Source: Podarcis pityusensis (taxonomy: Eukaryota). Taken from it: a DNA stretch of 64,000 nt. The translations under genes and the position numbers were made by a program. The notes beneath the pieces are model-generated. The model was not told the origin of the DNA and searched no databases. It was given only the letters and a program-made list of their open reading frames with translations. Of this stretch, positions 1 through 64,000 are shown piece by piece. How positions within the stretch are numbered: position 1 is the stretch's first letter; each line of letters opens with the position of its first letter. Location: the NCBI GenBank assembly GCA_964106645.2, contig OZ067044.1; one strand, 5' to 3'.

Positions 1-119
1 CTTTTGAACTGCTGGGTTGGCAGGAGCTGGGACAGAGCAACAGGAGCTCAACCCATCACATGGATTTAAACTGCCAACCTTACGATTGGCAAGCCCAAGA
101 GGCTCAGTGGTTTAGACCA
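1..119 (-). mobile_element. Sauria SINE, head-proximal part, cut by the window edge
   Basis: Aligns with the head-proximal half of the full copies at 25825 and 41414. Confidence 0.85.
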
Positions 120-2705
120 GGTGCTTAGCAACCTACTATAAATGAGAAAATGTGAGACCCCATAAGAATCAACACGACAATTATTATAGACCCCATCAAT
201 TATTAATACAAGTTAATATTTTTATAGTTCATTGCTGATTTGGGCGGTCCAAATGACCCATTATAGGTTCAGGAAAGTTCTCCGTTACGAACACAGATGT
301 GTTAACCTGAATCATCATTTTATTCTTTATAACAGGTTATTAAACGCCATAAAACATGGACACACCTTTCTAGTTTCTTTTATTTTGCACTAACGATCAA
401 TCACTTAATCATGCTAGAGTGGAAAATGCCTGCTCAAGTATGCAGCAAGTAACATATGGATATAAAATCATTATATTTTCTTCATGCACTCACATGGTCA
501 TGTTATCATGGAATGCATATTTGGGGTTTGTTGGGCAAAGCTACTGTTAGAAAAAGACAGACACAGGTTACAGAACTCCCGGATTAATATTCCTGCTTTT
601 CAAGACCCCACAGGTTGGTGGTGGTTTAAGACAAATCTAAAGTTTCATAACACACAACCATGATCCTTTCACTAGTGCAGAGACTCAAATTTCACGAAGA
701 ACAGATTCAGTCAAAGAGTAAAGTGACCTGCCATCATTCTTTAAAACATAGACTACAGTTAAGGAGTCAAAGCTGGTTTTTAATGGCCCCTCAATTTCTT
801 ATTTCCACCTGTAGGGTGTGGTGGTCTAGTGTTTAACTACACACAGCTGTGACATAAAACTTACGTTTCCACAAGACATACTATTATACATTTTATTTCC
901 ATGTCTGGGCTTCTTTGCCTCAGTGTTTATATAAAGGAGTTTTTTTTTAAAAAAAAAATGTGTCAAAGTAGATTTTATACAACCCAATGTGGAAAAAAGG
1001 GGTCTCCAATGTTGCAATGGTATCCCTATGTGTGTACAAGTAAGAGAACAGGAGCAAATATTTGTACTTGGAGGTACCCTGATAGGGTTTGCTTTAATCT
1101 ACTGTGTTTTTTTAAGAAGAATCATTTGGGTGATTTATATTTATTTTGCAATTACTCATGTAGTTGCATAAGGCATGAATATGAGCATTTTGTGCTCATC
1201 AACATCTGAAATAATTCAGTTTAATAATCAACTTCAAGGTGACATACTGAGAGTGGCCAAGAATATCTTCCAAAGGTGTATCAAAAATATGCCTCAGCAG
1301 TTGATGAATGCCTTCATTCATTACAAAATGAACTTTTTCACATTATTTCACTGCTTCTTTGAACACCAGCCTACACCCCATTTCCAGTTTGAAGCAGATC
1401 CGATTACCCAATTAGTACTATTAACTAAGGCAGGGGCCTTCACTTGTTGTATCAAGTTGAGAAAATTGCCCTTCTGTTGCAACCCTCCAGATATAAATAC
1501 GGGACACATTTTGTTAAAGTAAATGTGTACAAAGCAGATGGTAGTTTTAAAAAAAAATCATGACCACAAACCAATATTAATATAAACACAATGCTTAAGC
1601 AGCCAAGAAAGTTCCAAATGCATGTGAAATTCTTGTACATGAAACTTCAGACTAAAACTTTCTTTACAAGAGACCTTTCTGAGAGATTTATCTAAAAGTG
1701 ATAATATTTTGATGGTAAGTTATATTTTAATCACTTTTTGAAATTTGTTTTGATGGCTATGTAAAGCCCTGTGTGACCTTGCCTAGATTAAGAATGGTGT
1801 ATAAATATTTTAGTAAGTAAAATAAAATCTCTGTTAAAAAAAGGATGTCACTTCCCACTGTCTCTAAATATTTCTAATAAAAAAGCATTTGGCATTCAAA
1901 GGTTTGTTCTACCAGAACAAAACTTCTCAATCACTTTTCAATAGTAAAAGAAATCTATCTTCCTGTTACCATATTGCCTAGTGCCACACCTGCCCATTCC
2001 GCTATCTCATATCATCTTCCTAAAAAGCACTATGATGAGAGCTTTCAAACATGTTTTTATTAATCATGGTGTGTTGTCTGAAATGTTGGCTGAAATCTCT
2101 CATCTGTGAAAAATACCTAAGAAAGGAAGTTAATCAGATATACAGCTGCATAAAACAAAGCTAGAATGCCAAATGAGTTCCCCCGCCTTCTGGCAAATGT
2201 CAAAGATGTGTCGGCACATGTATTTTGTGTCATTCCAGATAACAATATGAATGACATCATACATCCTTTTCACAACTTCCCTCTACTCCTGTCATACTAA
2301 TGTTTGTACAACTTTCTGAGAGGCAAAAAATAAGTGGGGTGGGGAAGAGAATTTAAGCAAGTCTTAAAAATGCAAAGAAATATACACTGCATAGCAGAAA
2401 CATGTATTTTCTGTATAAAGCTTACGTATTGTTAATGAACTAAAACCAGATCTGGGTCACAGTTTCCATGCTTTGCATTACTTTTATGCTATAAACAATT
2501 TAACATTTAGCTGAGTGGGAATGTTCAGAGAAACATGTGGAAATGAAACACTCAAGTGCTGGTGATCAGTGTCACTTAAGGGAAACATGGCCCCTAGCTC
2601 CCATACCAGCCCAGGTACACTGATAGACTTCTGCCCACATGGTTTAGCTTTCCAGTATATTTACAAGCATGCAAGCTACGGATGACCTAAATGTGCTGAG
2701 TCTCA

Positions 2706-5281
2706 ATCCAAGGCAGACCTTTTAACATCACAGTAATCCAAGTTTATGCACCAACCACTGGTGCTGAAGAAACTGAAATTGACCAATTCTATGAAGACTT
2801 ACAACACCTTATATAAATGACACCAAAGAAGGATGTTCTTCTCATTATAGGGGATTGGAATCCTAAAGTAGGGAGTCAAGAGATAAAAGGAACAACTGGC
2901 AAGTTTGGCCTTGGAATTCAAAACAAAGCAGGGCAAAGGCTAATAGAGTTCTGCCAAGAGAACAAGCTGGTCATCACAAACACTCTTTTCCAACAACACA
3001 AGAGACGACTCTACACATGGACATCACCAGATGGGCAGCATCGAAATCAGATTGATTATATTCTCTGCAGCCAAAGATGGAGAAGCTCTATACAGTCAGC
3101 AAAAGCAAGACCTGGAGCTGACTGTGGCTCAGATCATCAGCTTCTTATAGCAAAATTCAAGCTTAAACTGAAGAAAGAAGGAAAAACCACTGGGCCGGTA
3201 AGATACAATCTAAGTCAAATCCCTTATGAATACACAGTGGAAGTGAGGAACAGGTTTAAGGATTTAGATTTGGTGGACAGAGTGCCTGAAGAACTATGGA
3301 TGGAGGCTCGTAACATCATACAGGAGGCAGCAACTAAAACCATCCCAGTGAAAAGGAAATGCAAGAAAGCAAAGTGGCTGTCCAACGAGGCCTTACAAAT
3401 AGCGGGGGAGAGAAGGCAAGCAAAATGCGAGGGAGATAGTGAAAGATACAGGAAATTGAATGCAGAATTCCAAAAAATAGCAAGAAGAGACAAGAAGGCC
3501 TTCTTAAACGAGCAATGCAAAGAAATAGAGGAAAACAATAGAATGGGAAAAACCAGAGATCTGTTCAAGAAAATTGGAGATATGAAAGGAACATTTCGTT
3601 CAAAGATTACCATAATAAAAGACAAAAGTGGAAAGGACCTAACAGAAGCAGAAGACATCAAGAAGAGGTGGCAAGAATACACAGAGGAGTTATACCAGAA
3701 AGAAATGGATGTCTCGTACACCCCAGGTAGTGTGGTTGCTGACCTTGAGCCAGACATCCTGGAGAGTGAAGTCAAATGGGCCTTAGAAAGTACTGCTAAT
3801 AACAAGGCCAGTGGAAGTGATGATATTCCAGCTGAACTATTTAAAATTTTAAACGATGATGCTGTCAAGGTGCTACACTCAATATGCCAGCAAATTTGGA
3901 AAACACAGCAGTGGCGAGAGGATTGGAGAAGATCAGTCTACATGCCAATCCCTAAGAAGGGCAGTGGCAAAGAATGCTCCAACTACCGCACAGTTGCACT
4001 CATTTCACACGCTAGCAAGGTTATGCTTAAAATTCTACAAGGCAGGCTTAAGCAGTATGTGGACCGAGAACTCCCAGAAGTGCAAGCTGGATTTCGAAGG
4101 GGCAGAGGAACCAGAGACCAAATTGCAAACATGCGCTGGATTATGGAGAAAGCTAGAGAGTTCCAGAAAGACATCTACTTCTGCTTCATTGACTATGCAA
4201 AAGCCTTTGACTGTGTCGACCACAGCAAACTATGGCAAGTTCTTAAAGAAATGGGAGTGCCTGATCACCTCATCTGTCTCCTGAGAAATCTCTATGTGGG
4301 ACAAGAAGCTAGAGTTAGAACTGGATATGGAACAACTGATTGGTTCAAAATTGGGAAAGGAGTACGGCAAGGCTGTATATTGTCTCCCTGGTTATTTAAC
4401 TTATATGCAGAATTCATCATGCAAAAGGCTGTACTGGATGAATCCCAAGCCGGACTTAAGGTCGCCGGAAGAAATATCAACAACCTCAGATATGCAGATG
4501 ACACAACCTTGATGGCAGAAAGTGAGGAGGAATTAAAGAACCTTTTAATGAGGGTGAAAGAGGAGAGCACAAAATATGGTCTGAAGCTCAACATCAAAAA
4601 AACGAAGATCATGGCCACTGGTCCCATCACCTCCTGGCAAATAGAAGGGGAAGAAATGGAAGCAGTGAGAGATTTTATTTTTTTGGGCTCCATGATAACT
4701 GTAGATGGAGACAGCAGTCACGAAATTAAAAGACGCCTGCTCCTCGGCAGAAAGGCGATGGTAAACCTAGACAGCATCTTAAAAAGCAGAGACATCACCT
4801 TGCCAACAAAGGTCCGTATAGTTAAAGCCATGGTTTTCCCGGTAGTAATGTATGGAAGTGAGAGCTGGACCATCAAGAAGGCTGATCGCCGAAGAATTGA
4901 TGCTTTTGAATTATGGTGCTGGAGGAGACTCTTGAGAGTCCCATGGACTGCAAGAAGATCAAACGTATCCATTCTTAAGGAAATCAGCCCTGAGTGCTCA
5001 CTGGAAGGACAGGTCGTGAAGTTGAGGCTCCAATACTTTGGCCACCTCATGAGAAGAGAAGACTCCCTGGAAAAGACCCTGATGTTGGGAAAGATGGAGG
5101 GCACAAGGAGAAGGGGACGACAGAGGACGAGATTGGACAGGTTGGACAGTGTTCTCGAAGTTACAAACATGAGCCTGACCAAACTGCGGGAGGCAGTAGA
5201 AGACAGGAGTGCCTGGTGTGCTCTGGTCCATGGGGTCACGAAGAGTCGGACACGACTAAACGATTAAACAACAACAACAAC
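2706..5281 (+). mobile_element. Bov-B LINE (RTE clade), 5'-truncated, with (CAA)n tail
   Basis: AP-endonuclease motifs (IQVYAPT, GDWN, NQIDYI, SDH), RT with YADD, the typical Bov-B C-terminus (VHGVTKSRTRL) and an AAC-repeat tail. Confidence 0.97.
2817..5267 (+). CDS. Bov-B ORF remnant: partial APE endonuclease plus complete reverse transcriptase (816 aa, uninterrupted)
   Basis: ORF track. Endonuclease homology continues upstream in frame past a TAA at 2814-2816, so this ATG is internal and the N-terminal endonuclease part is missing. Confidence 0.85.
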   Translation: MTPKKDVLLIIGDWNPKVGSQEIKGTTGKFGLGIQNKAGQRLIEFCQENKLVITNTLFQQHKRRLYTWTSPDGQHRNQIDYILCSQRWRSSIQSAKARPGADCGSDHQLLIAKFKLKLKKEGKTTGPVRYNLSQIPYEYTVEVRNRFKDLDLVDRVPEELWMEARNIIQEAATKTIPVKRKCKKAKWLSNEALQIAGERRQAKCEGDSERYRKLNAEFQKIARRDKKAFLNEQCKEIEENNRMGKTRDLFKKIGDMKGTFRSKITIIKDKSGKDLTEAEDIKKRWQEYTEELYQKEMDVSYTPGSVVADLEPDILESEVKWALESTANNKASGSDDIPAELFKILNDDAVKVLHSICQQIWKTQQWREDWRRSVYMPIPKKGSGKECSNYRTVALISHASKVMLKILQGRLKQYVDRELPEVQAGFRRGRGTRDQIANMRWIMEKAREFQKDIYFCFIDYAKAFDCVDHSKLWQVLKEMGVPDHLICLLRNLYVGQEARVRTGYGTTDWFKIGKGVRQGCILSPWLFNLYAEFIMQKAVLDESQAGLKVAGRNINNLRYADDTTLMAESEEELKNLLMRVKEESTKYGLKLNIKKTKIMATGPITSWQIEGEEMEAVRDFIFLGSMITVDGDSSHEIKRRLLLGRKAMVNLDSILKSRDITLPTKVRIVKAMVFPVVMYGSESWTIKKADRRRIDAFELWCWRRLLRVPWTARRSNVSILKEISPECSLEGQVVKLRLQYFGHLMRREDSLEKTLMLGKMEGTRRRGRQRTRLDRLDSVLEVTNMSLTKLREAVEDRSAWCALVHGVTKSRTRLND

Positions 5282-6399
5282 ACACAGAAGGAATCCAGCC
5301 ATATTGGCAGACATATTTAGCCATACCCGAACTACTATGATTGAGCAAGTACAAGGGAAATGGCAACTCTGAAAGGCTTGTTCAAGGAGATTCTTAGGCA
5401 GTGATCCAAGTAAACTATATGTGCTCAGGGTTCTCTTATAAAGCTTCCCTCGCTCTTCCACAATTCTGATGGAGTGTCCCACCACCACCATGCTGCTATT
5501 AAGCTTAGGAAATAGCTGGAGAAAGGTTGCCTTGAAGGAAAAAGAAGGCTGGGAGAGAAAGAATGTGAAGTACCTCTGAAGACTGAATTTCTTAGCATTA
5601 AATGGAATCTGAAGGATGCATAGGTAGTCCTAGTAGTAAAATGACTTTTTAAAAGCATTCACTCTCTTCTTGAAAAACCTTGTGTATTTGGTTAACGAAA
5701 GGCATACAAATAGCACCCAAAACAACAACAGCTAGTCAGTGGCCAGGCACAACAACATGTTCTGAAACATCTGCTGTTTACATCTTCCACAAGGTAAACA
5801 TGATAAACAAGATGAGAGACTTAGCCGAGTTTTCAAGCATTTAGGGGATGTGTTTAGATATTCTTTCCACCACCCTCACCTCTTACATTTGTCATGTTTA
5901 CATATCTTGTACTTACAGCATATCCCAGTCATGGTCTGAACACCTGCTACCATCCCCTGCAAATCCAAGCAATCTCACTGTGACCTCCTACACCCTAACC
6001 TACCCTGCTTTTCTTCCTCCAAGCTTTCCTGGCAGTGGGTCAGCTCTGGCATGACATTTTCACTAGAGGTTTCAAAGTGAGGCCTCTCTCTATGGTGCAA
6101 TCAGCATTGCTGTAGCATGCATGCCTAAGGAGTCCTGGGATATGCAGCATATTTATCAGGATGCCTGGGATGCTAAGGATTGGCTTTCTTCATACAAGCC
6201 CAGTGGAGTGCTAAGGTGAGGCCTAGCTGATAGTACCACAACCTGTTGTTGCCTGGCAGCAGTGTTTTCCCTGGATGCGACTGCAACTGCATAAGTGGAA
6301 TGCCCGCAATGGGCTTAGGTAAGTTTATTATCTGCACTGAGTACAAACAGCCTCAACTGCTAGACTATTAGCATTGATTCAGAAGTCTTACATCACATT

Positions 6400-6835
6400 C
6401 CCAAGCCCATATTCCCAGCATGTTCATACTTCTGGCTCAGTGACATCTGAACTGGCTTGGTCATGTACACAGAATGGAAGAAGGCAGGATCCCCAAGGAC
6501 ATGCTCTATGGGGAGCTGGTTTCAGGAAATAGGCCTCTTGGCAGACCAACTCCATATTACAAAGATGTCTGCAAATGTGACATGAAGGCTAGCAACATAT
6601 GGGATGATCGCAGTGCCTGGAGAAGGTCAGGTTGTGTATCCACAGCAGAGACCAGAGGAGGAATGACCTTTGGGAGGACTGCAGAGAGAAGAAATGCCAT
6701 GATGCAAAATTAGATACCTTCGTCTGCCCCAAACATGTATCTACGGCATCAGTCTTTACAGCCATAGCAGGCACTGTAACTCTCCAACAGTTTGACTTTA
6801 CCATAGTCTCCTGAGACAGATGCATACCGACACCA
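6400..6835 (+). mobile_element. Degenerate 3' end of a non-Bov-B RTE-clade LINE
   Basis: WLGHVHRMEEGRIPKDMLYGEL...GRP..YKDVCKCDMK followed by an FVCPK zinc-finger remnant; stops and frameshifts present. Confidence 0.8.
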
Positions 6836-7039
6836 CAGTTGTATTGTTTAGTATTGTTGCTACTAACAAGCAGAACAAGCAGAAGCAAACACAGTCTGCA
6901 AATAGTGAGCCATTCATTACACGTCAAAATGACAGCCCTTGAGTTTTGTTAGTATTAATTTCTTCCCTTAAACCCTAATGAGACACTTTTTCTGCCTCCA
7001 GATGAATTACAATAGTTTGATACGTACATTAGTCTTCTG

Positions 7040-7216
7040 GCAACTCCTACAGCCAAGCTGGTGCCAAACGTATTGCTCTGCTTTCCTTTGGACCACATCA
7101 GTGAGGCCGAGGGGGGCAAGGTCTTGTCATCTGGGCGGCCCAGGACCTCCATACACACTGTCTAGGCTTCCACCCCAGGGAGGTCAATTAGTTGCTGCTA
7201 ACACAGCGGTTTGACT
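7040..7216 (+). mobile_element. Repeat fragment, probably RTE-type LINE 5' region (same family as 35017-35366)
   Basis: Shares ~53 nt (gcaactcct...ccaaacgtattgct...cctttgga) with 35314-35366. Confidence 0.55.
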
Positions 7217-8384
7217 AACAACAAATGCACTTGTTTCTGAGCAAGTCGCTAAGCCAGCAGAAATCAATTAAATAATAATAATTGCTGCCTATGAGGCAGT
7301 AAGTGTTTACAATTTCTCTGAGTTGTCTTCTGAGAAGAGAGTCAATAATGCTGTTGTAGTTGCAGAATTTGACGAGGACTCTCTGCCAAAGACTAATGAG
7401 ACAGTAGTAAAAGTATTTTGAGCTCTGTATTAGAGACCTCTAGTTTGGACTACTACCTTAATGTACATGAGGCCACCCTTGAAAGAAATGTTTGAAAAAT
7501 CCAGCTACAAATTCTTATATGGAACTCTTCCCACCCAGCCAGGAGTTTCGAATATTGTTTTTTAAATGTTTGAAGTGTTGGAGTTTGTTTCCCTTTAATT
7601 AAAATTCATGAAATTTGGTTAATGTACAAATATCCCAAAGTATAAAATTTCCATATGGTTTAATATTCTATAACAGTGTGGCAAGGATAAATATATGTGC
7701 TTGTTTCCCAGTACAAGACATATCACTCCTTTATAGAAGAGATCATATTGTTTCAGTAATGGTTTCTTATACTAAAGCAGGGTGTGGAAGCTCACATTAT
7801 TTATCTCTAAACAGGAGGTTTTGGGGAAAACACACTTCGATGAAATTAGTCCTTACCAGCAACCACGGAGCACACAAATATAGGATCAAGAGCAGGTAAA
7901 ACCACACTTCCTGTTAACAATTGTAATACAACGCTTTCATAAAAACAGTCTGCAAGAAATCCCCCAAAGGGAATAAACATTTCTATAAGCAACAGAGCAG
8001 ACCTTATGGTATCTGGTTACATTCCAGTGGCAATAGAAAAGCGTTAAAAGAAGATACTCCCTCCTTCCTTTTACGCAGAGAACATGGAAACATCCACTGC
8101 TCCTAGTTTTAGACAGCTGGAAGTTTAAAGCAGCTTTCTTTCATATAGTTTTGTGTGTGTTCTGATTCTTGGTTCTGAGCAAAGTGTAAGAATGGAAAAG
8201 AAATTTGTTCTCTTTTTTTTTTTGCATCAGACCAACCTAATTAGGCATTCCTCAATTTGCTTTGAGGATCTATCAACCAGATTATGTACTTCCTGATTTT
8301 GCAATAGCATCTCAGTCCTAAAATATTATTTTACACTTTAAAATGAATACTAAAAATAGATTTTAGGACCGAATAAGCCTCATA

Positions 8385-8595
8385 GTAAACTGGTGAACCG
8401 GGTTCGCATCTCCACTCCTCCACATGCAGCTGCTGGGTGACCTTGGGCTAGTCACACTTCCTTGAAGTCTCTCAGCCTCATTCACCTCACAGAGTGTTTG
8501 TTGTGGGGGAGGAAGGGAAAGGAGAATGTTAGCTGCTTTGAGACTCCTTAGAGTAGTGATAAAGCGGGATATCAAATCCAAACCCTTCTTCTTCT
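8385..8595 (+). mobile_element. Squam3-like tRNA-derived SINE, 5'-truncated, (CTT)n tail
   Basis: B-box-like ggttcgcatct, gtgaccttgggctagtcac core, aaagcgggatatcaaatcc end and CTT repeats. Confidence 0.75.
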
Positions 8596-9542
8596 CACTT
8601 CTGGGGATTCTCCTAACCCTCCAGAGAAGATTTACAGTGCACATGGAGGGAGGAGGAGGTGAGGAAGTTCTATTGCACAGCAAAAACACCTTGCACTAGC
8701 AGAACTGTTCAGCCAGGTACCGCCCAGTATCTCTTTTTCCAATTATCTCTTTCCACACAACTTTCATGCTTTTGTTCACCACTCATTTTATCCATTTCCC
8801 TGATTTGTCATTCAACATGTAGCCCTTTAATTTTTTTATGCTTTCAATTCACTCTCCTTTCTGTAGTTCACATACTATCCTTAAAAGTATATATTAACCA
8901 AGGAATCTAAGTGTTGCAATTATTATTCATTCCTTTGCAAGACTGACATGTAAATGGAATATACTGGCAAATGTACGTACACCCCCCCCACACACACCCA
9001 TGCATCTTACCCCCAAATAAACTTTGACTGACATTTATATTGGGTGATATTTAATGTTTGTCAGAGGAGATCCACTAAAAGAAATGGACCTGTCCATTGA
9101 TTTCAAGGGTCTACTCAGAGTATCACTTAGTTGGACACATCACCCATTATATTTATACTTGACAAAAGGAAAAGCTTATCTCCAAATTATTTCTTATGTG
9201 ATTGAAATGATATCCCTATAACGGCAATAATGTTAAAAAAGGGAAATTATTTATAAGATAAATAAGTATACATAGAAGCCATTCATAGTACATATTGAAA
9301 ATCTAAAAAAAAATGTGTTTGCATCAAAAAAAAATATAGTGACGGGTAGTAAACACATTCCATTTATTTAGGAATTTGCTGGTTGGAAAAAATCATTCAT
9401 GAAAATTTCTTTTCACTATTAATCACTAGGACCAATATTGTTCAACTTTTGCTATTTCACTGTTTATAAACTGAAAAACAATTTTAATGGTTACATACTT
9501 GTAGTGTATTTTTAAAAGTAATAACATGACAATTTTTATACA

Positions 9543-9964
9543 CTGTATAAGCCGAGGCACCTAATTTTAGAACAAAAAAATGGGAAAACTTATTGACTCG
9601 AGTATAAGCCGGTTCACCACACCACAAACCTGGTGGTGGTGGCAGCGGAGGAGGAAGAACAAGCAGCCCAAAATGGCTGCTTTCGGGCCACTTGTCCCTC
9701 CACCACCGCCTCTTCCGCTCGCAAGAGCAGGCATAGGAGCCGCGGTTGAGAGCAGGCATAGCGCAGTGCAGCACCTCTTCCAACCATGGCTCCTGTGCCT
9801 GCCCTTGCGAGAGGCGGGCGGCGACGGAGGGACCAGCAGCGAGAAAGGGCTCCTTTCGGACCGCTCCTCCCACCGCTGCTGCCTCACTCGAGTATAAGCC
9901 GAGGGCAGCTTTTTCAGCATAAAAAATGTGCTGAAAATGTTGGCTTATATTCGAGTATATATGG
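9543..9964. mobile_element. Non-autonomous Tc1/mariner (Tc2-like) MITE
   Basis: Right TIR ggcttatattcgagtatatatgg followed by TA. Left TIR is internally deleted (ctgtata|agccgagg). Subterminal ctcgagtataagccg repeats and a GC-rich core. Confidence 0.7.
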
Positions 9965-11585
9965 TAGGTCTATTTAACTGTCAAAACAAAATCAGGCTAA
10001 TATTAGATTGGACAACTTTCTTTTCTTCTAAGAAAACTTCTGAAATAGACTGCAGCTTTGGAAAGATTTCGTATGCTTCATTACTCCTTACTTACCTATA
10101 CAGTTTTCATTCCACTTAGTTTATAAGAATGATGCTTAATATTAAATCCAAACAATAAATCCAAATTTAGAAAGCCAGAAATGTGTTACAAATCTAAGCA
10201 TTTTAAGACACATTACTTTTTCTTTCTTTCTTTTTTTTTTTACTGTTGATGGATAATCCTTAATGGTTTAAAAGAAAACAAGATTTCCTTCAAAGGAATC
10301 TATATTTCTAAATAGCTGGACTGAGTTTACTTAACTGTCAGCAGAGTAGGGCACCAAAAGTTCATGTTTTCCTTGCTAGTTAACCAAATGTTAAAAATGA
10401 ATGCAGTCGAGCTCTATTTATGTTTACATTTACCTTTTTAAAAACAGATTTAAAATTTCAGTGGTAACTAGAGAGCATGTTTCCCATTCTTTCTGCACTT
10501 CCATCTTCCATTCTATTAGCTAAGAGACCATGCACTCTTACAATGTACCTTAATATCAAAAAGGTTACAAAACAACTTTTTGAGGGTCAATGTCAACAGG
10601 AGCTGGGAAACATCTGTTTCAGAATGAATCATTCCTCTAGAACAAGAGTGAAACTGTATCTGATCATGGGGTAACACTCAGTCAGCCTTCCCCAGCATGA
10701 CACCTTTCATATGTTTTGGACTACAGTTCTCATCATGTTTTAACACTGGGGTGAATTAAAAAAAAACAACGGAGGGCACCAAGCAGCAAAGACTGAACTA
10801 GGCAACAAATCTAAAATATGGCATGGCAACTTGTAAAAGAGGCCAAAGGGCATCATGCATAACCTAGAGGCTTTTGGAAAGAAATACCATGTGCTGGTGT
10901 TTATCTGACAATGGTAGAAAACTGCAAGCCACGCATATGATTATCTCTTGATATAAACTCTACAGAAAGGGCAGGGATGAGCGTACAGTGAAGGCATGGA
11001 GTCAAACAAACTGGAAATCTCAAATTAATTGTTGTAAGTGGCAACAACCGACCCTAAAATTTCATACTGAGAATACACTATCAGGTGATTTTTTGATGGA
11101 GAAAGGAATCAGAGGAATATCCAAAGGTAACTGTGCTTTAATAGCTGATAACCATACACTGGATAAATGCATATTCTGGTCATGACAAAGAGGCAAACAT
11201 TACAGGCACCCTAAATGACTGTTCCCCTAGAACATGTTGTCATGGAACTTACTGCAGAAGTGTGGCCCCTGTCTACCAAAAGGGCAGCAGTTATGCCCAG
11301 TTTCAACAGGTTCTGTAGAAGAAATCTCCAACTACACATAGCTGTTTTTTACACATAGCAGAAAACTAAATAAGGAAGTGAAAGAAATGCATCTTGAGAA
11401 GTTTGAAAAAACTTAATTTTGCTTACAAATTACATAGCCATAATCCTAAATAAAGCACTTTCCTGAAGCAGAATTACGACAAATCCTAGAAACCATGACA
11501 ACAAAACCAGTATTGGTGATAGTCACAATATCCTTCCTACATAAAGAGCTGTGAAGAACATTAGAAAAATAAAAAGGATACTCAC

Positions 11586-11711
11586 AGTTATAATCAGGTT
11601 TAATACTTTTACCAGCTTCAAGGCTGTTTATTGTGATTTGAAATACGATGTGCAGAAGCAGAAATGTTAGACTCATGAAGCACAAGGATTTTAGTAACCG
11701 GCCTGTATGCC
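11586..11711 (-). CDS. PIEZO2: PIEZO2 coding exon 3 (126 nt, phase 1-1)
   Basis: Translation (G)HTGRLLKSLCFMSLTFLLLHIVFQITINSLEAGKSIKPDYN(C) continues exon 2 in frame; the split Gly codon is G|GG. Acceptor tgtgtcttttag, donor gtgagt. Confidence 0.97.
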
Positions 11712-12086
11712 CTAAAAGACACAAAACACAAATCAGAGCTAGTTAATGTGACAAAAAACATTGGCACAGATAAAACCGCAAGAAGTGCTAAAATATTTAT
11801 GCATATAAAATATATTGTAAAGGCGGATGAAGTTTAAAAAAAAAGCACAAATAAGAAATACTTCCAACAATGTTCCAATCAGTGTTATCTTCACAGTTGT
11901 AGCACCCTGTTCCACCAAAGTCAAACACACACACACCCACACCCACACCCACATATTCATATTCTACATTATGCATATGGGATAAATTAGGCTAAATGGG
12001 TATCAAGCCTTCTTCAAATTCAGTTAAATATTGGATAAAACATTTGTTTTGATGATAAGACAAACCACACATTTGTTTCTATATGT

Positions 12087-12240
12087 TAATAATAATAATA
12101 ATAATAATAATTTATTTATACCCCGCCCATCTGGCTGGGCTTCCCCAGCCACTCTGGGTGGCTTCCAAAAAAAATATTAAAATACTGTACTACATCAAAC
12201 ATTAAAAGCCTTCCTAAACAGGGCCGCCTTCAGATGTCAT
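12087..12240 (-). mobile_element. L2/CR1-type LINE 3' end with (TTA)n tail
   Basis: (aat)n followed by ttatttataccccgcccatctggctgg...ccccagccactctggg, a common squamate LINE terminus. Confidence 0.65.
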
Positions 12241-13257
12241 AAAAGTGTGATTACACGTACATTTCTTTTTCCTTGCTGCAGATAATATATGATAACAAAT
12301 CTTTAAGCCTGCCTTTTTTCCATTCCTTATGATAATGTACTGATTCAAAAAAGAATAATTAATATGAATCTAAGGTATCTTCTTTCTTTCTTTCTTTCTT
12401 TCTTGAGAAGGAAGCTCGGATAAAATTGGTAGTAAAAAACACATGATTAAAAAAACAACTAGATTCAGAAATCCAAACAGAACAGGAGCTAAATAAGAGG
12501 AAAAATCCTATTCACTCTAAACCTTTTGCAGGACTTCCTGTTTTTTTGAGAGCTTTTCGTGCCCAGAATAGTATTAGAAGCTGCATCCTCTGCATCAATA
12601 GACAATTCCACCCTTCAAGCCAGTTACACTCTCTAACTCATAAGTTGGCCTAAGCAAGTTGCCCATTTTGTTAACAAAATATTATGTCAGACAGGACTTG
12701 CACCATTCTCATTATTTCCAGAGGACTGTTTTCAAAATTCAAAACATAAAAACAGCAAACTTGTCATGTATCTACTTCTAATCAAGTAAGGCACATGAAT
12801 GAAATAAAATCTAGGGGTAATATAATGCATGTTTATCACTGGATGGCATCATAGCATGAACCCATTAGTATGTGAACTGCGAAATTGGTTTTCCTGCAAA
12901 CCACACAGCCTTATGTCTCAATCATTTAGGGCCCCCAAAGCCTTTCTACCTCCACCAGAGTAGGTGGAGGCAGGCAGGCAGGCACAGGCCAGAAACAAAA
13001 TATGGTGGATAGCACAGCTCTTTGGAACTTTACTCCAGGCCCATGCTCTGTGGTTTGGTCATGCAAATGCAGGACTGTGTGGCTGACAGTCATTGTTTTC
13101 TTGTGGCGGTGGCAATCTCTGGTGGCAATAGCAACTATGGCAGGAAGGTACATGTGCAGTACAGGAATAAAAGAAGGAGTAGATTGGTCTGGTGGGCAGA
13201 CTGGGTACAGGCAGGCATACTGCTGCCACTGGAATATAAGCCATGCTAAAAATAAAT

Positions 13258-13446
13258 GGGAAAGATGGAGGGCACAAGGAGAAGGGAACGACAGAGGATG
13301 GGATGGTTGGATAGTGTTCTCGAAACTACCAGCATGAGTTTGACTAAACTGCAGGAGGCAGTGGAAGACAGAAGTGCCTGGCGTGCTCTGGTCCATGGGG
13401 TCACGAAGAGTCGGACACGACTAAACAACTAAACAACAACAACAAC
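13258..13446 (+). mobile_element. Bov-B 3' fragment with 10-bp TSD
   Basis: Closely matches the 3' end of the long copy; TSD AAAAATAAAT at 13248-13257 and 13447-13456. Confidence 0.93.
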
Positions 13447-13469
13447 AAAAATAAATACTGATATAGGTT

Positions 13470-14091
13470 TGTGGGGAGACCCCCCTAAACCCAGGAAATT
13501 AATGAATGTCAGAATGTAGCTAATATTTGGGATAGGAAGGGAAAATGCAAACTGTAGACCTGTGACAGACAAGGAATCCTTGGGTGGGCTCATGCAAACC
13601 AGCCTGGCTGGGCTAGTTAAATGCAGAGCCATCAAGAAACAATACTGGGCCATTGAGGGCTATTGGCAATGCAAAAGAACTGTCCTTCCCCACCCCAGCT
13701 CTGAGGAGTGGACAGAGACAGGAGAATTGACAGGTTACCAAGGTGATGGGCTGGGAGTGAGGTAACAGGAAAAGTGTGTGTGTGTTTTTTGCAAAGAACA
13801 GAAGGCGCTACTGACTGTAGAGGCTGCAACCCAGAGACTGGGCAGCATGGCTGACTGCTCTTGACTCAAGTTGGCTGAAGCTGTGAGAGAAGCAAAAAGA
13901 GACACCCTGGAGATGTAATTCTGTGAAATCTAGTCCTCTCCATGTAATTCCAAGTGTATAGAGATGTAAAATAAATCATATATTTTAAAAAGCTACAGCC
14001 TCTGCTGTGCCCTGAATTCACAATGGAAACACGACCCCGGGTGAGTTCCTGGAGCCCCTGCAATCTTGCTACCACCCGCCAAAGACTGGCA
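13470..14091 (+). mobile_element. Possible solo LTR
   Basis: TG...CA ends and AATAAA at ~13970 followed by a U5-like segment; TSD not convincing (aggtt/aggaa). Confidence 0.3.
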
Positions 14092-15593
14092 AGGAAATTT
14101 AAGAATAAAGAAGCATTGCTGTTAGATCCAATATGGTATTCTTAAACCTAACCCTTGAAGAAGTCTGATATAGTCGCTGGGTGTGTAGTGTCATTATATC
14201 GCTTAGTCACAAAGTAACACTGGGCTAAATTGCATCTTTGCAGAATCAGGGGTATCCAGTTACTGTTCTGTTTTCGTTGTAGAGAGACAATAGTTGTTTA
14301 GCTTCCTCACAGATTATTCTCTATGCCTTCAATGATAGCAGATTTGCCTCTCTTCTTCAGGCCGAACCAAGCAGACAAACTCCAGAAATGTGTGGAAAGA
14401 GTGTAAAGTCAACATGGAAGTACATGACATTGCTACAGATTACAACCAACATTTTCAGTTCAAATATTAGTCAGCATTATAAACAGGAAGCAGAAGTTCA
14501 ACAGATGGTGCCATATTCTTCACTGAAGATATGTTTCAAACGACAGTAGACAGACTCTTACGGGCACTCACATAGGCTATCATACTTTATTCTACATAAT
14601 GTAAGAGGGGAAATGATATATATATATATACTTGCATATTGTGGCTTGCACAATGAACTCTTGCCTGAGATAAAGCCCCTTACCTGGGATAAAGCAATTA
14701 TGATCATGATTGTAGCAGCTGGAGAAACTGCAGATATGATCATATGAATGGATGCCAACTGCCTCTGTAAATTCTGTGATTTTTACTGTGCCATTATTTA
14801 CATGCATAGATGATCATTTGAAGAAAATAAGTGGGGCCTACATATAAGCAGAATAGTGTCAACATAAAGCTCCCACCCTTGCTAATTATGTCTTTATTCA
14901 GTATAGTCATTCATTCATCAGACTGTTGAGGAGCTGCTACACTGGCATTCTATATTCACAAAGTATTCATACTTTCAACACTTAAAGATAAACATTAACA
15001 GCATTTGACAGAATAAAAGCTTGGGGAAATTCTAAACTCATGTGTCAGAACCTTGACACATGAAAACAAACGCACTGCTAGAATTGTTGGCATCCGTCTG
15101 TCCTGAGATCGAGTGTGCCTCCAGGCGTGAAGTCAAATCACTACTTTTGCAGCAGCAAAGTGACTTCTCTGGGACACAAGCCTGAGCAGTGTCTATGGAG
15201 GTCCTGGGATAATAAGATCCCTCTCTTGGAAACAACGCCTCCCCCACCAACATTTTGGTGCAGATACCACAGGTTCCCTCTGGCAGCAAACTCAGGAGGT
15301 TGAGTGCTGACAGGATTCAAGTCAAAACAGGGTCACTAAGAAACAAAAGGTGCATATCAACATATTCAGGAAAACTATTGTGTTACACAGAAGTACAAAA
15401 TATTTTGTTTTAAAAACTCACAGAAGACAACAAATCAAAATCTCAGGAAAGAAGGTCAATGGACTTCTGGATCCTTAGTTTTCAGATGGAAAAGAAAAAC
15501 TGATGTACTGTATGGCAAAAAGGAGAAGAATGAATGACTTACATGTGTGAACTTAGAATTTGAATTATATAGAGTAGGCTTCATGGGATAAAT

Positions 15594-15902
15594 CAGGGGT
15601 AGGCAACCTAAGGCCCAATCGCCTTCTCAATTTGGCCCATGGACGGTCCGGGAATCAGCGTGTTTTTACATGAGTAGAATGTGTGCTTTTATTTAAAATG
15701 CATCTCTGGGTTATTTGTGGGGCCTGCCTGGTGTTTTTACATGAGTAGAATGTGTGCTTTTATTTAAAATGCATCTCTGGGTTATTTGTGGGGCATAGGA
15801 ATTCGTTCATTTTTTTTTCTTTTTCCAAAATATAGTCCGGCCCACCACATGGTCTGAGGGACGGTGGACCGGCCCATGGCTGAAAAAGGTTGCTGATCTC
15901 TG
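15594..15902. mobile_element. hAT (Charlie-type) MITE with an internal 64-bp tandem duplication
   Basis: TIRs caggggtaggcaacct / aggttgctgatctctg; 8-bp TSD ggataaat/ggacagat; same family as 45682-45931. Confidence 0.88.
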
Positions 15903-17233
15903 GGACAGATGCACAAAGACATACATCTCTTGGAAGTTACTGGACTTGATGACCCTGTTGCCTCCAGCTTTAATTATAAAATGACCAGTTACCACAGTAT
16001 GGTCAGACTATTGCTTGGCATTCAACTCTGAACATAGACATTAAATGCTAAATTAAGGAAAGCAGTGAGATGGCTGGAGGTAAGAAGAGCAAACAAGACT
16101 TGCATTATGCTTTCTATTTCAAAGGAACAGATGAAGCAGAAGAACTCAATGTGGTAAAAGCACTATTAAGTACTCTTGCTGGTTGCCTCCGCAGACACAA
16201 ATGAATTGGCAAGAAAACTTTTTCTGCTAATAAAAAGTATCCCATGGGCATTCTGGGAAATCCTGGCACTGCCACATTTCTATCTCGATGGCCTGCTTCA
16301 CTGGGTTTTACTACAATGATTAAAGAATCAATGCCTTGTAGACAGCTTGCTTCCCAGCAGACGCACAAGTGGGTGGTGCCATATCCTGTCCCCAGGGGAT
16401 CTTCAGATTCCAATGGAGATAGCTGTATAGCCAAACTGAATTTCTGGACATAATGCTTAGAGAACAGCAGTGATTAAGCACGTACACTACTCCCACCCAA
16501 CAACACAACACACACAAAAGGATATGACCAAGACAGCAAACATAATAATTGCATATGCCAGAACATAGACTATGGGATCTGGATCAAATGCCATCAGATT
16601 TCAGGATATTTGGCATCTCCAAGGTGGGTCTGTATCAGGAAGCAAGGGACCCAGAATCTTTTAAATGGGTCAAAGAGAGAACATATTCAATACACAATGC
16701 ACATTAACTTATTTGAACTCATAATTAGGAGAAGGTTTCTAATAGAGCAAGAAACACCGGTCCATGAAAGGCCCAGCAGGGCAGCACATGCAAAATATGC
16801 AGACATGTTTTCCCAACAATAATTAATTATACCTAGTCAGGCCCTGTGCATGCTAAGCACAGAGTGGTGTGTTGAGACAATGCAGAATATTCTCTCAACC
16901 TACCAATGCAAGGAAACAAAGACCACAAATTAACCTGAATACTTTGATCAATAACTTCTCATCTGTGTGTGATCAGTTCTCCCAGAATGACTTAATCTAT
17001 GGCATCTTACCCTTGTATGAAGCCAGACACAACAGGTTACAATCCGGCTTATGCGCTAGTCAATCACACAAGATTTTGGTGATGAACTACAACCTTCACT
17101 TGAGTCAGTGCTGGTCATTTGTTTAGTACTTTATGACTCTATAGTCTTAGATTTTACCATTTAACAATGTTTGAATTGTTTTAGTGTACACAGACTAAAT
17201 ATTTTTTACAAATTGGTGGCTTAACGGTATTCT

Positions 17234-17290
<57 letters not shown>

Positions 17291-17296
17291 ATAAAT
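17234..17296. repeat. (AGAT)n then (AAAT)n microsatellite
   Basis: Direct reading. Confidence 0.95.
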
Positions 17297-17297
17297 A

Positions 17298-17450
17298 CTG
17301 GGAGACCAGGGTTCAAATCCCCATTCAATCACAAAGTTCACTTGGTGACCTTGGGCTAGTAGCTGCCTTTCATCCTAACTTACCACGCAAGGTTCTTATG
17401 GGGATTATATGGAGATGCTGAGAGCCAGTGTGAGCTCCTTGGAGAAAATG
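17298..17450 (+). mobile_element. Old tRNA-derived SINE fragment (Squam3/MIR-like)
   Basis: B box ggttcaaatccc and gtgaccttgggc core. Confidence 0.6.
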
Positions 17451-17535
17451 CTCACCCTCATATAGAAAATGTAGAGGGGATGGTGGCAGAGGAAATATTT
17501 GGTATTACTTAATAGCCACCCATCAGAATCTCCTT

Positions 17536-17582
17536 ACAATCTTACTCGGCTATGAGTGATCACCAAAGAAGAAGAAGAAGAA
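17536..17582 (+). mobile_element. Extreme 3' end of an RTE LINE with (GAA)n tail
   Basis: acaatcttactcggctatgagtgatc...gaagaagaag matches the reverse complement of 61009-61055. Confidence 0.7.
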
Positions 17583-17911
17583 AACAAGGTACTACATCAG
17601 TATCTGGGCTAGAACAAGGTATACTGGTGCCCAAGTGAAACAACACAAAATGCACACAGTCAACCACATATTTTATTATGTGGAAGGTTAACAGCAGTTG
17701 TGATAAAAAGATAAAACCAACTGCATATCATTTAAAGATTTCTTTCCATTGCGGTAACATTACAATTAAATCAGGAACATAATTAAATTAAATCAGGAAA
17801 TCATAATTATTCAAATGCTTATTACAGCAGTAGAAAACTTGTAGACAACTTGTAAGTATAATGTAGACAATTTAATATCGCACAGCATAGAGCAGTATTG
17901 ATAGACTTAAT

Positions 17912-18072
17912 TAGGGGTTTCCAAACTTTCTTTCCCCCATGGACCACCTGAAGAATGCTAAGGGTCATGGTAGTTGTGGCAATTGTAATGAGATGTGCTG
18001 GATGCTGAATGATTTTTATGTTTTTATGAACATGCCACCTGAAAGAATTGAATCATAGATTGGGAACCCCTG
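17912..18072. mobile_element. Old hAT MITE
   Basis: TIRs taggggtttccaa / ttgggaacccctg; TSD degenerate. Confidence 0.55.
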
Positions 18073-19162
18073 GAATAAACTATTAAATATCAATCCATGT
18101 ATCACAGCCAATAGACAAAAAATAAAAAGCATATTCCTCACAAGAATCTAAGAGCAGAACAGATTCAAAAGTATAACAGTACTCACAAGAGCCTCCATGA
18201 GCAAGGCAAGGAGCACACATAAAGTTATAAATAAGACAGTAAAATCTGGAAATAAAAGGTTTGTACTAGTAAAGTATAGATTTTAAATTTATGTATATGC
18301 TGCAATGAGGATGTTTTGTTGTTTGGGGTCATGCAAAAGCATCACCGTTTAGATGGGAGCTGCCTGCCAGATAATTCATTTTTCATATTGATAGTTCAAA
18401 AGCCAAGAGCAATTGTGAGTGTGATACGAAAAAGAGAAGGCAATTTTATCCTATCATGAAAATGTTTATATGTAGGTGGATCCTATTAAAAAGGTAGAAA
18501 CTGAATATTGGTCTTTCCTTTACATTAACGTGAAGGACCAGAAGAACAATGACATGGGCAACCTACAGAAGAGTTTCAGACATGAAATAAGTTTTCAGGA
18601 GCTCTCTGCATTTTAACAAGCAGAATCACTGAGGCAATACAGTAGTTGATGGGTAGTCAAGAAACAGAGGATGGACATACCCAATAAGAAAAAAAATTTG
18701 CCTTCCAGGATGTCAAACATTAGCCATATTTTGTTTGAGAAGAGGATTTGAAAATAGAATAAAATAAATAAAAATGCTTCATTTGCTCATGCTTTCTCCA
18801 ACCATTTATTTTCTACTTAGTATTTTAAATTAATAATATAGGATGTTATCCAATTAACGTATTACAGCTGCACAAGATTTCTCCTTTCCCCCTCCCTCTT
18901 TTCTCCCCCTGTATTTCTCACGCCCTCCCCAAATCTGCTCCGGAGGGTTAGAACTTGGGAGAACCCACAGAACTAGTCATTAGTACTTCTGTCCTTTCTG
19001 AATAATGTCTTAGTTTGTTACCTCCAATCCATCACTGCACCCAGACACTGATTTAGGACAGATTTATTGGCATTAGTTGAAAAAAAGAAACAGAGTTGGG
19101 TGTCATCCGTATATTACTGACATAGCATTCCAGAACACTAGATGACCCAGAAGTTTCATGTA

Positions 19163-19354
19163 CAGTAGATGCTCGGGTTGCGAACATGATCCGTGCAGGA
19201 AGCACGTCCACAACCCGCAGCGCCGCGTCTGCGCACACGCGGGTCGCGATTCAGCGCTTCTGCGCATGCGCCGAAACCCAGAAGTAATCCGTTCTGGTAT
19301 TTCCGGGTTCAGAACGGTGTGCAACCTGAAATCACGCAACCCGAGGTATGACTG
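19163..19354. mobile_element. Tigger/pogo-like MITE
   Basis: TA|cagtagatgctcgggttgcg ... cgcaacccgaggtatgactg|TA. Confidence 0.85.
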
Positions 19355-20885
19355 TAGATGTTAAATGTCATGAGGGAAAGGGCAGAACCCTGAAGAACCC
19401 CATAAGCTGGTGGGAAGGGTTTAAACTATAGTCTCCCAGTGCCACCTTCTGGAATGTCCTACCATACAAGATAAAAGTACTGCAGCAGAATATTCCTACT
19501 CTCATACTTGCCAAATATTCCAAAGCAGCATGGATAAGAGTATAAAATGCTGATGAGAGTTTCAGCAGAAATACACTTTTTTAAAAAAACAAACCACCAT
19601 TTGTGGCCAATAGGAAGCGCCTCCATTTTCCCCCAACCATGCAGCCACAGACAATAAAGATGGTGTTTCTTGGGCAGAAACAGCAGCATCTAATCTGTCT
19701 TTCCATATGCTACATACCAATCCATTCATATTTTCCATATCTCCATTTTAAAATTAAATCATTCTAAATAATATTTATTATCTATAAAGCACCTCCAAAG
19801 AACAGGTGTCGTAAAAAAATTGTGCTGAAAGGAAGAGCTTTAACAATCTGAAAAAGGGTTTAACAATCTAAAAAGAGAAGACTCTAAAGAAAAAGAAAGG
19901 GATTTTTTCCCCAAAGGGAGAGCAATTTTCAAATTTCAAAATGCTTCTTCAAGAAAGGTATAAAAGTAACTGCTACTGCTTTCATCTACAGTTAAGTAAA
20001 TATATGTTGGTAGAAAAGAGGGCTTTTTAATCTTTGCTATCCACATACACTTCTAAAATGACAGTTTGCTAAATACCAGTCATACAAACTGTACTCAGTT
20101 TTTCAAACCACCAAGACAGAATCTGGAGTAAAATTCTAACTATGAAGCCAAAAAGCAATAATAATTACACTAACAGTGCAGTTACTGTACCTTGTCTGAT
20201 AGTTTTACCATATACAAAGCCTGACCATAAAATGGTTTATCAAGTTCTTTATGATATGCCGATTTGCTTGTGATATACTGCCAATTTATAATATTAATCA
20301 AACTGTGTAACAGGAGAAGCATGATGCCAAATGCACAGAGCATCTTGATATGCAAATACAATGTTCATGGTGCTTTAGAGTCCTTTCCTCATTGATTCTA
20401 ACCACGGCGACACACATTACTTGACTTGTACAAGAGTGCACAGGTTATGCAATATTTGAAGTAGGTTTCCCATGGCTAAGTGTATTTAAAAAGAAATCAG
20501 TTCTCTGGACCATAATTAACTGCTTCAGTATTACTCAAATTCAAAGGGGGGAAAAAAGACAACAGGAAAAATATCCTCAAGCACATATATAAAAACTGAA
20601 AGAGAAAGTAATTTAACTTTAAGAGATCTGTGGAAAGGATGACAAAAATAAAAGGAATTTTTACTGTGGTTCCCATTTTCCAACTTCCAAGAATTGCTGA
20701 AAAGATTTAAGCTTCCCTGTCACATGCACCAATAAAATCCCAGACTCTTTCCATAACAAGTAAAACCCATTCCTATGAACATCTGAGAACACCTGACTGA
20801 TCAATTATGGAATGAGGAGGTAATCCACATATTTAGATATTTTCCCAAAGGTGTATAATCACGATTAATACAATACATATCATTG

Positions 20886-20980
20886 TGCATCTATTAATTG
20901 GGTTTTGGCCCAGGAAAGCTTGTGCAACAGTATGTCTGTTAGGTCTTTAAATGCCACAGTGCAAGGCTCTGCTGTTTTAT
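20886..20980 (+). mobile_element. Highly degraded Penelope-like terminal-repeat fragment
   Basis: gggttttggccca-ggaaagctt-gtgca...tgttaggtctttaaatgccac parallels the 24759-24830 arm. Confidence 0.45.
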
Positions 20981-22333
20981 CTCATTTTATCATGTTCTCC
21001 AATGACTGAAGTTGTAAGACAACTACAGTATAGCAATGATAAGTCATTCAGATTTCAAATGAAATCTATTGCAACTTCAGATCCATAAAGGTTCTTGGTG
21101 TGCAATATAGAGTGGAAACAAAAAGCCTGTTCACATATCACAGGTGGTCAGACTTGAAGTGTAAGCACAGTATCCACCACCAGCCAACTATTATCCAGTC
21201 ATTGGTAAAGGGCCAGTAATGTATTTGGCCACCTGAAAACAATTAGGAGGGTTCTATAATAAAATTGACACTCTGTTTCCGACGCAACTCTAGACACAGC
21301 TGCAAACAGATCACAAGCTTTATATTAACCTAAGTTTAGGTTTATATGTAACTATGACCTAGGAAAACAATAATGATAATGATAAACTGATTAATCAAAA
21401 ATTGAAACAAAACCTATTTTCTTATGGCAACATCACAAGAGAGGATAGGAGGGGGCCACATAAACCCAATGAATGTTAATGTTTAATGAGACTACTGACT
21501 TCATGGCTACAACATAGCTAGAATACCACACTGAAAAATTCAAAGAGAGATTGTCTTGTCTAGACAGAAACTTCTTATCTACCTTACAAGCAAAGCTATT
21601 GAAAATTTGGATTAAAACTACAAGATCCAATGGTTCCCAGTAAGATTCCTGTGGAGGCAATAGGTCATAACTGGCATTCCTATTGAATCAGAGATTATAG
21701 AAGGCATCAGATTGGAGAAGACCACCTCAGACCATTTCTGGTTGCTGACTGTACTCTGCAGAGAGCAGAGTTCTCCTGAAACACAAGATAATCTGACTTC
21801 TCTGACTGGCCTCTGACAAATGCAGATTAACTTCACTGCTACCTCTGTTATGATGTTGCTGCTTCTACTGCAAATTGAATGTGGCTTACGTTTTCCTTTC
21901 AGATTGCAGCTGGTTTGAGAGAAAATGCACCAAACACCAGTATTTCTCAAGAAATCACAGGATAGCTCTGCATTCATGGGCAACATAATGTGCACAAGGA
22001 TTCAAAATCCAGCAGTGGGAGTGCACTGCAGCCAGGGTAAACAGTAATGTGTACACAGCCTAAGTCTTAGCTGAGAGAAAGGAGCTGAAAATGTATAATG
22101 GTGTGTTTGTGGGAGGGCATCTTGGCATCAAGGGCTATGCTGGGAACTCGACAAAAAGCCTTCGTGAAATATATATTTATTTAAAAGCACTTATAAAGGA
22201 CTTAATATTTTTTAAAAATCTAATCAATGTACAGCATAAGAGCAATGAACAATATAATAAAAACAAAAATACAACAAACCCAGTAAAACAGAATAAAAGC
22301 AAATACAAGCCAAAACAGGAATTCAAGACATTC

Positions 22334-22365
22334 AAATAAATAAATAAATAAATAAATAAATAAAT
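22334..22365. repeat. (AAAT)n microsatellite
   Basis: Direct reading. Confidence 0.9.
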
Positions 22366-23489
22366 TTGACCCTAGGCTTCTTGCTATCTCTCAAATGGAG
22401 TACATCGGCTACAAATGAATACTTTTGAATTCTATTCTGATGCTACACCAGTTTTCCCTCTCACAGAAACTCGGATATCTGCTTCATTCACTGTAGTTTG
22501 AACGTGTCTGGATTATCCAATTTTGGCCTGGTGAACTTCCTCTGGAGGTAACATACTTTATTAGGAATATTTAATATGAAATGTGTTACTGAAAGTTTGG
22601 TTTAAAGCCCTGATCTTCTTTATTGTACTATGACACTATTATCAAACCTACAAGCACCAAGGCCTCAAGTCATGGCAACTGATCTTTTGACTCTGACAAA
22701 AATGGCTGCAAGTTAGGAGTAGGTCCAGGCAGCTACTGAAAAAGACAAAAATCTAAATATTGAATTGCGCTGTGCCATAATTTTTTTGGAAGAAGTAAGC
22801 ATGTCAAAGCAATTTGGGAAGCCAAGCTAATATTCTGTGGTTTCTATACATTTGTTCTTTATTCTGGTATGAAGAATTACAATACCACTGCTTCTACCAT
22901 GCCAGCAACACATGTTCCAATATTTACTCAAGTTTTAGATTACATATCCAGTGTTGTACCGATTTCTATTTTGGTCCTACACTTAATACTGTTGAGAGTG
23001 GATTGATCTGACATCCGGGTGATTTAAATAAATGTGTTAAATTACCCAAGAAAAATAGGCTGATTTGAAACTATTGATTCAAAATCAACCCCTCTCATTT
23101 TATTTCCTGAACTAGCATGCATACTGACTATTGACTGGAAAATGCATGTCAGTGAGTCAGCAGTGGCTTGGTGGATTTAGAGGTTACATCAAGAGCCACT
23201 GTTGGTTTGAATACTCTTTCTGTCTACATATCATATTGTTTTGCTTTATAGCATATAAAGTAAGCAACATATTGTCATCTTATTGTATATTAGGAACACA
23301 GAAAGCTGCCCTGTATTACATTGGCCCATATATAGCTTAGTCTTGCCTCCCCGGAGTTTCAGACTGGAGTCATTCCCTGTCCTACTTGGATATATTTACA
23401 CCAAAAAATGGTTTTCCTGCCCACTGCTCCCCCACCCACCCTGCCTGCCTGTCCACATCATGAAAATCTGTATTTGAAAGAATACAGAG

Positions 23490-23725
23490 ACTGTGGGACC
23501 CAGCCAAAGGCCCATCCAGTCCAGCACCCTGTCCTCACAGTGCCCACCCAGATGCCTGTGGGAGGTCTCCAAGCAGGCCTCAAGCACCAGAGTACTTCTT
23601 CCAGCAACTGGTATTCAGAAGCCATTGACTGTGGAGACAGACCAATAGCCATCATGGTTAGTAACCATCAGTCTCTTCCATGAATTTGCCTAATCCTCTT
23701 TTTAAGCTATCTAAGTTGGTGGCCA
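23490..23725 (-). mobile_element. CR1 LINE 3' end
   Basis: ccaaaggcccatccagtccagcaccctg...tccatgaatttgcctaatcctcttttt is a typical antisense CR1 terminus. Confidence 0.7.
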
Positions 23726-24461
23726 AATATTTTACTCTTGATTTTGTTGTATACCAGTTCAAGAGGCATTTGAGCTGGAAAGTGGTTTAAAAGATTTATA
23801 TAAATAGACATTCTAAAATTCCTCCCTATTGTTACAATCCCAAACCTTGGTTAGAAAAGATTTTTGATTACTTTGTTATAGTCCTTTAACTAACCCAGCA
23901 CCATAGAATAATATTTGAATGATATTATTATTTGATTAAATTTCAAGCGTATGGGCAAGCCTTCTTTCACTTTTATTTTTAAGACAATGCCTAGTATTTT
24001 TAAAAACAATATTTTCAAATTAGTACATATTTTTACAAAGTGGCAGAGTTCCTGATCAGTCAAGGGATAAATTAACCGACAGCCATGTTTTAGAAAGGTT
24101 AGTGGGCTCCTCCCCACTGCCTGCAATTACTTTCACTACCTGCTTTTTCTCCAGAAAAATATTTGTTTAGCATTTCTATACTGATTCTCTGCCATCAAAA
24201 GAGCACTCAAGTGATGCACAGCACAGCACATAACACAATAAAGGCCACATCAACAAACATTAATATCATTTCTAAAAATCAATAAAATAAATGCACTTAA
24301 AACCAGCCCTAAAAAAGTTGAAGATAAAATTAAATTTAAAAATAAAAACCTTCAATCAACTTTAAAGTTGTTCCTCAAGAGCCACATTTTGATAAGCTGC
24401 TGAAACAATAAATAAAAAAATTGTCCAGTAGCACCTTAGAGACCAGCTAAGTTTGTTATTG

Positions 24462-24499
24462 GTATGAGCTTTCATGTGCATGCACACTTCTTCAGATAC
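24462..24499 (-). ncRNA. Minimal type-I hammerhead ribozyme motif (Penelope-type), core intact
   Basis: Minus strand reads GUAU-CUGAAGA-A-GUGUG-CAUG-CACAU-GAAA-GC-UC-AUAC: stem I GUAU/AUAC, CUGANGA, stem II, GAAA and a palindromic AGCU stem III. Confidence 0.75.
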
Positions 24500-24758
24500 A
24501 CTGAAACAGAAGTCACCAGACCCCTATATATAGTGGGAGGCTGGGGTGGGGTTTTTCTCAGAAGGGTAGTGGGAGATGGGTGATTGACTCAATGGGTATG
24601 GTAAACCTGTTGACGACTGTTAATGACCGCAATTAGTCCTACAGGAAAAGCAAGGGATAGTATGCAGATGACCAAAAATAATCTCCCACTACCCTTCTGA
24701 GAAAAACCCCACCCCACCCTCCCACTATATATAAGGGTCTGGTGACTTCTGTTTCAGT

Positions 24759-24795
24759 GTATCTGAAGAAGTGTGTATGCACACAAAGCTTATAC
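24759..24795 (+). ncRNA. Second hammerhead motif, core damaged (G of GAAA lost)
   Basis: GUAU-CUGAAGA-A-GUGUGUAUGCACAC-AAA-GCUU-AUAC. Confidence 0.6.
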
Positions 24796-24981
24796 CCAGA
24801 ACAAACTTAGTTGGTCTCTAAGGTGCTACTGGACTATCAAACTATCTATCTATCTATCTATCTATCTAGACTGCGTCAGACCAACACGGCTACCTACCGG
24901 AATGCTGAAACAACAAGAAATATATGACGAAATGCACTTCTTATGGAGTTTACCTATGTATGACCAATACCACAGAAGAAG

Positions 24982-25160
24982 AGTAACCCAATGCCCTCAT
25001 GGGCATATGCTCTTCCATGCAAAGAGCTCCAGGTTCAATCCATGCCATTTTCAGGCAGAACTGGGAAAGAACCCTGTCCAAAATGCCAAAGACTCTTTGC
25101 CAATCAGTGTAGACAATATGTAGCTTGATGGAGTTCATTTAAAGCAGTTTCCTATGTCCT
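24982..25160 (+). mobile_element. Squam2-like SINE (tRNA head, CR1-like tail), degenerate
   Basis: ccaggttcaatcc B box, tgccaatcagtgtagacaata body and gcagtttcctatgtcct tail. Confidence 0.65.
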
Positions 25161-25824
25161 TATCATCTTATGTCTAGATCTCATGGGAAAGCAAAGACCC
25201 AGATCAGTGCCTCTCCCTGCACATCTAAGGGAGAAGGCAAACATAAAGGAGGAGACATTCCCAAAGTTTTTCAGGACACAGACTACGGTATACTTTAAAA
25301 ATAATTAATGTTTACACTTTGAAATGGTCCTGAACAAACAGCAGCCAAGTGAAGTTGGGCCAGAATAGAATTGTGTGTCCATTGTGGCTTATACAGTGCC
25401 AAGAGACAGGCTGTGGCTTTCTTAACTCACTACAGCTTCCCAATCATCATGGAAACATGATGTTGATTGCCATGAAGATAAGGCACTGTGTGGGCATAGG
25501 AGTCTCAGGAGCAAGCACTGGTGAAGAACCAGAGAAGCAAGAGTTTCAGAGACTGTAACCAGGAACTCCTCTAACTTAACAGTTTTGGGCAACTGATGTA
25601 ACAATGACATGAATCATGCAAGTTCTACTGAGATTAGCAATCCCAGACAAACAAAGAATGATGGATTAAGCTCTTAAAGAGCAGCAAATTTCAAAGGCAT
25701 TACTGAAGTATACAATACAAAGAGAAGACTGGTATACAGAGGAAAGATCATACCATCTGTAGAGAATATTTGAAATTAGTTTGTGTTCCCAAAACATGCA
25801 ACTATCTGTCAATTTGTCTAGGTC

Positions 25825-26175
25825 AAAGGTAAAGGGACCCCTGACCATTAGGTCCAGTCGTGACCGACTCTGGGGTTGCGGTGCTCAACTTGCTTTATTG
25901 GCCGAGGGAGCTAGCGTACAGTTTCCGGGTCATGTGGCCAGCATGACTAAGCCGCTTCTGGCTAACCAGAGCAGCGCACGGAAACACCATTTACCTTCCT
26001 GCCGGAGCAGTACCTATTTATCTACTTGCACTTTGATTTGCTTTCGAACTGCTAGGTTCGCAGGAGCAGGGATCAAGCAATGGGAGCTCACCCCATCGCG
26101 GGGATTCGAACTGTCAACCTTCTGATCAACAAGTCCTAGGCTCTGTGGTTTAATCCACAGCGCCACCCGCGTCCC
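25825..26175 (-). mobile_element. Full-length Sauria SINE with TSD
   Basis: Minus strand begins GGGACGCGGGTGGCGCTGTGG (A box), has a GTTCGAATCC B box and ends ...CCCTTTACCTTT. TSD TTTGTCTAGGT at 25813-25823 and 26177-26187. Confidence 0.95.
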
Positions 26176-27460
26176 TTTTGTCTAGGTTAGGTGCATGCTT
26201 TCCTGCTTCTTGGAAGCTATGCTTTTGGTCCATCTTAGATCGTATGGCCAGGCTATAATAGCTTGGACTGAAGAAGTACCAGTGAACATATTCATATAAG
26301 CACATGACAATTGGTAAATAGATTTCCAAAAGTTTTGGCATCTTACACCTAAAACAAGTGTGGCAACTCATGATAAGGAGAGGAATGCAGTATCATTACA
26401 CACACACATTCACCACAAATCCAAAATTCAATGTAAAAGAAAACCCTATATGATGTAGGCGCAATAAAGCAATTAATGTCCCCCTTTAAGGCAGCCATCA
26501 TTCTCTTATGTGTCCCCTGGATGAAGGAATCCTGAGAAGACAGAAGGTACAAAAAATCCATGGATTTGCTAGACAGCAGAATAAGCACAACACAATGCCA
26601 GCCCATTGATTTACTGATCCACAATAGTGCTTTAAGCTTGGTGACCTTTTAAGGAAGCAACTAAAGATTGCCTTAAGTGAGGTCATAGTCTTATGACTGA
26701 CAGCTTGGTTGTCTCAGTCACTGAACAACAAGGGTGGTTAGCACAAGCTCACCTTTGAAATAACATCCATTTCCCATTTAACTGGATATGAGGAACAGGT
26801 CATAAAATATGCAAGTCCCACAGCTCAATAGGAAAGAGAATTTTTGGGATGCAGCATTACTTTGGTCCTAAAGCACCATCCCCTGTTAACAATATTGTTA
26901 ATAAAGTAAGGCTTACTTCACTATTAATCCAAATACAGATATCCAGTAGAAGAAAAATACTGCAATGGCACAGGCCTGAATAAACACATGAGATCAAGTG
27001 TGGCAAAAATAAATAGCTGACCACAATTTTTATTTCAGTGTTTTATCTGTAGCTACACAAAAATAAGAGATTTTTTTAAAGTTTACATCTTGTCTATTTA
27101 TCTTTGTATTTACTTATCATTGTATTTACTTAGCGTTTTATTAAATATCTGCAGGAAAAGTAGATTAAGGTTGCAATCCTATACCTACCTACTTAGGAGG
27201 ATGCCCCAGAGGGCTCAGTGAAATTTAATTATGAAGAGACATGCACAGGATTGTGCTGCAAATTGCATTCATTTGGGCATTACATATTGATTTGTTTCAT
27301 ACAGATATTTATTAGCTATCTTTCCAGAATTAACAAATTTAAAAGCCATCTGATACTAATACCTACAAACATGCGCGCGCACACACAGTGAAGTCCCATG
27401 ATTCTGAGCACACTTTCATAATGTCATGACACACACAAAAACTGTTTTCATTTCAAATTA

Positions 27461-27794
27461 AAAAGGTAAAGGTCCCCTGACAGTTAAGTCCAGTCACAAA
27501 CGACTCTGTGGTTGCAGCACTCATCTCGCTTTATTGGCCGAGGGAGCCGGCGTACAGCTTCCGGGTCATGTGGCCAGTATGACTAAGCACTTCTGGCGAA
27601 ACCAGAGCAGCGCACGGAAACTCCGTTTACCTTCCCGCTGGAGCGGTACCTATTTATCTACTTGCACTTTGATGTGCTTTTGAACTGCTAGGTGGGCAGG
27701 AGCTGGGACCAAGCAAAGGGAGCTCACCTGGTCGCGGGGATTCGAACTGCCAACCTTCCGGTGGCAAGCCCTAGGCTCAGTGGTTTAGACCACA
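27461..27794 (-). mobile_element. Sauria SINE, slightly 5'-truncated variant
   Basis: Colinear with the 25825 copy; differs at cagttaagtccagtc and tttagaccac. Confidence 0.92.
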
Positions 27795-29381
27795 CTTTGC
27801 CATTATTTCATATCTACCTGATGCCTGGGGGAAGCACGACATAGCTGGGGTGAAATGAATCTCTAGACTTTCAAACTGTGATTTCCTAAAATGTAAGTCC
27901 ATGTTCCACTAAGGATGCCAGCACAGCAGTGCTTTACATAATTACCATGTTTTATAAATTCTTTGTGCACCTGTCAAATTATAATTGAATAATATCAACA
28001 GAAAGACTTCTCCCTTGCTGCTAACTCGGCGCTTGTTATTAGGTAAGAAACCAGGGGTAGCATGGGAGTAAGAAATGAGATATTGCTATTCATTTTGAAA
28101 CGGTACCTTTTCTGGCTTGATTTCCTGAACCATGAGCCATTTCTGGGTGCTACCTTGGGAAGGCACTGGTTGTTTTAGTCACAGAAAAAAGAGGTTCTTT
28201 AATGGGTGGTGGGGCACTTCTAGCAGGGGCCCTTGGGAAAGTAGTAAGGGCACTCTCTTTGTTGTATTACTATAGATCTTCGCTGAATAAGAGCCGGGAA
28301 AGGGAGAGTTGTTTGTTGGGTCCTCCCTGTATGAAAGGCATGCTGGTTTCATATATACACTGAACGTTTGTGGTTACCAATATCATAATGGCATTCTATA
28401 AACCTATGGTGTGGAATACTGTTTACGGTTCTGGTTGCCTCATCACAAAAAAGCTAAGATTAAGGGCAAAAAAATTATCAAGGAGATAATTTACAAGCCT
28501 GTAATATACCTTCCTTGTTCAATATGTACTTGGCTAATATGCAGTACAATTTTAAACAAACTGTGAAACAGTATTTTGAACTGTAACAGCTGCAAATTTA
28601 CCAGCAGAAGTCTGCAGCAAGACACTGAGTCATAATCACTACCTTTGGTGTTTGTATTACTTTGCTTCTATCAATCCAAATGTCAAAATAAACATAGTTC
28701 ACTGGAACTAAGCTGCCATTTTCAAATTATACACTGAAGAACAGAACAAGGTACACAGAATATTTGTAAAAGACTACATCCCCACCTACCTGCTAGTGAG
28801 TAATTCCTGTAGGAGTCAATGGATTTTATTCATAAGGGTACTTAGAACTGAAAGCAGTGGTTTCAGATTGAGTCCAAGTAATGTTGCTAAAGGAGTTCAA
28901 AGGTGTAGCACAGAATGTGTCCAAGTCAATTATCTCTATCGGGGTCACTTAACATAGTAGGCAATGGTCTCCAGTACTGGTATCCAATTAGTGAGAGGCA
29001 ATTCAGATGCAATAATATTTCATCTAGCTGACTTCCACTACAGAGGTTTAAACCCCAGTTGGAAACATAGCATGTGAAAAGGCACTCCACAAATAAAGAT
29101 TATAGCAGGTTGCAATGCTATCACCTGAAAAGCCTTTGGACAGCACATAATCGGAAGAAAGAATGACCTACCACAGGGGGGCCTGATTTGAGAAAATAGT
29201 GCTAAGGACATGGGTTACTATTATCTTCATTATTTGTGAACCATTGGCAGATAGCATAATCCAAAGGCAGCATTCTACAGTATCCACAGTAGCTTCAGTT
29301 TGACAATTTTCAATCCAAAGCATTCTTCTTTGGATTACTGTTTTACTATTTTTGTGACAGCTGTATCTTGCATTAAATGTT

Positions 29382-30557
29382 TCATTGCGTGGACAGGCGG
29401 AGTCCCCATATCCCGCACGGTCCCCCCGTCATGTGGAATAACGACTCATGACAACGTGCTATGGGATTAAATTGGCCACAACTTTATTAAATTTCAAATG
29501 TGGGTAGACCTTGGCTCAGGCATTGGGCGTTCTCCCTCGCCATTCCCCAGCCGGGGACCTAGGGAGCATCAGGGTTATCCAGTGTGGGGGGGGGGATGGG
29601 CCAGCTCTGGAGAACATATGTTCAAGCAGAGATAGCCGCCCCCGTTATGCCGCCGCCGCAGGGGAGAGCAATGACGACCTTTCGGCATACGGTCAAAGCC
29701 TCCCTTCAGAAACCCCTTTCACGGGGAACCCTGGTATCGCCGCCGCAAAGAGGAAGATGGACTAAAGGATTCCGCCCAAGGCCTGATACTGCCAAAGTTG
29801 TGACGTTTTGCTACGGGAAAGGCGAAACCTGCCAATGCAGGGAAATTCCTTTCCGGCCCTTTAACAGCGACCTTAACGTAGCAGCACCCGCATACCTGCG
29901 AAGAAAAGTTAACCTGCAAATACAGTGGTGCCTCGCAAGACGAAAAGAATCCGTTCTGTGAGTCTCTTCGTCTAGCGGTTTTTTCGTCTTGCGAAGCAAG
30001 CCCATTGACGGATTAGTGGATTAGCGCTATTAGCGCTATTAGCGGCTTTTAGCGGCTTTTAGCGGCTTATCGGATAAGCAGATAAGCGGCTTAACGGCTT
30101 AGAAAAAGGGGGGGGAAAGGGAAAAAAACCCGCAGGAACTCGCAAGACATTTTCGTCTTGCGAAGCAAGCCCATAGGAGCTTCGTTTTGCGAAGCACCTC
30201 CAAAACGGAAAACTCTTTCGTCTAGCGAGTTTTCCGTCTTGCGAGGCATTCGTCTTGCGGGGCACCACTGTAAGACATTAACTGAGGGTGGGAGTAGCTC
30301 TGGAGCCAAGTGAGGATTCCCAGGTCAGATCCTCCCTCTATTGTGTGGGCAGGTAATCCCTCCCCTACCTGGCCTGGTCTCCTTGGCAACGCTTCCCCCA
30401 GGTGGGATTGGACAACTGGCTGAGGTAGGCGGAGACCTCCAGGTATCCCACCTGAGGGAAGGCAAACCAAGCCTATGCTGTTGGAGCCGCTCCAGATCTA
30501 GGGGCTGTGCGTGTCCACGCAAAGGGTGCCCCCCGTTTTAAGCGGGGAGCGGTCATT
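29382..30557 (-). mobile_element. Probable solo terminal-repeat unit of a DIRS/Ngaro-type tyrosine-recombinase retroelement, interrupted by a MITE
   Basis: GC/CpG-rich block in AT-rich intron; AATAAAGTTGTGGCC on the minus strand; no TG..CA ends; the same TCATT core at both junctions; 11-bp inverted motif near both ends. Confidence 0.6.
29923..30270. mobile_element. Tigger/pogo-like MITE with internal (TAGCGGCTT)-type minisatellite, nested in the previous element
   Basis: TA|cagtggtgcctcgcaagacgaa ... ttcgtcttgcggggcaccactg|TA. Confidence 0.92.
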
Positions 30558-30954
30558 CTCAAGTCTCAAATCATGTCCTCCTCTTCAGCTCATTCTTCAT
30601 GGTTTCCTTTATTCCAACTGCCTTTACCATCAATTCAAGATCATCCCTCACTAGAAGGGAAACAAATAATATTGATAGACTTAAGCCCTCTTCAGGCATT
30701 TAGAATTTGTTGTAATGCCAGCATGTGCATTGACTCACTCCACTCCCAGCCTTGCTGAACACAACAAGGGCTGAAGGGGGCTGCAGTATAGAAGATCAAG
30801 AATATGCCAATATAACAACATTGTTCCTAATGTATGTCAGAAGTAAGAGTAGAATGTTTTACATCTTGTGTTTGATAGTTTGAAAGAAAGATTTATGCAC
30901 AAACATAAAGTGGCCTGAAAATCTTTTTGGATTTTGTGCACTCTGTTCATGACC

Positions 30955-31105
30955 TCAGAAGGTGGTGGACTCTCCTTCATTGGAGGTGTTAAAATGGAGT
31001 TTGGATGGCCATCAGTCAGGAATTTTTAGCTGTGATTCCTGCACTGTGGGGGAGGGGGTTGGACTAGATGACCCTGGGTCCCTTCCAACCCTCTGATTCC
31101 ATGAC
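30955..31105 (+). mobile_element. CR1 LINE 3' end
   Basis: tctccttcattggaggt...ggttggactagatgaccc...cccttccaaccctctgattccatga. Confidence 0.8.
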
Positions 31106-31404
31106 CCCTCCTCCCTACTTGCTGCTCCATTAACAGCGGTTGCAATACATATGACATGGGCATAGTGGGTGATATGATATCTAAATAGGTAAAATAAAGA
31201 GTAAGAGAAGATACTGCTGTATAAGAAACTCTGATAGAGTCTAAGAAATATGCAGGTTGCTTTTCAAATCACAATTCTCCGTTGAAATAATTGAGTAGAT
31301 ATTATCAGTGTTGGATCCAGAAAGTCAAGCATCAGTACACTAATGAACCTCAAATATTGCACCGCTCAGATTAGTATCTGTCTTCCAATGTTGAAAGACT
31401 AGGA

Positions 31405-31655
31405 ATACAGGCACAATCTTCTAGGAATGCTCCTCCCAGGGAGGCTCGCCTGGCACTGTCTTTGTGTATATTTAGGCCCCAGGCAAAAACATTAATCTTC
31501 TACCAGGCCTTTGCCTAATTGAACAATCAATGGACTTTTAAACTGTATAGGGAGGTGCTGTTTTTGTTTGTTACTATGATATGTATTTTTATATTGTAAA
31601 CTGCTCGGTGGTCCTCAGATGAAGGGCAGTATAGAAATTTAATTAATCAATAATA
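31405..31655 (+). mobile_element. L2-type LINE 3' end
   Basis: ggaatgctcctcccagggaggctcgcctggc...ttgtaaactgc...gaagggcagtatagaaatttaat. Confidence 0.6.
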
Positions 31656-31948
31656 ACAATCGTTATAATAGGCTGCCTCCAACAAGCTGGAAGGGAAAGA
31701 CCCATTCCCCACCATCTGTCCATTTCGTGGAACCACACATTTATAATTAAATACATAACCAACAAGTACCTTAACAATAGACTTATAAAAAAAGGTTCCC
31801 TAGCAAACTACTGCTTTCAGTATAGAACTAAAACCAAAAACACAATGCTTAAGAGCCGATTCAGGCATTTTCTGGTATAGGAAGCTAGTATAGCCAATAT
31901 ACTATCATTATCATCTGTTTTTGTTATAAGGTGGTCTAAATTAACTTT

Positions 31949-32449
31949 ATTTTTAAAAGTAGAGACATCACCTTGCCAACAAAGGTCCGTATAGTTAAAG
32001 CTATGGTTTTCCCAGTAGTGATGTATGGAAGTGAAAGCTGGACCATAAAGAAGGCTGATCACCGAAGAACTGATGCTTTTGAATTATGGTGCTGGAGGAG
32101 ACTCTTGAGAGTCCCATGGACTGCAAGAAGATCAAACCTATCAATTCCTTAAGGAAATCAGCCCTGAGTGCTCATTGGAAGGACAGATCGTGAAGCTGAG
32201 GCTCCAGTACTTTGGCCACCTCATGAGAAGAGAAGACTCCCTGGAAAAGACCCTGGTGTTGGGGAAGATGGAGGGCACAAGGAGAAGGGGACGACAGAGG
32301 ACAAGATGGTTGGATAGTGTTCTCGAAGCTACCAGCATGAGTTTGACCAAACTGCGGGAAGCAGTGGAAGACAGAAGTGCCTGGCGTGCTCTGGTCCATG
32401 GGGTCACGAAGAGTCGGACACGACTAAACAACTAAACAACAACAACAAC
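31949..32449 (+). mobile_element. Bov-B 3' fragment (~500 bp, one frameshift) with 11-bp TSD
   Basis: Matches 4776-5280; TSD AAATTAACTTT at 31938-31948 and 32450-32460. Confidence 0.95.
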
Positions 32450-32548
32450 AAATTAACTTTGAAAAGAGTACAAATATCCCCATTATTCTCATTAACAATA
32501 TTCTCATATACAAGTGTCACAGTGCTGGCAGTGTCCAGCCAGCCCTGG

Positions 32549-32593
32549 CATACATATACATATACATATACATATGCATATACATATACATAT
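32549..32593. repeat. (TACATA)n simple repeat
   Basis: Direct reading. Confidence 0.9.
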
Positions 32594-32683
32594 TTTGTCC
32601 TTCCCCCATGCGCTTTCACATATAAAATATATGTGAGAGGTACAAGTAAAAGTGCAGGTGGCTCACTCCTCTGCTTTTCATTA

Positions 32684-32923
32684 CAGCTGCACCTTGGTTC
32701 TTGAACAGAATGCATTCCGGGAGTCCGTTCGACCCTCGGAACTGTTCAAAAACCAAAGTGTGGCTTTTGATTGGCTGCAGGAGCGTCCGGAAGCCATGGA
32801 AGCCATGCCGGACATTCAGCTTCTGAAAATCGTTTGAAAATCGGAACACTCACTTCTGGGTTTCAATCATTCAGGAGCTGATTTGTTCGAGAGCCAAGGC
32901 ATTTGGCTTCCAAGGTATCACTG
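32684..32923. mobile_element. Tigger/pogo-like MITE (older)
   Basis: TA|cagctgcaccttgg ... ccaaggtatcactg|TA. Confidence 0.75.
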
Positions 32924-32967
32924 TACTTCATCTCATTCAAATAGGTATCTTAGACATAATCTCCACA

Positions 32968-33322
32968 CAGGGGCACCGACTTGGCCCCAGATTGTGGGTG
33001 CCCAGTGGTGCACGTGACATAAGTAATATGACATCTGACGGCACATTACATCACACGCACTCTAGCAGCTCCTTGGGAGTCTCGGAAGTTGCGTAGAAGG
33101 TCTTGTGAGGTCTCAGATGCAATGTCCAAAGCACCATGGGGCTTCAGATGTGACTTCCCTGTGAGGCCTTCAGTATTACCTCTGAAGCCCTGTGAGGCCT
33201 CCGATGCAACTTCTGGGGCCTCGTGAGGCACTGGAAGTTGCGTCAGAGGCCCAGCAGTGTGAGTGCTAAACACCCACACAAAAAATTGTGGGTGCCCGGG
33301 CTCCCAACAGTTGGTGCCAGTG
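32968..33322. mobile_element. hAT MITE with perfect 8-bp TSD
   Basis: TIRs caggggcaccgact / agttggtgccagtg; TSD TCTCCACA on both sides; subterminal ttgtgggtgccc repeats. Confidence 0.85.
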
Positions 33323-35016
33323 TCTCCACACAATTTGGGGAGGCTTCAGATTGGGAAGATGTGTATATATAAGGTGATAGTGGGATATGAGCCATACTTC
33401 TCGCTACAGCATATTCTCTTCCCAGGCAATACAGAGTAATAAAAAATGAAGGAACACACATCTACTTTTCTGAGGCCCATTATAACTTGTAGTTCTCACC
33501 AACAGCCACACTAAAAACAAAGTCAAAGTGATGAGATATTGGGTACATAAACTTTAAGTACTTGCCCAAATATGATGGAGAAACACCCCCAAACATTATT
33601 GTGTACTTTGGTCACCCAAAGAGGTTGGGGGAACATACCCGAGAATGACTGCGTATACTTTAGCCATGAAAAATGGGAACATGTAACTGTGTCCCCTGGC
33701 AAAATCAGCCTCTCAGGCTATACAATATCTGCTTTGGCAATTCATGACTGAACGCCCCTCCGCAAACACAATTTTATGAATCTTTATAATAGCAAAGGGT
33801 ATTTAACTGTAACTGCTTTTAGATGTTTTTAATTGTATTTGTTTATAAAATGTTTTAACTGTTTTAGAATGTGTTTGCTTTGTTTTGTTTTTAAATTGTG
33901 TATCTGTTTGCTGCCCTGGGTTCTTTGGGGGCTAACATATTTAACAACAGTTCATTTTTAAGACACATTTATTTATTTATTTGTTACAGAAAACCTTTTC
34001 ACCCCAACACTTAAATATGCACTTGAACCCATAAAACGAAGCCAAAAGTGACAAAACCAAAGCATGCTTTGCTAAAACAAAAATGCCTTAGTTATAGCAG
34101 TGTCCAAAGTAAACTTTTGACTATGCGTAACATTCTTTTACAAAATAAACTCAAGACTTTTGCCAGCAATAACCTATATACTGATGTGGTATTAAAAGAA
34201 ACTTGGACGCTTGAACTGGGAGACAAACTGTCAACCAACCACTAATTGGATTTTATGATGTGAGTCACAGCTTAGCAATTTCCTAGAATTTAATCACAGT
34301 GCACCCAAAAAGATCAATTAAAGAACAGCCTCAGAATTTGTTAAAGCCCTGTGTAGCATGGGGCAAAACAATGATCTCAGTAAGTTCACCAGAGAATTTT
34401 ATGAATGAACAAAGAAAGGATTTTTATTGATAAAGGCAAGATTCATTTCATTCCCTTTCATTGTTTTTTGAGTAGCAACTAAGCTTTTTAAGTGAGCTAT
34501 TGGACTTTGAGAATATAGTGTTTGCTGCTGTTTACTGATTTTATACATGGATGTGAGTACTTTCTGCAGTGAGTTAGCACAAGGTATAACAATTTGGGCT
34601 ACTGCTAGCTGGGAGATGGAGTACAATTTTGTATGCCAGACCTGTATAAGGTGATAGTGGGATATGTATTTATATACTGCACTTATACCCTCCCTTCCTC
34701 AAAGAGTCAAAAGTGGCTTACATACAAAGCCCATGTTGTCTCCCACCCACAAAACTTTCAGGATCAGAGTGACTTCACCTTAGCAACTCAAGAACATCCT
34801 GTGGGGCAAACACAGCCCATGGTTCCTAAGACTTCCCAGTGAAGTACAAGACGAGAGACGTTTATCACAAATTATGAACAAATTAAGCACAGTAACATCA
34901 GAATTTTACCCCTCGCCATAAAAAACACCAACATCCGAATAATGTTTATACTCTTCTGGCACAAAATATTGTCTAGGTTTTTAAAATTTGTCTTTCAGTC
35001 ATACAATCTGTTTCAG

Positions 35017-35366
35017 GACTTGCTACACCAATTCACAGTGGTTTCAGACAGGCTCCTAAAGACTGAGCAGATGAAACCAATAGCGCGTACAAATGTCAAG
35101 AAGGTGGTTTCTACACGTGCTGTAGAGGAAAATGAGGGGTAGATGGGTTCGTCAACCTTGGAAAATAACCCATCTAAGAGAAGGAAAACTCTGATCCTAA
35201 ATTTCTGGTGTCTTGTGGGACATCCTGTGGGAGGAGGCTAAGGAGTAAACCCTACACAAATCCAGAGTAGAGTCCCTAAGACGGTTGGGTGGCGTCTTAT
35301 AAACTTCCTTCATGCAACTCCTGCAGTCAAACTGATGCCAAACGTATTGCTTTGCTTCCCTTTGGA
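35017..35366 (+). mobile_element. Structured repeat fragment, probably an RTE-type LINE 5' leader
   Basis: agagaaggaaaactctgatcctaaa motif recalled from RTE 5' regions; several hairpins; overlap with the 7040 fragment. Confidence 0.55.
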
Positions 35367-37649
35367 TTCTCTTCTCAAGAACTGCTAGTACTTTGCTATA
35401 AAATTGCATAACCGCCAGAGTTACACACACACACTAAATAATTGGATTCTAGACTCAGATCTCTTTTAATCAACTGGATTTCTAACTATAGATTCCATTC
35501 CCAACTATAAAGTCACACCCCTGCTGTGACTTAAAGGAAACACTATTCCATCTCACCCAAGACTAATTAAGTGTTTGGGACACCTGATCAAGAGACTTTC
35601 AGTGTTTTCATCCCAAAATATGTTGATGGAAATGAGGAAAGTTGGGCTGTCAGTAGCTCAATTTTGTCACACATGCACACATGTACTAACACAATACCTG
35701 TGCCAGTTCAGCTCCTTACCACTACTATTACCAGTGCTCTCCAGTTGCTTCTCTTCTGGATGAGGAACAGGCACTACTAGCATTTGCTCATTTGCCCACT
35801 CACTCTCTTGAGCCCAATAGGATGGCAATGGAAGGCAGGCAGAGAGGAGGATCATTAGCAAGTGCTGCTGCCAATCCACTGCACCCAGGGGAGAGTGCAA
35901 TTGCCAGATTGGTCTGAAAAGGAAGTAAGTGGAAAGGAATCTGGTAACAGAAATGATAGAAGGATCAGTCTCAGCCATCCAGCAGAAATTCTGTGAGGCT
36001 TCAGTAGGCTGGATAAGTTTGAACAAAGTTTAATCTAAAAAATACAGTGATTGGTGCAGAGGGGGTTTAATAAAACAGTCAGTTGGTCTTCGGCATGGAC
36101 ACATTCACCCTGAAGGGTCAGGTTTGCAGTAAGGGACTATTCATGGCTCCAGCAATGCTACAAGGCAGCTGTGACCTAGAATGCCTTTAATCAATTTCTG
36201 CTGGGTTGCCAGCTGTACTCAGTGCTGTAAGACAGACAGGGCTACTCTCATCTATGCTCTGACGACTTCTAGATTAGACGATTATTGGTTTTGCTAAAAG
36301 TTCAAGAAACTCTCACCAAAATCAGAAAAGCTAGTCGTCCAAAAATGTACCATTTAACAATCAGTTTAGCAATGAAGGCAAGGACAATTAATTCAAACAT
36401 TTCTGGAAGATCCAGATTGTGAAGAACAATTACTGTTTTAGTAACTATTACCCAGAATTGACTAATGGACCTGCACCATTACAGAAACTCTTAATAACAA
36501 GCTCTGGTTTTATTTATTTTTTGCTTTGTTTTTATACTTTAACAGTGCAAAACACAAGCACTCTGATTGACTGATTGATTATTTATTTATATTCAGATCT
36601 TTCTCATAAAGGAGCCTTGTTGAGGAGTCTTATGTCAGAAAATTGCACACATACTGTGTGTATGTACTGAGATTTGGTCCAACATAGGTCTGACTCTAAA
36701 TAGATATATTTGAAATCAGGACAGCCCACACAAGAAGTCTCTGTCCTCTGGGGCTTCAGGGAACAACAACTGTCTCTGTGATCAATGCAATTTCCGCATA
36801 GCACTGAAGGAAGCAGAAGTCATACTAGGCTGAAAAAGAAAGGACCACAGCCTTAAATGCCATTCTCCCCTACTGCCTTGGAACTGGACAGCTACCACCT
36901 CTGAGGAAGCCAATCTCAACCTTCAAAAGTATTTTGCAGCATGTAAGCAACTTCTGTTCTCAGATGATTTTCAAGAGGACTCTTATTCGAGCTTCAAAGA
37001 TCACCAGATTTCCCCAAACTCATTGCAGGTTATACAACTTCAACAGAAACTAAACGGCTGAAAATTGTTACACGTGTATTCAGGATTCCAAACATTCTGG
37101 AGAGTTTCTATGAGACAGGAATAATAGTGATCTATCTCACAGACCTGGCAGGTGGATGAACATGACAATTTTAAAAGCATCTTCATAATTAGAAGTGGAA
37201 TATAAATGGTGAATTCCAGAGCAGATCCATGGAAATTAATCAAACCTTTCTGATGCAATACAGCATGTGACTCTTGTATCAAATATGCCTGTGAAATGCA
37301 CATACACACCATTTATATGAGCAGTGCTACTTCAAAGTGCACTTACGCTTGTAGCCTACATTTTTTGGTTTTATATATCTATATCTTAAAAAGGGGGAAA
37401 TTGTTCCGCATCAAGTCAAGCCTGTACAACCTGCAACTCACCAAGCAGAATGCAGCCCACCAGCTGTGTATGGCAGCCAACCAAAAGGTCTCACTAAACC
37501 TCTCAATTTTCTTGCTTCCCTGGTACACTTAAGAACAGGGTGATCACTAAGCACATGGCAGAACACAATACATGGCTGGTGGGCCGAGTTCACAAAATGC
37601 AAGCATGCACTTCAACATCCAAACTTTAGGCTGCATTAAACAAAAGTTT

Positions 37650-37745
37650 ACTCAGAGTAGACCCATTGATATTAATAGCCATCACTCACTTTGAACCATT
37701 AATTTCAGTGGGTCTGCTCTGAGTGAAATTTAGTTGAATACAACA
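37650..37745. mobile_element. Short palindromic MITE-like element (Chompy/Harbinger-like); related copies near 9060-9145, 44935-44997 and 63250-63350
   Basis: actcagagtagacccattga...tcagtgggtctgctctgagt inverted repeat. Confidence 0.55.
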
Positions 37746-39176
37746 AAACCTATTATTTAATTTAGCCTTGCGCATGTAACAATTTGTGGTATTAATTAGG
37801 GTTAGGGGGCATTCTATTCTGCAGACAACTTTCAATCCAGCCTTAGTTTTCCTCCTCAATGTGATTTAAAAGAAGCAAATTAACTAGAATATCCAAATTT
37901 CATCTGAATGCTGTATCTCCCTAAATACCTGGGGGAAATGGAGGGGAGTGCTTAAAATCAAATGCCTAGTGTTGCACCATGGTCAAATAAATACAGTACA
38001 GCTTTCATTCATTAGTGTTCCCTTCTGAACTAACTAGGAGAGGTTCACGGCAAAAACTAAATAGGCTGGGAATTTTCACTAGGGTATAATGTCTGAACCA
38101 TTTCAGAGAGTGAGAGGAGCAGTTTCTCATCTGAGAAATATAGAGATGTGACCACAGCCATTTTCTTCATTGCCCACTTCAGATGTAGAACAAGATCAAT
38201 GTTGTTTGCAACAAAGTATGGGAGAGGTGAGCCTTCAAGCAAGAGAAATAAGCTGTGAATAAATATAGTCTATTTATTTATTTAAGAGGAAGGAAGTTTA
38301 CCACAGCAGACAAATTTCAACTAGCACCAACTAGACAGTCTTCTAACAGTGAAGAGATTTATGGCACTGAAAGCAGTGCGACAACAAATGGTGGCATTGT
38401 CACAGTTCAGCTTGCTTGCCAATAGTGTACTGAGCCCTTTTAAAGAGCTCCTTCAGACATGTTCCTGGCTAGCTACAGTACTGTCTACATGGTCAATCCA
38501 GACACTCTTGCATATTCTTCAGCAAGGCCATATCAACAGCCAGATAATGGGAAACGGCTGCAACTACTTTTTTGAAAGAACTAAAAACCTGGCAGAGTTT
38601 ACAGTGGAATGCATCTTGCCTTTATGTTGAGCGTAATAACAAAAATATATACCTAATGATGTAGTGGATCACCCTCCCCGCTTTTTATGATGACATAATA
38701 AAACACAATTGTTTAAACTAGAGTACTATTTAAAGGGGAGGCCCAACAAAGTGTTCTAATGAAAAACAGATGTACGTAGTTCTGCGTCTGCTACCATTTT
38801 ATTTTTCAATATCTAAAAATGCCAACAAGCCACATTAACTTCCCCCTTTGCTCACCCTTGAGTATGCTACCATCCCCTGCACACAATCCAGACTCCTTCC
38901 AACACAGCACAATTAACTGAAATGCAAATGATAGGTCTTCCTTTTCTTTGCTTTTTTAGATAAATGAAATACAAAGAGCCCTTCATGTGTTATCAGTACG
39001 ATCTAAGCTGCTGCACAGCTACTGGGGACATAACTAGTTGCTGTGTACTATCAATCTTTCCCTGTAAAAATAAAACAGAAAATGCTTCTCATCATACACA
39101 TAGAGATGATGGCCTTATTGCTGATAGCGTAGGTTAGCATCTGTAGTGATATCACACACAATCTACTGTGTATTGG

Positions 39177-39315
39177 CAGTGGCAGCCCCTGGCAAAGACT
39201 AGCTTACTGGGGTTGCGTGGCAGGGGAGGATAAGGTGCCCATGGGCTGCTGTTCCATAGGATTCCAAAGCCCAAGGCAGCTGCTTCAGTCTACCTCATTG
39301 AGCATGTCAGCTCTG
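39177..39315. mobile_element. Old hAT MITE
   Basis: cag...ctg ends; TSD tgtattgg/tgtaatgg (7/8). Confidence 0.45.
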
Positions 39316-40292
39316 TGTAATGGACCCATATGATGACACATTGCATCTTGTAAAATCACTGGGAAAAGATGGACAGAAAGCTTAAACCTTCCCTGAAAAC
39401 TGTTCACAGTTTCCTAAAAAGGTCCACATCCGTTTTTAAGAATCACTGCTATAAAAGCATACATTCATTTAAAGTATTTTTTCATACCCATTTTTGAAAA
39501 GTGTTGTTTTTCAAAACTACCATACTGCTACCACTCAGGTATGGAACACCTCAATTGTGAAGAACACACACCTCTGAACACGAACCATTCCCACACCACT
39601 GAGTAACAACTCTACACAAACATACACAGAATGGACTGAGGCTTATCTGAGAGGCTTTCAGGCAGACTTGAGCTTTGCCAACTCTTATTTAAATAATAAT
39701 AATTACCCAAATATTTGAGGTACTACTATGAAAGCAATTAAGAAGGCCGGGGTGACTTCACTGCCTCATCTCCATCTTGTTTTTCTGTAAGATATAAACT
39801 TACAGGGGAAACTGACTTTTGTGCTGCCTAAAAGCGGAACCTGTGATAAAAAATATGGGCTGAATGTGAAGTGAATTGCCCCTGGTGGTAATTTTTATTC
39901 CACTGTTGGTTTGCAATTTGAGAGTATGTGAATTAAAGATTCAGGGTGAAGCAAACTTTTGAAGATCTGCCCTTAAATCAATTACTACTTCAGCAACTGG
40001 GATTTATCTGGAAGAAAATTATATTCTGCAGTCTTTGCTCACCATTCCACTCTATTCCACATCACCGCCATAAAGATAGATAGATATTTAATTTGACAGA
40101 ATGTTTGAAGAGGAATGGCTTTATTTTGTGGGTGGAAACAACATAGTTTGACAACAGATTGATTTCTTCCTCTCTCACCATGTTCATAGATATTATTTGT
40201 TCTACTGGGTGGCTAGATCTATTTTTGTGACTTTTCTTCTTTGATCACTGAAAGGTGAAACAGGCAACACTGTAAATGTGAGCTCACTAGGG

Positions 40293-40427
40293 TAGGGAAA
40301 GCCAGTGTGGTGCCCTCCAGGTGTTGTGTACTACAACTCTCATCATCCCTGGTTTTGGTCATAACAGCTGGAGGTGATGAAATTTGTAGTCCAACACATC
40401 TGGAGATTGCCACATTGGCTACTCCTG
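40293..40427. mobile_element. Palindromic hAT MITE (ccctccagatgt...actacaactcccatca family); related copies near 10685-10797 and 60815-60945
   Basis: Internal inverted repeat ctccaggtgttgtgtactacaa / ttgtagtccaacacatctggag; TSD cactaggg/cactagaa. Confidence 0.7.
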
Positions 40428-41413
40428 CACTAGAACATATTCACAAACACTCAGCCTAGGGGACTTTTAGGAACAAGGTTTTACAGGAAGGGATACTTTC
40501 CTTTGATCATATTGAGATGAATAACAGTATGTTTTACTGCTTATTACCTTTATAATATTAGTGAAATAGCAGTTTCAAATACTAATATTAAAATACAGAA
40601 CTCAGAGTATTTAAACTCTTTAAATCAGCCAGATCTGTAGTTTTCATATGTGAGAAGTGTTGCAAGTAAATAGGAAGACAGGGAAATTCATGCACGCAAA
40701 TGAGAAATCCAGGTGCAATGGAAAATAAGAGGAGAAACAGCTGTTTGTAGAAGAACAAAATGGCACAGGAAGGAAGAGAAAAAGTGAAGATCAACGAAGA
40801 ACAGTTTTAACATTAAGTAGCCCAGGGAAATCATCACCTTCCAAAATCTACATCAGACTGGAGGAAAAAGAAATAACTTAAGGAAGAATTAAATTAAATT
40901 AAGTGAACTGTATAAAGCCTAGTTACCCGAATAAACTAGTGAGTGATGGGGATAAAAATAGTGCAAAGGCTAAACAGAAGCATGCAGAAAAGCACAGGAC
41001 GTCAGGAAGGTAGAAAGCAGTGTTTCCTCCCTCATTTATTTTACAGCAAGTTTGCTTTGTGAACCTTTGACTGTGATTCACCACTGAGGTATGGCAACTT
41101 CAGAAATAACAATAACAAATAACCCCACTTCCTGTTCCCTTTGAGACAGACAGAATGTGTGTGCTCATGTGTTTATAAAAGCACACACATGTATGGGAAG
41201 ACTTCACAATAACTGTTTTCACACAAGTATCTCTGACACAGTCTGCAGCATAAAACCAGGACCAAATCACAGTTCGTCACACAAGCAGTGAGATAATAGT
41301 GACTGTAATATTAATTTGGATGCAATAAACGCAGGTTCAAACCTTAGCTAAAAAGTTTACTAGGTTACCCTAGGCAAGTCACTAACTTCCAGTGTAATCC
41401 TATCCACAGGATT

Positions 41414-41764
41414 AAAGGTAAAGGGACCCCTGACCATTACGTCCAGTCGTGACTGACTCTGGGGTTGCGGTGCTTATCTCGCTTTATTGGCCGAGGGAGC
41501 CGGCGTACAGCTTCCAGGTCATGTGGCCAGCATGAATGAGCTGCTTCTGGCGAACCACAGCAGCGCATGGAAACACCGTTTACCTTCCCACCGGAGCAGT
41601 ACCTATTTATCTACTTGCACTTTGACGTGCTTTTGAACTGCTAGGTTGGCAGAAGCAGGGACTGAGCAATGGGAGCTCACCCCGTCGCGGGGATTCGAAC
41701 CGCCAACCTTCTGATCTGCAAGTCCTAGGCTCTGTGGTTTAACCCACAGCACCACCCACGTCCC
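41414..41764 (-). mobile_element. Full-length Sauria SINE with 13-bp TSD
   Basis: TSD TATCCACAGGATT at 41401-41413 and 41765-41777; A and B boxes on the minus strand. Confidence 0.95.
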
Positions 41765-42070
41765 TATCCACAGGATTGTTATTAGATTAAAATAGCTTTG
41801 AGCTTCTGCAAAGAAAGTATGTAAAAACACTGGCAGTGTATCTAGGAACAGGCATGTGCAGGGGGTGGAGAGTAGGGTATTCTTGCCTTGGAGGGTTAAG
41901 GAGGCTGGGGCCCCCTGCCAGGAACCAGCTGCTTTTTTTGTTTCAGTTTATAACTTTATTGCAACTAGACTCCCACCCTGTACCTCAGACAAGCTCTTCA
42001 AGGGCTTGCCTAGGATTGGGAAGGTAATTGGGTACAATTCACCTTTGGCTAGAGAGCTACTTTGAATATA

Positions 42071-42298
42071 CAGTGGTACCTCAGGTTACAAACACCTCGG
42101 GTTACAAACGCTTTGGGTTACAGACTCCGCTAACCCGAAAGTAGTACCTCAGGTTAAGAACTTTACCTCAGGATAAGAACAGAAATCGTGCACAGGTGGC
42201 GTGGCGGCAGCGGGAGGCCCTATTAGCTAAAGTGGTACCTCAGGTTAAGAATGGTTTCAGGTTAAGAACAGACCTCCAGAACGAATTAGGTACCACTG
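42071..42298. mobile_element. Tigger/pogo-like MITE (caggttaagaac family)
   Basis: TA|cagtggtacct ... aggtaccactg|TA; same family as 43530-44507. Confidence 0.9.
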
Positions 42299-43735
42299 TA
42301 GTAAGAATGCTCATTTTCCACCCAAAATGTGGCACTACAGAAGACATTGAAAATACCAAGTCAGATGCACAAAAGTTCAGATCTAGCAGTATTCACTAGA
42401 CAATCTGGTACAATGGGCTGAAACTGGATTTTGAATCCCTTCCCCTTGAAGGGATATTAGGAACCAGAAAGCTTGGGTGGCGCATATTCCTTCTATGATA
42501 AAAACTAAAATTGCTGCTGCCTGCGACTTCCTGTTAAGAGTGGACGCCAAGTTACCACGGTAACTAATGAGTGATATCTGGCCCACAGCTTTCTAGAGAA
42601 ATGAAAGCTGTCCCTCAACACTGATGAGCATTGCCCAGATGGATTATCTGAAAGTAAAGTTAGCCAGTATAAAACATTAAAAGAAAATAGTACTGTATTA
42701 AAATTCTGAGCTAGAAGATTAAGGATGGCTGTCAAACATTAGTAGTGTTTTGCTTACAGAGAACTGCAGTGTTTAGGATGTCAATCATCCTTCCAGGTCC
42801 AGAAAGGTCCAGAAAAGAAATCACATAAAATGAAGACCATAAAAAGATTTTGAATCAGAAAACTGCACCCATATTCCCCTTAAGGTGCTCAATCTAGCCA
42901 CTCATCTGTCATATTTACCATTTTAAGAGACACTTTAGCCAACATCTAGACATTTACTGTTGGATTTTTGCTTTGTTTTTTGCTCCGTTCTTCTAATTTT
43001 TCTGTAATAAAAAGTGTCTGACAGATTTAGCAACACTGTGAATTTCTAACACATAGAAACTTTCATTTTTCACTTCTGTATTTTACTTGCAAAAGCTCAC
43101 CAGGAACTAAGTCCACACATTTATTATAGGAACTTTTCAAAGCACACAAAGAATAATACACTGTTTCCCCCTTCACATCGGTCTTCTTAAATATATTGTC
43201 AAAAAAGGAGAAGTATAGGTTTCCCCCATGAGTGAAATATCATGGATGGACTGCATGATCCTATTCTATATCTCTCAAGGCTGAATTCTCTTGCTGCTGC
43301 TTCCGAGTTTGGCAGTGTGGGGAGTGCTCTAGGACAGGGCCTGTCCCACAAAGGTTATTAAAAGAAATTGAGCAAATCTTCACTACTATAGTAGACTGTG
43401 TGCAAACACATACAGTGTGCAATGCCTGTCAGCTTCCAATACTTTCTCAAAGAGTGCATGTGAGTTAAACAAAGACCTTAATAAGTTTTGTTTATTTGTT
43501 TAATCCAGTGTTATGCTGAAAGACAATTACAGTGGTACCTCGGGTTACATACGCTTCAGGTTACAGACTCCGCTAACCCAGAAATAGTGCTTCAGGTTAA
43601 GAACTTTGCTTCAGGATGAGAACAAAAATTGTGCTCTGGCGGCACAGCAGCAGCAGGAGGCCCCATTAGCTAAGGTGGTGCTTCAGGTTAAGAACAGTTT
43701 CAGGTTAAGAACGGACCTCCGGAACAAATTAAGTA

Positions 43736-44485
43736 CCGTATTTTTCGCTCTATAGGACGCACTTTTTCCCCTCCAAAAATGAAGGGGAAATGTGTGTGCG
43801 TCCTATGGGGCGAATGCAGGCTTTCACTGAAGCCTGGAGAGCGAGAGGCATCGGTGCGCACCGACACCTCTCGCTCTCCAGGCTCCAGGAAGCTATCTGC
43901 AAGCCTTGCGTACCCGGGGGGAGTTCCCCCGGGCACGCAAGGCTTGCGGGCGGCAGCCTGCAGCGCGGAGCACGGGGAGCCCTCCGGAGGACGCCCCATG
44001 CTTCGCGCAGGTGTCCGCAAGCCTTGCGTGCCCGGGGGGAGATCCCCCCGGGCGCGCATGGCTTGCGGGCGGCAGCCTGCAGCGCGGAGCACGGGGCGCC
44101 CTCCGGAGGACGCCCCGTGCTTCGCGCAGGTGTCGGCAAGCCTTGCCACCCGGGGGATCTGCCCCGGGAGCGCAAGGCTTGCGGGCGGCAGTCTGCAGCG
44201 CGGAGCACGGGGCGCCCTCCGGAGGACGCCCCGTGCTTCGCGCAGGTGTCTGCAGCCTGCCGTCCGGCTCATGGGGCGCCCTGAAGCAGAGCGCCCCTCA
44301 GGCCGGGCAGACATCGGCCAGCCCCACAAGCTCGGGGGACAAGGGGGAGGCGCAGCGCCGCCATCCCACTGTTCCCCGACCTGGTTTTGGGGGGGAAATA
44401 ACGGGAAAAAAATTTTCCTTTATTTCCCCCCAAAAAAGTAGGTGCGTCCTATGGGACGGAGCGTCCTATGGAACGAAAAATACGG
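43736..44485. mobile_element. Tc2-like non-autonomous DNA transposon with GC-rich tandem hairpin array
   Basis: 25-bp TIRs CCGTATTTTTCGCTCTATAGGACGC / GCGTCCTATGGAACGAAAAATACGG (23/25); TA duplication at 43734-43735 and 44486-44487. Confidence 0.9.
43899..44251. repeat. Three tandem ~118-bp units, each made of two GC-rich hairpins
   Basis: Unit starts (gcaagccttgc) at 43899, 44017 and 44136. Confidence 0.92.
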
Positions 44486-45177
44486 TACTTAACCCGAGGT
44501 ACCACTGTATTATTTTCTACCTTAGACATGAACATGCAGAGTTAAGCCAATGGGGGGTTTAAAAAGTACAAGAACTAAAGTAATTAAGTTTTAGAAACAG
44601 CATTTGTACCTTGATTCTTAGTGAAAGGCAGCGCACACAACATAAAGTGTGGAAAAGGAAACGGGGGTATAATTCAATGTCATGTATTTCAGCTTGCCAG
44701 ATGGAACAGTCCCCCGCTCCCTGCACAGTTCTGAGGGTTCTCTCAGCCTCCCACCTACAACCCAATTTCAGAGGTGTGGAAGGAGGAGAAGGGAAAACTT
44801 CATTGCACAAACAGAAGTCATTTACTCAGGGCTTCTGCTGATGAGTCTTGTCCAGTGAATCCTGCCCTTTAGTTCAAAAATACATGAATATTTTGCTTAT
44901 TCAACAGAATTTAAAGGCAAAAAGTGCCATTTAAATAAGTCTTGTTCATTCATTTCAATGGATATACTATGAGTAAAACTTAATTGAATACCATCCAAAG
45001 AAACTGGATTAATCAAACTGTAATTACTTACTGAAGTGTTTGGTTTGTCCATAGTTTCATTTCTCTCTCAGATATATAGTCCACTATTTTTTTTAAAAAA
45101 GGGTTTCTGTAGCAACTTAATTTTTCACATCAGTTGCATCTATCTGCACCTTTTTTAAAAGCCAGAAACAGGCTTAC

Positions 45178-45273
45178 CTTGCATTGTTGTTTTCGTAGGT
45201 TCCGAAAAAAGAGGAATGAGTAGCAGGTAGATGAGGTAGACAAATGAGAGTCCATTGTAGCGGAATGCACATG
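45178..45273 (-). CDS. PIEZO2: PIEZO2 coding exon 2 (96 nt, phase 1-1), N-terminal transmembrane region of the mechanosensitive channel
   Basis: Minus-strand translation ACAFRYNGLSFVYLIYLLLIPLFSEPTKTTMQ(G) matches the vertebrate PIEZO2 N-terminus as recalled. Acceptor tttctctctttctctctacag and donor gtaagc are canonical. Confidence 0.97.
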
Positions 45274-45681
45274 CTGTAGAGAGAAAGAGAGAAATGCAGG
45301 GGGGAAAGTGGATTAATGCTAATATTTCAGGGAAATGATTGCACAATCAACTGACCAGTGTATTGACATACGTTGCATTTCCATTACATTAATATGATCT
45401 ACATTGAAATGCATTTTTCTTTTATTGTATTTTATGCTTAAGCTCTTACATTTTGTAAATTTATTAGACAGCCTTAATACAGAAGTGATTAATAAACTAA
45501 CTTATTATCATTACCATCCACAGTGTAGGGTTATCAAGGTGACTGCAGCAAAAGGAAAAGGAAAAGACAATATACCTGCACACAGATTATGCCCTTTAAA
45601 ATGAGAATATAACAAAATCCACAAACAACCAATTAAAAACACAGGTAATTTTGACTCTCATTTAATAATTAATGGCTAGAG

Positions 45682-45931
45682 CATGGGTAGGCAAACTAAG
45701 GCCCGGGGGCCAGATCTGTCCCCATTGCCTTCTAAATCTGGCCCACAGAAGTTCCGGGAATCAGCGTGTTTTTACATGAGTAGAATGTGTCCTTTTATTT
45801 AAAATGCATCTCTGGGTTATTTGTGGGGCATAGGAATTTGTTCAATTTTTTTCTTCAAAATATAGTCCGGCCCCCACAAGGTCTGAGGGACAGTGGACCG
45901 GCCCCCCACTGAAAAAGTTTGCTGACCCCTG
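45682..45931. mobile_element. hAT (Charlie-type) MITE with perfect 8-bp TSD
   Basis: TIRs catgggtaggcaaact / agtttgctgacccctg; TSD GGCTAGAG. Confidence 0.92.
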
Positions 45932-46192
45932 GGCTAGAGCAAGCAGCTGACTGTATTTTCTGTGATCGTAGGGTTGGAATTTGCTATTAAGATTTGCTAT
46001 AAGAAAATTCATCTGAGTTCCCCATGTGTAGACAAAGTACCGGGAAGATAACATTTTGATTGAGCTGTTTTTGCAAGGACAAACTTTCAAGTGTCAGGGC
46101 AGCCCTGTAAATTGACCTTCCATAATTTCTAATGATGAGACTTTTACACTAACCATTGAAGATACTCATCTGTGTCTAGGAACATTCAATTA

Positions 46193-46548
46193 CAGTGGTG
46201 CCCCGCAAGACGAATGCCTCGCAAGACGGAAAACCCGCTAGACGAAAGGGTTTTCCATTTTCAATGCGCTTCGCAGGACGAATTTCCCTATGGGCTTGCT
46301 TCGCAAGACAAAAATGTCTTGCGAGTCTTGAGATTTTTTTTCCGCTTCCCCCCCCCTTTTTCTAAGCCGCTAAGCCTTTAATAGCCTTTTAGCAGCTAAT
46401 CTGCTAAGCCGCTAAGCCTTTAATAGCCGCTAAACCGCTAATAGCGCTAATCCACTAAGCTGCTAATAGGGTTGCTTCGCAAGACGAAAAAACCGCTAGA
46501 CGAAGATACTCGCGGAACGGATTAATTTAGTCTTGCGAGGCACCACTG
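46193..46548. mobile_element. Tigger/pogo-like MITE, same family as 29923-30270 in opposite orientation
   Basis: TA|cagtggtgccccgcaagacg ... gtcttgcgaggcaccactg|TA; internal (aagccgcta)-type repeats. Confidence 0.92.
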
Positions 46549-49035
46549 TATGCTCAATACCTAGCAGGTCAATAATCAATGCTAGGTTGTAGTCCAAAGA
46601 ACAGAAGTGACCAAACCATAAGCAAGGATGGCATTATGATTTGGAGAAAATATATGACTTCACAGTGAGCTTTATCACAAATTTATTGTATGAATTCAGA
46701 AGAGTTGTTATTAAGCCCTGTGGCTTATTAGAGAAATTGGAAAACTGAATCACCCACCAAGATAATTAAATAAAGCTTTCTCCTAAAGTGATTTGTGCCT
46801 CAAAATGCATTTAACACATTATTAGTACTCAAAGCTTTTAATCTAAAGGCCGTATGCACAACAGGATCATCCTTTTATCTCTCTACTGACTGCAGTGCTC
46901 AGTACTGCTACTGTAGAAACTTTTCATCAAGCGGGCGTGATGGGGTTACAACTGGAAAGGAGAAATCCAAAACAAGTTTCTTTCATGTGCAAACAACCTC
47001 TGCACATGCAAGGAGGTCTTGGGATTGAAGCCAAAGTGTTAGCTGTAGTCAAAAGTTGTGCAAATACTCACACACAAAAATCATGCAAACATATGAACCC
47101 AAATCAGGCTTTATCAATTTTCATTTTCTTTTTCTACATGTTGGAAAGCAACATTCATTTAATCAAAACATACACACAGCTTAACCCACATAGAATTATG
47201 TGAGTAGATCCCAGTATACTAGTGCTTCTCCTGTAGCAGCAATTCTAAGTCAACCTTTTCTTCACAAACAAGAAATAAGTTAATTGTACAGTGGGGCAAA
47301 ACAGCAGACAGTTCAAAGTTTTAATTTTTTATGGTCGGTATTGCGCAAAAATAATATACATAAAGCCACAGAACATTTTTTTTCATTGTCATTATTGTAT
47401 TTTCCCTTTAAGAATATTGGTCAGTGAGACACTGAATCAAGCAGAAGTTTCAGTATATCAATAAATATGTGTCTCTGGGCTGTTCTGTATGGCAAAAATA
47501 TGGGGGGGGGGGGAATTAAGAGAAGGAAAAAAGCCAGCTTCAATCTAACGGCATGGCAGATGTTGAACTGTTATGAGGCCTACCACATTCAGCCTTTTCT
47601 CGTAGGGTAAGCCAAATGCAGAGGTGTCAGTGCAGGAATAGATATTTTTATTTATTTTCACAAAAACGTAACTATCCTCACTTAAATCAATAATATATCT
47701 CATAACTGAAAATCACGTTTAAATCTCAAAAATAATTCCTTGGAGAAATTAAGAGGTGGTAAACTAAAGCTGACATCTTTTGTTAATGTTTAGTAACAGT
47801 AGACCAGTGTTACCATTTCACTACTCTCATTCTTGTAATGGACCTATTTTGATCATCACAGAAACAGCTTCAAAAGCATCTGAGGCAACATTTAAATTAT
47901 AAATTGAGCGGACATAATTATGCAAGTCCAGACAACAGGACTGAACATCACACATTAACATTCTAGTGTCAATTCCATGGGAAAGACCTATACATTCTGA
48001 TTGCACTAATGTGGTTGGGTTATTTAAGTATTGACCCAGCCACATAGGAGAAATCAGACTTTGTCAGGCTGCGGATGATGATGATGATGATGATAAAGGC
48101 CCCTTTTCTTAATGAGCAAAGACAGTTAACTTGTCCCCTCACTCCGCTACCTATTTTAGCCTAGCAGCCAACAAAGGCATTTGCAAGTGGACACAGGTTT
48201 CCAAATATACTTTGTCTTCTTATCACATAAGAATACTTATAGGATTTGGGAACAAATGAGAAACTGCACATAGGGGCAGATTATTATTTTTTTAAAAAAG
48301 CCCTCATGGGGATCCCTGGAAGAAGCAAGAAATCATAAGCTGCATAACTTGCCGTTTAGCACAAATGAAGTTCCCTTCAAGGGAGCAACACTTTACAGAA
48401 TAATGCGCTGCATTGTTTTTCAACAAATATTACAAGAAGGAAACAGGCTCAAACTGTATGTCAAGCAGGAATGGTGAATTTTGATTCCTTTCTGCAAAAG
48501 ACGCCAGACACTTTAAATGACCTGCCTGAATACTGGAAGGAGAGATGTGGAATGGGGGGGGGGGGAGGATAAAGGAAGAGGGGGGGTAGTATTCTTATTA
48601 TAGCTCTGTTGTATTATTGCCCATATGCAATAATGGTGTGTGAGAGGATATATGAAGTACTGTAACCAGGATAGGGGAGTTATAGGTCCTAGCAGAGTAA
48701 AGTCATTAAAAGTGAAGGAAGGAAGAAGTCAGGGTCCTCCCCCCCCCCCCCCCGGTCATTTGACAATCCTATGAAAACCACTGCTACAATAAAGCAAGGA
48801 TCCTAGCTTTCTAACTGGTCACCAGAATGCATGCCCCAATTCAGCTTAATGTTAAGGCCGATATAAAGCCACTTTAAGCAATTGTTTTAAAAATAGAAAA
48901 ACTGGGTAAAAATGCCTGGAAACAAACAAAGATAAATTCAGTCTTGCCAGTATGGGCAGAATTGTGCATGGCAATATATTTCCAAAGCATGTTAAGATAG
49001 AGAGAATTCTTCTTGCAGAATTTATTATTCTAATC

Positions 49036-49241
49036 CAGAGCTTTCCGAACTTTTCATGTTGGTGACACACTTTTTAAACATGCATTATTTCGCGACACAC
49101 TAATTCAGTTTTACCAGCAAAAAGGAGATTAAACTAACCCCTTTCCAGCCCCAGGAGGATCGTGGGGAGCATTCGCACAACACACCCACACACTGCAGTC
49201 AACGCACGAACATGTCGCGACACACAGTTTGGAATGCTCTG
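49036..49241. mobile_element. hAT MITE with perfect 8-bp TSD
   Basis: TIRs cagagctttccgaact / agtttggaatgctctg; TSD TTCTAATC; subterminal gcgacacac repeats. Confidence 0.88.
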
Positions 49242-49319
49242 TTCTAATCTGTTTAAATTTACATGCAGCAAAAGGAATGATTACATATTCCTCTGGAGCA
49301 AAGCCATTATAATCTAACT

Positions 49320-49504
49320 CAGGGGTAGTCAACCTTTTTATACCTACCGCCCACTAATGCATCTTTCTTGATGGGAAAATTTCTTTACTGCCCACCAATG
49401 CTTGATGGAAGGAGGATTCAACTTGTGCGGTGAACCCCCTACCGCCCACCTAGAATGCTGAAACATCCACTAGTGGGCGGTAGGGACCAGGTTGACAAGC
49501 CCTG
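49320..49504. mobile_element. hAT MITE with perfect 8-bp TSD
   Basis: TIRs caggggtagtcaacct / aggttgacaagccctg; TSD ATCTAACT; subterminal taccgcccac repeats. Confidence 0.9.
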
Positions 49505-49624
49505 ATCTAACTGATATATCCATTAAGAGGGCTGAGATTTAATTCAGGGAAATAGTGGAAGGGTTTAGTACAACAATAATGGAATTCCACCTTTGGGAGA
49601 AACAATAAAAAGAAAATATTAGCA

Positions 49625-49800
49625 TTCATCACTTGCTGTTTTAGGAAATTTCCCTTCTTCACATAGCACAGAGTTAAATTATGGAATTCTTTCACAATAT
49701 ATGGTGGTGGCCATCAATTCATAAAACTTTAAAGCAAGGGTTGGGCAAATTCATGGAGAATAATGCTATCAATGGCTACTAGTTCCAATAACTATGTGCT
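49625..49800 (+). mobile_element. CR1 LINE fragment (ORF2 C-terminus / 3' UTR)
   Basis: ttcttcacatagcacagagttaaattatggaattc...aaattcatggagaataatgctatcaatggctactag. Confidence 0.6.
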
Positions 49801-52800
49801 ATTTCCAGGATCAGTAGCCCACCCACCAAATACACAAACATGTATTTACAGGTAGCAGAGAGGAGAGTGCTGCTTCTATGTCCCCAACTGAAGCTTCCAT
49901 CAAAAAGTGGGGCAAAATTACACATAGCCCACCCACAGAGCTCGCAGCTCTCACAAGGGAGCACCCATGACCATTTTTTTTATTAAAAAAACCCCATACC
50001 CTTAAAAACAAAACAAAAAATCATGGCAAATTTTTCATCATCTCCTTGCAAAAAAAGTCCTTTAATATTAAAGCAATATATTATTCTATGTGGGAACATA
50101 TTTAACACTTTTGAAAAATGAGATTAGTGAAAAAAGTGCCACCAAGTAATCTCAGTGGGGGCAAATATACCTTTACACAGATTTCGTCCATGCATAAATT
50201 CTGACCTTTTTACTGAAATAGTCACTACTCGTTTTGAGTTCAGAATGCTGGATAACCAGCTGGTATAAATTAAAAGGAGCCTCATGGCACTGGCAGCAAC
50301 TGTAAATCAGACTCCACAGGTGCCAAGACAAACATGCTCATGTATACCAGCTGACCCTGTAGATCTTTAACTAAACCCACTTACTGTGCTTCAGAGAGTA
50401 CCACCACAATGAAGAGCTTCAGTGGCTTGCTATCATCACAATCCCAATATCTGCATTTAACAAGAAACAGGGAGGAGACTGCTTTCTTCAAGATGTCATA
50501 CTTTGCTAATTATTTAATTCAGTATGAAAGGTTCACTCAGAAATGTTCCATAGAGTTTAAGTTCTGATGCACTCAGTTCAGCCCTTGCACGATTCAGAAA
50601 TGAAGCAATAATTTTTATGGCTGTTTTTTAAGTAACTGGCAATAAACTGAATCTGAATAGATTATTATTTATATCCAAAGACACTTATTCCACCTCCTTA
50701 GTGTCACCCCATATTGCCTCTACTCAAAAATTTTGCCATTGTTTAAAATTGTCACTTTTTTCCTCTCAGTTTTACTCCATCCCTGATTGACTCAAACCTC
50801 TGCTGGTGTTTAAAACTGCCATTTTCCTCTACGTCCATCCTCCCTGATTTACTAAAACTTTTGCTGTTTAAACCACCACTTTCCCCATCAATATTCCTCT
50901 CTTCTCACGCCCATGCCATGGTCACTGGTGTTGTGCAACCTGCCTTCTTTGTTTGCTACCCAATACCTGACACCACTCTGACTTCATGTAAGTCCATGTT
51001 CGTTATGAGGTACTACGAATCTTCCAACAGGGGTTGCACAATGACAGTCTTACATTTTATATGAAGGTTTCATCAAATGTTTGTGAGTGCTAAGTTTTGT
51101 GGTATATAGTTTATCAAAAATAATAAAACCACATTACTTTTTCACAATGATCTGCCAAGGTATCCCTTATGTCAACTCAAATGTAGGTTTCCATTTATCA
51201 TTAAAACGGTGTACTCCTTTCTAAGCAGCAGAAATCATAACATGGGTTCATCAGTTCAGGAAACAGGTGGTCATGACTTGAGCAAAGATGATAACTCAAC
51301 ATGCAATCAGCCTACTAATTAGTAAGATAAGCTAGTAGATGTTTGGACTTTAAAGTGAACTATACACAAACCAGAAGAGCTCTTGATTAATTAATCCCTC
51401 ACACAATAGTCATTTCCACTTTCTCTCTCGTTGTACTTGCTATTTCAGTTAAGTCAGAAAAGGAGAAAGACATCAAAGAATTTTCTTGCCAAATACTTGT
51501 GCAGCTCACCTAAAATGCATAAGAACAACTCTGTTATGATTCCAAAACCACTAGAGATAAATTGATATGGGCATACATTTTTAAACTCATGACCCTTTCC
51601 TGCTCAGTGTATAGAAATGGCAGTGTTAGAAACTGAGATATTAAAGCTAGGAGCTAAATGGCACCTTAAACAACAGAATATTTAGGCGCACATTTTTATA
51701 AGAAGAATACAATTAATTACAGCTAAAATATTATGTTCATTTTTCACATGGTCCAGTCCTTCCCCTGCCCACCCCCTAATAATCTTAAGAGGGTCTCTTC
51801 TCCAGTCTTCAGAGGGTAGCTGGAAATGGGGAGGCAGAAAAAGGTCCTCCTTTCCTTCCACTGCAGTTTTACTCTGAAATCTTAGGCACAGTACTGCACC
51901 CAGAGCTCAGAAACTGCTTGCCCTAATGAATTTCCCTGTCGCAAAATGTGCCTAGAACAATGGGAGTTTCAAACACTGAGAAAGGGATGGGTTGTAACAG
52001 GAATACAACCTACAGAAGGAGTGCATTACACCAAATAATACCTGACTTTTTTTAAAAAAAGGTTGTGGACATCTAATCAGCGGCAAACCTGAAAAACGCC
52101 AGAGATTTATATGCTGAACAAGAACACAGCAGTGCATTCTTGCTAGCAATGCATTCTTGCTTGTAACTGACTAGCAAGTTTGAGGTTGAATACAAAGGTT
52201 TATTTGGAAAGTAACATGTGCATCATTTCCCAACGCAGAAATGCAGAGACGGGGAAAGATGCATCTGATGCACTTCTGCCAGTCATACAGCTTTTAATGA
52301 TATGGAGGGGGCTACGGGGAGGGGGCTACAGGGAGGGGAAGCAGTGAGTCAGCAATTAATGGTTGTAAAGTAATAAATAAATAACAACAGCAACACATTT
52401 TTATTTGTACCCCATAATCATAACAACAATAATAAATTATTTGTACCCCGGCCGGAGCCGGGCTCAGAGCGGCTAACATCATATAAGTAATACAATATGC
52501 TCGATTACTCGAACTTTTCATTGCACTTGAACCAGCAAGAGAACAAACTAAGCCACTACTCAGCAACTTCAAAAACAAACAAACAAACAGGGACCCTATT
52601 TTGAACAGAAGGAACACTTGAGGGCCAACAACATAGGCTGTCCAGGTCCACTCATGGGGGAGCCAAGATACAAAATAGCTCTGAGGCAGTGACTCCAATT
52701 GGACTTGAGTTTGGGGCCCAAACCCAGAGCCCCTAGTTCAGATGTCCACAAACTACCTAGAAACCAGCAGATGATGGATATAGGGAAGAGTGATGAGTCT

Positions 52801-53832
52801 TTTTAAGAAACTTTTGAAAGCAAGCCATCAGCTCATCTGCCACTGCCAGCCTGCTACCACATCATCCTCGGAGTTCACAGGTCAAATGCCCCTGAAAATT
52901 CGTCATTCCCATTGCCAGGGGGACTGCATGTGAAAAAATGGCTGACCCCCCAGGGCTTATAGGCAATGCCTTTTTGTTTTCTGCATGATAGCCATGGAAG
53001 CAGACACTAGTTTCCCAGGAGCACTTGAGGTTTTAAATTTCACTGTGCACAGTGTGACAGCCCCAAGCAATAGCAGCCAAGCTGTCAGACCCATGGCTCT
53101 CCTGGCTGCTTCCCAGCATGAGCACGTAGGCAATGACACACATCTGTTTTGCTAGAAAACAAAAATTGTGGAAGTAAGGCCTCCAGTTCCAATGGCTTTG
53201 AGGAAACATTCAGAGGGAAAACATTCCAGACTAATATAAGCAAAGTCATAATTTGGACATGATACTGCTGTGAAACCCATGAAAAATAACTTTTTATCCC
53301 ATTATTTTAGAAATGCATAGGCATTAAAGACTCTACCCCAATGCTGCTAATTGAAATGCTGTGGTTTTTATACAGCAGATGTGTTTTGCTTAGTGGTTTC
53401 TAGGATCACCGTGTAGAATTCAGTGGTGTTCGCTGTTTCGTGGCTAAGTGATGTTGATACAATGCACCCAAATCTCCACATCAATAGCACTATATAGTGG
53501 TTGTTCTCCAAGGCCTAATAGCAAAAAATGCTGTATTTTGTATTAGTGAATACACGCTTCAGTTTAAGTTGGCTCAACATAAACTGCTAATCCACTCACA
53601 AAGGGTGACAAAATGAGGACCTGGTTATTTTGAACAAGGCCTGTGACACTGTGCCCCAACACATTTTGCAAAGATTTCAATGAACAAAGAAAAATGTCAG
53701 CAAAGTATCATTGACTTAAAGTAGCTATTAAATGTGGCCACCTGCTGATGTGAGGGTGTTGGTTGCAAACGTTTGCAGATGCAATTGGGTCTCATTGACC
53801 CCAAAAGCAGGATTAGCAAACTTTCCACAGTG

Positions 53833-53913
53833 TGTTGTTGTTGTTGCTTAGTCGTGTCCGACTCTTCGTGACCCCATGGACCAGAGCACGCCAGGCACTC
53901 CTGTCTTCCACTG
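53833..53913 (-). mobile_element. Bov-B extreme 3' fragment
   Basis: Reverse complement of the Bov-B terminus with a (CAA)n tail. Confidence 0.9.
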
Positions 53914-56104
53914 TAGGTATGATGAAAAAACACAGTCTTGCTTAGTAACAAGGAAGGTTTCAACAGGGACAAAATGTTCACCCAATTCAGATCCATACAG
54001 GGTTTTCTTTTTTCTTTGTTGTAAATCTGGGGAATACTATTGATCCTTGATGCTGCTTGTGGTATTGTTGAGGGAGGCATAAGGTATTAGAATAATACAC
54101 AAAACATTAGTTTTTCACCCTCTATATGCCTTTCTCACAGGAAAGGGACATAACAAACAGACAAATAACAAACAATTTTAAACAGAATCTTGCAAGGTCA
54201 ATTTATTGTTTTTCAGTTCTCTCAGTCATTCCAACTGGGGATAGAATTGAGTCCAAAGACCATAAGAGCAACAAATAATAATTTGTCACAAAATTAAGGA
54301 ACTGGGGGGTGGGGGTGTCGTGAGTTACCACACTGCAATTCACACCTCATCATGGAGGTGCTGTGAAACATGGGAATTGTGGAAGACTGACACACACAAA
54401 ATTTCCCCTATTTAAAAAGATACCAAGAGCATGCTCCTGAGATCCAACCATCTCTCACTTCCAACAGTTAGGGCAAAGAATATTGACAGGAAGGTCAGAA
54501 AATAGCAGCTTCTAGAGCTCTATTTTTATCCTGTCATTTATATCCAAGTGCCTACTGCAAATCTACTCAAAAGGATTCATGCATGAAAAGAAACCCAACC
54601 AAAGGCTGCATCCAGACTATGGCTTCATGAAACACATACCTAATCCCTGGCAAGTCAGCTGTGATGCTTACATGAATATATAATGGTGACTATGTAGATA
54701 TGGGGGTCAATAGACAGAGAGCACTGCTTTTTCACTCAGACAATTTTCTGAACCTTCACACAAGTATATATCTTGTTTATGCAGGAGAATGAAAACAAAA
54801 CCATGTGCTCTTTTTTTAAGTGGTGGTTTTTTAAAAAAATGTGAAAAAGGCACATCATCAAGTTTATAAATAGGCAAAATCAATCTCAGCACTTAAATTA
54901 TTCCTGGAATGTGCTGGAAGAACTATCCTTATTTCTAAAGTCAAGGTAAATTATGGATTAGTATTTTGAAAACAATAGTAAATGAGACTAAGGCAAATCA
55001 GTCCCTTTGAATTTACTTCCGTGTGCATATATCTAAGATAATGTTGTAAATAATAGATCCAATTTTAATTTTGTGAATGTGGATGTAAGCATTCCAGTAC
55101 TGTATCATGTTTGCTTTCTAGCCAAATAATGTGCTAAAGCACAACAAGAAAGCAAGTGCAGTCATAACACTGAAGAGCAAACTGTCCTAATTGGTTTCAT
55201 CAAGGCCAGTATCAGCACTAGGCATCCTTAGACAGATGTCAGAGTCCCAGCACTGCCCATCAGTTAGACCGGATGGCCTGCCACACCAAGCAGTACTGCA
55301 TGGATAGGTCTAGCCACCATTTTAATTTTCACAATGCTCTCGGTGTAGCATTGTCAAAAGTACACCTGAAATGGTACAAGCTGAAATAATCCCAAGATTC
55401 TGCATCACCACCAGGAAAGCTTGCATGCATCCAACAGCAGAAGAGATGGCCCACCACTTTGTCCACAGCCCCCTAAACATTTGGAGCGGCACTAAATCTC
55501 AATAATATAACACAAGAAAAGGAATATTGAACTTCTGTTAAGTAGAAATAAATGGAAATAAAAACCATGTTATGCAAAAACATGTGAAACATCTTTGTGC
55601 TGTGGAAGGAAGGCTGTCTAATGAAGTGTTGCTAACTTTACAATATCACAATGAAAATTGCAGCAGGTAAAGGCATACACACACACTATACTTTATTGAT
55701 TAAGCCTACATGCTTCTTCAAAGCGCTAAACAATGAAAAACAAACATGCAATAGTTTAATCTATTTCAATACTAACTAAACCACCGCTGTTCACTGCCCA
55801 CCATCATTCACTGTAATAATCCACTGCGACTGCTATGTATTTTCCATTGTTTGTCCCCTTGAAATTTTAAGCTGGATAAACAGCGACAGTTTAATTTCCA
55901 TGTGGACAACCAGATACTTCTGCATAGTACAACATACCACCTTCAATACCTTCAATACTTTTTGGGGAAAAAATGTCTAAGCTTAGTGGACGGAAACCAA
56001 AAGAAGTAGCTCATCTGTTGGTTAATAAAGAGGGGCAGAACTGATTCCAAAATAAGTATATTCAGCAAGAGTCCAAAAGAGAGAGACACACCCACACACC
56101 CACA

Positions 56105-56106
<2 letters not shown>

Positions 56107-56148
<42 letters not shown>
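56107..56148. repeat. (TA)n microsatellite
   Basis: Direct reading. Confidence 0.95.
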
Positions 56149-56152
<4 letters not shown>

Positions 56153-56813
56153 TGGAGGTAGGGCCTGAGGTATAAAAAGGAGAGACACAAAATTGAGATT
56201 GATTATTACTAACAACATCCTGGCAGCTAGATGGAAGTCATATTCCCTGAGGCTTTTATAACTAGACAAGACACAGCACCAGAAAATGTACTGTAGGGGA
56301 AATAAAAAGTCTTGCATCAACAGCAAAGACATATTGGATTATCGGATTGGTTTTGCCTATTTTTGGACTGCTTTAAATCTACAATAAGCTCTAAAAGGAA
56401 AATTATGGTATTTCATGGATTCCTAGACAGAAACATCAGTATGTCAGCATGATTGATGTGGTAGATTCTGTCAGTCAATAAAGTCTCAGTGGCAAACTAG
56501 TAAACATCTAGAAATCATATGCTCTAAATAATTTAACACTGGTTTAGTAGATCTGCCCTAATCTACATCAAAAGGAAAAGCCTACTTCTAATGGAATTTA
56601 AACAGGTTGCAGCATATAGATGAACTGTGAAAGCAACACATTTCAGGCATATGCGAGTGGGATTTCAAAGATAGGCATGACAAGGAAGAAAGACATAAGG
56701 ACAACACAGCCTGGTGCAGTTACAAAAATAGGAGATTTTATCCAATTGGTACATTGTCTCAGTTCACACATAATGCCAACCTAAACTGTGGTCTAACGTA
56801 AATTAGCAAGTGT

Positions 56814-56879
56814 TGTTGTTGTTTAGTCGTTTAGTCGTGTCCGACTCTTCGTGACCCCATGGGCCAGAGAACGCCAGCC
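56814..56879 (-). mobile_element. Bov-B extreme 3' fragment with 12-bp TSD
   Basis: TSD ATTAGCAAGTGT at 56802-56813 and 56880-56891. Confidence 0.92.
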
Positions 56880-58916
56880 ATTAGCAAGTGTACTGGTGCA
56901 CATTTACAATAATAAGCATACATAAATCATATGTTACAAACCGATAATAAAGACACCTGTGAAAGAGCCCATCAATTATAAAAATTAAAATTTATATGGT
57001 TTTCACTACAAAAGGTAATTGCCTCAGCTACATATTGTAGCTACATTATCAGCTACATATTGAATACATGTTGTGTTTAGTGCTCCGGCAATCCTATACT
57101 GGTGTGTAGTCTCTTCAGGTCTCCCAACTAATATCTTTATCAATCCATTTTGTACAAATGACAAAGGACAGAAAAGCTTATGACAGTTTCTCAAAGAATG
57201 TTACACCATAGTTTAATTACAAACACGGGGAACTCTGGCTAGTATAAACTATGTGTTGTGCCAACATGCTACACTTGTTTGCTCAAACCATAGCCAGGGT
57301 TTTCCCAGTTCAGATAGAAGCAGATGCTTCTTATCTCACCCTTGTTACCATGAAAGTCTGCAGATCACTGCTGCTCATGTATATATGTCAATAAACTATA
57401 GTGTATCAATGTACCAAATGATACATCAATATCTAAGGTTACACAGCACTTTTTATGCAAAAAATCGTAAGCTTTCTGCATATATGTTATTTAGATTTTG
57501 CATTAATGACACCACCTAGCCTATAAAATCAGAAAACTAATATTGAATCAGATAAGCATACAAGTCATCACAATCACATCTCTATGCAAAAATATATTGA
57601 GAAGCTTTGAGTATTTAACTTAGATATTCAACTGAAGCTTGAAGAATATTACATCTGTAACTTAATTTGCTGAACAAGCCAACTGACAGAAAGCATTTTT
57701 AAAAAACCTAAGCTATAGGGTAAACTTTGATAAAAAAAACATTACTTTGTCATCACTTTCTAATTTAGGCCCATAATATAGCTTGTTACATCAAAATTAA
57801 CAAGCCACGAAAACATGTGACTCATGTTCAGAAGTATATGTAATATCTCAGCCTTGTAGAATGACATGTAAACAAGTGTGAAAGTTCTGTCCGATAAGCT
57901 TGCATGCTGCTTCAAGAGACAATATGGATTAATAAAAGTCCTTGCTATTAATGCGACATGGACTAAACAAGAAACCTTTAGGGCTGCAGCAACTATCCTC
58001 TGTTAATGCTGTATGAAGTTTTACTCTATTTTCACTTCACACCATAATTGTTTGTCCCACAACCAAAAGTAAACTGGGTCATATATTTCACGTACACTAG
58101 AGGATGAGAGAGAGAGATTATTAAAGAATCGTAGAAAGCCACTTAACTACTCAATAACAGTTTTAAAATAAAAAAGAATTCATACAAGAGCAAAATGCAT
58201 GCAAAAGACTTTTAACATGAAATTAAGAGCAATCGTTACACATCCCCTCTAAAAAACAACTTCATTATTACTGAAAACTGGATAGAGCATTGATTTGGAT
58301 GTGGAACTCCAAGTATAAACCTCTACTTACATTAAGCAGGTGAGGTTCAAGGCAATCTCACTAAACAACTAGTCTTTCTTAATGCTTTAAAGAAAGGTGG
58401 ATTTCACCAGACTTTTGAAGTCTATGTGCCTTTTTAAGTACATGTTTGAGACCTATTTCAATCTCATACAGCTCATGCCACCCCCCACCCCAAACCACAT
58501 GCAGCTCAACAACCAGGTATTATTGCTTAGAAAGTACACTGGTCTGTTTGTTGATCAAGCACACAACAGGCCACAATACAATACAGGAACAAAGGAATAC
58601 CATGCTGTGCAAGCCTTCCCTAGCTCCTAATAGCAGCAACAATGGCAATCAAAAAGACTTGATCATACAAGTCTTGCCAACATGCCAACTTCACCATGGC
58701 ATGTTTCACTAAGTCAAACACACACATGATAATAATGATGATGATGATGATGATGTTTTAGCTTAAACAAAGCCAAGACAGGCAGTTCCCCCTGCCTTTG
58801 GGCAGGTAAAAAGGAAAGAAAGGAAAGGTTTCTTCCAGGGGAAAGGAGGAAAACAGGCACAAGCTCTGGCTGCAGTACATGTTAGCCTATAGGCACGAAA
58901 TATTTGCAAGGAGTGC

Positions 58917-59242
58917 CAGGGGCATAGGAAGGGGGTGCGGGCTGCCCCGGGTTTAATCCTGAAGGGGGGTGACATTCGGCGCGCACCCCCCACCTGTGAC
59001 TCCCCCAAGCCCAGCAAGCGGGCAAAGTGGTGAAGCAGCTGCTGCGGCTCTCCCCCTTCCCCCAGCTCACTGTAGGCTTGGAAGTCACGGGGGGACACGC
59101 TGAATGTCAACCCCCTTCAGCCTTAAGAGGGGTGACATTCAGCGCCCCCCACACCGAGATCGGCCCCCGGGGAGGATCGCCCCGCCCCAGGTGTACAGCA
59201 TGTGTGCCGTTCCGGGTGCTGGAGCACCCAGCTCCGCCACTG
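58917..59242. mobile_element. GC-rich hAT MITE with perfect 8-bp TSD
   Basis: Ends caggggcatag / ctccgccactg; TSD AGGAGTGC; internal ggggtgacattc direct and inverted repeats. Confidence 0.85.
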
Positions 59243-59513
59243 AGGAGTGCATGTCTCCTTTCTCATACAACCACACACACACTTCAGGTTATGTGCTATC
59301 TGAGTGAAGAGGAACAGGTGGCACATTTTCAGCACTCTGTCTCCTAGTCCGTTCACTATACACAATCTGGAGATAAAATATGCTTTTCTTTCAACAATTA
59401 TGAAGGCCTACTTCAGTCTGAAATCTCTTGGAGAACTAGATAATGTTAAGAAACTAGGGTTGACAAAGTTGAGATGTTTTAAGGAAATTCACCAAAATCT
59501 ACACTTCCAACAT

Positions 59514-59627
59514 GGGCTGCCATACATATAGATTTTCACCGACATTTCAGCGATTTTTGCTCGGACACTGTTTCCGATGGCCGAATCCCAGCTGTGTCCA
59601 GGAAACTCCAGGCGTTTGGCAACCCTT
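59514..59627. mobile_element. Short MITE with gggttgcca-type TIRs (hAT-Blackjack-like)
   Basis: gggctgccatac ... gtttggcaaccct. Confidence 0.5.
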
Positions 59628-61008
59628 TCAGAAACTATTACAACCACACGAAGCTGTCCTACATGCTCTATTCACACTTAGACAGAAGTGTCAAAATGCA
59701 GTTTGTCAACACATTTTTTCTAAGCAAACATTTGTTAATGTCATACAGTAGAAATAACATTCTTATAGCCTTAGAGAGCTATGCAACCATGTGTGAACAT
59801 GTTCAGAAAGGTGATTAGGTTACCTACAAATGCAGCACCCCTATAAACCAAACAGAAAAATATTTAAGAGAGAACAATTTCCAGTAGCTTGCTGAGTCGA
59901 TACATCAGAAGGAAAAATATCCCATACACCTTGGGGGAAATTCCGTATCTAAAACCTAACATTGATTGACTGACTCTCCATTGGCATGCTTATGGCAGCT
60001 AATAAATCACCATGGCAGCTAATAAATAATGACAACAAACAAATAAATAAGAAATTATAGCAGTTGGTCTTGCCGGAGCAGTACATGCAATTTCTAACAT
60101 TCTCCTGAGTTTCTTATTTCTTACTGCATTTGCATAATATGACTTGGGTAAGAGGATTGTCTATTTAATGGTACTATTATCATTAATAAACTTATTGATT
60201 TATGTACCACTTAATGCCAAAACAGGCTCCTAAGCGGTTCACAAAATATAAAAACCAGTTGCACAAACATTATAAATATGTTGACTGAAGAGCCGAGTCC
60301 TCTTTTGTAAATAAATCCAAAAATCCTGTAACATTTGGATATTTAAAATAAATACCTATATGTGTATGTACTGTATACTTTGGGTCTGGTTACACAAAGA
60401 ATGCTGTTCATTTTTGATAATACACCTCTGAAAGTTATTGGATGTGACAAAATTCCTTCATAAAGTAGTACATATGACAACACTTTGTAAAACTTTTATA
60501 AAATGGCTGATTTGAAGTAATGGGAGGCAGATATTTTCTACCATTCCATTTAATCAGCGACACATTGAAAAGAAAACATGGCATCCCTTGAAAAACATTA
60601 TGTTCAAAAATATTAAAATCTCCAAGTACTATAATTGTTTGAATTTTCCATGCAACACTCAATGCCCACTGCATAGCAGTCAATTGCCTATTTCTTTTAT
60701 GCAGAAATTGCCATGATTTATTGTTGTCATTCATACTGTATTTATAAATACATGTTGCATACGTGCACATGTGTGTACATGCACACAGGGGCACCCACCC
60801 ACCCAGTTTATGTCGTAGGTGGGAACCTGTGGTTCTCTATATGTTGTTGGGTAACAATTCCCATCAGTCTCATCCCCAGCCAGCGTAACCAATGACGATC
60901 ATAGAAATTGGGAGTCCAATGACATTTGAATAACCAGTTTCCTACCGATAGTATATGCAGTGTAACCATTCTTAGTGACCATAACAAGTGCAATCAACAA
61001 TAGTGCAA

Positions 61009-61104
61009 TTCTTCTTCTTCTTCAGCAATCACTCGTAGCCAAGTAAGATTGTCTTCCATAAACACGGTTTTAACAATGAGTCCGTAAGTAACTGTGGAGG
61101 CCAA
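61009..61104 (-). mobile_element. RTE LINE 3' end with (GAA)n tail
   Basis: Minus strand encodes GLHSYLRTHC* (end of a C2H2 finger), then a short UTR and GAA repeats. Confidence 0.75.
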
Positions 61105-62699
61105 CAGAAGCAGCTTATTGTATAATCTTTAAATTTTCTTTATAACCACAACATCATGAATAACTTTATTTTCCTTACTTGTGATGGACAGATTTTCAAA
61201 ATATATTTGAAATAAAACAGGAGATACTGAGGAAGCTTGCCGGCTCCTCTGTATAATACTATGTGTTCCAGTATTTCACCATTAATTTGTGTCCCAGCTG
61301 AAGGAGCTTTATAGCTGCTTATACTTCTAGTATTTTCAGCAAACTGTTGGCACACCAGTTTGTACAAGTGCTATAGCGTTACTGTTTGCTTTTTTACAAA
61401 GAAGCTGGTACCCAAGCAATGTTGTCAATTAACCATGACAGCAAAATACATATGCTACATAATGAAAAAAATTGACAGCTCTACTGATAACTGTTACTCA
61501 GCAGATATGCAGAAATGAACTGTATTAGTCTTTATACTGCCAACACAATAATTTAAGCATAGTAAAAAAAAAAAGTTTATCTGCCTAAAAAGATGAGACA
61601 GGACTGAATTAGCCACGGCATAGCAAGCAACTATGGGAAAAAATCACTTGGATGCACTTTAATGCACTCACTTTTTTACTCCATCAATACAACAATCTCT
61701 CAGCTTTCAAAACAAAAACAGAATCAACCTAAAAAGGTAATACACAGACAGATATGAAATCATAGCTGTTGCTGAGCTTGCCCATTTTGCCCTTGTCCTT
61801 AAAAGAAAGTGCATTGCAGGGACAACTAATATGTGAAAAGGTTCCCGGTAGGTAGGAAATAAATCCCTGCCCTGGCATGGCTGATCAAGGCTTACATTTA
61901 CACTAGGGCTCATCCCCACTCAGCCTGCAGCAACTGGTTTCAATACCCAGATTCAGTCAGGGAACAGCTGAAGAAAGAAAGCACAAGATGCTTCTGATTG
62001 TGTTCATCATATAGCTTGCATTCAACATAACAACATGGTAGGTGAGTACAATGTAAGGTTAGAAAGCATCCTCACACACTGAATGTACGTGTGGAGGGGA
62101 GTTGCTTGAATATCCTGAAAGATGTATGCCACTGGAAGATTTAAAAAATAGGAAACTTCTTTCTGACCAATCTTTCTTCCTATGTTTACAAGATGTTTGT
62201 GTGTAGACATTCAGTTACAACTGTCACTCAGATGTGCAAAGAAAAAGCCTCTTTTTAGTGAATAAAATAAATTATAAGACTCTAAAAGACAATCTAAATC
62301 CTTGTTCTTATTGCAGAACGTTATCACATACTCTGTTTGCAGTGGTTCCTGGCACTTCATTCATTTTTCATGGCTGCTTGTTAATATATATTTGTTCCTT
62401 TGAGAGCTTGCAAAAAGTGATGCACTTAGTTGTAAACACTAAACAACATTTGGATTATTTAATTTTAAATACAACAAAATGGTATTATCTAGCATTCTAC
62501 CTTACCAGGGTGTGTTACTATAGCTGAAATACAAAAATCATGATAGTCGTGTCAACTTTGGGGTGGGGGTGGGGGTGGGGGGAGAATCAGACAATCTGTC
62601 TGAAATGAAGTAATAAAGCTTTTATGTAACTGCTGCCCCAGAAATCAAAGTGTTTCTGTGATAAATAGAGGCACCTCTAAAAAGCAGAGACCTATCAAG

Positions 62700-63238
62700 A
62701 AAAAGTATAAAGTGATGCATCTTGGGGCAAAAAAATATCAATTTCACATATCCACTTATGGGGTCTGTATGGACTAGGAAGGAGAGCTTGGGCCAGAGGT
62801 CAGGAACCTAAGGCCCATGGGCCGGAAGCAGCCCGCAGAGGTTGTTTGACTGGTCCACGAGCTGCCCCTGAACTGAGCAGCCTGCTTGCGTGCTGCACTA
62901 AACCAGCACGGCGCGGGGACTTGCTTCTGCAGCGCCGAAAATCACACCTGCGCAGACACAGACGCCGAAAATTGCACACGCGATCCAGCCCACAGAGGGA
63001 TCTCTGCGGGACCAATCCGGCCCATGCTAGATAAACCTTGCTGACCCCTAGCTTGGACAGCTCAATGGAGATGTTGACTCAGTGTGCAGCAGCTGTGAAA
63101 AAAGGCAAATTCCATGCCAGGGATCATTAGGAAAGGCATTAAAAGTAAAGCTGCTGATATAAGACTGTTATACAAATCTGTGGTACAACCACATTTGGAA
63201 CACTGTGTATGGTTCTAGTCTCCTCACCTCAAAAAGGA
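62700..63238 (+). mobile_element. CR1 LINE ORF2 fragment, interrupted by a hAT MITE
   Basis: Degenerate KVMHLGAK...TQCAAAVKKANS..GIIRKGI...LYKSVVQPHLEHCVWF.SPHLKK. Confidence 0.85.
62794..63050. mobile_element. hAT MITE nested in CR1
   Basis: Ends cagaggtcagga / ttgctgacccta; TSD gcttgggc/gcttggac (7/8). Confidence 0.85.
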
Positions 63239-64000
63239 GGTGATTTAAGCAAACTAAATTTTAATCAGGGTAGACCCACTGAAATTAATGGACCTAAATT
63301 AGCAATGTCCGGTAATTTCAGTCTGCTCTGAGTATGACTAAGTTTTGATACAAAGCTTGGATATGAATCATACAGTTTTTATTTATCTAGATTTATTAAA
63401 CAATAAAAAGATCACTTGGTTTCCATACTCAAACACTCTAAAATAAAATTAAAGAGATATCAAATTTCTGTGTTATACAACTGTTTTTTTATATCCATAT
63501 CCTACTTTTATACAATATGAAACACAATGTTTGCTAAAGGAATATAAAGTTACATAAAGAAGATAATTTTCCACTCCTAAGTTGGTTATAGGAAAATAAC
63601 TTCTGCATTAACATAAAAATGTCATTACTACAGAAAAACTAGATTGGTTAAATAAAATGTTGTCAAAAACAAGCAAACTTCCTGAAAAATATGGAAAGCT
63701 TATTAATGCATAAACATGTCTCTGTTTAGCTCACAACACAAATAGCTGTTAACACCCTATTAAGAAGTGAAAAAAATGTCTTCAGCCTTTGCCAACTAAG
63801 GGCAAAATCCAAAAGGACTTTGGGGGAAACTTCCACAGACATCCAGGTCCCTCTGAGGCTATCACAGGCTTCTTAGGCTGCCAAAAATGATTCTCCTGTA
63901 ATTTGGAGGCCCTCTGGGGCAGACCAGAAGCAACTGCAGGTGGAAGACACCAGGAAGGGGAAGCTTCTTGGGATCACAGACTACATAGGGTACTTGTCAG

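Follow-up and report, generated by a model that had tools for sequence, protein, structure and literature searches.

Does a hammerhead motif in an intron of PIEZO2 cut the nascent transcript of the gene that carries it? The question arises from a 64,000-nt stretch of the Podarcis pityusensis genome (assembly GCA_964106645.2, contig OZ067044.1; here called the window), in which an initial annotation had recognized a potential self-cleaving motif on the PIEZO2 pre-mRNA strand. The motif lies in an intron of PIEZO2, which is encoded on the minus strand, between two coding exons (Table 1) that matched PIEZO2 (E = 3e-17 for 45273-45178 and 3e-14 for 11711-11586) far better than PIEZO1 (1e-5 and 1e-3, respectively); additional PIEZO2 exons reach down to G000:C7:49968083. 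The assignment to PIEZO2 is thus borne out by the exon matches, and the intron number that came with it, 2, is a count by homology with the upstream coding exon unlocated. Three Piezo paralogues were observed in the genome (G000:C6:13.30-13.36 Mb, C7:49.97-50.14 Mb, and C8:49.86-49.92 Mb), each with N-terminal and cap-domain exons. Elsewhere in the window, an open frame of 816 aa (2817-5267, plus strand) matches RT and an APE-type endonuclease; it lies antisense to PIEZO2 in the gene's next intron, and we take it to be an RTE/BovB-like LINE. A GC-rich, tandem-repetitive stretch in which both strands contain long open frames (43690-44560) lies ~600 nt downstream of the exon at 45178.

On the PIEZO2-sense (minus) strand, positions 24499-24462 read GUAU CUGAAGA A GUGUG CAUG CACAU GAAA GC UC/AUAC, letter for letter as annotated. 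Core numbering by script placed C3 at 24495, G5 at 24493, an extra A at 24488, G10.1 at 24487, U11.1 at 24474, G12 at 24473, C17 at 24466, and A1.1 at 24465, with the predicted cut between 24466 and 24465. The conserved core (C3 U4 G5 A6 N7 G8 A9 / G12 A13 A14 / A15.1-U16.1 / H17) is complete. Stem I has 4 bp, within the short range (4 to 5 bp) of minimal Penelope-like element (PLE) hammerheads, and stem II has 5 bp, including a G10.1·U11.1 pair, and carries loop II, CAUG. Both the extra nucleotide at A9/10.1 and a palindromic 15.2-16.2 segment, the AGCU that replaces stem III, are present. The window copy departs from the minimal PLE type at 10.1-11.1, where that type and the family majority have G-C. 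Exact matches to three core patterns numbered 9,810 genome-wide, or about one per 154 kb (control pattern, 0), and divided at positions 11.1/12 into 8,349 CG, 621 TG (the state of the window copy), and 840 CA. Given the G-C pair in the majority, the window copy is a decayed member of its family, and these counts also support the earlier reading of U11.1 as CpG decay.

A chance sequence without any ribozyme homologue could produce some of what was observed. The loose core pattern occurred in the window at chance level (4 seen, 4.66 expected). The initial annotation had proposed a Hammerhead_1 covariance search; Rfam returned no hammerhead family for the window at the gathering score or for 24300-24950 at E ≤ 10. 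Within the genome, pair 10.4-11.4 gave only two double changes, one of them compensatory, too few for covariation to be informative. Nevertheless, a descriptor combining the core with stems I and II matched once in the window, compared to a shuffle mean of 0.01 (3 of 300 shuffles matched). Furthermore, the family majority has each of the four features published for minimal PLE hammerheads, and the motif sits at the pLTR position of a Penelope-like element. A chance origin is therefore scarcely credible: the window motif is a real hammerhead motif of a known kind. Its annotated class, a minimal type-I hammerhead of Penelope type, gains support from the same ribozyme in the pLTRs of full-length relatives.

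The motif is part of a 494-nt host insertion (24409-24902), the size given at the outset, in which a pLTR stump stands head to head between 11-bp target duplications (Table 1). Its inverted pLTR begins right after the stop position of the parent ORF, ends in a T-rich tract, and is 82% identical over 250 nt to the pLTRs of full-length elements and up to ~95% identical to stumps of its own subfamily. The stump consists of pLTR sequence only, without an ORF, and has the features of an EN+ PLE insertion (inverted 5'-truncated pLTR, one-end tail, and target-site duplication); it would have originated by target-primed retrotransposition with 5' inversion. The second hammerhead, in the direct arm, has lost 1 nt from its G12-A14 segment. 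The two arms are 94% complementary over 158 nt, and the whole insertion folds as one hairpin (−312 kcal/mol; z = −27). In pre-mRNA, this 158-bp, 94% paired hairpin (24420-24837) is likely a substrate for A-to-I editing. Head-to-head stumps are common, with 24 pairs among the fetched loci, and 22 of the 24 have one shared haplotype. Behind the ribozyme, the window arms (24420-24577 and 24681-24837) each have a common subfamily haplotype, but not the same one, with three differences at polymorphic sites; such mixed arms may reflect one insertion copied from two templates, a source that was itself a hybrid, or gene conversion at a later time.

Table 1. Features of the PIEZO2 intron and of the 494-nt insertion (window coordinates)
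Feature	Position	Strand	Basis
PIEZO2 coding exon upstream of host intron, 96 nt	45178..45273	(-)	PIEZO2 chains, Pfam Piezo_TM1-24
PIEZO2 coding exon downstream of host intron, 126 nt	11586..11711	(-)	PIEZO2 chains, Pfam Piezo_TM1-24
Target-site duplication, left copy, 11 bp	24398..24408	(+)	sequence
Inverted 5'-truncated pLTR	24409..24680	(-), = PIEZO2 strand	similarity to family pLTRs
Minimal type-I hammerhead of inverted pLTR	24462..24499	(-)	sequence; genome-wide family counts
Initiator-like TCAGT	24504-24500	(-)	sequence
TATA-like box	24532-24525	(-)	sequence
Direct pLTR arm, 94% complementary to 24420-24577	24681..24837	(+)	alignment
Second hammerhead, antisense to PIEZO2, core broken	24759..24795	(+)	alignment
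(TATC)n microsatellite, then Penelope tail (~24863-24902)	24838..24902	(+)	sequence
Target-site duplication, right copy, 11 bp	24903..24913	(+)	sequence

In DNA runs under four organism labels, contigs from the unique left flank reached 11 to 28 nt into the element (4/4 runs), and contigs of the right flank started inside the tail (3/4 runs). Among the joints listed for these four runs, none was an empty-site joint bypassing the insertion; contigs break in the repeat. The insertion appears to be common to the four organism labels and hence to have persisted.

The window arm belongs to an older subfamily, copies of which continue, on the upstream side, into the last part of the ORF found in full-length relatives. 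In three such relatives (L094-L096), a single 951-aa stop-to-stop frame with RT (RVT_1, E = 4e-12) and a GIY-YIG domain at its C terminus lies between pLTRs carrying the same hammerhead, the arrangement expected of an EN+ PLE. The GIY-YIG score was 21.8 bits, just below the cut-off of 22.6; two truncated copies scored 22.9 and 23.1 bits. At three loci (L027, L032, and L050), the hammerhead was found ~190 nt behind an RT and GIY-YIG frame. Protein matches to the ORF were 98 to 100% identical in all 99 that were scored (the best 99 of 3,786 candidates), indicating that the full-length subfamily is young. The parent family has its probable place in the Neptune/Nematis clades, to judge from a CX4CxxC linker before GIY-YIG (one match in the L094 frame, at residue 811).

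Several family loci show other arrangements. One full-length locus (L095, G000:C9:17784500-17793500) is a tandem of the form pLTR-ORF-pLTR-ORF-pLTR with two intact 951-aa frames and a period of 3,010 nt, a natural substrate for tests of dimer cleavage. Another (L062:1860-2175; G000:C1:6051860-6052175) holds three tandem 74-nt units behind an inverted piece, each beginning at stem I and containing an intact hammerhead; dimers could form within this miniature retrozyme-like array. At a third (L027:1495-1981), a young-subfamily pLTR directly precedes one of the older subfamily in same-strand orientation, with hammerheads 248 nt apart. A retrovirus-like pol fragment (RNase H-like region, labeled by eye) flanks a family copy at L017:1892-3160.

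What the motif can do in PIEZO2 RNA depends on its folding, for which the values given here are nearest-neighbor equilibrium estimates that take no account of proteins or of tertiary energy in the core. A PIEZO2 transcript contains, from 5' to 3', the tail, the complementary arm, the loop, and the ribozyme arm. Because the complementary arm is made first, the ribozyme never exists without its complement in the nascent chain, and the 158-bp hairpin, closing outward from the inversion point, would forestall stems I and II. For an open core with both stems I and II formed, the predicted probability was 0.10 for the bare 38-mer, 0.002 within 81 nt, and 1e-4 for the arm alone; with the complementary arm present, it fell to 4e-30 in a nascent chain whose 3' end lay 10 nt beyond the motif and to 6e-35 in the full insertion. 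The corresponding predicted penalty on folding of the ribozyme stems was 42 to 49 kcal/mol. The competition from a long hairpin that the initial annotation foresaw is thus supported, and the realistic chance of cleavage in nascent PIEZO2 RNA that it allowed for is not. Helicases, hnRNPs, and A-to-I editing, which equilibrium folding ignores, could open the hairpin. If freed, the motif, having no stem III of its own, would require a partner, as had been anticipated, and the nearest one on the same strand would be transcribed 138 kb later. Given a mirror arm that precedes the ribozyme in transcription and should, by prediction, pair with it as it emerges, and given that the window copy is one of ~9,800 in its family, we consider it very probable that this is the Penelope pLTR hammerhead of a 494-nt stump that does not cut PIEZO2 pre-mRNA and is an ordinary, inactive passenger. 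The role of the ribozyme would lie in the life cycle of the parent element, with its tandem pLTRs 3,010 nt apart, and not in the host gene; there it would likely be aided by the element protein, as reported for an anole element (PMC11167929).

Pairing with a second copy was also modeled. In the model, the G10.1·U pair makes stem II 1.3 kcal/mol weaker. The two-copy double-hammerhead fold had a predicted energy of −6.7 kcal/mol, compared to −11.1 kcal/mol for the young CG form. The best two-copy dimer was instead a 14-bp duplex in which the palindromic stem II segments pair with each other (−27.6 kcal/mol), and the palindromic loop II is accordingly predicted to trap an off-pathway duplex rather than to assist dimerization, as had been proposed. 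In the young full-length subfamily, loop II is CUUG and non-palindromic, so the palindrome is no conserved aid, and we rejected this suggestion.

Within 284 kb around PIEZO2 there are two further family stubs, one per strand. That on the PIEZO2 strand (L233, G000:C7:49982881, minus) is a lone stub in a late intron, between the exons at 50022174 and 49973293, with an intact core, G10.1-C11.1, a 3-bp stem I, and no mirror arm; it is a more exposed candidate for cleavage than the window copy. With this stub in the gene, one could envisage PIEZO2 output being tuned through cleavage of the nascent RNA, the window ribozyme acting as a dimer with another family copy carried by that transcript. We regard this as highly unlikely. 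The stub, the nearest same-strand partner, lies 137.6 kb downstream and has a stem I of only 3 bp, and the window copy is predicted to be sequestered. Moreover, at one motif per 154 kb, two are expected in a gene of at least 173 kb. Cutting inside an intron is, in addition, often compatible with intact splicing. The special tie to PIEZO2 implied at the outset is likewise unsupported, given this genome-wide density and an intact core as the usual state of family copies. Most likely, the window copy is without consequence for PIEZO2. We found no paper on a PIEZO2 hammerhead or a lizard intronic Penelope hammerhead at this locus, in a search of mainly open-access literature.

The motif could instead be exposed in an RNA that begins downstream of the mirror arm. 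In the inverted pLTR, a TATA-like box lies 30 nt upstream of an initiator-like TCAGT, and together these motifs likely place a candidate start site at the 5' edge of the ribozyme. A sigma-70 promoter scan returned nothing; it uses a bacterial model and is not applicable to a vertebrate promoter. Where family copies begin was quantified in 100 copies anchored downstream of the ribozyme (the first 100 of 9,099 matches, on one contig, with mirror pairs and a few duplicates counted twice). In 14 of the 100, homology stopped precisely with the 5' G of stem I, and 36 ended 42 to 51 nt from the anchor; the pile-up at the stem I edge was significant relative to a uniform distribution (P about 1e-9). 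Only 1 to 2 copies ended at the cut site (13 to 14 nt), equal to the uniform expectation, and in 91 homology extended beyond it. Copies that start at the 5' edge of the ribozyme and not at the cut site imply that most copied RNAs were uncut and likely started at this edge. Uncut templates are still compatible with cleavage, since cut RNAs may be destroyed or re-ligated. An extra G preceding the start, as from cap copying, was seen by eye in 6 of the 14 copies, too few to use. No paper on copy starts at the ribozyme edge was found by title or abstract in a search of mainly open-access literature.

These observations bear on the idea that the window copy, silent in PIEZO2 pre-mRNA, cuts in a short cryptic RNA initiated from its own TATA and initiator (~24502-24499). 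Such an RNA would lack the complementary arm and find its partner in the element protein or in another family RNA, and cleavage would trim ~34 nt off a cryptic intronic RNA and leave PIEZO2 untouched. The spacing of the two promoter-like motifs and the preference of family copies to begin at the ribozyme edge agree with this idea, the many intact young-subfamily ORFs are a possible source of protein, and protein-assisted cleavage is described for the anole element (PMC11167929). We nonetheless judge it improbable: the promoter is no more than a candidate, CpG decay points to a methylated copy, the G10.1·U pair costs stem II 1.3 kcal/mol, and the ribozyme fold has a predicted probability of 0.002 even in 81 nt. 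An inactive passenger remains the preferred reading of the window copy.

Whether the family as a whole retains signs of cleavage was assessed from how its copies decay. Thirty copies picked by their flanks only (the first 30 of 431 matches) were compared, leaving aside six polymorphic or CpG columns. The core was intact in 20 of them, the extra A after A9 was present in all 30, and G12 was lost in 5. Family copies decay without sparing the ribozyme core (6/300 changed positions in the non-CpG core versus 25/810 in stems and elsewhere; P = 0.41). At the CpG of the ribozyme, the killing change to CA (G12A; 840) exceeded the sparing change to TG (C11.1U; 621). A control CpG in the tail went in the opposite direction (CA 559, TG 676; odds ratio of 1.64), a comparison that has one control CpG only and copies that are not independent. 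A hand count of 100 flank-selected rows listed gave 58 CG, 18 TG, 23 CA, and 1 GG at positions 11.1/12, and the CA:TG ratio of 23:18 was not significant. The G12A excess can be explained by the sequence context, by editing of the cDNA, or by slippage in the A run; it may also hint that family ribozymes are active somewhere.

In the strongest form of that hint, family hammerheads would be active in vivo at thousands of loci and leave a footprint in the genome, with mirror arms neutralizing the stumps that lie in genes. Cutting would destroy element RNAs or harm host transcripts, such that only uncut RNAs are copied, and ribozyme-dead variants would be over-represented, as in the 1.64-fold excess of G12A over C11.1U relative to the control CpG. 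We consider this reading rather unlikely. If it were true, head-to-head stumps would persist in genes because the mirror arm neutralizes the ribozyme. The value of the locus lies at the level of the family, which is Penelope-like, young, and very abundant and has intact ORFs and pLTR ribozymes in tandem. In such a family, the in vivo role of PLE hammerheads can be approached by counting: copy starts relative to the cut site, mutations in the core, and intron depletion of sense, intact copies.

Domesticated intronic hammerheads (HH9/HH10 type) are single-copy, have a stable stem III, and occupy an orthologous site conserved across distant species. The window motif, multi-copy and without stem III, is not of this kind. 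Nor is the stump a non-LTR retrozyme. Like the retrozymes described in a preprint (bioRxiv 10.64898/2026.07.22.740005), it is non-autonomous, PLE-derived, and equipped with a type-I hammerhead, but those elements are same-strand tandems with a ribozyme in each unit. At least two consecutive complete same-strand units are needed, whereas the stump is head to head with one intact ribozyme and a broken second one. The same preprint reports mild intron depletion in Xenopus.

The insertion resembles those of Neptune-clade EN+ PLEs. As described in PMC8557442 and PMC3846280, these elements combine RT, a Zn-finger-like linker motif, and GIY-YIG, and their insertions show an inverted pLTR, a one-end tail, a target-site duplication of ~10 bp, a TATA box with initiator, and head-to-head stumps; a CX2-5CxxC linker before GIY-YIG defines the Neptune/Nematis clades (PMC8557442). 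The window stump differs in lacking an ORF and in having arms with different subfamily haplotypes. The anole element PAc (Poseidon, Anolis carolinensis), as described in PMC11167929, is likewise a reptile PLE with a pLTR hammerhead, a tail, and AT-rich targets. Its ribozyme cleaves only with its protein and is dispensable for insertion in vitro, that text reports no RNA-seq reads ending at the cut site, and uncut RNA is its main template, which fits the copy starts of the window family. Two features set the ORF of the window family apart from PAc. One is the CX4CxxC linker, a mark of Neptune/Nematis; the other is a first Met located downstream of the ribozyme, where PAc has its start codon within stem II.

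The motif itself matches the minimal PLE hammerheads (min-HHR) defined by Cervera and de la Pena (2014; PMC4209133). That paper reports them at thousands per genome, reptiles included, and names fish, Xenopus, turtle, and snakes; monomers did not cleave and dimers cleaved at a low level, and a dimer model of small PLE hammerheads is summarized in PMC6765202. In the accessible literature on hammerheads, we found no activity measurement for a G10.1·U11.1 form. The min-HHR and the window family share type I topology, a 4-bp stem I, the extra base at A9/10.1, a palindromic 15.2-16.2 segment without loop 3, location in the pLTR, and a genomic pattern of thousands of dispersed singles with opposite-strand pairs 100 to 700 bp apart. 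The window copy differs in having G10.1·U in place of the conserved G10.1-C11.1 and a stem II of 5 bp, compared to 7 to 8 bp in Schistosoma. The family consensus may already be contained in the supplements of PMC4209133. The window motif is one decayed copy of a published kind of ribozyme.
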